NCBI GenBank assembly: GCA_951406725.2 | Contig: OX597823.1 | Location: 34,410,001 to 34,474,000, forward strand | Origin: Octopus vulgaris | Lineage: Eukaryota | Direction: 5' to 3' | Length of the DNA: 64,000 bases | Shown here: piece by piece, positions 1-64,000 of the stretch | Layout: each line of letters starts with the position of its first letter | Numbering within the stretch: position 1 is the first letter of the stretch | Position numbers and translations under genes: made by a program | The notes under the pieces: model-generated | The model's database searches: none | What the model was told of the DNA's origin: nothing | Seen by the model: only the letters and a program-made list of their open reading frames with translations

Positions 1-47
1 AACGATTCTGTCAACTCGCCGAACTTAAGAAAGGGTTATTATTAATT

Positions 48-352
48 GCAGTGAGCTGGCAGCATCATTTACACACAAGACAAAAAACTCAATAGCATTT
101 CGTCTGTCTTTATGTTCTGAGTTCAAATTATCATTAAGGTGGTGAGCTGGCAAAATTGTTAGCATGCAGAGCAAAATGCATAACAGCGTTTTGTCCATCC
201 TTTCATTCTGAGTTCAAATTCTGTCAAATTCGACTTTGCTTTTCATCCTTTTGGGGTCAATGAAATAAGAACCAGTTATGCACTGGGGTCAATGTAATTG
301 ATTAACCCCCTCTCCCCAAACTTCAGGCCTTGTGCTTATAGTAGAAAGGATT
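48..352 (+). mobile_element. tRNA-derived SINE (family B), partial head followed by a full copy
   Basis: A-box-like gagctggcaaaattg and B-box gagttcaaatt. Conserved central tttcatccttttggggtcaatgaaataagaaccag (resembles the Meta-SINE domain). Ends in (ATT)n/(GAT)n. Many copies in the window. Confidence 0.8.
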
Positions 353-364
353 ATTATTATTATT

Positions 365-424
<60 letters not shown>

Positions 425-1437
425 ATTATTATTATTACAACAGTCTCTTGGCAAATTTACCCTGGAAGTAATTTTCTCTGTAAATCATTCCATGAAGAAC
501 GGTCCTCTCTAACCATTATAACTCCCTTCTGCTTACTGCTTATTATCCACATTTTACTTTCTATTGAAACCGTTTCTGTAAACTGACACCAATTCTGCCT
601 TCCTTGAATGTCACTGTTTGCGTTTCATATGGAAAACAACAAATTATTGAATATTTTAACACTTAATGCTTTTCCTTGTTTACCAAAACGATTATGTAGT
701 GATTTCTCCAACACATGAATGAGATTGTATAACAACCATGCCACAAGGAAATGTATTCATTAAAATAAATGTTGGTACCGTGTTATTAACGATGATGGTA
801 TTTAGAGCACAGGGTGTGTGTAAACAACATTTAACACAAACTACAGAACTACACAATCTGTTTTTATTGGTCAAACAACAACAACATCTTCGGGGGTTGT
901 GTAAAATGTAAAAGGCAAATGTGAGCAATTAAGACATTTCAGTGGATTTTCTTTGGAAAGTTTCCTTGTGTTATATATGCTTATCAAACTGCATTTCCTG
1001 TCCAGTGGGTTATCTTCTAGGACAGCTATGGAGGCTTAAATTTGTAAATATAATAAATTCTCTAAATATAGCAAAGTAGAACTAAAGGAATTAAACAAGA
1101 TTATAAAGATTTTAATCTTTGCTGAATCCTTGACAGGGTTTCAATTTCTGGTTGAAGCTATTTTGATTCACTTATGTAAGAAATGTCCTTTGAAAGGATA
1201 TTTACATCACAACTTCCTATTTCTAGTAAAATGAAAATAAAAATCTCACTATTTGAACTTAGAAAAAAATAGGTTGAAAAAATAGGTTGTAAAAATAGGT
1301 TGAAATCAGAAATTACTATTGAAGTGTTTGGGTCTGAAATATGCTGGACTAAATGTGTTAGTTTATTTGATATGTTACCCCCTTATTCTAATTTCAAATC
1401 CAGTTAAGATCATCTTTACTTTTTACGTTTAAATGTT

Positions 1438-2870
1438 AGTCTTACTAGCTGCATCGCCAAACTGATGGAATCCTGTATCAGAGAAACCCTCTGGAACTTC
1501 TGGAAGTCTCACAGCTTCATCCAGCCGTCACAATTTGGATTTATTCCTAACTCCAGCTGCTGTAATCAACTCATCGAGTCTCTTGAGGACGTTACCCAAA
1601 TCACTGATAGCGGATCCTGGGTGGATGTTGTTTACCTGGACTTTGCTAAGGCTTTTAACTCTGTGCCACACAAAAGACTTATGGTGAAGCTCTCTGCATT
1701 GGGCGTAAGAGACAAACTCTATAACTGGTTGAAGTCCTTTATTTTTGGCTGAAAAGAGGTTGTCACAGTTCTAGGACAGCACTCTTTGCCCTATGAGATG
1801 ACATCAGGTGTACCACAGGGATCTGTTCTTGGCCCCCTTTTATTTGTTGCATATGTTAATGACATAGATGCCAACTTAAAGAATGCCACAGTGCTGAAAT
1901 ATGCAGATGACATCAAGCTGTACCTCGAAATAAAGATGTCAGATCCTGTACACTATAGATCTCTATTGCAAGCAGACCTGGACACAATGCAGCAGTGGAT
2001 CATGGACTGGCAACTCAAGCTGGCTGTGGACAAATGTACCACTATGCATTTTGGGAGGAGAAACCCAGCGTCCACCTACTCCCTCCACAACACTAGTCTC
2101 AAAAAGTCTTCATGTGAATGCGACCTGGGTGTTATTGTCGACAGTGATCTGTGTTGGACAAAGCACATCGCTAAAATTGTCAAGAAGGCTGAGGGTGTCT
2201 TGGCATCACTCACCAAATCCTTTGTGAGCTGCTCTCCGACTATCTATCTGCGGCTTTATATAGCTATGGTAAGACCTCACCTGGAATTTGCATCACCGGT
2301 CTGGAACCCCTATCTTGCCAAGGATATCAATTGTCTGGAAGCCATTCAGCGACGTGCAACCAAAAGAATACCCTCCATCAGGCATTTGCCATATTCTGAA
2401 TGCCTTATTTCCCTGGGCATGGACACATTGAAACTCCGACGTCTGGCAGCTGACTTGGCAGACACCCATAAAATTATCAACCATCGTACAAACAATAACT
2501 CTGAGCACCTTTTCAAACTCCACCCATCTAACACCTGTGGACATATTTACAAAGTCAGAAAACAGCACAGCTCCCATGACTTTAGGAAACGTTTTTTCAC
2601 GCTGAGAGTTGCTGAAGCATGGAACAAACTGCCGGCATCGGTTGTTAGTTGTCGGAGCACTGCATCCTTCAAGACTTCCATGCTTTCTGAGATTTGCCAA
2701 CACTACACTTGATTTTCTCCCCTCCATACACACACAAGCATGTATCTGACTCATGCATTGTTCGCTTTCCAGACATTTGTACATTACTGCATGTGCTTTA
2801 TATGCACTTTCTGACAAGTTGTGGTGCACCTGAGCACTGTATACAATAATTTCATTATATTATATTATGA
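1438..2870 (+). mobile_element. 5'-truncated CR1-clade LINE (RT pseudogene)
   Basis: ORFs 1465-1752 and 1786-2712 carry YLDFAKAF, SGVPQGSVLGPLLF, YADD and RPHLEFASPVWNP. In-frame TGA at 1750-1752. 3' UTR and ATT-rich tail shared with the copies at 39767 and 61279. Confidence 0.92.
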
Positions 2871-3030
2871 TAAGCAGTTGGTACTTAATTGACATGTGGG
2901 TCTTTGTAATGCATTATTACTCCTTCCCTTTGTCTGTCATCTCTTCAAAGGATATTCAGTAGTCAATATGCATGAATATCAAAGCAAAACACAGTTTTTG
3001 TTTAGTGTTTTACTCATTTTATTTTATAAG

Positions 3031-3170
3031 GGATTCCATATGAGAAATGAAGGTCTCTTTTTTTGATTCTCTAATGAACCTATCAGAGATAAAGGCCCAT
3101 ACATTGATTCTGTTCAGACCAAATTGGCAATAAAGTTCCACACATTGGCTCTCCCAGTTCCATAACAGAG
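3031..3170 (+). other. candidate non-coding (5' UTR) exon
   Basis: T-rich acceptor ...attttataag| and consensus donor GAG|GTAAGT at 3171. No open reading frame through it. Confidence 0.25.
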
Positions 3171-4019
3171 GTAAGTGCAGGCCACATGTTGATTGTCTTG
3201 GGACATATCAGAAGGGAAATCCAACATATTAACTTTCTTTACTTATGTTTGTGAATAAGGGCAACATTCAGAAGAATTCAAAATCTGAATATCATTTCAT
3301 TTATGAGGGTAAATTGCTTCACATGACTATCATGTATGAAAGCTTTCCAACATATTCTACTGTTGGATGCTGCTAAACACTTTGTCATTATTTAATGAAT
3401 CGATGATAAGTTTGTCTGCTGGTGCAATTCTTGGTTGTCAGGCATTTTGAACTCGACCCTGTAAGCTAACACAAATTAATAAATTCTTCAAAATTGTGAA
3501 TTTTTGCAAAAGTGATTTGTGTATATAATGAGAATTATTTGTCAATTCTGATCCCTTTGTCTCGTAATCAATTGTGTTCCAAGTGACCATCCTGCCTTAT
3601 ATTCAGATATAATGAATCCCAAATTACATCATCCTATTAATCCTTCATTTACAAAATAATAACAACATGATCTAACTGTTATTCAAGAGTTGGCTGCGAA
3701 GTCTTAAATATCTGGGTCATGGACAGAATAGGTTGAGAGCCAAATCTGAACAATTTGGAAAATAGAAGTCTGACAGAGACACCATATAAAGTATAGACAG
3801 TCTTATAGATACATTATATGGACTGTTTTATCCTTCTGAGGAAAACATACAGCATATATATATATATATATATATATAAAATACAGTGTACATTTAAACA
3901 CATTGAGAGGTTTCCATCATAGGAATCCTTTACGCTAGAAAGAACAGCTAAAGTCCAAACCACTAATTAGGGATAAATTCTCAAATGGAATGAAAAATAA
4001 AAACATTCACCATCTCTTT

Positions 4020-4088
4020 CCTGGACCATGGTTCCTGACTTATTTTAGTAAATAAAATAATTTACCAGTCGAAGTCTTCATCAACAGG
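4020..4088 (-). ncRNA. minimal type I hammerhead ribozyme-like motif (GAAA mutated to GGAA)
   Basis: Minus strand reads cctg-TTGATGA-a-gactt...aagtc-a-GGAA-ccatgg-TC-cagg: stem I, extended stem II and palindromic stem III. Confidence 0.65.
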
Positions 4089-4199
4089 GATGCCAAAGAT
4101 TAAATATATAAACAACAAGGCCAATCCAGCATGTGCCTCATTGCTTATACATTTTAATTTTTTTCAAATCCACCGTGCAAGCACAGTCTTTTTGGCATC

Positions 4200-4268
4200 C
4201 CTGTTGATGAAGACTTTGCCTGGTAAATTATTTTATTTACTAAAATAAGTCAGAAACCATGGCCCAAG
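4200..4268 (+). ncRNA. minimal type I hammerhead ribozyme-like motif (cleavage triplet mutated)
   Basis: cctg-TTGATGA-a-gactt...aagtc-a-GAAA-ccatgg-CC-caag. Its mutations differ from those in the left arm. Confidence 0.65.
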
Positions 4269-5227
4269 AAAGAGATGGTAAATGTTTTTATTTTTTATTC
4301 CCTTCGAGAATTTATTCCTAATTAGTGGTTTGAACTTTAGCTGTTCTTTCTAGCTTAAAGGATTCTTATGATGGAAACATCTTAATGTGTTTAAATGTAC
4401 ACTGTATTTTATATGAATAATATATAGTCTATTGACTAAATTTTCTATATGCTAGGCCATTGGTAGTAAAAATTTCTAAACTCTTTATTACCCTGATATT
4501 ATTATATATATATATGCGCATGGATATATGGGTACAGGATGTCACAACAATAAACAACATAAAATACGAAAACAAATGAGTTTAATATGCAAACAGTGAG
4601 AGGAACAAATGGAAAACAGGACAAGTAACATAAAGAACGACCTTTCATCAGTTGTAGGCTGTCTATCTACTCCTCATTTCAAGCACTGAACGACAATATG
4701 AGTCTTCGAAGTCAGTTGCTCCCATAAGTACCAAAATAAAATTTGGGATTTATAGAAAGTCAAAGTTGGAAACAAAAACAGGACAGTGGAGACATACAAG
4801 GAAACCAAACGAAAATATACATGGAGGGTCGTTAGACCAGAACGAGGGTAAAATAGTGAACGCTGGAGAAATATTTTCTTTGAAAAGAGAAAAGATAGAA
4901 GAAAGAGAGAGAGGGAAGATATGTGCTGTCCTTAGAACAATCCGGAAAGAAAAGAAAGATGATCACGTGAGGAAAAGAAAGATGGACGATGGTCACGTGT
5001 AAGCAACGATAGAGAGAAAAAGAGAAAGAAGGAGAGAGAGTGAGAGAACAGGAGAAAGAGAGAGAGAGAAAACGTGAAGGGGAGAAAAAAGGGAATTAGA
5101 GAAAGGATGAGAGAGATAACGATCTTTTGTGCCATTGTTGTTTTCAATAAGAAAGAACTAGGGAAATTTAATGAAAATGCTTCGCAAAACTGACAAACAA
5201 CAATAAAAATTCAGTGATATATTGATT

Positions 5228-5425
5228 TCAAATTTTGGTCCCCAGCCAGAAATTTCAGTGGAACAGGCAAGTCGATTATATCGGCCCAGAGTTTAAATGA
5301 TACTTATTTTATCGACCTGGAAATGATAAAAGACAAAGTCCCTCCGCGGAACTTGGACTCAGAACATAAAGACAGATTAAATGCGGCTAAACATTTTGGC
5401 CGGTGTGCTAACCAGTTCGCCACCT
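5228..5425 (-). mobile_element. SINE family B copy
   Basis: Reverse-complement similarity to 137-352. Confidence 0.7.
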
Positions 5426-6534
5426 TTCAGTGATATCATACTGAGATAATGGGAATATTTGATGGGAAATGTGTGTTACGGCAACGCTATTTGGCTAAAA
5501 TCTATTACGTTCTATCAGATCCAGATCGTTAATAATTCAATATTCTCAACGATCGAAATCGTTTCACGTGTTTTTCGACCTCTTGGATAGCCATATAGAC
5601 TTCCCAGAGTCCAATAAAGACATCATCAATTCCTAATGTAAGGGGTGCAAGGTAAATCCAATAAGAATTATCTTCCTTAGCTCATAGTAAATGCATGAAT
5701 TCTCTCCCTTACATCGAGCAACGGAAGAAATAATGTTTCCGTGTTGCTGTGTTGGAACGTTAAGCAATAAAATCTCAACGAAAATAGAAAGTAGATTATT
5801 AGTTACAAAAGAGTCGTGATTCAATGTTTTGTTAGAATCGTCGGTTGTATATTTTAGAGTGAAGTCAGTACAGCTACCCGTTCTTACATTACTTAGTTTC
5901 TTGATTTTAAAAAAATATCCGGGTATTTATGTCAAAATGACAAGTTATCAAAAACTGGACAGAACTTGAAATTGTGATCGATTGATAATCGATTCGATAC
6001 TAAATGCCGCTAAGCATTTTCCCCGGCGTAATGACAATTCTTCCAGCTCACCATCTTAGCATGCCTAGACATTAATAGCACTTCGTTATGGCTTTCAGCC
6101 ACAGACTGGTGAAGCAGTTTCGATTCTAGTTGGTTCTATTAAGAAGGTATAGATCAGTAATAAATGCTGCAAAACATATATCAGAACATTCCTTACACCA
6201 GTTCTTTGTAGATCATATTCTTTTCTTGGGGTAAAATATCAATAACAGCTAACAGTTCTCAAGGTAGTAGTGGAGATTATTGGTGTATAACGAAAGGTAT
6301 GGTTTTCAAAGTTGTTCTCTCCTGAGACTGAACCTTCAGTATTTTGCAGACATGATGATGATGATGATGATGATGATACCCTTTCAAGAAATATTCTTCA
6401 GCGGAAAAAATGTTAATTGAAGATTAGTTATGTATTTCATGGTTCTCTTGAAATTTCAAACAGTCTCAAAGCTTCCTAAACAACCATGAAATTTCTGTTG
6501 TGTTTTGTTGGTTGCTGTCTTTTGTAACTTTTAT

Positions 6535-6700
6535 CTTTTACTTGTTTCCAGTCATTAGACTGTGGCCATGCTGGGGCAAGTCAAACAAATTGACCCCGGG
6601 ATTTATTTTTAAGTCTGGTACTTGTTTTAGCGACCTCTTTTGCTAAGTTGTGTGGACATAAACAAACCAACACCAGCTGTCAAACAGTGGGATGGAGACA
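6535..6700 (-). mobile_element. SINE family A, 3' part
   Basis: ttttacttgtttccagtcattagactgtggccatgctgg matches the 3' end of family A. Confidence 0.7.
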
Positions 6701-6719
6701 AACACACACACACCACCAT

Positions 6720-6751
<32 letters not shown>

Positions 6752-6872
6752 TCATCATTGTTCTTATGATCACTTTTCCATTCTCACATAGAGCGAATAA
6801 AATTTGTTGAGAAAAGTAAAAGTTTGAACAAAGATGATTTTAAAAAGTAATCATTAATGACAAAAGTGGTAT

Positions 6873-7353
6873 TAAAGTGATAGTATGTTGTCAACTTAAT
6901 GTTACAGTCCCATGAAAGGGAAGAATGCTACTGTTATTTAGCCCTGGGAAACACCGTTTCCTGTTGGACTTGACACATTTCCTGTGTCCTTATGTTTTCA
7001 AAGTGGAGACAAGCACCTCCACTCAGCAAAGTCAGCATTCAGAGACTAGTTTCAGAGTCATTGCTCATTATCAGTCTGGAGTAGCATGGCTTGCTAGCAG
7101 TCGATGCCTATCCGCCTTTGAAACTACTCTCTGGATGCTAGCTTTGCTGTGTGGGGGTGCTTGTCTCCACTTTGAAAACAAAAGGAGACAGGAAATGTGT
7201 TAAGTCCAACAGGAAATGGTGTTTCCTAGGGCTAAATAACAGTAGCATTCTTCCCTTTCCTGGGCCTGCCACATTAAGTTGGCAATATACTATCACTTTA
7301 TCGTGCTGCTACTGCATAAATCTCTCTGAGAGATTTAGAAATATATTATTTCT
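6873..7353. mobile_element. foldback element 2 (~185-bp arms plus unpaired right tail)
   Basis: 6873-~7054 is inverted relative to 7119-7300. Tail at 7301-7353. A second copy of the arm and tail is at 26004-26180. Confidence 0.88.
7040..7078 (-). ncRNA. minimal type I hammerhead-like motif (core CUGAUAA)
   Basis: Minus strand reads caga-CTGATAA-t-gag caatga ctc-t-GAAA-ctag-TC-tctg. Confidence 0.7.
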
Positions 7354-7626
7354 AAAATCAGTATCAATACCAAAGGGTAACACTTATTCCCACTTAAAGG
7401 TGGATGTTGTGTTAGAACAAACTATACTGTGGTAGTTATCATGAGAGAAACTCTCAAATTGGGTTTTGGAGCATATAGCACTCTTGTTTATCTCAAAATA
7501 AAGCAAAATATACTTTTGAATTTTCAGGAAAATAGCACAACACTAACCACTGATTCACATATTTAGTTAAAAGCCTGAAATGTGATAATCTTCATATATA
7601 TAGCTTTGTTATTTTAAAATGCACAA

Positions 7627-7817
7627 AGGTGGGTGAAGTAGCAGAACTTTTACCAGGCTGGGGAAAATGCTTAGTGCCATTTCACCATTTTTATGCACTG
7701 AGCTCAAATTCTGCCAAGGTCAACTTTGTCTTTCATCCTTTTGGGGTCGATGCAATTGACTAGCCACCCACCACCCTCCTGCAAAATTTCAGACCTTATG
7801 CCTGTTATAGAAAGGAT
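7627..7817 (+). mobile_element. SINE family B copy
   Basis: Similar to 137-352. Confidence 0.7.
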
Positions 7818-8509
7818 TTTAAAATACACAGCGGGCAACAGTCTTGTTGTTGTGTCCAGTTTTTTGCCTTACACATAGAAACACAAACACACAAGTCAAT
7901 GTAATACGTGAGTGTGTCTGCATCAGTGTCTGATCTGTGTGTGTGTGTATCTGATGTGTGTGTGTGTGTGCATCATCATCATCATCATCATTGTCGTCAT
8001 CATTGTCGTCATTCAAAGTCTGTTTTTCCAGGTTGGCAGAGGTGTGTGTGCATGTGTCTGTGTCTGTATGTGTCTGTGTGTATAATTTCTCTCTCTTGCT
8101 CTCTTTCTCATCCTCCTCTTTCTCTCTGATTTGAAACAAAATTACTTCCGTAATTCTTCAAGAGAATAGAACACTCCCCTTACATTCCTCCTGTTTAGTC
8201 CTTTGATGCATGATTTATCTGCATAAGCCTCTGATTAACATCATAAACGTTGTGTGTGTATGTGTGTGTGTGTAGGTGCGTGTGTGTGTGCATGTGCGAA
8301 TGTGTATGTATGTGTTTGTGTGTGTGTCTCTCCCTATCTTTCTCTCTCTATCTCTCTCTCTCTATCAACTACATACATAGATATGTATGTATGTATGTAT
8401 GTATGTGTGTATGTATGTATGTGTGTATGTATGTATGTATGTATGTATGTATGTATGTATGTGTGTGTGTATCTATTTATCTATTTATCTAACTATCAAT
8501 CTATGTCTA

Positions 8510-8587
<78 letters not shown>

Positions 8588-8589
<2 letters not shown>

Positions 8590-9623
8590 ACTGATAGGAA
8601 TAAGCATATATGGTTTGTAATCCCCTTTGGTAAGCAGATTAGAACTAACCTCCCCCTCATGTTTAGACAAGCCATCGCCAATAACTTCCCCAGAAATTCC
8701 AAATATTACTCCACGGTTAACTCGCATAAAATTAGGATAGCTTTCTCCAACACTAAAAACCTCGCCCAGATAATCGCCTCCCATAATAATAGGCTACTTA
8801 CTAAGACCCTATCACCTTTTCCGGAGGCACAGCCTCTTCCGCTCCCGGTTTAATGCTCAGTAGGAATAATTATAGTAGTAATAATGATATGAGAGCCAGT
8901 ACAGTGACACATAATCTCAGCTCCAGCCAGGGAGTACCCACTAGGGGTATAGTTATAAATAGGGGTGTTGTGGTTGAAGGTAACAATGGGAATAGGGTAG
9001 AGAGCCCCAATAGCATCCCCAGCATCATTTCCCGCTATAGCAGCACCACGGGCAGTAGCAATGACAGCACTTTGATAGATAGTGGAGAATCAGGGGTTAT
9101 TCCTATAGTTAATAGTGACGTAGTGGAAAATAGAGTAGTAAGCGGCTGCAGGTCTCGGAACGAATATAGTGACAGGAACGCAGTTCTAATTTCAGAAACT
9201 AATCCTAGCAGAATTAGATTCACGTCGGCGAACTCCAAGATCAAAAACGCCGTCTACCAATGCAAGGTTTACACGGACTCAGATGTCTTCACTTATGTAG
9301 GGGCCTCATCCTCAAGATTGTCTTTGCGTGTCTCCAACCATTACGCAACTTTTCGGGACATGAACAAGCGCCAGACCATGGGACTCAGTAAGCTAATATG
9401 GCGACTGAAGGATACGAACTTAAGCTACAGGCTGGAATGGTCAATTTTGTCGGTGGTACTCCCATTTGATAGGGGCAGAAGGCAGTGCAACCTTTGTGTC
9501 TCCGAACTCTTCCATATTTTGTTTGCCAGAGGCCGGATGGTAAACGGGCTTTTACAGTCGGCTTTTGATGCCCCCATTGGCGGCGTTACACTTATCTGGC
9601 TTTTAAATAGCGTTTATAAATAA
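8588..9623 (+). pseudogene. Penelope-like ORF C-terminus: RT-EN linker and GIY-YIG endonuclease, frameshifted near 8850
   Basis: IWFVIPFGKQIRTN...NNFP...IRIAFSNTKNLAQIIASHNNRLL resembles the Neptune IIWFNPPF...SHN linker. AVYQCKV...TYVG...LRVSNH...LSKLIWRLK...WSIL...CNLCVSE is a GIY-YIG domain. Confidence 0.82.
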
Positions 9624-10200
9624 TACCGGCACCCATAGCCCTTGGTAACAAATTCTGAAATAGCCTTTAAGATATCTACGATTAACCACTGCAAGGGGAA
9701 TTACTCCTGTAAGACAAACGGGGCTTGGTTTTTTCACAGCGGGGGTTTCCTTGACAAGGCAGGCTTAGATGAACACACACACACATAAAACATGATATAT
9801 ATATATTTTTTTTTCTGCCACCCAACGGTTATCACGGCAGTAGCCACTGACAGCCGAACGATCAAATGCACACACGTACACAAAAAATGTTTTCTACCTC
9901 TACGCCAACACACACATATATAGAACAGTATACACACACACACGTCTCTAAGTAGATTTTTTCTCGCCCCTTATAAAACATCCAATATTCCTTAAATAGT
10001 CAGAACTTTATTCTCGGTCACAAAGAACATCTACGCACCCTCACCCACATGATTGACCGATGCCTGACCCGTTGAATTCTTCAGCCACCGGTTCTCAACA
10101 TACACTGATAAACAGTTTCGCCATGGGCTCTTACGAGCATAGTTCGATTTGTTTTTGCTCCGCCTCTGTTCTGTTTTTGTTTTTCCAACGGATTTCCTAT

Positions 10201-10289
10201 TTTCTTCCTGAAGAGAAAGACACAATATGGTCCCATTATTCCATCGGATTTTGGTAATTTGTGCCTTTCGAAACACGTGTAGAATGAAA
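10201..10289 (+). ncRNA. type I hammerhead ribozyme with canonical core in the PLE 3' region
   Basis: ttc-CTGAAGA(10208-10214)-gaaag acacaa...ttgtgc ctttc-GAAA(10270-10273)-cacgtg-TA-gaa. Predicted cleavage after GUA at 10281. Confidence 0.8.
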
Positions 10290-10749
10290 TAAAACGATTT
10301 CTGTTCAATCTGCGTTCAGCTCCATTTCTTCAATTCACCAATAATGTTCTAATTTCAATTATCCGCACCAACGCACGGTTGCAACACCATATGGTTGTAC
10401 CTCCAACCGTGCTGTTTTACTGCTGTGATTTTTGCTACTAAGGTATCGGTTAAACTTTTGATTAATCTACTACAAGATTATTCATCTTTCTATTTCACAT
10501 AATATATATATATATATATATATATATAGATAGATAGATACACACACACATACATAATACATACATACATACATGTGTGTGGGAGTATGTGTGTGTAAAT
10601 GTGTATGTGTATGTGCCTGTGCGAATGTGTATGTGTGTGTGTGTCTCTCTCTCTCTCTCTCTATATATATATACAGATAGATAACTAAATAGATTGATAG
10701 ACAGATAGATAGATACACACACACACACATTCACACATACACATACATA

Positions 10750-11170
10750 CTCTTTTACTCATTTCAGTCATTTCAGTCATTTGACTGTGGCCATGCTGGA
10801 TCATCAGCTTTAGTTGAGCAAATCGACCCCAGCTCTTATTCTTTGTAAGCCTAGTACTTATTCTATCAGTCTCATTTGCCAAACTGCTAAGTAACTGAGA
10901 CGTAAACACACCAGCATCGGTTGTCAAGTGACGTTGGGGGAACAAACGCAGATACACAATCATATACACACACACATACATACATACACACACCCACACA
11001 TATATATATACATATATACGACAGGCGTCTTTCAGTTTCCACTCACAAGGCTTTGATCGGCCCGAGGCTATAGTTGAAGACACTTGCCCAAGGTGCCACA
11101 CAGTGGGACTGAACCTGGAACCATGTGGTTCGTAAGCAAGCTACTTATTACACAGCCACTCCTACGCCTA
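10750..11170 (-). mobile_element. tRNA-derived SINE family A (CORE-like), full length
   Basis: Minus-strand head ggagtggctgtgtaataag...ggttcagtccc, CORE-like accttgggcaagtg, internal (CA)n and conserved 3' end. Confidence 0.85.
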
Positions 11171-11379
11171 TACATACATACATACATGTGTGTGTGGGAG
11201 TATGTATGTATAAATGCTTTGATTATTTCATCCTTCTTATATAAAGTAATGAAACAAACCCTGCTATTGCTACTGTTGTTGTTGTTGTTGTTCAGAAGAT
11301 ATTTCAAAAATATTACCTCTATATCATAAGAATTTATGTTTATGATTGAACAATAAATATTATAATAAGTAATTAACCA

Positions 11380-11561
11380 TCCGAACGTGACCGTAGCCAG
11401 TACCGCAATGACTGGCCTCCGTGCTGAGGGCACGTAACAAACACCATCCGAGCGTGGCCGTCCGCCACTGGCCTGGTGCAGCCTTCGGGCTTCCCAGACC
11501 CCAGTTGAACCGTCCAACCCATGCTAGCATGGAAAGCGGACGTTAAACGATGATGATGATG
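11380..11561 (+). mobile_element. RTE LINE 3' tail fragment
   Basis: ccaacccatgctagcatggaaagcggacgttaaac(gat)n matches the 3' end of the RTE at 19193-21460. Confidence 0.75.
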
Positions 11562-12073
11562 AATTAAATTATCATAATGAATTACTGTAATAAGAAATTA
11601 AAATAACAAATATAATAAAATAACAGCAACAAAACAGAAAGCCAACATATAAAATGGCTTTATAAGTGTTATTATAATGACCATCACTGCTGAAGAACTG
11701 TGTTGCTATATTGGTGTGTATGAGTGGCATCAAGAGTGTAGTGCCTGGTTATATAGAGGTGAGCGAATCACGACGCAATTATTGGTAGGATATACCCCCC
11801 ACATAGGTGGAAGTGTCACCTGAAGTATTTGCTCGTTGAGTGTGAATGTCGTCTTGGAAACTATCAGTTTAGACAGCATTTCTAATTGTCGCCTGGCTCT
11901 GAGCTGTGCGTGTGTGTGAGCGTGTCTGCGTATGTGTGTGCGTGCATGTGTGTGTCTATGTAAACAGGCGTAGACAAACACACTTTCAGGTATTAATGTG
12001 TGTGTGTGTGTGTGTATAAACACACGTGTATGTACACACTTACAGATACAGATATATATGTACATGTGTTTAT

Positions 12074-12153
<80 letters not shown>

Positions 12154-12852
12154 TACACACATGTACATGCACACATACACACACACACACACACACTCAT
12201 TCTGACACATTATATATAAACATAGACAAACACTGGAATCATCATATATATTCAATCATTCATATATCTATGTATTTATGAATGTAAATATACACACACC
12301 CTTATGTACATGCACACATTTATAAACACACAAACAGACAGACACACACACACACACACACACACATACACTGAAGCTGGTTATAAACTTTAGGAACGCA
12401 ACCACCAAGTCCAGTTCTTTAACACACTCACAATGTTTAAGGATTGAAAAGTTTCAATCCAGTCTTTCAATCTTTAACAATGTTTTCAGTCATAATCAGG
12501 TGAACCCCAGGGTTTACATGGAGTCAGTGATTGAAGACCAACTTAACTTTAACCACTTATATTACTCTCGACAGTAAATATGTTTGTAGTTGTAACAAAT
12601 TAATTATTCATTTTTATTAACTGTATGAAAACTTGATCACCCAGTGTTACATCACACAACAACTTGTCAACTTTCACTTTTCACTTCTTTTCTGTACTTT
12701 ATTTTCCTAACTGAATTGCTTCTAAACAAGGGCAGAGTAGGTTGATCCCAGCTGATTTACTCAAGGCATTGCACGTATTCAGAGAGGATTATTTAGCCAA
12801 GAAACAAGACCATCACCTACTGGTGGTAGTGATCATTCAGCTAACCCTTACC

Positions 12853-13041
12853 ATGGCTACTACTGTTTTATCTGGAAGACAAACAAATAGTTCGAAGCGA
12901 TCTAAACATAAAAAAGACAAGCTTGTTACTGATACTGGCGCAGCAGACAAGAACGTACATATTGATCATCTGTTTTCAGTGGAACGTAAAGAAAATGACT
13001 GTCCCAGTGAACAAATGGAGATTTTTACGGAAACCGAGATG
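12853..13041 (+). CDS. candidate first coding exon of an unidentified host gene (exon ~12731-13041)
   Basis: Long pyrimidine tract and AG at 12729-12730. Kozak accATGg at 12853. 63 open codons MATTVLSGRQ...EIFTETEM. Phase-0 donor ATG|GTAGGT. Sequence is non-repetitive. Confidence 0.55.
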
Positions 13042-13682
13042 GTAGGTGGCATTACATTATAAATCTACACACCACATGTATATATGTAATCACAATAGAA
13101 CTAGATGGTTAAGATGTTTACTTTCTAACCACGATGTCCCAGGGCTTGGCATCTTGGCCAAATATCATTTTCTGTAGCCTCAGGTTGACCCATACCTTGT
13201 GAATGAAATTGGGTGAATGGAAACTGCAAGGAAGCCTGTCTAGGCAACTGCATCTGTAATTTAAAAGGTACAACCTTGCTATACCCCGAGCCACAATGAT
13301 TCTGCCTGAAAGTTATGCTAACATAAAAGAGTAAAAGAGTAGCAATGCATGTCTTCTGTGGAAAACCCAGCCACTTATATCCTAATTCAGGAGCAGGTAA
13401 TTTGGTAGATCAAACAATTGAATCCCCATCATCAAACAACAGATTCACCACACACACATACACACATATGTATATGTGCGTGTGTGTATGTGTGTGTGTG
13501 TGTGTATGTGTGTGTGTGTGCAATAACTTTTTTTGCCATGATAACATGGCTGTTGTATAAAGAATAATGTTACTACATTTTAATTCCAGGAAAACGTCTT
13601 TTCCAGCTGGTTAATGACACACAACCTGTGTCCACTATATTATGAGTAAGGGAGCAAATCACTCCCTTCCAGCTTGGAAATA

Positions 13683-13726
13683 CCAGTAGACTATGGTTTC
13701 TGGGTTTTACCTTTCATCGGTACTGG
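13683..13726 (-). ncRNA. minimal type I hammerhead-like motif
   Basis: Minus strand reads ccagta-CCGATGA-a-aggt aaa accc-a-GAAA-ccatag-TC-tactgg, with a 6-bp stem I. Confidence 0.75.
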
Positions 13727-13853
13727 ATAGCTGCCTGCTAGAGGTGGCAGTCAATCATCCCTACTCACAATATATGAACAGAGAAGTGGCAGACAGCCAC
13801 TGATCTCGTAACGAGCAAAACAGTTAGTTTTAACCCCAGGAAAACGTCTTTTG

Positions 13854-13896
13854 CAGTACCAGTGAAGGATAAAGTCCCAGAGACCATGGTCTACTG
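13854..13896 (+). ncRNA. degenerate hammerhead-like motif (right arm)
   Basis: cagta-ccagtga-a-ggat aaa gtcc-ca-gaga-ccatgg-TC-tactg. Confidence 0.55.
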
Positions 13897-14136
13897 GTCT
13901 TGCTAAGTTGGAGGGGAGTGAATCGCTCCCTTACTCACAATATATTCGACACAGGTTGGGTGAGGTTAAGCAGCTGGAAAAGATGTTTTCCTGGGGTTAA
14001 AAAGTAGTAACATTATTCTTTGTAGAACAGCCATGTTTTAGTGACGAAAAAACATTACCGTCCACTATTGTTACTACTTATATCCCATTTACAGATTTTA
14101 AAACTACCTATTTTGCTTGGGTGAGTGTGTATATAT

Positions 14137-14200
<64 letters not shown>

Positions 14201-14807
14201 ATATATATGCATCATAAACAAATATTCAAAACACAGAAAACTAGTAACAGGAAGAGTGTTTATATTGTCATGTTTTATTGATATGGTTTTCTTTATATAA
14301 AAAATTTATGCATTATCGAATTGTATGTTGTGAGGCAAGAGAACATACATAGATGAGTGTGTGTGTGAGTGTGCGTGTTTATGCTTACTGTCTACAAAAA
14401 AACAGTTTCTCTATTGTAAACATTAACATGATGAATACATGTACACACACACTCACTCACTCACTCACACAACATTCATACACACGCATACACAATGCAC
14501 ACTTTATGCATAAAGGTTTTACATTTTAATGAGAAAAAAATCTACTGTGATAAATAAACTCTGTTGTCTTTTTTTTTCACACAAATAAATTTAATCCTTT
14601 TCCGTCCCATTAAAATGTAAAAGTAAGAAGAAGAGAGCCAGAAGAAAGTGATCCGAAGGATGTCGAGGTGATTGTTACACAACAAGGATATACAGGGACT
14701 GAGAGTTAAGCCACAAAATAGATCTGACCAAAATTTTAAATCTGATTAAAAAAAAAAAAAAAAAAGAAAAACAACAGCAGAAAAGAAAAACAACAGCAGA
14801 AAAGAAA

Positions 14808-15200
14808 CAGTGGCTGTGTGGTAAGAAGCTTGGTTCCGGGTTCAATCCCACAGCATGGCACCTTGGGCAAGTGTTTTCTACTATAGCCTCAGGTTGACCA
14901 AAGCCTTGTGAGTTAATTTGGTAGACAGAAACTGAAAGAAGCCTGTCATGTGTATATATATGTGTGTGTATGTGTGTATTTACGTGTGTGTATCTTTGTG
15001 TCTGTGTTTGTCCCCCAACCATTGCTTGACAACTGATGTTTGCGTGGTTTATGTCCCCGAAACTTAGCAGTTCGGCAAAAGAGACTGAAAGAATAAGTAC
15101 TAGGCTTACAAAGAATAAGTCCTTAGACTCATTTGTTCGACTAAAGGCAGTGCTCCAGCATTGCCACTGTCAAATGACTGAAATGTGTAAACGAGTCAAA
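14808..15200 (+). mobile_element. SINE family A
   Basis: Colinear with the reverse complement of 10750-11170. Confidence 0.85.
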
Positions 15201-16037
15201 GAGCAAATGTTTTCAATCAAATTCCCTAACATACACATGTTTATTCAAATGCACATATATATACACATACATAATATACCTTTATACCAATACACAAACA
15301 CACACACACCTATGTATCTCCATTACAGCAAGACACTTGTTCCTCTCCCTCTGTCATAGTATAACTTCTCCTCACCTGGCATTAAGCCACTTCCCTCAAT
15401 GTTACACCTCAACCAGGGCCACATAAAAAAACACTTTATGGACCTGTAAATCAGGATTAGGAAAGGAGTCTGGGCAAACTATCCAGCAGATCTTGAGTGA
15501 TATGATGATGATGATGGTGGTGGTGGTGGTGGTGGTGGTATATTCCATCCAACCAAATAATTATGTTTACTGTTTACATAATTGCTTACATAATTATTTA
15601 TCATGTAGTTTTGTAGTAGAACTAATGAGTTTGTCTTGTTTCAAGGGCAAAAATGTTCAAGCTCTTTGGATCCAATCCTTCGAAATATTTTCTTATTATT
15701 AGACAAGTCTATAAAATGCATCTCACGTTGATGCCAATTTTGAATATTGGTTTCAGTATATTTCTTATAAAATTCTGCTATTTATGACACTATGGTTGTA
15801 AAATATGACATTATGATCATTGCCAGGTGTTGCCATTGAGTCAGACATGGCCTAGGCCTATACTGGCCAAAACATATCAAAGTTATCGAAGTTATTCTAA
15901 TGTTTGCAGCAATTTGATTAATTATTGATTCAAGTAGCTGTTGCACAGACAAATTGTTTCGTTAATTGTTTGTTATGAAATGTATTTTGATCACCTGTTA
16001 GCATACAATATGTCTACGTGTATATATTCATGTATAA

Positions 16038-16275
<238 letters not shown>

Positions 16276-16589
16276 TTATCTATAATATAAATTGGACATG
16301 AGTGATCTTTGTATTCTTTTTTGTCTTGAGATTCACAGCCAAATGGCAAAACCTTCGCGATACTGTCTCTCTTCTTTCACCTCTTTGTGGGGTTAATAAC
16401 CTTAATCTTTAGTTACAGTTTCTCATTCAAACTACACAATAGGCAGAATTGTCGGATTAAGACAGTATGATGTTTTGAGGGAGATTTGGCTGCTATTTCA
16501 ACGAGGTCTAGCTACCATGTAGGAGTCTGAACTTAGTTTTCATTCACATATGCCTAACTGAAAACGATCACAGCCACATCATCCAAACA

Positions 16590-16620
16590 GACCGGGTGAA
16601 ACTGGGCTTAGCTGCTAGTA
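16590..16620 (+). mobile_element. Helitron-like 3' end
   Basis: Subterminal hairpin ccgggtgaaactggg followed by CTAG|T. Confidence 0.45.
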
Positions 16621-16627
16621 TAAATAT

Positions 16628-16790
16628 GATGAGCTTCTTTCAGTTTCTGTCTACCAAATCCACTCACAAGACCTTGGTTGGCCCAAGACTATAGTAGAAG
16701 ACACTTGCTCAAGGTCTCATGCAGTGGGACTGAACCCAGAACACTGTGGTTGGTAAGCAAGCTAGTTACCACACAGCCACATCTGTGTCT
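16628..16790 (-). mobile_element. SINE family A, 5' half
   Basis: Matches the head and CORE-like region of family A. Confidence 0.8.
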
Positions 16791-16846
16791 ATACATACAT
16801 ACATACATACATACATACATACACACATATTCTTAAGAGGCCATTT

Positions 16847-16957
16847 ATCACCTGATGAGATGAGATACACCTGCACCACCGGATGCTCCTGGACCAGTTG
16901 TTAAGTGTCCCATACAAGAGGAAACGATGCTCGATGTGTCAAAACAATTGTCATGAT
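16847..16957 (+). ncRNA. degenerate type I hammerhead-like motif with a large stem II insert
   Basis: atcac-CTGATGA-gatga-gataca...tgtgtc-AAAA-caattg-TC-atgat. Two of the defects are consistent with CpG decay. Lies between microsatellites. Confidence 0.55.
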
Positions 16958-17358
16958 TAATAATAAATTCTTGTATATTCCATCTTCTGTCTTTCATTTG
17001 CTATATATATATATATATACACACACACACATACACACACACACGCACGCACACACACACACACACGCGCGCACTCTCACACACACACATATGTATGTGT
17101 GAATGTATGTGTGTTTGCGTGTATAAAAAAAGAGACCTAAGTTCATAAGGCAGGAATTACAGATTCAGTGACGTGTGTGTATTTCCTTCAGAAGATATTT
17201 AGGACACTAGGATTCCTCATTTTGTCAAGCTGAGCAGATAGAAATTATGTGAAATAAAATGGCTTGTGCAAAAACATAATGCAATGTCCAGTCAAGGAAT
17301 TGAAACCACAATTTTACATTCATGAGTGCAACACCTTAATCAGTAAGCCATGTGCCCC

Positions 17359-17394
<36 letters not shown>

Positions 17395-17410
17395 TGAGTG
17401 TGTGCGTGCA

Positions 17411-17457
<47 letters not shown>

Positions 17458-17466
17458 GTGTGTATA

Positions 17467-18015
17467 TATTGGGTTCTCCAGAAAGTTCTGAGCATTTTTT
17501 AAGATGCAAAAAAGGATATACTTCATGAACAGTACTTTTAGACACTTCCAACTCCTCTGCAAGTTCTCTAGTCGTGGTATTTGAGTTTTCTTTGAATTTT
17601 GTATTCAAAATATCTTCATCCAGCTTTGAAGGTCTTCCACTGCGACTGTCATCTTCCAAGCTAAACTCTCCACCTTTAAGTTTCACAAACCACCTTCAAA
17701 CACTTGATTCACCTACAGCATCATCATCACCAGAAACTTCACAAATGTTTTTGCAAGTTTCTGCAGCATTTTCTCCCTTTTTTAGTAAAGAAAAGCATTA
17801 AAACACAAATATGAAATTTTTGGTTTTCCATTTCAAATGTCAATAAAGAGTAACCAGAATGAAAAATAAATCTATTTTTAGTCAGAAACAAAGAAGAGAT
17901 GAACTACCACATCAAACAACACCAAAGTTTTAATTGTGTTACGTTTCAGGTGTGTTCAATAAAGCGCTAAAAGATTTAGCTTAAAAGTGCTCAGAACTTT
18001 CCAGATAACATAATA
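17467..18015 (-). mobile_element. internally deleted mariner element
   Basis: Imperfect ~28-bp TIRs (tattgggttctccagaaagttctgagca / tgctcagaactttccagataacataata). Minus-strand peptide LEDDSRSGRPSKLDEDIL...TTRELAEELEVSKSTVHE is the mariner HTH region. Confidence 0.85.
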
Positions 18016-18032
18016 TATATATATATATATAT

Positions 18033-18681
<649 letters not shown>

Positions 18682-18695
<14 letters not shown>

Positions 18696-19170
18696 AAATG
18701 AAGAAAATGCTGACAAAATAATTTAAGTAAGGGAGAGTGTATTTAATTAGGTGAAAGTTCTTTTTACCGGTTGCGCATTTGTTATGCTTATCAAAAGATA
18801 TTTTTTAAGAGAGATAGAGTTCCTTTCTGATAGATTTTTTTCTCTTATCTGACTTTATGTTGGGTTTGCTGTCTCTTATACATGAAAAAAGAGGCTCCAG
18901 AGTTGTTTAATCTTAAACAACTCTGGAGCCTTTTTTCACATATAAGAGACAGCAAACCCAACATAAAGTCAGATAAGAGAAAAAAATCTATCAGAAAGGA
19001 ACTCTATCTCTCTTTAAAAAATATCTTTTGATAAGCATAACAAATGTGCAACCGGTAAAAAGAACTTTCACCTAATTAAATACACTCTCCCTTACTTAAA
19101 TTATTTTGTCAGCATTTTCTTCATTTCCTTTTTTATATATCACAACTCGTGTTCCACATCTCCTTTTTTA
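18682..19170. mobile_element. foldback element 5: near-perfect ~460-bp palindrome plus short tail, within (TA)n
   Basis: Arms 18682-18910 and 18913-19140 around a 2-nt apex (tc), with only a few mismatches. Confidence 0.9.
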
Positions 19171-19192
19171 AATATATATATATATATATATA

Positions 19193-21460
19193 TGGGAGAG
19201 AGAGAGTCTGTCGAATGTCGACCCAACAGAGGGACCTGCTATCCAAGTTGACAATACCTTGGTAAATAAAGCAATTAAGAGTATTAAGACAGGGAAAGCT
19301 CCTGGCCCATCAGGAATTACTGCAGAGATGCTCAAAATCTCTGGCAGTGTCGGCTATAGCCTAGTCAACCGTGTAGTTAACCAGGTGATACACGAAGGAG
19401 TCATACACAAAGACTGGTGTAACAGCATAATAGTCAACTGCTACAAAGAAAAAGGTGACGCTTTAGATACAAATAATTACAGAGGTATCAAGTTGTTAGA
19501 TCAGGTAATGAAGGTTATGGAAAGGGTCATAACCCAACTAATTAGGGAGAGAGTCAGTTTAGATGAGATGCAGTTTGGGTTCATGCCAGGCAAAAGCACC
19601 ACTGATGCTATATTTCTGGTAAGACAGGTGCAGGAGAAATACCTAGCCAAAGATAAACCTCTGTACCTGGCTTTTGTTGACATGGAGAAAGCCTTTGACA
19701 GGGTCCCCCGATCCCTTATCTGGTGGTCAATGAGGTAAGTAGGGATAGATGAATGGTTAGTGAGAGCTGTGCAAGCCATGTACAGGAATGCTGTCAGTAA
19801 GGTGAGGGTTGGCAACGAGTAGAGGTAGGGTCTCCACCAAGGTTCAGTCCTTAGCCCCCTCCTATTTATCATAGTCCTCCAGGCAATAACGGAAGAATTC
19901 AAGACAAGATGCCCCTGGGAGCTCCTCTATGCTGACGACCTTGCTCTAATTGCTGAGTCATTATCAGAACTAGAGAAGTTTCAGTTGTGGAAACAAGGAT
20001 TAGAATCGAAGGTACTTAGAGACAACCTAACTAAAACCACAGTCCTAATAAGTAGGAAGGCAGGCAAACCACAAATCCCTTCAGGTAGATGGCCCTGCTT
20101 GATCTGTGGAAAAGGAGTAGGTAGAAACTCTATAAGATGTACCCAGTGTAAGCTATCGGCACATAAGAGGTGCAGCAATGTCAAAGGAAGGCTAACTGGG
20201 AAGATAGTTTTTGTATGTGACAGATGCTCGGGAGCAATAAACACTGAAAATATGTAGAGAACAACTTCCGTCACATTCCAGGGAGAAAAACTAGAAGTAG
20301 TTGATAGCTTCCGTTACCTAGGTGACCAAGTCAGTAGTCAGGAGGGTGCACTGAAAGTGTAGCTACTAGAATAAGAATAGCCTGGGCAAAGTTCCAAGAG
20401 CTCTTACCTCTGCTGGTGACAAGGGGCCTCTCGCTCAGAGTAAAAGGTAGACTGTATGACACATGTGTACGAACAGCCATGCTACATGGCAGTGAAACAT
20501 GGGCTGTGACTGCTGAGAACATGCATAAGCTCGCAAGAAATGAAGCCAGTATGATCCAATGGATGTGTAATGTCAGTGTGCATACTCAAAAGAGTGTAAA
20601 TACCTTGAAAGAAAAGTTGGATCTAAGAAGCATCAGATGTGGTGTGCAAGAGAGACGACTGCGCTGGTATGGTTATGTGGCAAGAATGGATGAGGATAGC
20701 TGTGTGAAAAAGTGCCACACCCTAGAGGTTGAGGGAATCTGTGGAAGAGGTATACCCAGGAAGACCTGGGATGAAGTGGTGAAGCACGACCTTCGAACAT
20801 TAGGCCTTACCGAGGAAATGACTAGTGACCGGGACCTTTGGAAATATACTGTGCTCAAGAAGACTCAGCAAGCTCCAGTGAGACCATAACCTTGTGTCCT
20901 ATACCAGGTGTGTAACCAGCCCACTTATGCATACCTTTCCTTCATTAGCGTACTAAACTCTGCTTGCGAAGACCTGTTGAGGCAAGTGAAATCGAAATTG
21001 AAATCAAATTTGATGACTGGCATTCGTGCTAGTGGAGCGCTAAGAGTACCATACGAGTGTGATCATTGCCAGAGCAACAAGCTGGCCTCTGTGCTGATGG
21101 CACGTAAAAAGCACCATTCAAGTGTGATTGTTACCTACATCACCTTACTGGCACTTGTGCTGGTGGCACGTGAAAAAAAATTCAAGCGAGGTCGTTGCCA
21201 GTGCTACTGGACTGGCTCCTGTGCAGGTGGCACATAAAAATCCACTGCCAGTATCGCTTAACTGGCCCTCGTGCCGGTGGCACGTAAAAGCACCCACTAC
21301 ACTCTCAGAGTGGTTGGTGTTAGGAAGGGCATCAAGTTGTAGAAACTCTGCCAGATCAGATTGGAGACTAGTGCAGCCATCTGATTTGCCAGACCTCTGT
21401 GAAATCGTCCAAACCATGCTAGCATGGAAAGCAGATGTCAAACGATGATGATGATGATGA
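19193..21460 (+). mobile_element. 5'-truncated RTE-clade LINE with PHD-like finger and a long tandem-unit 3' UTR
   Basis: KAPGPSGITAEMLK, QFGFMPGKSTTDAIF, AFVDMEKAFDRV, LHQGSVLSP, LYADD, RRLRWYG and PRKTW motifs. Several stops and frameshifts. (GAT)n tail. Confidence 0.92.
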
Positions 21461-23237
21461 TATATATATATATATAGAGAGAGAGAGGGAGGGAGAGAGA
21501 GTGTGAATGTGTGTGTGTGTGTGTGTGTGAGGGGAAAAGAGGAGAGAAGAAGGAGCGGTAGCTTCCAAAATTTAGTCTGGGTCAAATACTGGGGAGCAGT
21601 ACACACGGGTAAAGACCTGTAATGATGGTGCCCCAGCATTGTTGCAGTCCAAACAATGGCAACACACCCAAACAAGAAAAGAATACGCTGACATGGCTAC
21701 AAATGCCAGGTGTTGTTTATGTGTTACCTGATCTTGTCACTTCATTAGAAACCAAATCATAATCTGTCGTCAATATCAAATCTAATTAAATCTGTATTTC
21801 TTTTGAGTCAACACATCTAACAATGGAGGGACAGGTGTCACCAAATGAAACAGAAGCAGGGACAGGCCTTTAGTTTCTCTATTTTGGACAGCAGAGGAGG
21901 AAAGCTAATGTCAGGAGTTTAAACTAAAAAGCAAATCTTATAGGATACTAAGTCAGGCAGTGTTCTACTGGCCCCTCTGTATCCCCTTGCCAGGTAGATT
22001 TTAGTGAAGAATAATAACATGCAAACACAGATGCAAACACACAAACACACACACATGTACATACGCATGCATGCACACACAAACACACACACACACACAT
22101 ATGTATGTTTGCATCTATACATACACATATATAAATATATGTATCTCAATAGGGTTAAATGTGGTGTTTAAGAAGATATTAAGTATTAATTTTCATATCA
22201 AGGCATGAAACAATGTGATCAATGTGTTGGGCTCATAATCACAAGTGTGGGTCTGTTTTCTGGCCTGGGTGACACTTTGTGTCCTCAAGCGCAACCCTTT
22301 GTTCCATGTTGCTTCAGACTATTCATCTAAAAATGAGTGCTTGGTACTCTTTCCCATCAGTGGTCACTTGCTAGCAAAGGCCTGGGAACAGGGGGTGCAG
22401 GGGATGCAAACGCACCCCGAAAAATTTTTAGCAGGTACAAAATCAAAATTTGTACCCCCTACATACTTTACCAGGTTTAGAAAATAGTGTATAAAAATTG
22501 ATCTGTAAAAAGTTGCTTGAAGTTAGGTTCCTTCTCAAAACAAGAACAAAAAAAATAATATAAAGTCCAAAATGTTAACTGGTGAAGCTGGTCATAAAAT
22601 TCCCAAGGGAATTCTCTATATTACTGAACTAAAGCATCGTCAACATCAAAATTCAAAGTATATATAGATAGCAACAGCAGCAACAACAACAGCATGACCA
22701 GCAGTATGGTCACTCTTCAAAACTAGCACAATTGATGACCTATTAAACTCTGCAATGAAAAGCCCTTCACTGTCCAGCTATCCACATTCTTCATTTTCTC
22801 TGAATACTACAACTGACCCATCATCATCATCATCATTATTGCCATAATATTCTACTGCTACAACCATAACCACAACTATTATCAAGCCTTTTTTCCCATC
22901 GCTGTCCACCTCGATTTCAATGTATACCTCACAGCTCTCTGATAAATCTGCCAACTGTAAATAAAATAAAATCTGTAAATGCATGACACCCCAAAATATG
23001 TCAGTTTTCTCAATGCAAGGGGCTATGCATATGCAGTAACTACAATTTCACTCATTTACCTGGGACAAAATATGCAATTCGTACAAGCAGCACCAGCCAA
23101 TGCCAAAACACACATCTTACGCTGCTGCCACTGTAGCAACCACCACCCTCTTCCACCAAATTGCTACCTTCTGTGCAATTTTTTACTCAATTTGTTTGTT
23201 TCACTGTGTGTGTGTGTATGTATACATATATATATAT

Positions 23238-23550
23238 ATGTGGAAGCGCAATGGCCCAGTGGTTAGGGCAGTGGACTCGCAGTTGTAGGATCGCGGTTTC
23301 GATTCCCAGACTGGGCATTGTAAGTGTTTATTGAGCGAAAACACCTAAAGCTCCACGAGGCTCCAGCAGGGGGTGGTGGCGACCCCTGCTGTACTCCTTC
23401 ACCACAACTTTCTCTCACTCTTTCTTCTGTTGGCCTGCTCGCTTAGCCAGTGGGGTGGCGTCATTTGAAGGCTAAAACAATGCGAAGCGCATTGTGACCA
23501 GCGATGTGTAGCAACATCTGATAGCCTGGTCAGTCACGGTGATCACGGTG
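23238..23550 (+). mobile_element. tRNA-derived SINE family C
   Basis: A box tggcccagtgg and B box ggtttcgattccc. GC-rich body flanked by (TA)n. Confidence 0.75.
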
Positions 23551-24049
23551 ATATATATATATATACATATATACTGCCTTCCAGTATACTGCCTTACATT
23601 TCTTCCTCTGTCCATCTCTGCCAACTACCTACTGTCTATCTTTATTCCCTTTTTTCTCCACACTACCTCCTTCAATGCCCTCACATATCTACTGCAACCC
23701 CTTCCACTCCCATGCCTCTCCTATATTTCTCTCCATCATTTGCTACAGTCCCCTCTATCCTGCCCACTCACCCAGCCCAAAACCTCTGTATCACTTCACC
23801 TATTCATACCACCCCCAAAATCACTTGATAGCATGTCCCCACTCATCTTCACCATCATCTCTCCCACTACCACTCTTCTTATCTTACTCTCTCACTATCA
23901 CTTTCCTTTCCAACTAGGGTATTCTTGCATCTACAGCAAGACTCCCATCTCTGTCCCTCTATACCTTTAATCTCTCAACTGGCACAAAGCCCCCAAAATG
24001 CTACTGCCCCCATCTGCCCAGCTGAGGGTTTTTTGCATTTCTTGTCTTT

Positions 24050-24284
24050 CGTCTCGTGTAAGGTACTTGGTGACCCTGCTGATGATGGTGCCACATGACA
24101 AGCACTGGTGCCAGTACCATGTAAAAAGCACGCAGTAAACCTTGTAAAGGGGTTGGCATTAGGAAGAGCATCTAATCATTGAAACCATTCCAAAACAGAC
24201 AATGAAGCCTGGTACAGTGCCTGACCTTACCAGCTGCTATCAAGTTATCCGAACCATGTCAACATGGAAAACAGACATTAAATT

Positions 24285-24300
<16 letters not shown>
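24050..24300 (+). mobile_element. diverged RTE 3' tail fragment
   Basis: ggtgccacatg...aaaagcac units, ggttggcattaggaag and (GAT)n tail. Confidence 0.65.
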
Positions 24301-24318
<18 letters not shown>

Positions 24319-24477
24319 CGATGAGGATGATGATAATGATGATGTTATACATACATGCATGCATACATCCATACATCCATACATACATACATGCATGCAT
24401 ACACACACACATACATACATACACGCATGCACACACACACACACATCCACACATACATACATACATACATACATACA

Positions 24478-24509
<32 letters not shown>

Positions 24510-26003
24510 CATGTCTAACATTATTTAACAATGTTATTAGCTTTAAGAAATATTTGTTTATCATCTACCTGTAAAGGAAACGTTGACCTGACAGAGATTA
24601 AAGAAACATTGGCAGTTAGTCAGTCATATTATAAATACCTGCTGATAAAACAATAGCCTTTGTGTTAGTGGCAGATTTAAGACAAAACAAAACATTGCAA
24701 CCAAAAATATGAGTTTTACATCCTATTGGTAATTCTCGTCACTGAACTACAATCAAACCTCAAATTCATACGACTGCTCTTTTCAAAAGCAGAATATTCT
24801 TTGAACATTTTTGATTAATGGTGAACTTTGTAGTATTCAGAGCCATGGCTTGAAAGCAATGAATGCATTGTTATAACATTAAATGTGGTTGCCTAAAAAT
24901 AAGAACATGATAATAGAACAGCTGTGTGATATTTTAGTCCGACGCTAATTGACAAAAATAGCAAGATCATGGAGAATACCAGAACAGCTGAGAACTTGCT
25001 ACTGTAGAGGAATTGTCAAATGGCCAGAACTTGAAGAATTATTATAGACATGTGGAAGGCCAAAGATGTTTGGGTTATTTCAGCATCTAGCAAAATGGCA
25101 ATTTACCGTTGAAGACTAAAATCAGCAAAGAGTGACTGGGATAATTTATTTTAGAGGACTGACATAATGGTGTGACAGATCTGTGAATAGAAATAGGTTA
25201 TATGTGAAAATTAGAATGAGAAAAACACAACAATTGTCCATGAAACGAACTTGTTAAGTTTTACTGTGTGATTAATACTAAAAAATGAAATAATTTAGAA
25301 CTTTTGAAGATAGCAGACATGGGTTCAGTCTTGCACATATTTGAAAAAGCATCAAACAAGATGATAGAATAAAAAGTTGTTAAATTTGCAATAAAGTATC
25401 TCACCATAACGAGACACTCCACTCTTTTTTTCTATATACTGCACAAGACAGTCATATAATATTTTTTTTAAAGAGAGTCATTATCTAAAGAAAGAATATC
25501 CACTGGAGTTTAGATGTAAGACAGAGGAATTAAACAACAAGTAAACTGGGGTTCAGATGTTAATGTTGGGATATTAAAGAAACTGACCTTATTAGTTTGG
25601 GGATAATAGTATTGACTTTGTTGAGGGTAAAGTTTGATGGTTGAGGACTCAGTGATAATTCCAGATCTTACTGATGACTGACAACTTTAAGAAGACTCAA
25701 TCAATAATCCATTTAAAGGATTCAGCAGAGAGGAATGGAACACATTTCAGATTTTGAAGTAACCCTAGCAGGACTGAGCAAGAATGGAGAAGGAAAAAGG
25801 AAGGAGAAAGTACTCCTTTATTACACAGATGTGTGAAGAAAGCAATTTTGGAAGGTGTAAATGAAGAGGTTGTATGAAAATCATTAACAAAATAATGTTC
25901 CTGGTGACAATGAATGATGATCCAAATTGTATTGCAGAGAAGTGAAGTGATAAAGAGCATGTGTATGTGTGTAGTGAGACCTAGGATTTGAACTCCGTTC
26001 TTT

Positions 26004-26180
26004 AAAAATAGAAATAATATATTTCTAAATCTCTCAGAGAGATTTATACAGTAGCAGCACAATAAAGTGATAGTATGTTGTCATCGTAATGTGACAGTCC
26101 CATGAAAGGGAAGACTGCTATTGTTATTTAACCCTGGGAAACACCGTTTCCTGTTGGACTTGACACATTTCCTGTGTTCA
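26004..26180 (-). mobile_element. second copy of the foldback-2 arm and tail
   Basis: Colinear with 6873-6990 and with the reverse complement of the right arm and tail up to 7353. Confidence 0.85.
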
Positions 26181-27058
26181 TTCTTTAAGTTATGAAGTTA
26201 GTGCTATAAATGGATTGCACAATTATCACATGTATGTTGTATTCGATTGCAACATATTTTCCCTTTATTAACTGGGAATAAGGACATTATCACATCATTT
26301 TCACTTTGTTCATGCTTTGCTCGTATAATTGCATTCTGTTAGAATTTGAATAGAAATTTCTCTGCTGTTTCAGAGTTTCATTTGTTGTTTGTAACTTTCT
26401 CACTGGAAAGAGACCCTATACTGGGTACTAGGATTTGAACTCCCGTTCTTTCAGTTATCAGGCCAGTGCCATGAATGGACCATGCAATTATCATGAGTAC
26501 ACTTTATCAATCGACTGAATGGCAGCAGATTACGCCATAAGGTCTGATCAAAAGTGAACGTCCTCGAGATCTTCACACTTCTCTCTAGTTACAAGCAGTT
26601 TAGTGCCAAGAATCTTATCAGAGGTTGAGAGCAATCAAGGAACACACAGTTCACCTTTTGCCACAAACAATCCTGGCCAGAGCAGAGACTTAGCAAGACT
26701 TGGCAGACATATATCTTCTTGTCTTCATACCAAGAAAAGAGTAAAAACAGTTAAAGTTGTTCCTGTCTCAAGAGTAAGCCATTAAGGACTGTACAATGTA
26801 GTCACTATGAAAGTTGATCCCTCTAGGCTAAGTCTATAGTGAGTATCTGAAAATCTCTGTGTAAATACAGCAGAACCATTCCATAGATAAATGGATTAGA
26901 CAATGTTTCTTAGCTTTGTTCCCATTTTCAATACACACACCTCAACCTAATTTATAATAATCGTACATCAAAAGCATGGCAACACTGGTCAATAGCAACA
27001 CTTCGGGAGACATGTATGTATGTATGTATGTATGTATGTATGTATGTATGTATGTATG

Positions 27059-27092
<34 letters not shown>

Positions 27093-27112
27093 TGTGTCTG
27101 TCTATCTATTAA

Positions 27113-27189
<77 letters not shown>

Positions 27190-27243
27190 TCGCTGTGCTT
27201 GAGGAAACCTATTGAGTCAAGTACATGAACATCGAAATAAATA

Positions 27244-28533
27244 CGAGGGACGTTCAATAAGTAATGCCTCTGACCCACTTGCAGTTGTTTGATCTAGCTG
27301 AAATTTTGTATGTGCAATCATATATATCTCTATAGAGTAAGTGGCAAATTACAGCTCTGAATTAATTGTGGTTTCTGATTTACAGGTGTTTGAACCGAGT
27401 CAAGTGTGAAATGGAGCCTGTTGAGTGTCGAGCAGTGATCCGGTTTTTGTATTTGAAAGGACGCACACCACGGGAGACTTTTGATGAAATGAAAGTAACT
27501 TATGGTGATGATGCCCCATCATATGACCTTGTAAAACGCTGGCATCGTGAATTCAAACATGGTCGGAACTCTGTGGAAACAGCTCCCAGATCTGGTCGCC
27601 CCTTCTGCCATTGATGAGGCATCTGTCCATCAAGTTGAGGCTGCCATTTTGGAAGATCGACGCATAATTATTCGCCAAATAGCCCATGAGGTCAAGATTA
27701 GTACCGGGTCTGTGAAAACTATCATTCATGACCATTTGCATATGCAAAAGGTGTCTGCCAGATGGATTTCCAGGTTGCTCACTCCTTTCCAGAAGCAAGA
27801 ACGCGTCGAGTGCTCGAGGGTGAATTTGGAGATGTGCCAAGAAGATGAGTCAAAATTTTTCAAAAGACTGATTACACAGGATGAAACCTGGGTCCATCAC
27901 GATGATCCAGAGACCAAAGCCCAGTCAATGCAGTGGAAGCACCGTGACTCACCCCCTCCAAAGAAGGCAAGGGTGCAGCCCTCCGCTGGCAAGGTCATGC
28001 TCACAGTCTTCTGGGACCAGGACGGAGTAGTGATGACAGATTTCTTGGCAAAGGGTACCACAATTGCAGGAGCCTATTATGCTTCACTTTTGAGGAAATT
28101 AAGAGAAGTTATCAAAATCAAGAGGCGGGGCAAGATCAGCAAAGGCATCCTCCTCCTGCAGGACAATGCTCCGGTCCACAACTCGCTTGTCGCCAGATCA
28201 GAAGCACAGGCGTATGGCTATGAACTCTTCCCCCATCCCCCTACTTTCCTGACCTTGCACCCTCTGATTTTCACCTCTTCCCAGTCATGAAGTTGTTTTT
28301 GAAAGGAAAGCGTTTCCCAGATGATGCAGCCTTGATTTCTGAAGTCACGTTGAGGTTGGAGGACCAAGCTGGGGTCTTCTACAAAAACGGTCTCCAGAGC
28401 TGCATCAAACAATGGGAGAAATGCGTAACTCTGGGTGGTTCCTATGTAGAAAAAGACTAATAACTGTGCCAAGTTTCGTTGCTCTACTGCTATGGGAAGT
28501 GGGTCAGAGGCATTACTTATTGAACGCCCCTCG
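27244..28533 (+). mobile_element. full-length mariner transposon (~1.29 kb), nested in an RTE tail
   Basis: TIRs cgagggacgttcaataagtaatgcctctgaccc / gggtcagaggcattacttattgaacgcccctcg. TA on both sides (27242-27243 and 28534-28535). Confidence 0.95.
27411..28460 (+). pseudogene. mariner DD34D transposase, disrupted
   Basis: MEPVECRAVIRFL...RSGRP, WISRLL (WVPHEL-like), ITQDETWVHH, LQDNAPVH and YFPDLAPSDFHLF. Frameshifts near 27600 and 28240, and a stop near 28351. Confidence 0.92.
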
Positions 28534-28535
28534 TA

Positions 28536-29000
28536 TCAATGGAAATAGTAGTTGTGATACCTGTGTCGGTGGGACATAAAAAGCACCATCCGAATGTGGC
28601 CGATGACAGCGCCGCCTCGACTGGCTTCTGTGCCGGTGGCATATAAAAAGCACCATCCAAACGTGGCCAATGCCAGTGCTGCCTTGACTGGCTTCCGTTA
28701 AAAGCACCAACCGATCGTGGCTGATGCCAGACTCCCCTGACACCTGTGCCGGTGGCACGTAAAAAGCACCCACTACACTTGCGGAGTGGTTGGCGTTAGG
28801 AAGGGCATCCAGCTGTAGAAACACTGCCAGATCAGACTGGAGCCTGGTGCAGCCCCTGGCTTCCCAGACCCTGGTGCAGCCCCTGGCTTCCCAGACCCTG
28901 GTGCAGCCCCTGGCTTCCCAGACCCTGGTCAAACCGTCCAACCCGTGCTAGCACGGAAAACGGATGTTAAACGATGATGATGGTGATGATGATGATGATA
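28536..29000 (+). mobile_element. RTE 3' tail (continuation of 27195-27241)
   Basis: Tandem ggtggcacgtaaaaagcacc units, terminal segment with an internal triplication at ~28843-28928, and (GAT)n. Confidence 0.8.
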
Positions 29001-29039
29001 TGTATATATATATGTAATATTTACACAACTATTTTTTTA

Positions 29040-29430
29040 TTCTTTTATTTGTTTCATTCATTTGACTTCAGCTATGCTGGAGCACCACCTTTTACTCAAG
29101 CAAATCGACCCCAGGACTTATTCTTTGTAAGCCTAGTACTTATTCTATTGGTCTCTTTTGTGGAACCACCAGCATCGGTTGTCAAGCGATGTTGGGGGGA
29201 CAAACACACACACACACTCACACAACACACACACTCACACACACACACACACACACAAATATATGACAGGCTTCTTTCAGTTTCCATCTACCAAATCCAC
29301 TCACAAGGCTTTGGTCAGCCTGAGGCTATAGTAGAAGACACTTGCCCAAGGTGCCATGCAGTGGGACTGAACCTGGAACCATGTGGTTGGTAAGGAAGCT
29401 ACTTACCACACAGCCACTCCTGTACCTATA
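29040..29430 (-). mobile_element. SINE family A
   Basis: Colinear with 10750-11170. Confidence 0.85.
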
Positions 29431-31499
29431 ATGATGATCCCCCTAAAAACCATTTTAAAATCAGTTCCACTGCATCTATGTTGAAACAGTGATATCATTT
29501 TTCTCGCAAACTAATAATAATGATAATAGTCCTTTTCTATTTTAGGCTCAAGGCCTAAATTTTGAGGGAGGGGGCAAATTGATTACGTTAACCCCAGTGC
29601 GCAACTGGTTCTTATTGCATTGCCCTCTCCCCCCACCAAATGATGAAAGACAAAGTCAACTTCAGTGGAATCATCACCATCATCATCATTGTTTAACGTC
29701 TATTTCTATGCTAGCATGGCTTGGACGGTTTGACTGATATCTGGCAAACCAGGAGGCCGCACCAGACTCCCATCTGATGTGGAAAGATTGCTACAGCTGG
29801 ATGCCCTTCCAAATGCCAACCACTCTGAGAGTGCAGTGGGTGCCTTTTACATGCCACTGGCGCGGGGGCCAGTCAGGCGGGCCTGGCATCTATCAATAGA
29901 AATAATAATCCTCTCTACTAAAGGCACAAGGGCTGAAGTTGTGGGGAAGGAGACGAAGCAATTACATCGACCCCAGTGTTCAGCTGGTACTTATCTTATC
30001 AACCCCGAAAGGATGAAAAGCAAAGTCAGTATTGGTAGAATTTGAACTCAGAATGCAAAGAACCAAAACAAATGCCTTAAGACCATTTTCTGATGCTCAA
30101 ACAATTCTGCCAGCACAATGGAAACCAATCATCATAATAACCTTGTAAAAATGAAAGTGCACCTTACAAAGAACTGTACATCATGCAAAGCTGCACATTA
30201 TGCAGATATGTACCTCATGTCAAGATGCACCTAATATGTCTGCAAATTTAGTGCATTTATATTGGTAACTAATTGTATAATAAACAACCGTCTCTGATAG
30301 TTTAGTATTCATGAAGCTTTATCAACATCCACAGTAATTACACTAAATTACATAATTGTGGTTTGGTAAATAATCCTGAAAGGCTCTTCAGGTGCGCCTC
30401 AGGTGTGCCATAGGTGTGACTCAAATGCATTTTATCCAGTTGAACACAAAACACAGTCGATCTGATATACATGTAAATACTTGTAAATGCGTATCAGTAC
30501 AGGCGAACGCATATTGCTATGCCTGCTTAAGCAAGTGTGTATGTAAATATACACCTCTACATATGGATTATTACATTGTAAAATGGCGATTATGCCTTAT
30601 CGGACATTCTTATATTTCCGGTTGAAGTCTTTTGCCTGTTGGTTCAGCTATAATCTATAGATTAGTTTAATCAATAGATTGGTTAATTAGTGTTGCCATT
30701 GGGAATTATAAGTGGATGACAGATGCATCTCAGTGGGGGCCAAACCCTAACCCTTATCTCTATCACAGTTACTACAAGATTCAGTTCTAGCTCCAATATT
30801 GATTTTCTTATCTCTAGGACTCTACTTGAGTAAACTCATTTCAGATTATTTCTAGTACTAATTGGTCATGGGCAGATCATCCTCCCCCTCATCATCATCA
30901 TCCCCCTCATCATCATCGTCATCATCATCATCATTGTCATCATCATTGCTATTACTTAGTGTCTGTATTCTATGCTGGCATGGGTCAGATGGTTTGACAG
31001 CATCCAGCATGTCAGAGGAGAACATCAAGCTCCAATGTCTGTTTCCGCATGGCTTTTTTCTTTTCGGTTGGATGCCCTTTCTATTGCCAACCAACTTACT
31101 GAATATTCTTGGTGCTTTATTTCATTGCACTAGCTCTAGTGAGGTCAACAAGTAGCTTCCATGACAAGACTCTTTGATTGAGTGAGGCATAGAAGGCCCT
31201 GTGAAGCGAGAGGAATAGGAGAGCAAGGAATAGGAACAGGTGTCATGCTCTATTAAAGGGGAGAGATGGCTGCTCCGGCTGGAAAAGAAGCAAAGAAGAT
31301 GGTGTCGATGAGGTGTCAGGGTATACACCTCAGGGCACAAGAGGGTAAATGTGAGGGTAATGGAAACAGAGGATGTTGACTTTCAAGACATTTTAGCAAT
31401 GGACACATAGTGAAGATCTTCACATATATAGCCACAAATGAGTAAACTGAAATCTAAGTATATAATATCATCATCATCATCATCAGCATCATCATCGTC

Positions 31500-31940
31500 A
31501 TTGTCGTTTAACATCCACTTTCCATGCTGGCATGGGTTGGATGATTTAACTGGGGTCTGGCAAGCCAGTAGGCTGCACCAGGCTCCAGTCTGATCTGGCA
31601 AAGTTTCTACAGCTGGATGCCCTTCCTAACACCAACCACTCCGAGAGTGTAGTGGGTGCTTTTTACATGCCACCAGTACAGGGACCAGTCCGCTGGCACT
31701 GGCAACGACCAAACTCAAATGGTGCTTTTTGCATTTCACTGGCACGGAAGCCAGTCAGGCAGCACTGGCAACGATCATGCTTGAATGGTGCTTTTTACGT
31801 GCCACTGGCACAGGACCAGTCAGCCGCCACTGGCATCGACCATGCTCAAATGGTGCTTTTTACATGCCACTGGCATGGGGACCAGTCAGGTGGCACTGGC
31901 AATGATCACACTTGAGTGGTGCTTTTTACATGCCACCACT
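31500..31940 (-). mobile_element. RTE 3' tail with about five tandem units
   Basis: Repeated ggtgctttttacatgccac(tggc) units, with (CAT)n at the left end. Confidence 0.8.
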
Positions 31941-32224
31941 GCGTTATCAATCAGGTGGTACTATCATTGACCATTATACCTAACACATTCATATACACTT
32001 GGAAGTAGGGAGACTTTCAATGTGTAAATGATCTCAGAAGAAAGTTATCCCCATAGACAATACGTGTGAAAATATGTTGTGGACAGGTGTATTATCAAAG
32101 TCAGCTTAAGCTATATTTTAATATTAAACATATGCAGAAGAATACAGTTCTATATTTAAGAGATGAGGAATTATTTACATTATTTACATTTGACAGATAT
32201 TTGTCCTCATCTTGTTTGTTGTTA

Positions 32225-32268
32225 ACACAATGTTTCAGCTGATATACCCTCCAGCCTTCATAAGGTGT
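32225..32268 (-). ncRNA. degenerate minimal hammerhead (left arm)
   Basis: Minus strand reads acac-CTTATGA-a-ggctg gagggtatat cagct-GAAA-ca-TT-gtgt. Confidence 0.65.
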
Positions 32269-32349
32269 CTTGGGGAAATTTTGAACCTGGGTTCTCATTC
32301 CTAAGGTATTTTTCCAATGTAATTATTATTATTATTATTATTATACCCA

Positions 32350-32425
32350 CAGGCATATGGCGTAGTGGTTAACAGCGTGGGCTACTAACCCCAAGATTCC
32401 AAGTTCGATTCCAGGCAGTGGCCTG
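32350..32425 (+). promoter_or_regulatory. tRNA-derived Pol III internal promoter (SINE head)
   Basis: A box TGGCGTAGTGG at 32358-32368 and B box GTTCGATTCC at 32403-32412. Anticodon-like arm between them. caggc/gcctg closing stem. Confidence 0.8.
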
Positions 32426-32528
32426 AATAGTAGTAGTAGTAGTAGTAGTAGTAGTAATAACAATAATATTTATAATAACATTGACAAATACCTTAGGAAT
32501 GGGAACCCAGGTTCGAAATTTCCCCAAG

Positions 32529-32572
32529 ACACCTGAAGAAAACTGGAGGGTATATCAGCCGAAACGTTGAGT
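32529..32572 (+). ncRNA. minimal hammerhead with canonical core (right arm)
   Basis: acac-CTGAAGA-a-aactg gagggtatat cagcc-GAAA-cg-TT-gagt. Stems carry point mutations that are intact in the left arm. Confidence 0.7.
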
Positions 32573-33048
32573 TAACAACAAACAAGATGAGGACAAATAT
32601 TCGTCAAATGTAAATAATGTAAATAATGTAAATAATATATACAGAATCACTCCGAATATCTAGCTATAATCAGAGTGGAGTTTAATGTTTCAGATGAGCT
32701 CAAGACAATCAGGTAACAACAGAAGCAGTTGATTGTCCAGTATTTAGGGACTAATCTTAACATTCTGAGTTTCAAATCTGGCAAGTTCAAGTTCCACTTG
32801 GTTGTTCATAGCCGCAGGGTCCACTAAAGTAATGCTTATATGCTGTAAACAACCCATGTGCTCAGCCTGTAGAAAGCAAGATGTGTGCAAGTCTATTACA
32901 TCAACCCCAGTAGTCAACTGGTACTTATTTTAATGAGCTCAAAAATGTCAATAAATCAAGCACCAGTTGAGAATGAAAGGTAAAGTCAACCTCGACAGAA
33001 TTTGAACTTAAAATGTAAAGATAGATGCAAAGCTGCCGGGACGACGAC

Positions 33049-33078
<30 letters not shown>

Positions 33079-33081
<3 letters not shown>

Positions 33082-33193
33082 AGACCAGACATCATATTGA
33101 AAGACTTCAGACAAAAATCATGCCTCCTCATTGATATGACTGTCCCAATTGACATAAATGTATCTGTCAAGACCTACCAAAAAATGAGCAAGT
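33079..33193 (+). mobile_element. RLE-type non-LTR retrotransposon fragment (R4/Dong-like)
   Basis: RPDIILKDFRQKSCLLIDMTVPIDINV...KMSKY is a PD..D restriction-like endonuclease motif. Confidence 0.75.
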
Positions 33194-33214
33194 ATACATA
33201 CATACATACATACA

Positions 33215-33247
<33 letters not shown>

Positions 33248-33249
33248 GT

Positions 33250-33425
33250 TGAACCATTAATCCCTACGTATTTTTTTCTCTCTCCATTTTTTTCCTCTCA
33301 ATCCTTTCTATCAAAGAGCCTAGGCTCAAAACATCAAAGACTTCTCCATTTCTCCCCAGGTGTTAAACTAATACACCTGCTCATTCCCTCACCTGTCTTC
33401 ATCTTTTGTTTTCTGTAAATTTGAG
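33250..33425 (+). mobile_element. hammerhead-like family E copy (decayed)
   Basis: cttt-ctatcaa-a-gagc ctag gctc-aaaa-ca-tc-aaag at 33304-33339. Similar to the copies at 41320 and 55893. Confidence 0.6.
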
Positions 33426-34098
33426 AACATAATTTCTCTCAAGTGGTGGTACTACAAAAGCACATCTGGGACACTCTGTAAAGCGGTAGATATTAGAAAG
33501 GGCATCTAACTATAAAAACCAAGCTGAACACTCAACGTCAAACACGGGAAACAGGTGAAAAGGAAATTTTTTTCCAAAAAACAAAGATATCAATCTTCAG
33601 GAATATAAGATGGCACAAATGGAGATGAACTTAGAGCCACTGTTCTTCAGATATAAAAAAGATAAACAGACAAAATTCTGTACCTCTGGTGCCACAGAAC
33701 TGCCCCACTTCCCCCGGTAGTTAGAATGATACAAATATAGCTAGATTCAGAATATAAACAACACACAAAAAATAAATTACTTGTAAAATTAAAATTAAGA
33801 CATTGTACCTAACTTAAAAAAGAATGTTTCAAAAAATACCTACTGGTGCTTTCAGTTACACTTAAATACAATTTAAGAAATGATTAAGTGAACAGACTCA
33901 TGGTGTTTCCAAACTAAACCTGGTCAGAAAAACTTCCATGTTTTATTTTTAAAATTTATATCTTGTTTTAATTACTGGGTTTTATATATTTCCAAGCAAA
34001 TATGGGTGTGTGTGTGAGTGAGTGAGTATATATATATATGTATGTGTGTATGTGTGTGTATGTACATACACACACACATATATATATACATATATATG

Positions 34099-34150
<52 letters not shown>

Positions 34151-34542
34151 TACACACATATATATATATACATATATATATATGTATATAAATATAGGCA
34201 TGCATGTGTGTGGTGGTGGAGGGGTTCGTGTTTGTGTACCTTCAAAATTCTTAATAAATCCTTCCATATATTTGTATGACATCTCTTCGTCCCCTGTCCC
34301 CTTTGGAATTTGTAAACTTCTTTTTCCCACTCCACATTATCCGTTCTTTGACAGAAAGGAATACAGAAATAAACAGGGAGAGAAAATAGAAAAGGTTTGA
34401 TGTTATTCTCAGATCCTGTCAAGCACTCGCGCTCATGCCAGTCAGATCCTATCAAACCATCCAACCCATGCCAGCATGGACTGTAGGTATTAAATGATGC
34501 TGATGATGATGATGATGATGATGATGTATGTATGTATGTATG

Positions 34543-34573
<31 letters not shown>

Positions 34574-34848
34574 TGTAGGTCGGTAGGTGAGTAATGTCGG
34601 TTGATGGGTAAGTGTGTATGTTTGTGTGTCTGTTGCTGCATATCTGTTTCTATAGATGTGTGTTGAAGTGTGTCTCTGTGTCAAGCTGAACCAGTGTGTT
34701 GTCAAAGCAATTTTATCGGTTGCTAGAATATACACATTGAAGTTTGTATATTCAGCAGAAGCATGCATGATTGAGCAGGATGTGTGCAAATGTTTTATAA
34801 CAGTGTTGGAGGTAATGAAAAATGCATGGACATAGAAAAGAAAATTAA

Positions 34849-34880
<32 letters not shown>

Positions 34881-35734
34881 TGAGAGAGAGAGAGGGAGAA
34901 GAGAAAGCTGTGTGAAGAGAGAGAGGAGGTTAAGAGAGAAATATAAAGAGAGATTTAAAGGGAAGAAGACAGAGTGAAGGAGAGAGAGAGAAAGAGAAAG
35001 TGAGAGTGAGAGAGAGGGGGAGGCTGATGGGATTCTCTAATGATATAAATGTCTTAAGAGAAGTGAACTGTATTGTTTCACTGTGGAATCTTCTTTCCCT
35101 GAGCAGTTGTGACACCATTCAGTCTCCTCGTGTCCATCATCCATCAACAGTGAAATACTAACGAAGAGGATATATCTACAACATAAGTATCAAGATCAAT
35201 TTCAAGAAGTTTAATATCTATCTTAGTAAGATTCAAGACCTGGTTATAGAAAGCGGCCCTTCCAGTGCTTTCAGTCAGGAGATATTTCATTCTTCTGGGA
35301 AGACAAGATTGCCTCAGTGCTATGTTTTATGGAATGAAGGTAACATTCTAAGATGCTGCTGTTGTTGTTGTTGTTATTGTTTGTTACTTTTTCTAATGTA
35401 CAGGCACAACACACATGCACACGTGCATACATATACACTCACACACACAGACATGCACACTCACACACTCTCACACACACACACACACAATCTTTCTCTC
35501 TCTCTCTCTCACACACACACACTCACACGCACTCACACACACACACACACACACTCGCCCACAAATGTACATATACATATAAACATACAGTTATCCAGGG
35601 TGACCAGGAAATTTCACCATGGAAAATTCCACTAGGTAAATTTCACTATAGGTAAATTCCACCACGGTGTACTCCACTATAGTAAATTTCACCATAGGTG
35701 AAATTATCATCATCATCATCATCATCATTATCAC

Positions 35735-35808
<74 letters not shown>

Positions 35809-36904
35809 GGGTTACGATATTATGGAAATAAAAAAAGGATACATAAAGCATAATATCAATAATGTCAATGAGTACAAAAGATACGAGGGAGAAAAAATAA
35901 TTAAGGAACAATTACAGAAAGAAATACATGGTGAATTCTTTAAACACCTGAATGAAGAAGCAGTATCAAAAAGATACTCATTGAAATTTATAAAACAAAG
36001 CAAATAGAGACTCGAACATTGCTTAAAAAATAATTTTCATTTTTAACCTCGTATATAGAACGCTGTAGAGATTTTGTAAAATACGCACTAGGGATTTTAT
36101 ATTCTGATCCCCAATCCTTGTGAGCATGCCCTGGCACTTCACCATCATCTCTCTCCTGCTCCCTTGCACTCTTGCTCTCTCCCACTCTCCCTCTTTCTCT
36201 TGCTCTCTTCCACTCTCTTACTGACCTCAGTCTTGATCACTCTTTCTCACCCTCTCTCTCTCTCACCATGTATCTCCTCTTCAGCAAGATACCTATTTCT
36301 GTCTCTCTGTCACACTCTAACATTTCATCATCTGGCACAAGATCATCTCCAGTACCACATCCTCTCTCAAAGGTTCTTTGTCTTGCAAATTACTTGGTGA
36401 CCCTGCCAGTGCTGGTGCCACATAAAAAGCATTGAGTCTAAACTATGAAGTGGTTGACATTTGGAAGGGTATCCAACTGTAAAAACCATGGCAAAACTGA
36501 CTTTTTCTATGCTGGTGCCATGTAAAAAGCACTCAGTCAACTCCATGGAGTGAGTAAAGCTTGATGTAGTCTTCTGCTGAGCCAACCCCTGTCAAACTGG
36601 CCAACCCATGCCAGCATGAAAAGCAGACACTAAATGTTGATGATAATGATGATAATGATGAGGATGATGATTATGATGATGATGATATATATATATATAT
36701 GTATGTATGCATGTATGCAAAGTTATCTAAAATCCATACATCAGAAAGAATAAGCACTCATATATTTATCGATAGAGTGAGAATGTTAATCAAAGTATAC
36801 AGTATTATTGATCCATTTCAGCTGATCTTACCAAGTGGTTTCACACAGTGTGAAGCCATTTGTTAAGATCAGCTATAATGGATCTATAATACTGCATACT
36901 ATGA

Positions 36905-36939
<35 letters not shown>

Positions 36940-37159
36940 ATATACATGGTTACAGGCAAACATTTATTTCTATTTACATGTGCACATGTATGCATGCGTC
37001 AATGCATAATGCATACCCTATTCATGTTGTCAATAGATTCTAACGAAAGAGCATTGATTCTGGGCTAGAAATATTTTCTTTTTTTTTCACATTGGTGAGA
37101 CAACAAAAGAAAATAAATATGAAAATTACCTACCTACCCACATGTATACATACATACAT

Positions 37160-37855
37160 GATGGCTGCCCCCTCGTTATCGAGTATGGCCATTGCACGAA
37201 GCTTAACTGTAATTGGTGCTGTGATCGAATGTGACTTTTTAGCCCAGTTAAAGATCTACAATGTCTTGTACAGAATTGGCAGCTAAAACCTTTACCGGTA
37301 ATAGCCGGCTGTAGTTGTAACTGGGTTTCATGTACCTTTGCATGTCATTTAAGTCCTCCTGCCGAATTACACTCTCTTCCACATGCCCGACAGATATGAT
37401 TAGTATGGTGTGTAACACCACCACCAGTGGTCAGATTGTCACTCATCTATCTCACTTTATGACTACGAAGATGACTCTTGAGTCCAGCTGTACTGAGGCA
37501 GGGTCTTGCACAGACACTGCATGTCAGCATCATAGGAAAACCCTTCCCATCTGGAAGTGTAACAGCGATGCCCTTCCTGATATCCCTTCTTACTTTCTCA
37601 TGCGCAACTCGAGATTTCTCAAAAGTAGCTGTCCCCTCATGCACAATCCTTCTCCACCTGCTACGATCAATAGCTATGCCCTCCCATGTGTCAGGAGAGA
37701 TGCAAGCATCTCTCAAGGAAGCTTTCAGCAAGTCCTTATACCTCTTTTTTGGTTTATGTGGAGGTCGTTCTCCTTTAGCTAACTCTCCATAAAAGAGTTG
37801 TTTTGGCTTTCTTGAATCCTTCATCCTGACCAGATCACCACTCCATCTGAGCCTT
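37160..37855 (-). mobile_element. RTE (BovB-like) LINE 3' fragment
   Basis: LRWSG..VRMKDSRKPKQLFYGEL...KRYKDLLK...WEGIAIDRSRWR, followed by a C2H2 finger CSVC...LKSHLRSH. Confidence 0.88.
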
Positions 37856-38162
37856 TGCTTTTACATACATACATACACACACACATACACACACATGCAT
37901 ATCTGCATACATACCTATCTACATTTCAACATACATACATACATACCTACGTACATACACACATACATCAATGCACGTGTCTGTGTACACACATGCATAT
38001 ATATATATATAGCTGTAGAAACTCTGCCAGGTCAGGTTGGAGCCTGGTGCAGCCATCTGATTCGCCTGTCCCCAGTCCAATCGTCCAACTCATGCTAGCA
38101 TGGAAAGCAGACGTTAAACGATGATGATGGTGATGATGATGATTATATATATATATATATAT

Positions 38163-38195
38163 ACTAGCAGAGATACCCAGCGTTGCCCGTGTTAC
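38163..38195 (-). mobile_element. Helitron-like 3' end
   Basis: Minus strand: hairpin cgggcaacgctgg followed by CTAG|T at a (TA)n. Confidence 0.55.
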
Positions 38196-38989
38196 ATGCA
38201 ATTGAAGAATTAGACTTTTCTGTAATGAACTGTAATATCTATGTTTCGAATTTCATCAAAATTGCTGATGAGAGTTATTTTCCTCTTTACAAACCCTAAA
38301 AATATTGTAATCGTGCCACATGTATCCCATACTACTGATTTTTATGCGCATATTCCAAAATTCCAGTCTTATTGAACCTGTTAAAAAGATTTTGCTCCTG
38401 AAAAATGAAGGTCATGGAGCTCTAAAATGTGAGAGTTAAGGCCCCTGTTGGGAGTGGGCATCTTAATGTCAACCAGAGAAGTTTAATTGTTGAGAATCTT
38501 TTTAACTTGGGTCCTATATCTATTGTTTGAATTTCTTTGAAATAGGAAATATATGTTCACTGGGTTTGTAAAAGAGAGCAAAGCTACAGGAAACCAAAAG
38601 ATGAATGATCACAATAAAAAGTCAGCTACCCTACCCTAGTCGTTACCACTCCCAATGTAGGATTCCTCACCATCCAGGTGACAGGCACAGCCATAACATG
38701 CATTACGAATCTATAGCAATTGGAAGGGTGTGACCCAACTGAAATAAACATAAACAATTGTATGACGTGAGGGCTAAGAAGAAATGAAAGTGTCACCTCT
38801 GGAGTTTGCAAATTACCCCTATACTGATATGGAACTGGACAGAATAAATTTAAAATCTGTAAATGTCTTTGAATAACCAGTCACTCATCTGGGAAGGCCT
38901 TGAAATCAATGTTACCATCTTGGAACTATGTGTGACCCAATGATAATAAAATGACTGAAAGGAGGTCTGCAATCAAATAACTTTACTCA

Positions 38990-39555
38990 ATACCTTGCAA
39001 CTGAATCACCTTCTTCATTTTCCATAGCCGGGCTATTTCGTATTTAAGAGGGTTGTGTCTATCCATTTTCTTCACTTCATTCTTGACTATTCATGGGTCA
39101 AAGGGGCATGCAACATCAACTATACTGTACATATGATGCTGCTTGTCCACCACCACTAGGGCCAGTCTGTTATGCTTTAGCACCTGATCTGTTTGGATTG
39201 AGAAATCCCAGAAGATTTTACTAGTCTCTGACTCCGCCATCCTCTGCAATTTGTGCTCATACCACATCTTACCTCTGTCTAGTCTCCACTTTTTGCACAG
39301 TTTCCAATGGAGCACTTTCACTACCTGGTCATGTTGCTACAACTTGTAGTGGTTTGGGGCAAGTCCAGAGTATTCGTTTGTGATATGGGCAATGGTTTCA
39401 TCCACTCTATTGCAGATGTGGCACAGCAGAGACACTTGTTCATTGCTAAGGCTGATCCCTCCCCAGTTCGTGGCCAAAGTTTGGTCTTGCATTGCCAGTA
39501 TATAATGCTCTCGGTCTCTTTTTTTTAGGGTTCCTTTCATCAGCCAACCCCCACC
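38990..39555 (-). mobile_element. R4/Dong-like RLE retrotransposon fragment
   Basis: GWLMKGTLKK..QDQTLATN..CHIC....ETIAHI, then LHWKLCKKW..WYEH..IFWDFSIQTD..IVDVACPFD. Frameshifted. Confidence 0.8.
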
Positions 39556-39766
39556 TATGTGTAACAGTGGGAGTTTAATGGGTTTAATGTTAGAGTCGAA
39601 CCTGAATGGTTTGTTATACATCAAATGCATCCTATCTTATGTATTTACATACATACATAGGTGCATGGATGCATACATACACACATACATATGTACATAC
39701 ATATATGCATATATACATACATACTTACATACATACATGCGTGCATACAACATGCATACATACATG

Positions 39767-41162
39767 TGGAAAACTGCCAGTGTCATTCCTCTGTTCAAAA
39801 AGGGCGACCGCACATCACCTGTCAACTATCGCCCAGTCAGTCTCACTAGCTGTATTGCAAAACTGATGGAATCGTGTGTCAGAGAAACACTCTGGAACTT
39901 CTGGAGCTCTCACAGTCTCATCCGACCCTCACAATATGGATTTGTCCCTAACTCCAGCTGCAGTGATCAGCTCGTCGAGTTCCTTGAGGACATTACTCAG
40001 ATCACTGACAGTGGCTCATGGGTGGATGTTGTCTACCTTGACTTTGCTAAGGCTTTCAACTCTGTGCCACACAAAAGGCTTATGGTGAAACTCTCTGCAA
40101 TGGGTGTGAGTGATGACCTTTTTAACTGGTTGAAATCCTTCATTCTCAGCCAAAAGGAGGTAGTCACAGTTCTAGGACAGCATTCTACACCATATGAGAT
40201 GTCATCGGGTGTACCACAGGGATCTGTCCTTGGTCCTCTCTTGTTTGTGACATACATTAATGACATAGATGCCAATTTAAAGAATGCCACAGTATTGAAA
40301 TATGCAGACGACATCAAGCTGTACCTTGAAATCAAGAGGACAGATCCTGATGTCTACAACTCTTTCTTGCAATCAGACCTAGACACAATGCAGCAATGGA
40401 TCACTGACTGGCAACTGAAACTGGCTGTGGACAAGTGTACAACCATGCATTTTGGGAGAAAAAACCCTGCGTCCACATACTCCCTCCACAACACTGATAT
40501 CAAGAAATCCTCTTGCGAGTGTGACCTAGGCATCACTGTCAGCAGTGATTTGCGTTGGACAAAGCATATCTCTAAAATTGTCAAGAAGGCCGAGGGTGTC
40601 TTGGCATCACTCAGCAAGACTTTTGTTAGCCGCTCTCCAGCCATCTATTTAAAACTGTATACAGCTATGGTACGACCACACTTGGAATTCGCATCATCAG
40701 TTTGGAACCCCTATCTTGCTCAGAACATTGACCTCCTGGAATCTGTCCAGAGACGTGCAACCAAACGCATATCCTCCATCAGACACCTACCATATTCTGA
40801 GTGCCTTGTTTCCCTGGGCATGGATTCACTGAAGCTCCGGCATCTGGCGACGGACTTGGTAAACACCCACAAAGTTATCAACCACCTCACCAACAACAAC
40901 ACTGAACACCTTTTTGATCTCCATGTGTCTAACACACGTGGACATGCCTACAAAGTCAGAAAACAACACAACTTCCATGACTTTCGGAAACATTTTTTCA
41001 TGCTCAGAGTTGCTGAAGCATGGAATAAACTGCCTGCATCAGTTGTTGACTGCCATGACACTGCATCCTTTAAGGCCCTCATGCTTTCCGAAATCCGTCG
41101 AAACTACACCTGATTATATATACACTTTAGATGAGTTGTAGTGCACCTGAGCTCTGTACACA

Positions 41163-41200
<38 letters not shown>
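39767..41200 (+). mobile_element. 5'-truncated CR1-clade LINE with uninterrupted RT frame
   Basis: Open from WKTASVIPLFKKGDR..NYRPVSLTS to the stop at 41113. (ATT)n tail. Confidence 0.95.
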
Positions 41201-41201
<1 letters not shown>

Positions 41202-41235
41202 CATGCATGCACGCACGCACACACACACACACATA

Positions 41236-41308
<73 letters not shown>

Positions 41309-41319
41309 TATTATCTCTC

Positions 41320-41555
41320 CTTCTTCCTAGCTCTATTATGTGACCCCTCTGTCTGGCATTAACCATGATAGATCGCTAGCCATTAAACGTTTTTCTATTT
41401 TCTCTCCCAGTTTATTTCTGTGTTCCTTTCTGTTGAAGAGTGTAGGCTCGAAATGTAATAAAACTTTCTCACTTCATGAGCATTAAACTAATACATCTGT
41501 TTGTTGTTTACACACCTATCTTCATCTTCTTTTTTTTTTTTGTAAATTCTCATCA
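41320..41555 (+). mobile_element. hammerhead-like family E copy
   Basis: cttt-CTGTTGA-a-gagt gtag gctc-GAAA-tg-TA at 41426-41457. Ends at (TA)n. Confidence 0.65.
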
Positions 41556-41587
41556 TATATATATGCCACCTGTATATACATATATAA

Positions 41588-41648
<61 letters not shown>

Positions 41649-41649
41649 C

Positions 41650-41895
41650 AGGTGGCACGTAAAAAAACATTTCGAGCGAGGTCGTTGCCAGTACCGCTAG
41701 ACTGGCCCTCGTGCCGGTGGCACGTAAAAGCACCCTCTACACTCTCAGAGTGGTTGGCATTAGGAAGGGCATCCAGCTGTAGAAACTCTGCCAGATCAGA
41801 TTGGAGCCTGGTGCAGCCATCTGGTTCGCCGGTCCTCAGTCAAATTGTCCAACCCATGCTAGCATAGAAAGCAGACGTTAAATGATGATGATGAT
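41650..41895 (+). mobile_element. RTE 3' tail fragment
   Basis: Close match to 21160-21460. Confidence 0.85.
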
Positions 41896-43264
41896 ATATA
41901 TTTTCCAGAATTCCACCTCACAAGAGGAGTCAGAGATGAAGAGTTCAAGAAAAAAGAAACGGTCAGGATGGAAATCCATAAAGAAAGGTGTGTCAGAGGT
42001 ATGTTGACATATGCTGACATATAAACAGTGTTACAGAGCTGTATGTGAATGTGTGTGTGTATGTGCAAATATCTTGTACCATATTTGCTCTGGCCCCTGT
42101 TTTTCATACCCTACAACTCTCCTCTCCTTATTCTCCTACCATAAAGTCTTGCTTCCTCACTCGAGGCTTGTTGTCCTGAAAACTGCACGGTAAGCAAACT
42201 TGTGTTGGTGGCATTAAGAAGCATGGACTGTTACAGCATGGACTAGTTGCTTCCTAATGCCAACCCACTTTCAGCCTGTAAGGTGGTTGGCATTAAGAAG
42301 ACAACAGACTTTCACACAGTTTCTGCCTACAAAATTCACTTCCATGGCATTGGTCAGCCTGGGGCTATTGTAGAAGATACTTGTTCAAAGTGCCACGCAA
42401 TGGGACTGAACCCCAAACCATGTGGCCGCAAAGTGAGCTTCTTAACCATTCAGCCACCATGCCTCTGCCTAGGTTTTAATAAATTGTACAATGTATTAAC
42501 TAACCATAAACAAGATTAAGCAATATGCTATAAAATGTCAAAGCTACAGCTGCTCTGATTTAGTGACAATAAGAACTATATCTCTCTCTCACTTACTTTC
42601 TATCACTCTCTCTGACTCTCGATCACTCTCTCCCCCTCAACACACATTTATAGCAAAGACGGAAGAAAATGAAACCTCTAGAAAATGGTAACTCTGCCAC
42701 AAACATTGATCGATAGACTTAATCTATTGTCTGCTTTAACATCATTATCAACACTGCTGTTGAGCAGGATATCAGTTCCTTCTGAAAGCCTTAAAAGGGG
42801 TCATAGGCACCACCTTTCTTCAATCCTTAAAAAAACACAGAAAAGTTGTAGAGATTTATTTCATTCAAAGTACAGATGCCTCTCTTTTATTAACACTTAA
42901 CAGACAGAGTGAGTCAGTTGATACAGAGGTTTTGGGAAGGAATGGTTATAAGAGCGATATCCTCATGTATGGCCTTTGACCAAATTTAACATCTGACAAT
43001 AACTGTCAGCACTTAAGTGAAACATGAGCATAAGATGGTAAACTGAATGTTGAACATGTAGTAGACATGTTGTAGACATGTAGTAGACATATTACTAAAA
43101 CACTTGGACAATTTTATGACTAAAAATAGAAAATCTAAATTCTCTAAATTTGAATTTTGCCTTTGACTCAACCCAGCTTTCCACTTTAACCGTTTTATTT
43201 ACTCACCCACCTCAGACCACCCTAGCTTTATAATACAATCTTCCCATTTTAAAGAGATCTAAAT

Positions 43265-43344
43265 CAGGGGTTCCTAATCTTTTTACTACCAAGGACCCCT
43301 TTTATTTCAATGAGTTTTCCCACAGACCACAGGATATTCTTATC

Positions 43345-43380
<36 letters not shown>

Positions 43381-43463
43381 AAATTTTGAATTTAGTTCAT
43401 GGATCCCCAGTAGTACCTTTACGGACCACCAGGGGTCTACGAACCCCAGGTTGGTAGCCACTG
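43265..43463. mobile_element. hAT (Charlie-like) MITE
   Basis: TIRs caggggttcctaa / ttggtagccactg. Perfect 8-bp TSD ATCTAAAT at 43257-43264 and 43464-43471. Confidence 0.85.
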
Positions 43464-43642
43464 ATCTAAATTAAAGCTTTCTATCAACATTTCATGTTAA
43501 TTTGTTTCAGACACCATCTTAATAATAACACAAATTTATTTTATTAAATATTTAATTGTCTTTAAAATTCATTGAAACAAAGACAGTTAATTTCAATAGA
43601 AATGATCATCATTATCATCATCGTCGTAATCATCATCATTGA

Positions 43643-43674
<32 letters not shown>

Positions 43675-44121
43675 CCATCGATTGATGTCCATGTTCCATA
43701 CTAGCATGGGTTGGACGGCTTGACAAGGATCCATTGAGTTAAGGACTGCATCATGCTCCGTTTTTCTGCTTTCCCATGGTTTCTATGGCTGGTGGCCCTT
43801 CCTAACACCAACCACTTTACAGTGTGTATACTCTAATAGAAATATAATGACAAAAGGACAAATGGTTTACACAGAGGAAGAAAGGGCAGCTGCCAAAACC
43901 CCTTTAGAATCAGACACTTAAATACTAACAAGACTGGGGAATAGGGGAAACCAATTTTTTCAGTGAGATATAACCAAAAACAACCCCTCCATTTCATACA
44001 CACACACATACACACTCATACATACATACTCACACATACTCACTCATACATACACACTCACATACAAACTCATACATACACATTCGCTCATCATAAATGA
44101 TTCCAATAGTTCCAGTGTATT

Positions 44122-44249
44122 GCTCACCTCATCTGAAGGTGGTACCTCTGAGGTAGTAGCTCACCTCATCTGAAGGTGGTACCTCTGAGGTGGTAGCTCA
44201 CCTCACCTGAAGGTGGTACTTCTGAGGTGGTAGCCCACCTCATCTGAAG
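44122..44249. repeat. 37-bp minisatellite, ~3.5 copies
   Basis: gctcacctcatctgaaggtggtacctctgaggtggta starting at 44122, 44159, 44196 and 44233. Confidence 0.9.
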
Positions 44250-44664
44250 AGTATATGTTTATGCATATGCCTGTACCCATAGGAAGAGATAATGATGTGT
44301 TGTAAAGTATGAATGTGTTGTCTAAACTTATCAAATATAACTATATATTAGAATATATTTGTATAAACACACACACATGCACACACACACACACATGCAC
44401 ATACACACACATGCACACACATTGTTGGTGTTAGGAAGGGCATCCCTACCAAAAGAGACAGTGAAAAGCCAAGAGCAGTCTTCTGCCTAGCCAACCCCAT
44501 CAAATCATCCAACCCATGTCAGCATGGGAAATGGACATTAAATGATGATGATGATGATGATGATGATATAATGTAAAGGAATAGGGATTTGAAATCTGGA
44601 CAGGTACCTTATGGGCACTCTGATATCCAGATCTGGTTAGCCATATCAAATGAAAGGGAATACT

Positions 44665-45095
44665 TTTTTATTCTTTACTCTTTTACTTGTTTCAGTCATT
44701 TGACTGTGGCCATGCTTGTTTCAGTCATTTGCTTTAGTCGAGCAAATTGACCCCAGGACTTATTCTTTGTAAGCCTAGTACTTATTCTATCAGCCTCTTT
44801 TGCCAAACTGCTAAGTTACAGGGACGTAAACACACTAGCATTGGTTGTCAAGCGATGTTGGGGGGACAAACACAGACACACAAGCATGTACACACATACA
44901 TACATACATACATACACATATACATATATATGACAGGCTTCTTACAGTTTCTGTCTACCAAATCCACTCACAAGACTTTGGTCAGTCCGAGGGTATAGTA
45001 GAAGACACTTGCCCAAGGTGGCACACAGTGGGACTGAACTCGAAACCATGTGGTTGGTGAGCAAGCTACTTACCACACAGCCACTCCTGCACCTA
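44665..45095 (-). mobile_element. SINE family A
   Basis: Colinear with other family A copies. Confidence 0.85.
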
Positions 45096-45189
45096 TGTTT
45101 AGAATTATTTAAGATAAATGTTTAGAATCATTTAAGATATCATGTCTTTATTATAACAGCCTGTATATTGCATATTATAAACTTTGGGC

Positions 45190-45637
45190 CTCACAGAAGC
45201 AGTGACAGGTGACAGAGACCTTTGGTAATATACTGTGCTTGAGAAGACCCATCAAGCCGAGTGAGATTGTGGCCAAGGCTGATGCCAATGTCGCATAATT
45301 GGCAGCCAGGCTGGTGGCACATAAAAAGCACCTTTTGAATGATAGGTAATATACTGTGCTCGAAAAGACCTGTCAAGCCAAGTGAGATTGTAGTTGTGGC
45401 TAGTGCTGGTGTTTCATAACTGACAACCATGCCGGTGGCACATAAAAAGCACCCACTACACTCATGGAGTGGTTGACATTAGGAAGGGCATCGAGCCATA
45501 GAAACCATACCAAGTCAGATTGGAACCTGGTGCAGCTCCCCGGCTTATCAGTTTTCAGTTAAACTATTCGACCCATGCCAGCATGGAAAATGGACATAAA
45601 ATGATGATAATGATGATGATGATGATGATGATGATGA
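45190..45637 (+). mobile_element. RTE 3' end fragment with an internal duplication
   Basis: agtgacaggtgacagagacctttggtaatatactgtgct matches the RTE ORF end near 20823. Tail units and (GAT)n follow. Confidence 0.75.
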
Positions 45638-45685
45638 TATATATATATATATATATATATTTGATATGTAACATATTTTCTTTAG

Positions 45686-45955
45686 TTTCAGCTACAGTCC
45701 AGAAAAATTTTGAACAACATGATGACAAAAGTACGACAAAATTCATCTAAGAGACGAGTGACCATGGTTGAAAACATTAACATAACTCCAGATTCTAAAG
45801 AGAGCAGTGGTCAGTGGGCTGAAACTCGAAGACTATCCAGTGCAGTTGAATCAAACCAATCTAATCATTCGTTTGTGTCTTCAGAGAAATGTCATCCATG
45901 TCGTATGCATGAATCTGTGATTGTGGTTCATGACATGGAAGAGGAATCGGATTAA
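45686..45955 (+). CDS. candidate terminal coding exon of the host gene
   Basis: Acceptor ttttctttag| at 45685 (alternatives at 45691 and 45697, all phase 0). Open frame FQLQSRKILNNMMTKVRQNSSKRRVTM...DMEEESD*. AT-rich downstream sequence with AATAAA at ~46500. Confidence 0.5.
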   Translation, partial: FQLQSRKILNNMMTKVRQNSSKRRVTMVENINITPDSKESSGQWAETRRLSSAVESNQSNHSFVSSEKCHPCRMHESVIVVHDMEEESD

Positions 45956-46709
45956 TATTTGCCATAAGAATTTTATCTCTTGTTTATTTCCTGTTCATTG
46001 TTAGTTGTTTACTCTTTAACATTCATTACAGTTGTTCATTGTTTGATGTTCATTCATAAACATCCATACGTGTGTCTGTAAAGATTTCCAATATGACTCA
46101 CAGAATGATAGGAGAGGATTAGAGTCAACTAAATCATTTCTTACGTCACTAATGATAAGTATTTTATTCACCTTGGAAGGATAAAAGGCCGGCAATGCCT
46201 TAAAAGGCATCAAATTGTTCACAGATGTTCATCACACAATAATATTGTTCACTGACATTTTTTATTCATTATTCATTATATGAGTTCTGATGTTCAACTT
46301 TTCTTACTCATATAACTGTACATTGTTCACTGTTTATTGTCAACAGTTTTTCATTCTATGTTTTCCTACAGAACAAAAAGTATTTGTTTACTCTTTGTTT
46401 ATGACTTATTGATAAAAAAAACTATATTTTTTTTTTGACAAAAGTTGTTCATTGTTCATTGATAACATTTTACAGATCATTGTTTATGTCTTTAACTAAA
46501 ATAAACCAACACAATTTTCAAAGATTTAATTTGCATTTGATTGGTCGACTTCTCTCATTTGCATGTTCCGACATTAAAATAGTTTTCTTAATTGATAAAT
46601 TATTTCCCAGTTACCATTACCTAGAATGTGGCAAACACAGATCTGAAAGTCCAGTCTTTGATTATACTGCAGTGCCAATAACAACAACAACAACAATAAT
46701 AATGATAAT

Positions 46710-47165
46710 GGTCTCAAATTTTGGCACAAGGCCAGCTATTTTAGAGGAAGTAGGCAAGTCTATTACTTTTACCCTTGTATATAGCTGGTACTTATTTTGC
46801 TGATCCTGGAAAAATGAAAGGTAAAGTTGGTCACAGCAGTATTTGAACTCAGAGTGTAAAGATTCAAAAGAATTGCTGCCAAACATTTTGTCCAATCCAC
46901 TCACAATTCCGCAAATTGAAGCTTTAATGATAATAATAATTATACTACTAAGAATGATAATCCTTTCTGCCATAGACACAAGGCCTGAAATGTGGATTGC
47001 AGAGGGGGTGAAATGGTCAATAACATCAGCCCCAGTACTCAACTGCTATTTATTTCATCAATACCAAAAAGAAAAAAAAAAAGAAGCAAAATTGACTCTG
47101 TTGCAATTTGAACTCAGAACATAAAGACAGACAAAATGTCACTAACCATTCTGCCAGTTTGTCAC
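46710..47165 (-). mobile_element. two SINE family B copies
   Basis: Reverse-complement similarity to 137-352. Separated by (TAA)n. Confidence 0.7.
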
Positions 47166-47223
47166 CATGGTCTCTGGGTGAGACTTGGAGTCATCTTGTG
47201 CAAATACAAAGCAAAAGCCAAAC

Positions 47224-47275
<52 letters not shown>

Positions 47276-47879
47276 GATGATGATGATGATGATGGTGGTG
47301 ATGGTGATGGTGATGATGATGATGATAATAATAACTGTACCAGACAGTGGCTCTCTTGGCTTCTGATCTTAACATGAAGTGTTATCATGTACATTGTTTT
47401 GTCTTGGTATAAAAGATATGTTACAGCAAATATTCTGCCCAATACCACAGATTTGCTTGTCAGTTGCTTGACCTTAACCAGTTGAGTATGTCCCTTAGTG
47501 GCTGACAATATGTGCATCTCTGATCACAAGCAGAAGTAGTGGGGGAGCATTGTAGCCATGTGTTGAAAGGAATTCTTGGAGGTTTGGATAAGTCACCTTT
47601 GGAAATATGGGTGGTTCGTTTAACATCCTTAAACAATCCTTATTCAGGGACCTTTTGAGCAGGAGGGGCTACTCAACCAGAAGAAAACTCTAACTGGGCC
47701 CCACCTTCAAGGTCATGTGCTGTTTATCTTGATATGAGATCACCATGTCACACACATATAGTTGTGATGCATGTGCCTGGTGTACCCTTATCAGACGGGT
47801 AGTCATGATGGGTATACTGGGCTTCGTATATTTTACCCCAGTGTCACTTTGATGGCATGCACTGCTCTCTCACTCAATG

Positions 47880-47910
<31 letters not shown>

Positions 47911-47914
47911 TAAT

Positions 47915-48376
47915 GATGATAATGCAAAGACCCTATGGGATTTTATGATTCAGTTCGACCATGAGATAGAGAATGGGAAATCAGACATAGTCTTGAGAAA
48001 GAAAACAAACTGTGCTGGATCATAGATATAGCAGGCCCAGCTGACAACAAGGTATGTGATAAGGAAGAAAGGAAAGTCGATAGATATGACAGGTTAGCTA
48101 GGGAGGTTAAGCTGTTGTGGTTCATGAAAAAGGTGGTAGTATCACCAATAATTGTCAGAGCCCTGGGAACAGTGAGTGAAAACCTTGAGAAGTACATGGA
48201 ACAAATAGCGGCTGCAATAAGGGTGGAGCACTTGCAGAAAACAGCGCTGCTTGGAACTGCTCGAATACTTCGGAAGATGCTTGAAAAATAGAGGTATTAC
48301 CTTAGTTCACTGGTAGTGAACAGTTGACACCATAATACATCTCCAGCGTTAGAAGCCATACAAAGACAATAAAGTC
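47915..48376 (+). mobile_element. R4/Dong-like RLE retrotransposon 3' end between (TAA)n tracts
   Basis: TLWDFMIQFD..KSDIV..IIDIAGP..KEERKVDRY..L..VSPIIVRALG..LQKTALLGTARILRK*. Confidence 0.85.
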
Positions 48377-48418
<42 letters not shown>

Positions 48419-48529
48419 GCAACAACAACAATAATACCGTAGGCTGCAGGTAGCAAGCCCACTACACATGCAAAACTCCAGGAAATCCAACAAAACCTGT
48501 GATAAAGAGAAATAATAATAATAATAATA

Positions 48530-48748
48530 ATAATCCTTTCTACTAAAGGCACAAAGACCTGAAACATGGGGGAAGTGGACTAGTTGATTACATTGACCTC
48601 AGTGTTTCACTGGTACTTAATTCATTGACCCATGAAAAGATGAAAGACAAAGTTGACCTTAGCAGAATTTGAACTCAGATTGTAAAGACAGATGAAATAC
48701 CACTAAGCACTTTGCCTGGCGTGCTAATGATTCTGTCAGTTTGCAGCC

Positions 48749-48785
<37 letters not shown>

Positions 48786-49020
48786 TAATAATGATGATGA
48801 TGATGATGATGATTCTTTTTAATTTTGGCACAAGGTTAGCAATTTTTAGAAGGGACAAACCAATTACATTGAGCCCAGTACTTGACTGATACTTTATTCT
48901 ATTGAGCCTGAGAAGATGAAGGGCAAAGTTGACCATAGCAGGATTTGATCTCAGAACATAAAAAAGCCTGAAGAAATACAGCTAAGCATATTTTCTGATG
49001 TACCAATGATTCTGCCAACA
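48530..49020 (-). mobile_element. two SINE family B copies
   Basis: Reverse-complement similarity to family B. (TAA)n spacer. Confidence 0.75.
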
Positions 49021-49860
49021 AAACTTAAAAGGAAAGATATTGATCTAGAAAGCCTACAAAAAGTCATTTGCAAAATCCACTAAGATATAAAACTGAGCAT
49101 GAGATTAAACAAATTTACTGAAGCGAGAATAAAAAATGAGGAGACAAATTGACTGAAACTAACAACATCAAATTAGATATTGATTGTGAAGTTGGAGAAT
49201 TAGACCAAAAACAGCCGTTAAATTACTTCAGGGTAAATAAAAATGATAAACTACAACATACAGAAATGAAGAAGAAATTAGAGATAAAACGGAAGTGTCT
49301 GACTAATGTTAAAGAGTTAAACTAGTGTTAGAAGTAAGATAATAGGAATAAACACATTAACCATGCTCGGTTATAAATTACAGTTTCAGCAAAATAAACT
49401 GGAAATTAAGTGAAATGAATAATAGATGGAAACGCTAGAAAACTGCTTACAAAGTTAATGAGAGAGAATATTCCCCCACCCCAACCTATACTGGGAGATT
49501 GGGTTTGAATAGAAATAGAAAACTGACATAAAGTAACATTTCTTGAATGAGTGAAAAATGGAGCGACTTAGAAGGAAGCAAATGGGAACTGTTTAGAGTA
49601 ATAAAATAGATGAAAAGAATTTCTTCATTTACACACACACACACATGCATGTTCAAGAAAATGCTAAACTACAAGTTGAAGGAAAAGATTTAGAGAATGA
49701 CAAAACAAACAACAGAAAAGGTTCAAAAAGACAAAAGAACAGATCAAAATGAAATTCCAGATTATATCAAATAAAAACTAGAAAGAAAAGCCACACCATG
49801 GCCAATACTCCATTTGAATCAACAGAATGAAAGCCAATAATGGTCCAAAAGATATTGAAG

Positions 49861-50112
49861 CATGTGCCTCTTATGAGCCATGTACATCTCTGAACCATGT
49901 ATCTCTTTGAACTATGGGTCTCCTGGAAGCATGTGATTCTTTGAGTTGTGTACATCTTTGAATCATGTATTCCTTTGAGCCACGTACCTTTTTGAGCCAT
50001 GTTCCTACTTAGGCCACATGGCTCTTTGAGCCAGGTGCCTCTTTGAACCTGTACTTAAGCCATGCACTTCTTTAAACTATATACCTTTTTCAGTCATGTA
50101 CATCATTGAGCC
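49861..50112. repeat. degenerate 17-bp tandem array (~15 units)
   Basis: Consensus catgtacctctttgagc. Almost all units are 17 bp despite many substitutions. Confidence 0.85.
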
Positions 50113-51338
50113 AAGTATGTCTAATGATATTTCTTTAATCTAAACACTGAGCTCTTTCAAGTATTGTATGTCTGTCTTGGAAGAGTATCCTGAAGATATA
50201 CAAATTTAAATATCTTTGGAACATTATCCACTTTTTAATGTTGTTCTTACTCCTATACAAACTTTGAACATTATTCTCCTTTCTAGTTTGTGTGCCTTTA
50301 AACACTGCCCCATTAATAGTGCTCTTGAAAAAATCGCACCTCAGGCAAAGAAAAAAATCTTCTGTTGAATATTTTCTTTGAATAAATTTATGAATAACTT
50401 TAATGTAAAGTTAACATTCAAGGTATGTTGCATGACATCTCTTGAATGAGATTGTTTTCCTCTCCCTGCCCCTTTTTTTACGTTAATAGAAATTATATAT
50501 GTTCAATGTTAAGCATAAGAGGAAAATGAAGATTAACTAGTTCAATGCCTGTCACCCCATGGACAGTAAACTGGTAAAATTTAAATTCAAATTCTTTGTG
50601 CATCAAATAAAAAATATATTCAATTCAAATACAAAGAGTCTTTCAAAGAATCAGAAAGTTATTAACATTATTGCTACTTTTCATTTTCAGAAAAATAGAG
50701 GTTATACTAGGCAATTTTTAATCACGTAAATTATTGGAATTTAGGCTGTTATATCTGAGATGCAATAAAAAAAAATATATTTTTGATAACTTGCTTTATT
50801 TTCAAGCAATTATTTAAAAATAACTTATTCACTACAATTACACATTGGACAACACACTTTAGTCATCCCCCAAAATACAAAAAAAAACTGTTAACTTCAC
50901 TTAAGCATTTATGTTTTGGTATCAAAATTATCATTGTTCTGATCACAGACACAGTTCCAATGCAATTTTTATACCAAATATTAGTTTGAGGAAAAATTTC
51001 ATGTACTGTATTAAAATAATGCTTTTTATTTATTTTTGTGGTGTGTGTGTTCATTCAGTTCATTATTTTAACATGGTGCATAAACTTTTTCCTCAACCTA
51101 GTAATAAAGTTGATAAAGAGTTCATAACCACAGAAGAGCTGAGACTGATTTAACAATAGTTATATGCTTTATGCTGTTTATTACAGTTTTATTATTAAAC
51201 TGGGAATAAAATGAAATTGTGCTGACAACCTGAAGTGGGGAGTTCCATCTCTTTCACAAAACTAACATCCTGCTTGCTCCTGTCTGTCTCTCTTTCTATT
51301 TGTCAGCCTACCTGCCTGTTTGTTTATTTACCTGTCTG

Positions 51339-51384
<46 letters not shown>

Positions 51385-51722
51385 CTAAGGAACATAAACA
51401 CTCACTGTTTCCATGGATAGCAAAACTAGTTCAAAAATTAGGTTCAAGAAATATATTAAGCTGAAACATCAAGATGTTTGCAAGATTGTTATCATATACA
51501 CCACTGTGTGTGTGTGTGTGTGTGTGTTTTTCTATAGATCACTATGAAAATGTTATCCTATATACCATGGTGTATGTGTTATCCTATTGTGTATATGTGC
51601 ATTATCCCATAAATTATAGCATATATGTATTAACTCATGTCCCACAGTATTATCCTATATGCTACAGTGTGTATGTTATCCTATATATTACTGTGTGAGG
51701 TACTCTTCATTGAACAACCAAA

Positions 51723-51880
51723 GCTGTCCGACAAATGGGAAAGTGAAACTCTGAGTAGCAGTTTTTTGTGATATTTTTGAGATGTTTTTGCAGATTTAAT
51801 AAAAAAGCATATTACTCTACCTCTGGTATTTGAGTACTATTTTACCCACCTTGCTTCACATTTATGTGCTTACTCTGGTA
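51723..51880 (+). mobile_element. hammerhead-tail family D copy
   Basis: ctgt-CCGACAA-at gggaaa gt-GAAA-ctc t gag-TA-gcag at 51724-51761, then a tail shared with 16141 and 56205. Confidence 0.7.
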
Positions 51881-51889
51881 TTTTTTTTT

Positions 51890-52272
51890 TTTACTTGTTT
51901 CAGTCATTTGACTGCGGCCATGCTGGAGCACCGCCTTTAGTCGAGCAAATCGACCCCGGGACCTATTCTTTGTAAGCCCAGTACTTATTCTATCAGTCTC
52001 TTTTTGCTGAACCACTAAGTGATGGGGACGTAAACACACCAGCATCGGTTGTCAAGCAATGCTAGGGGGACAAACACAGACACACAAACACACACACATA
52101 CATATATACGACGGGCTTCTTTCAGTTTCCGTCTACCAAATCCACTCACAAGGCATTGGTCAGCCCGGGGCTATAGCAGAAGACACTTGCCCAAGATGCC
52201 ACGCAGTGGAACTGAACCCGGAACCATGTGGTTGGTTAACAAGCTACTTACCACACAGCCACTCCTGCGCCT
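51890..52272 (-). mobile_element. SINE family A (young, CpG-retaining)
   Basis: Full-length match to family A. Confidence 0.88.
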
Positions 52273-52288
52273 ATATACATACCGTATG

Positions 52289-52345
<57 letters not shown>

Positions 52346-52732
52346 AGGCTTGTATGTACATATGCATGTTCATATATACAAATGTATGTATATATATATG
52401 CATGAATGAATATATGTATGTATTTCGGTAAGTTGATTGGTAGGAGGTATATTTGTTTTTGTTAGGCTTCATGGAGGCAATGACCGAGACCTTTGGCATT
52501 ATGTCATGCTTGGGAAGAAGACCCATGAAACCGAGTAAAATTGCAGTCATGGCAGATACCAGTGTCATGCAAATGGCACCTGTTGAAAACCATTCCAAAT
52601 CAGACTGGGGTCTGGTGCAGCCTCCCAGGTTACCAACCCTGGTCAAACTGTCCAACCATGGCAGCATGGACAATGGATGTTCAATGATGATGATGATGAT
52701 GTATGTATGCACATATGCATGTATACAGGTAT

Positions 52733-52898
52733 CAGGGCCGGCCTTAAGGTTGCTGGTGCCCTGGGTAAGCTGAACTTTGGCATGTACAAGCTGACGACTG
52801 TGGAAATTTCCTTGTCTTTGTCATGCCTGCCTTGGCACCCCCGAGCACATGGCACCCTGGGTGGCTGTCTGAGTTGCTTGTCCTATGAGCTGGCCCTG
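52733..52898. mobile_element. hAT-like MITE
   Basis: TIRs cagggccggc / gctggccctg. Degenerate 8-bp flanks acaggtat / ataagtac. Confidence 0.65.
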
Positions 52899-53434
52899 AT
52901 AAGTACAAATACATATATGTCATGCATATGAATGTAAGTGTGTGTTCATCTATGTATGTATGAATGTATTCATTTATGTATGTATATATGTATTCATGTA
53001 TGTATGTATATATGTATTTGTGTGCTAGTGTTTGCACAACTGTGTATGGTTATGTGTGACTCATTGCAAACAGTTACAAATCATTAGAAATAATATTTGT
53101 CTAACAACTGACAACAAGTCCAGTTTATGACTGGATGTGTTTTCTAGACTAAAGCCACTGAACAGCCCTGGTAATCACACATGTTGCTAAGAGACCATTA
53201 TCTGTATATAATGTTTGTTTTATTTAGAAATGTCTCCATTGGAATGCTTTGATTGATTTACCTCTTTCTGTGGATTTGTTTGTTATTATGAAGGGAGGGG
53301 GCAGACTCCTTAACCCTTAAAATCGCTTTTACACAGGGCAAACAGCAATATTTGGGTGGGTGTGTTTGTGTAGGACTGCATGAGAAATCAACAAAAAGAA
53401 CAGCAATGGAATTTTTAAGTATTATAGTGCATGC

Positions 53435-53582
53435 ATGGCTGTGTGGTTAAAAAGTTTCCTTTCCAACCACATGGGTCTTGGTTCAGTCCCACAGCATGGC
53501 ACCTTGGGCAAGTGTCTTCTACTACAGCCCCAGGTTGAACAAAACCATGTGTGTGGATTTGGTTTTGGTTGACAGAAACTGA

Positions 53583-53681
<99 letters not shown>

Positions 53682-53683
53682 TG

Positions 53684-53716
<33 letters not shown>

Positions 53717-53880
53717 TTGCGTCTCCTTGTCTTGATATCACATGATTATTGTAAATGAGTGTCACTGTCATACAAACAATGTTCTGCAAAAAAGTGTCTG
53801 GCCATGGGGAACCATTACCTTGCTTTGAAACAGTTGTTGGTCGATGACATTTGACCATAGAAAATCTACCTCAATAAACT
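53435..53880 (+). mobile_element. SINE with family A head and a different 3' half
   Basis: Head and CORE-like region match family A. Long (GT)n, then a divergent tail. Confidence 0.7.
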
Positions 53881-53989
53881 GTTATTCCAATGGCTTCTGT
53901 TCCATAAATCTGTTTTTGTACCATCTCTCTTCAAATGTTGCTGATTCTCTGGCCTCTCCTTCTTTTATCAGCAATATTTCGTTTAACCA

Positions 53990-54218
53990 AGGCAGTGAGC
54001 TGGCAGAATCATTAGCACGCCAGGGAAAATGCTTAGAGGTATTTCATCTGTCTTTATGTTGAGTTCAAATTCCACCAAAGTCAACTTTGCCTTTCATCCT
54101 TTCGAGGTTGATTAAATAAGTACCAGTTACGCACTGGGGTCAATGTAATCAACTTAATCCCTTTGTCTGTCCTTGATTGTCCCCTCTATGTTTAGCTCCC
54201 TGTGGACAATAAAGAAAT
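53990..54218 (+). mobile_element. SINE family B
   Basis: ggcagtgagctggcagaatc...gagttcaaattcc...tttcatcctttcgagg. Confidence 0.85.
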
Positions 54219-54668
54219 ATATATTTGGTTTAACCTCAGTTAGTCACATAAGTCACTATACAGGTACAGAAAAAAAAGGCATGATTGATACAAAATCCTA
54301 TTTTCTTCTTTAATCAGCAGCAGGTTTTAATAAATCCTAATATATTTATTTCCTTTTCATATTTGGTTTCGCAAAATTCTTGCTGTGAAATCATGAGTTG
54401 AAACAGATTTTGTTGTCAATAACAAGCACACACACTGGTTGTATTTCACTTCTATTATTATTATTGATCAACTTAACCATTTTACCAATTAACTAATCGA
54501 TTATTTGATTAATTGTTCAATCAGTCTGTTCAGTTTATCATAGTCCTTTTGCCATCATTCTGACCTTATTATTGACATGCTCTCACGACTCCAGGTCTGC
54601 TCCAGGACCAGGAACAAACATGAAATAGAGAGAGAGTACATAGTTTTCCCTCACTCTCTTCCCCCCCA

Positions 54669-54711
<43 letters not shown>

Positions 54712-55219
54712 TAATATTTGTTAATTGTATGCTGTGAGACATGTTTGATCTTTATGTTTCATACTTTGTGCAAAGCAGCCCTTCATAAAAAAAAAAAAAA
54801 AAAAAAAACTACTAGTTTCTGTGGATTCTAAGTATTTGTTTTTTCCTTTGCAACTAACAACGTATAATAATTCACTTGTTATATTTACTAAAAAATCCTC
54901 AAAAGTCATGGGCGTGTCCCCTCCTCTCAAAGTAAAATAAAAGGCCTGACTACAAAAACAGCAATGTTGTTGAGTAAGTGATGAATGTGTATTGTGATTT
55001 GTCTAATTACTACAAAACAACCAATATGCAATCAATAGGTTCATTCTTTAGTATCGTTAAACAATGTAGAAATGTAACCTTGAGCTTCATTAATTTTCAT
55101 TAATGCTGTGAAGTTGCATACACAAGGGATGGTCAGCATATCAGTTCATGTAGTTAATTCAATCATCTCAACCATTCCCACCCATTAAGTAAGTAAACTT
55201 CCCACTTTGTCGTTGTCTT

Positions 55220-55431
55220 CATAATCATCATCATCATCATCAACACCATCATCATCAGCAGCAGCAGCAACATCACCATAACCATAATTGTCACCATTGT
55301 CATCATCATCATCATCATCATCATCACCATCGTTGCCATCATCATCATCAGCATTGCCATCATCTTCACTATCATTATCATCATAATCATCATCATTATT
55401 ATCGTCATCACCATCATCGTCGTCGTCATCG

Positions 55432-55463
<32 letters not shown>

Positions 55464-55509
55464 GCCATCATCGTCATCATCGTCATCATCGTCATCGTCA
55501 TCGTCGTCG

Positions 55510-55568
<59 letters not shown>
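55220..55568. repeat. long degenerate (CAT)n microsatellite
   Basis: About 350 bp of cat/cgt/cac triplets. Confidence 0.9.
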
Positions 55569-55892
55569 GTTCTATTGTCATCATCGTTTTATTGTCTACA
55601 TTTCCATGTTTGTTTATGTCAACAAACAGTATTTGTTGATGCAGATTTCTCTATGGCTAGATTGTCTTCCTGTTGCCAACTCTTACCTTGCTTGGAAACC
55701 AGCAACTCAAAAGTTCCCTCCTTTAGGTTTTCACAGAAAGTTACAAACACACAACATTACTTGTATGACATTCATTTTACAATCATCATGCCATAACAAG
55801 GCAACGAACACACACACACACACATCTGCGTGTGTGTATGTGTATGAATGTATGTGTATTTGTGTTTGTCTATATTATAATAATTATCATAT

Positions 55893-56085
55893 TCGCCATG
55901 GATAGATTGCTAGCCACTACACATTCTTTATTTTCTCTCCTTGTTTCTTTCTGTGTTCCTTTCTGTGGAAGAGCATAGGCTCGAAATGTTAGAGACTTTT
56001 TCACTTCCCGAGCATTATACTAATACATCTGTTTGTTGTCTAAACCGCCTGTCTTCGTCTTTTTTTTTTTTGTGAATTCTCCCTA
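55893..56085 (+). mobile_element. hammerhead-like family E copy
   Basis: cttt-CTGTGGA-a-gagc atag gctc-GAAA-tg-TT-agag at 55959-55994. Confidence 0.65.
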
Positions 56086-56160
<75 letters not shown>

Positions 56161-56204
56161 ATATCTATATATATATATATATATAGATATAGATATATAT
56201 ATAT

Positions 56205-56404
56205 ACTGGAGTAAGCACATAAATGTGAAACAAGGTGGAAAAAAAAGAGTACTTAAATACCAGAAGTAGAGTAATATGCTTTATTTAAAAGTACCAGAAA
56301 TATAACAAAAACTTTTACTCAGAGTTTCACGTTCCTGTTCGTCGAACGGGAACGTGAAACTCTAAGTAAAAGATTTTGTTATATTTCTGCTACTTTTAAA
56401 TAAA
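56205..56404. mobile_element. foldback element 7 (family D): ~62-bp arms with the apex inside the hammerhead core, plus left tail at (TA)n
   Basis: 56280-56341 is inverted relative to 56343-56404. Apex gttcg-t-cgaac. Confidence 0.85.
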
Positions 56405-56939
56405 TTGTATCATCATCATCATCTTCACTGTTTAACGTCCGCTTTCCATACTAGCATGGGTTTGACTGAGGGATTTTAAGTCATTAATTAAGGTTTTTAA
56501 GAAAAGGTATTTTATTGATGAACGTTCTTTGTAATCTTTCAATTTCTTCTGATGAGATCAGTTGAGTTAAGAGACCAAAGCTGTGAACCAGTAATCTAAT
56601 CTGCTCAGGATTTGGATTTTCCACTGGCATTTACGTATTTTGTCCGAGGTGTTAAGGTGCACTAACATGTGTAGACATACAACATAGCTGTACACACATA
56701 TACAACTCGTACGTACATCTACATATACACACACACATGACACATTACACACACATACAACGCACACGGACATACGCAGATAAGCAATACAAAAGAATTT
56801 TCTTATTGAAGGGACGTAACTCTGATGTTAGAAAAATCTGTGAACAGAGTAATTTCCCTTGTTTTTTCTAAATAGATAAGTTGCCACATATTTATACATT
56901 TGGTCATTGTTTCAGTTTTATTATCATTATTATTATTAT

Positions 56940-57153
56940 TAAGGTGGTACGGTGGCAGAATCGTTAGCGCGCCAGACCAAGTGCTTCGTGGTATTTCGTC
57001 TCTCCTCAAGTTCTGAGTTCAAATTCTGTCGAGATCGAGTTTGCTTTTCATTCTTTCGGGGTCGATAAATTAAGCACCAGTGAAACACTGGGGTTGATGT
57101 AAGCGACTAGTCCACTCCCCCCAAATCGCTATCCTTGAAGTAAAATTGGAAAA

Positions 57154-57210
<57 letters not shown>

Positions 57211-57425
57211 GGCAGCGAGCTGGCAGAATTGTTAGCGTGCTGGGCAAAGTGCTTAGTGTTATTTCGTCTACTGCTACGTTCTGAGTTCAAATTCCGCCGA
57301 GGTCGACTTAGTCTTTCATCCTTTCAGGGTTGATTAAATAAGTACAAGTTGAACACTGCGGTCAATGTAATCGACTGTCCCCCTCCCCCAAACTTCAGGC
57401 CTTGTGCCTATAATAGAAAGGATTA
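56940..57425 (+). mobile_element. two tandem SINE family B copies
   Basis: Heads at 56941 and 57210. (ATT)n spacer. Confidence 0.85.
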
Positions 57426-57469
57426 TTATTATTGTTGCTGTTGTTGTTGTTGTTGTTATTTTGGTTTGG

Positions 57470-57828
57470 CTCAGGTTCGGTCTTATTCCTGGTAGGATTT
57501 ATATGGATAGTGGGTTACTACTTCTAACCTTAGATATCCACACATTTACAACAGTCTTTCAAATGCTTTAGAACCCTCCTGACATTCCTTGCTGTCCCTA
57601 AGAGGAGTTCTACTGGGCATTCTGTTCCAATCTCCTTCAGCCAATTTCGTCTATATCTTTGCTTATTGTTCCCAGCACACCAATTATTATAGGCACCACC
57701 TTTACTATTCGCTCCAAATTCTTCAAACTCTTTCATCACACCTCCTGTGGTTACTTCAGCAACTCTTTATCCCACATGTCTCCTATTTTTCTTCTTTGTT
57801 CTTTTTGTTTTTCAATATGTCTAACATA
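57470..57828 (-). mobile_element. R4/Dong-like RLE retrotransposon 3' end
   Basis: Minus-strand peptide ...EIGTECPVELLLGTARNVRRVL, similar to the C-terminus at 47915. Confidence 0.65.
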
Positions 57829-57829
57829 G

Positions 57830-58228
57830 AAGGAGTTGCTGTGTGGTAAGTAGCTTGCTTACCAACCACATGGTCCTCGGTTCAGTCCCAATGCGTAGCA
57901 CCTTTTCAGCAAGTGTCTTCTACTACAGCTTTGGGCCGACCAAAGCCTTGTGAGTGGATTTGGTAGACGGAAACTGGAAGAAGCCCATCGTATATGTGTA
58001 TACATATGTGTATGTAAATGTGTATATATGTTTATGTCTGTTTGTCCTCCCAACATCGCTTGACAACCGATGCTGGTGTGTTTACGTCCCTGTAACTTAG
58101 TGGTTCGGCAAGAAAGACCGATAGAATAAGTACTAGGTTTACAAAGAATAGGTTCTGGAGACGATTTGCTCGACTAAAGGTAGTGCTCCAGCATGGCCAC
58201 AGTCAAATGACTGAAACAAGTAAAAGAA
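57830..58228 (+). mobile_element. SINE family A
   Basis: Full-length match to family A. Confidence 0.85.
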
Positions 58229-60193
58229 AATGGTAAGTAAACATGGTCACAATGGTACACCATCACTAATCCATCTCTTAGATTAAGATTGACCAGGTGG
58301 GGGTGGGGGTGGATGTCTAAATAATCACAATTATTTTCAAAGATAAATGAAACAAAAATACATACATAAAATGCAATTCCCTCTTTAAGCAGGTGCTAAG
58401 AACTTATTAGGTTGCTGTTTATCCCCAGTTTAACCTTGGTCTAGGAGTTTCATGATGAAAAGTATTCTAGTGGTGACAAAGTTTTTGTGCATTATGGACT
58501 GTTTTATCTAATGTCTCATTCATTGAAAGCAATAAAGTGAGGTTCAATAGGAAGTAAAGCTACTATTTCTAGCAGGTCAAATGACTTCTCACATTGGCAC
58601 AATGATAAAGCATTACTGGAAGGAGACATTGATAAGAGACATTAGCAGAAGGGGACAGTGATGGAAAGAGACATTAATGGAAAGAGACATTGATAGAAGG
58701 GGACATTTGTAGGCATATGAAATATTAACTTAACTTGACAAGAAATATAAATTACTCCTAAAACCTAAACTTAGAGCCATATATATATATATATATAATC
58801 AAAATAAGCAACAAGTATATCCAAGGTAGAGTAGCACAATTGTTTCATGCTACTTCATTTTATTAAACACTGTAAGTATTACATCAGTTTTAAAATGTCA
58901 AGCAATCTTCAGCTACTTATAGAATTTTACAATTAAATGGTCAATGCACAGTCTTATCCCTATTTCATTTGCCAACATTATAAAGAGGGTAGATATATAG
59001 ACAGAGAGGTTGATTTCATTCTTAAGAACATGATAGTAGTATGTTTACTCTCCGTATGTATATTTTATCATTGAGTTCACTTTGTTATATAGATCTGTCA
59101 GTGGGGAGGGGGTTTTATTCTTGGTTGAATGGAGCCAAACAAGAATTTTTTTCTATTTATAGATATAGGAAGGGGTAGTACAAATTTCAAAACCATAAAC
59201 CCATACTGTCTCAAATATATAAAACATTCAAGAAGCTTAGCCATTAAGGTGCACCTAAGCACTGACATCCTTACCTGCAGTGATAAGCATATATGTACAT
59301 TCATTTGCGTGTGCATACATGCATACAATGCATGCACACACACATATACAGATATTTCCATCCATCCATCCATCCATCCATCCATACATACATCCATACA
59401 TACATACATACATACATACAAACAAACAATTCTACACTGCAGCTGATGTCTAAATTCCAATAAAGCAATTTTGTTTCTAGGCTAAAACTGGTGAGAATTT
59501 TGAAAAATAAAGCCAGCAAAACAAACAGTAATGCAAACATATTGTCATATTTTCTACAATATAAATGCGAGTGTATATGGTTATGTATGTGTGTGTTTAG
59601 CCCAGAAAGGTTCTGAAATGGTGTAGCCTTGAAAAAAACAAATTTCATTTTCAAAATATGCATCCCAAAGAGAAGGTTGTCTGCAAATAATAACAAAAAA
59701 ATATAATTTGTTACGAGAAATAATTCTACATTTAGAGTGACAACTTTTCCCTCTCTACTCTGCATGACACAAACAAGCTATCTCTATTATTTATCCACTC
59801 TCTCTATGTATATATGAATTATTTCCCATGCATAGCTTTCATTTTGTTTAAAACTTTATCTTCTAATGTTTACTTTCATTTTAACACAGCTATCATGTAC
59901 AAATCCTATTTTCTGATTGGGTAAAAATGATCAAACTTTAAACCTCTGTAGCATTTTCCTAAAAGTTTTCTGGAATAAATGAATCATAAAGTTGGATTCA
60001 GCATGAAAAAGTACATCAACATATCAAATTTGAAATTTTTTACTTGATTTAAAATTTTCAAAATCTGTCTATCTCTTAAATTTTTCACTTTTCTTTTGGT
60101 AAACATTCCTTCTCTATTTATATCTACCACACTCTCTCTTACTCTCTATGAAAGTATATAGCTCACACAGTGTGTATGTGTTTGTCCATATGT

Positions 60194-60248
<55 letters not shown>

Positions 60249-60344
60249 AATGTGCAAAGAATTTCATTACAGTGGCAGATTTATTTTAATAGCATGCTTT
60301 TCTGCTAGTAAATATTTTTTCTTAGATATGCATGCACTCACTCA

Positions 60345-60383
<39 letters not shown>

Positions 60384-61278
60384 ACATGCATGCACATACA
60401 TGCACGCACACACACACACACACACACTAACACATGTACACATACACACATGCATGCTCTCACACACATACACCCCCCTACACACACACTGGCTTGCTTG
60501 ATACCGGGTGATGGATTAAAAATTTAAATTATCAAATTGTTTTGTTGTTGCTTAAATTCCAGCAATGGAACACTGCGTCATCAACCCATAAAATGTATTG
60601 ATGGAAAGAAAAATATTGATAAACATCAGGACATGTCAGAGTGACAAAGAAATTAGGAAAGTACCATGTGGTCGTGAGATGTGCTAGAAACAACAGCTAA
60701 ATCTCCCTTAAACCACCTTTTTGCCAATAAGTTATTTTGAAATAACAAACAAAGACAAATTACATATTTGGGCAGTCCATATTTCAAAACTGATTAAATG
60801 AAAGCATCAAAAAAAGACGAAATTTTAGGATTTATTGGGAGATGGGGAATTAATGAAAAAGTCTTTTTAAATTTCACTATTGCTTTTAAATTAAATTTCG
60901 TTTTCTGTTTGAAAATAAAGGAATTGGGAATTGCCGTGTTAATCACTGATTCCCCAATTTTTCTTTTAAACTTTCAAGGTTTTTCCCATTGTTCGGGTGT
61001 AGTGCAAAAAACAAAAAAAAATTGGCCTAAGTTGAGATAATACATAAATTTTCACAAGCTTTGTTTTCTTTTACTGTCAAGGCATCTGCCATTGTTTTTA
61101 AGTGTATAGTGCAAGTATAAAAAATAATTGTCATGAATTGTCAAAAATGTTTTTGCATGGGTATGGGGGAAAAAAGTTTGGAAAACCTCATCAAAATGGA
61201 GAGAATCCAACTTATGTAGTATTCCAAGGTCTGCCAAGGCACTTTATGGTGAAATTAGAACGAGATACTCAACCAGTA

Positions 61279-62025
61279 TAATAATAATAATAATAATAAT
61301 TGTGTACAGTGCTCAGGTGCACTACAACTCATCTAAAGTGTATATATAATCAGGTGTAGTTTCGGTGGATTTCGGAAAGCATGAGGGCCTTAAAGGATGC
61401 AGTGTCATGGCAGTCAACAACTGATGCAGGCAGTTTATTCTATGCTTCAGCAACTCTGAGCGTGAAAAAATGTTTCCGAAAGTCATGGGAGCTGTGTTGT
61501 TTTCTGACTTTGTAGGCATGTCCACGTGTGTTAGACACATGGAGATCAAAAAGGTGTTCAGTGTTGTTGTTGGTGAGGTGGTTGATAACTTTGTGGGTGT
61601 TTACCAAGTCCGTCGCCAGACGCCGGAGCTCCAGTGAATCCATGCCCAGGGAAACAAGGCGCTCAGAATATGGTAGGTGTCTGATGGAGGGTATGCGTTT
61701 GGTTGCACGTCTCTGGACAGTTTCCAGGAGGTCAATGTTCTGAGCAAGATAGGGGTTCCAAACTGATGATGCGAATTCCAAGTGTGGTCGTACCATAGCT
61801 GTATACAGTTTTAAATAGATGGCTGGAGAGCGGCTAACAAAAGTCTTGCTGAGTGATGCCAAGACACCCTCGGCCTTCTTGACGATTTTAGAGCTATGCT
61901 TTGTCCAACGCAAATCACTGCTGACAGTGATGCCTAGGTCACGCTCGCAAGAGGATTTCTTGATATCAGTGTTGTGGAGGGAGTATGTGGACGCAGGGTT
62001 TTTTCTCCCAAAATGCATGGTGGTA
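61279..62025 (-). mobile_element. 5'-truncated CR1-clade LINE
   Basis: Near-identical to 40440-41200 on the opposite strand. TGG>TAG stop at 61440. (TAA)n tail. Confidence 0.93.
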
Positions 62026-62425
62026 TATATATATATATATATATACATACATACATTCATATATATATATTATAGACATGCACACACACACATTCATGCA
62101 TTACATACAATACATGTGTACATATGAACAACGTACATATGACAAACAACAGAAATCTCGATTAATACATAGATAGCTACAGTGATTGATAGGGAGAAAG
62201 CAATGGTTGCAGACAGACAGAAGAGAGAAAAGAGAAGAAAGGTGAAATAGAGAGTGTGTGTGAGAAAGAGAGGGTGAGAGAGAGAGAGAGAAAGAGAGAG
62301 GTATCAGCTTGAATTAATGTATATATAAGAACAATAATGACACATGCTTTCTTCATTGAATGAGTTCATCTGAAACTGACCATAAATTAGGACACTGTCA
62401 CTCATACACGCACACACCACACACA

Positions 62426-62473
<48 letters not shown>

Positions 62474-63392
62474 TGTTACTGTTTTTGTTTCATAAGATTT
62501 GTTTATTCATTTTCTAGAATGTGTGACTATCAGACATCTAAGAATGGAAAGATTGGTTGATGTTGAAACGGGGTGGGGGAGAGGGTTAATACTCAGGGAC
62601 ACCTGCTGCATAAAAACTTCTTAGTACTCAGCTACAACATTTTTGATTAAAACTACTGCTTAGAGATGAGATCTCATAAGATTGAAACACATTCAGAGTC
62701 GTCACCCTTATTACTAAAGGCCATACTCACACTTCACTACACTCAATAGATAATTAATATTAGTTAATTAAAATTTTGAGGTTGTTACTCTTATTTTTTT
62801 TAAACCAGAATTAGTTATTAAAAAAACAGCTTTTCTCATCATTAAGGGTATAAATTTTAAATTAATTAAATTCCCTGGCCAACTACATCAAGCATGCTAT
62901 CACACCTTCCTATATTTTTCAGAAGTAGAGTCTTTTTTTAAAATAAACTAAATGTCTAAGATTGATTTATTATTAACAATATTAAGTTTCACCAGGAACT
63001 GGATCTTTGGAACTGGGTCATCAATTTATTCCTCAGCATACCATTTGTGCCCCTATTCTCTGTTGTGAGGCCATGCATTAACCATCTTGATTAATAATTT
63101 ATCTTTGATTAAATGCTTTTAATATAACTCTTCAAATTTTGGTAAAAGGCCAGCAATTTTAGCAGGAAGGGGTTCAATCAGTTTCATTGGTCCTAGTGCT
63201 TAATTGGTATATATTCTATTGACCCCAAAAGGGTGAAGATTAAAGACAGCCTTGCCAGAATTTGAACTCAGAACATGAGAAGCCTGAAGAAAAATTGCAA
63301 AGCATTTTGTCCAATGCATTAAAGAAAGAAAGAAAAAACTGGTTTAATGGCAGAATAGGTTCTTTAGACCAATCTAATTCATTTATGCTAAT

Positions 63393-64000
63393 TATGAGGG
63401 GTACCCAAAAGAAACCGGAATTTTGCAATACTAGTTTATTCATTTAGTTTTACATGTTTACACTTTTATTGCCTTCAGAGTATTCTTCATTTGAAGCAAC
63501 GCATCGATCCAGGCACATTTTCTACTATTTAGAGCAATCCTGGAACTCTTGTGAAATGCTGCCTTTTAAGACCCACTAACATAGCTAGTATGTGCTGCCC
63601 AGGGTGGCCCTTCAGGTTGCTGAAAAAACACATATTGCCTACAGCAGACCTAAACGTATCACCACTTTAAAAGTGCCGCCTGGGATGGACAGTCCCTCGC
63701 TACCTTCCTCCCACCCCCAGCTACACTAGTGTTAACACCTCTGTTTTTTTCTCCACATCTGCAAATTCCATAGCACCAGCTTTTGTCACCAGTGATGACC
63801 TTTGAAGAAAGATCCAGATCAACTTCCAACTTTTCTTTCAGTTCATAACACGCATTCACTCAAGACTGCTTTTCTTCTTCACGAACAAGCAAGACACAGA
63901 TTTTGCTGCAACTCTTTTCATTTGCAATTCCTTGCTCAAAATTCATTGGCAGGAGCTCCAGAACACAGCAGTCATATCATCACATTTGTCAATTGTTTGG
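63393..64000 (-). mobile_element. degraded mariner element running off the window end
   Basis: TIR-like tatgaggggtacccaaaa. Minus-strand C-terminus CLDRCVASNEEYSEG and catalytic-region KVITGDKSWCYG. Internally deleted or interrupted. Confidence 0.75.

What the first reader, a model, noticed from the sequence alone, without database searches (positions are those of the whole stretch)
8588..10500. Neptune-type Penelope relic with an intact canonical hammerhead: likely type of trans-acting partner
The GIY-YIG coding relic is followed about 580 bp downstream by a hammerhead with unmutated CUGAAGA and GAAA, a long stem II, palindromic CACGUG stem III and a GUA site (10201-10289). It sits in (TA)n like most of the foldbacks. 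This directly links this hammerhead style to a PLE in this genome.
Basis: partly seen in the sequence, partly recalled or inferred. Interest (0 to 1): 0.7.

Follow-up and report, generated by a model that had tools for sequence, protein, structure and literature searches.

The report
Octopus Penelope retroelement fragment with hammerhead
This is the broken tail end of a common jumping gene, probably from an octopus, that carries a real self-cutting RNA motif as its known relatives do; its one unusual trait is that its family has lost a small zinc-binding segment thought to help aim these elements at TA repeats.

Summary
A GIY-YIG endonuclease remnant (9252-9610) lies about 600 bp upstream of a type I hammerhead with an intact core (10201-10289, cut site after 10281), and both ends sit in TA runs.

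The label is wrong. The endonuclease lacks Neptune's CCHH and linker zinc fingers and has the CxxC-E-N-CxH end of the Hydra clade (Craig et al. 2021). A 3' hammerhead and (TA)n targets are already published for that clade, including an Octopus family.

This is a young, 5'-truncated, twice frameshifted, RT-less copy of a multicopy family. A sister family in Octopus sinensis has a Hydra-type RT.

The 'trans-acting partner' idea is unsupported. This copy cannot act in trans, it shares no sequence with the window's foldbacks, and their hammerhead remnants are of other styles.

What departs from described Hydra elements:
- The CxCX5C linker finger, present in 29 of 29 relatives of 600 aa or more, is replaced by a Cys-free motif behind a Ser/Asn-rich insert, here and in close relatives.
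- The hammerhead's stem II arm is 55 nt, against at most 26 nt in the published table.

Verdict: a modest new variant of a known kind.

The parts
8546..8586 (.). (TA)n run at the 5' junction; its last two bases also fit the element (2-nt microhomology at the truncation point)
   Evidence: contigs of other copies align from 8585 and go on upstream with non-TA sequence (tables 7 and 8)
8587..8817 (+). Remnant of the post-thumb linker of the RT-EN protein (IWFVIPFGK.. stands where Hydra has IWFNPPY); the element is 5'-truncated here and no RT is left
   Evidence: 82% identical over 76 aa to P0151 residues 237-312; no RT hit in the window with four PLE proteins that reach into the RT or thumb
8816..8820 (+). 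Frameshift 1: one base short, in a T run, relative to other copies
   Evidence: table 4 (extra base in all four runs)
8820..9176 (+). Ser/Asn-rich low-complexity insert of about 119 aa, open frame
   Evidence: similar, poorly conserved inserts in P0151 and P0001
9177..9251 (+). Cys-free motif (N.VLISE.NP.R.RF.S.NS.I.N) that aligns with, and replaces, the Hydra CxCX5C..C linker finger
   Evidence: alignment A1; the same motif in 6 of 214 stored proteins; low model confidence here (pLDDT 49-74 over residues 1-30)
9252..9610 (+). Hydra-type GIY-YIG endonuclease: VY 9252, YVG 9294, R-H 9327, CxxC 9486, E 9504, N near 9543, CxH from 9569 (after frameshift 2), stop 9608-9610
   Evidence: 1,943 relatives at E up to 0.001
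9562..9566 (+). Frameshift 2: one base short, in a T run, just before the CxH motif
   Evidence: tables 3, 4 and 7
9611..10501 (+). 3' UTR / pseudo-LTR region of about 890 nt (about 205 nt in Hydra-1_Obim, counted by hand)
10201..10289 (+). Type I hammerhead: core 10208-10214 and 10270-10273, 55-nt stem II arm 10215-10269, palindromic stem III 10273-10280, predicted cut after 10281
10502..10528 (.). (TA)n run at the 3' junction

Best explanation
The 1.9-kb stretch is a recent, 5'-truncated, dead-on-arrival insertion of a multicopy Penelope-like family derived from the Hydra clade, in what is most likely an octopus genome. Mechanism (inferred from PLE biology, not shown here): an intact copy elsewhere made an RT-EN protein; its GIY-YIG domain nicked a (TA)n microsatellite; the RT copied the element RNA from near its 3' end and stopped just past the thumb region, joining to the target over 2 nt. 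The hammerhead is the usual 3' motif of such elements. As a monomer it should be nearly silent, because stem III cannot close. It should cut only when two copies pair through the 8-nt palindrome, as in head-to-tail (pseudo-LTR) transcripts, trimming them to unit length (folding computed; cleavage inferred). The family differs from described Hydra elements in having lost the linker zinc finger (shown at sequence level) and in its long stem II.
For: Hydra motifs: none of the top 150 relatives has cysteines of the CCHH type between GIY and YIG; 137 of 150 have CxxC..E and 101 of 150 N..CxH; the window has both. The sister protein P0151 (O. sinensis XP_036366068.1) carries RT motifs 4-7 with GLYRDD and continues into the same linker and EN. 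Among its relatives of 600 aa or more, 26 of 29 have DKT/DKS, 23 of 29 RWK-like, 28 of 29 YRDD, none DKG. Multicopy and truncation: 3,196 and 3,616 contigs laid in two DNA runs, with summed depth rising from 5' to 3' (X15 about 124,000 to about 800,000; not a copy number). Two contigs go on 156 and 472 nt upstream of 8585. Youth: contig X2-21 differs at 16 bases and 5 gaps over 1,463 nt, and X2-23 at none over 10153-10510. Both frameshifts are absent from the contigs of the two putative RNA runs (table 4). Hammerhead: active monomer fold about 0.0007 of the ensemble, palindrome duplex -10.3 kcal/mol. 0 of the 15 listed variants between 10134 and 10350 fall in the 56 nt of core, stem I and proximal stem II (P about 0.01).
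Against: No single record spans RT to EN to hammerhead for this family. EN and hammerhead are joined only by contigs that overlap by 30 nt, below the tool's 31-nt bridging rule. RT is shown for a sister family (82% identical in the linker, 55% in the EN), not for this one. The defining CxCX5C motif is absent, so it is not a plain Hydra member. The tree had no Neptune outgroup, used a quick search, and P0151 is a long branch. 76 variant rows were hidden, so the conservation test is partial. Both frameshifts lie in homopolymers and could be assembly errors. In a Poseidon element, hammerhead cleavage was not needed for insertion in vitro (PMC11167929, passages), so the processing role is open.
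Confidence: 0.85

Rival explanations
1. One reading: a Neptune-type element that represents the autonomous partner mobilising the window's hammerhead foldbacks in trans.
For: PLEs can mobilise other RNAs in trans (stated in PMC8557442 section 15). Some foldbacks carry hammerhead remnants: 7074-7044 on the minus strand with a Hydra-like layout and one core change; 32533 plus and 32264 minus with a minimal stem III. Three foldbacks touch (TA)n.
Against: Neptune's CCHH cysteines and CX2-5CxxC linker are absent. No shared sequence with 10 foldback stretches (best E 0.52). Inverted hammerhead-bearing 3' ends 100-700 bp apart are the known by-product of PLE insertion itself (PMC4209133; PMC8557442 Fig. 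2 legend), so each foldback more simply derives from its own PLE family.
Confidence: 0.06
2. The family is a non-autonomous or endonuclease-only element that keeps an open EN frame but borrows an RT.
For: No RT was seen for this exact family. One relative (P0001) is annotated from a Met just before the same linker motif. The putative RNA contigs keep the EN frame open.
Against: P0151 joins RT, linker, insert and EN in one frame, and P0153 covers the late RT and thumb through the linker. Contigs run on upstream of 8585; read by hand, the loose end keeps the frame open and in register with P0153.
Confidence: 0.06
3. The hammerhead is an independent repeat (retrozyme-like) or a chance motif next to the EN relic.
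For: Summed depth peaks over the hammerhead (X1 1.1 million at 10270-10334), and a diverged contig (X2-24, 37 differences over 10205-10453) shows related 3' ends in other subfamilies.
Against: Chance is excluded. It is not tandem and has no junction marks. Contigs are continuous from 8725 to 10182 and from 10153 to 10510. The position matches published Hydra hammerheads.
Confidence: 0.03

Closest known systems
Hydra clade of C-terminal EN+ Penelope-like elements (Craig et al. 2021, PMC8557442), including Hydra-1_Obim of Octopus bimaculoides
   Same: C-terminal GIY-YIG without CCHH; CxxC and CxH around the conserved E and N; YRDD-type RT in the sister family; 3' type I hammerhead with a palindromic stem III (the same ACAC/GTGT arms as Hydra-1_cRog and Penelope-17_HM); (TA)n target, listed for 26 of 27 families.
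   Different: No CxCX5C linker finger; about 120-aa Ser/Asn insert; IWFVIPF in place of IW(F/Y)NPP; 55 nt between the hammerhead core boxes, against at most 26 nt in the 26 Hydra rows of File S2 (hand count); 3' UTR about 890 nt against about 205 nt. A different family from Hydra-1_Obim (compared by eye).
Neptune clade PLEs
   Same: C-terminal GIY-YIG, 3' hammerhead, microsatellite targets.
   Different: Neptune has the CCHH motif with cysteines between GIY and YIG, a CX2-5CxxC linker and RY(V/I)DD; none is found here or in the sister RT.
Metazoan PLE hammerheads and non-LTR retrozymes (PMC4209133; bioRxiv 10.64898/2026.07.22.740005)
   Same: Type I hammerhead with an unstable palindromic stem III, expected to work as a dimer.
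   Different: A single copy in a coding element, not a tandem non-coding repeat; much longer stem II.

Membership tests
Hydra clade PLE | C-terminal GIY-YIG endonuclease | tested here: met
   fold match to I-TevI Z 9.6; EN follows the linker; RT is upstream in sister P0151
Hydra clade PLE | CCHH motif absent | tested here: met
   one Cys only between VY and YVG; 0 of 150 relatives with the CCHH-type pair
Hydra clade PLE | CxxC before the conserved E and CxH after the conserved N | tested here: met
   CxxC at 9486, E at 9504, CxH at 9569 in the shifted frame
Hydra clade PLE | CxCX5C motif in the linker | tested here: not met
   1 Cys in 214 aa of linker; also absent in P0001, P0002, P0151; present in 29 of 29 relatives of 600 aa or more
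Hydra clade PLE | RWK and DKT motifs in the RT N-terminus | not testable with these tools
   region missing from the window copy and from P0151; among P0151's relatives of 600 aa or more, 23 of 29 have RWK-like and 26 of 29 DKT/DKS
Hydra clade PLE | Canonical 3' hammerhead | tested here: met
   stem II is longer than in any published Hydra row
Hydra clade PLE | Insertion into (TA)n | tested here: inconclusive
   met for this one copy (TA runs are 1.4% of the window); other copies could not be retrieved with flanks
Hydra clade PLE | RT phylogeny within the Hydra clade | tested here: inconclusive
   P0151 groups (SH-aLRT 99) with P0026, P0161, P0154, P0155, three of which have the finger, among Hydra-type proteins only; no outgroup, quick search, long branch
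Neptune clade PLE | CCHH zinc finger with cysteines between GIY and YIG | tested here: not met
Neptune clade PLE | CX2-5CxxC linker finger | tested here: not met
Non-LTR retrozyme | Non-coding tandem units, each with a type I hammerhead | tested here: not met
   one hammerhead, coding remnant upstream, no second copy in the window
Type I hammerhead ribozyme | Self-cleavage at the NUH site | not testable with these tools
   only contigs were available; a putative RNA contig reads through 10281 unchanged

The most novel reading that the evidence does not exclude
An undescribed, recently active Hydra-derived lineage in octopuses has replaced the linker zinc finger by a conserved Cys-free motif and still inserts into (TA)n. 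It would be a natural counter-example to the proposal that this finger aims PLE endonucleases at microsatellites, and it carries the longest stem II seen in a Hydra-type hammerhead.
Probability: 0.5. Interest if true: 0.45.

Novelty: new variant of a known kind. Interest (0 to 1): 0.3.

Why it matters
The finding as posed, a hammerhead in a PLE inserted in (TA)n, is textbook and already reported for Octopus. What remains of value is the missing finger. Craig et al. tie (TA)n targeting to the linker domain (sections 11 and 15; the proposal goes back to Arkhipova 2006, which I know only through their citation). A young family without the finger allows a direct test, by counting target sites and comparing endonucleases. 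Chlamys elements already target microsatellites without that linker, so the surprise is moderate. The near-consensus, apparently transcribed hammerhead is also a clean substrate for the open question of what PLE hammerheads do.

Tried and rejected
No assembly is held for this window, so copies could not be counted or their flanks read.

Rfam found no hammerhead. Pfam found nothing significant for the window frames or for seven relatives. Plain folding of 10195-10295 is no more stable than shuffles (z -0.09); the evidence lies in the motif, not the energy.

Two word-index protein searches for longer relatives returned nothing. This is weak evidence, since P0151 exists. Foldseek gave no match at E up to 0.001, though GIY-YIG nucleases ranked first. 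The Atlas gave three clusters at 0.95, one with GIY-YIG on 11% of members, a lead only.

A metagenome scan with the hammerhead pattern gave 23 loci, 0 of 23 related to the element by blastn or tblastn. The careful tree did not finish and the script failed; the quick tree was used, and 5 of 66 proteins without a YxDD match were dropped. P0010 is a chance repeat hit and was ignored.

Literature searches and text searches within two cephalopod repeat papers found no description of a finger-less Hydra lineage. Repbase, Dfam and the supplements of those papers were not seen and may hold it under a 'Penelope' name. Look-ups of earlier findings by place, by sequence and by the first word list gave nothing.

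Full report
Observation. The stretch 8587-10501 lies between two TA runs. It holds a 77-codon open frame (8587-8817), a shifted frame through a low-complexity insert into an endonuclease (ORF 8805-9623), a second shift near 9562-9566, and about 890 nt of non-coding tail. A descriptor scan finds one exact-core hammerhead in the whole window, at 10208-10281. Shuffled windows give 0.025 such hits on average (40 shuffles), and 0 of 500 shuffles of the element give one. Stem II is firmly predicted. The full active fold is rare in the monomer (about 0.0007), while the palindrome forms an 8-bp duplex of -10.3 kcal/mol between two molecules. The model of the coding part matches GIY-YIG nucleases best (I-TevI Z 9.6, EndoII Z 9.3).

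Which clade. Craig et al. 2021 (PMC8557442) describe Neptune as having a CCHH finger, with cysteines between GIY and YIG, and a CX2-5CxxC linker. They describe Hydra as lacking CCHH, with a CxCX5C linker, CxxC and CxH around E and N, canonical hammerheads and (TA)n targets. I saw its abstract, introduction, sections 11, 12 and 15, searched passages, and supplement parts 2, 52, 53, 58 and 59 of 59. The window protein has one Cys between VY and YVG, CxxC before E, and CxH after N in the shifted frame. Of the 150 best relatives, 0 have the CCHH pair, 137 CxxC..E and 101 N..CxH. So it is Hydra-like and not Neptune. An Octopus Hydra family with a hammerhead in (TA)n is in their tables. By eye it is a different family.

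Host and RT. The closest named proteins come from Octopus sinensis, which suggests an octopus host; the species was not determined. P0151 is 82% identical over the linker and 55% over the endonuclease, and it begins with RT motifs of the Hydra type. Its 62 relatives are Hydra-type. In a quick tree of 61 proteins it groups at SH-aLRT 99 with proteins of Argonauta and O. bimaculoides and two unnamed ones. That tree has no outgroup and P0151 is a long branch.

Other copies. 19 of 24 listed runs hold half or more of the element's sampled words; 4 were laid. Thousands of contigs map in the two DNA runs, with summed depth rising towards the 3' end, as expected for 5' truncation; this is not a copy number. 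Contigs continue 156 and 472 nt upstream of the window's junction, so the junction is a truncation point. In the two putative RNA runs (RNA status is guessed) the contigs lack both frameshifts. One differs from the window at 16 bases and 5 gaps in 1,463 nt; the next covers the hammerhead with no difference. They overlap by 30 nt, so the EN-hammerhead link is supported but not shown on one molecule. Of 11 listed coding substitutions, 7 change the residue, which fits neutral decay of a young copy. The frameshifts sit in homopolymers and may be assembly errors. The 15 listed variants around the hammerhead avoid the core, stem I and proximal stem II (P about 0.01); 76 variant rows were not shown. 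A contig reads through the cut site, which fits a weak monomer, but contigs cannot show ends.

Foldbacks. I listed inverted pairs in the window and examined 9 foldbacks and one solo arm. None resembles the element's 3' 900 bp (best E 0.52). Hammerhead-like remnants occur in three of them: 7074-7044 (minus; short stem II, one core change), 32533/32264 (minimal stem III) and, weakly, 13720. These three are not in (TA)n. The three foldbacks that touch (TA)n showed no hammerhead-like motif at one core mismatch. Inverted hammerhead pairs 100-700 bp apart are known in PLE-bearing genomes (PMC4209133, parts 1-2 of 4 read). The window copy has no RT. A trans role for its family is not excluded, but nothing here points to it.

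What is unusual. The CxCX5C finger is present in 29 of 29 relatives of 600 aa or more. It is also found in 42 of 69 endonuclease hits with enough upstream sequence, many of the rest apparently being frameshifted fragments. It is absent here, and a Cys-free motif aligns in its place. The same motif occurs in 6 of 214 stored proteins (P0001-P0004, P0007, P0151), so it is a lineage trait and not decay of this copy. Three of the four nearest proteins in the tree keep the finger, which favours secondary loss. The hammerhead has 55 nt between its core boxes, against at most 26 in the 26 published Hydra rows (hand count). Long arms do occur in two spike-moss PLEs in the same table, and the same core-and-stem pattern turned up in 23 unrelated metagenome loci. 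My searches found no description of this lineage; repeat databases were not available.

Mechanism, with status. Shown: anatomy, motifs, multicopy state, truncation, RT in a sister family. Inferred from established PLE biology: nicking of (TA)n and target-primed reverse transcription. Computed: the need for a dimer. Untested: cleavage and its role. In a Poseidon element, hammerhead mutants still inserted in vitro and no reads ended at the site (PMC11167929, passages only). The retrozyme preprint (part 1 of 5 and passages) and two cephalopod repeat papers (PMC13282606, PMC8967140; passages) add context only; the former lists 31 recently active Penelope-like families in O. vulgaris.

Verdict. The feature is real, misnamed and mostly ordinary. 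It works like a Hydra element. Because one defining motif fails, I file it as a Hydra-derived variant and not as a plain member. Interest 0.3.

Noticed in passing
window 6873-7300 and 26009-26182: Foldback whose arms begin at a hammerhead remnant of Hydra-like layout (7074-7044, minus strand, one core change); a solo copy of the arm lies at 26009-26182. Likely inverted 3' ends of another PLE family.
   Followed up: partly
window 32170-32627: Foldback with a minimal hammerhead on each arm (32533 plus, 32264 minus) and a tRNA-like or SINE-like stretch between the arms (by eye).
   Followed up: partly
window 18682-19140: Nearly perfect 459-bp hairpin (97%) next to (TA)n, with no hammerhead-like motif and no other copy in the window; an RTE-like RT fragment follows at 19172 (family name recalled).
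   Followed up: no
window 3869-4419, 13528-14052, 18035-18101, 36788-36906, 42246-42305, 56280-56404: Further foldbacks of unrelated sequence; the one at 56280 matches 51724-51779.
   Followed up: no
window 55963-55990: Solo minimal-hammerhead remnant with one core change, probably the 3' end of another PLE family.
   Followed up: no
window 39506-41185, 61278-62069, 1753-2714: CR1-like LINE RT fragments (family name recalled from the translation); two copies are 98% alike over 748 nt in inverted orientation.
   Followed up: no
window 27535-28287: Mariner-type transposase fragment (recalled from the translation).
   Followed up: no
L001-L023: 23 metagenome loci hold the same hammerhead core-and-stem II pattern with 53-81 nt matches, unrelated to this element; many may be real hammerheads with a long stem II.
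   Followed up: partly
P0001, P0002, P0151, P0153, P0161: Several Octopus RefSeq proteins with names such as 'serine/threonine-protein kinase dyrk1', 'myb-like protein I' and 'GATA zinc finger domain-containing protein 14-like' are fragments of Hydra-type retroelements, apparently misnamed from their Asn-rich inserts.
   Followed up: partly
window 9931-10453 (X2 records 22 and 24): A second subfamily, about 85-90% alike, shares the 3' UTR and hammerhead region.
   Followed up: no
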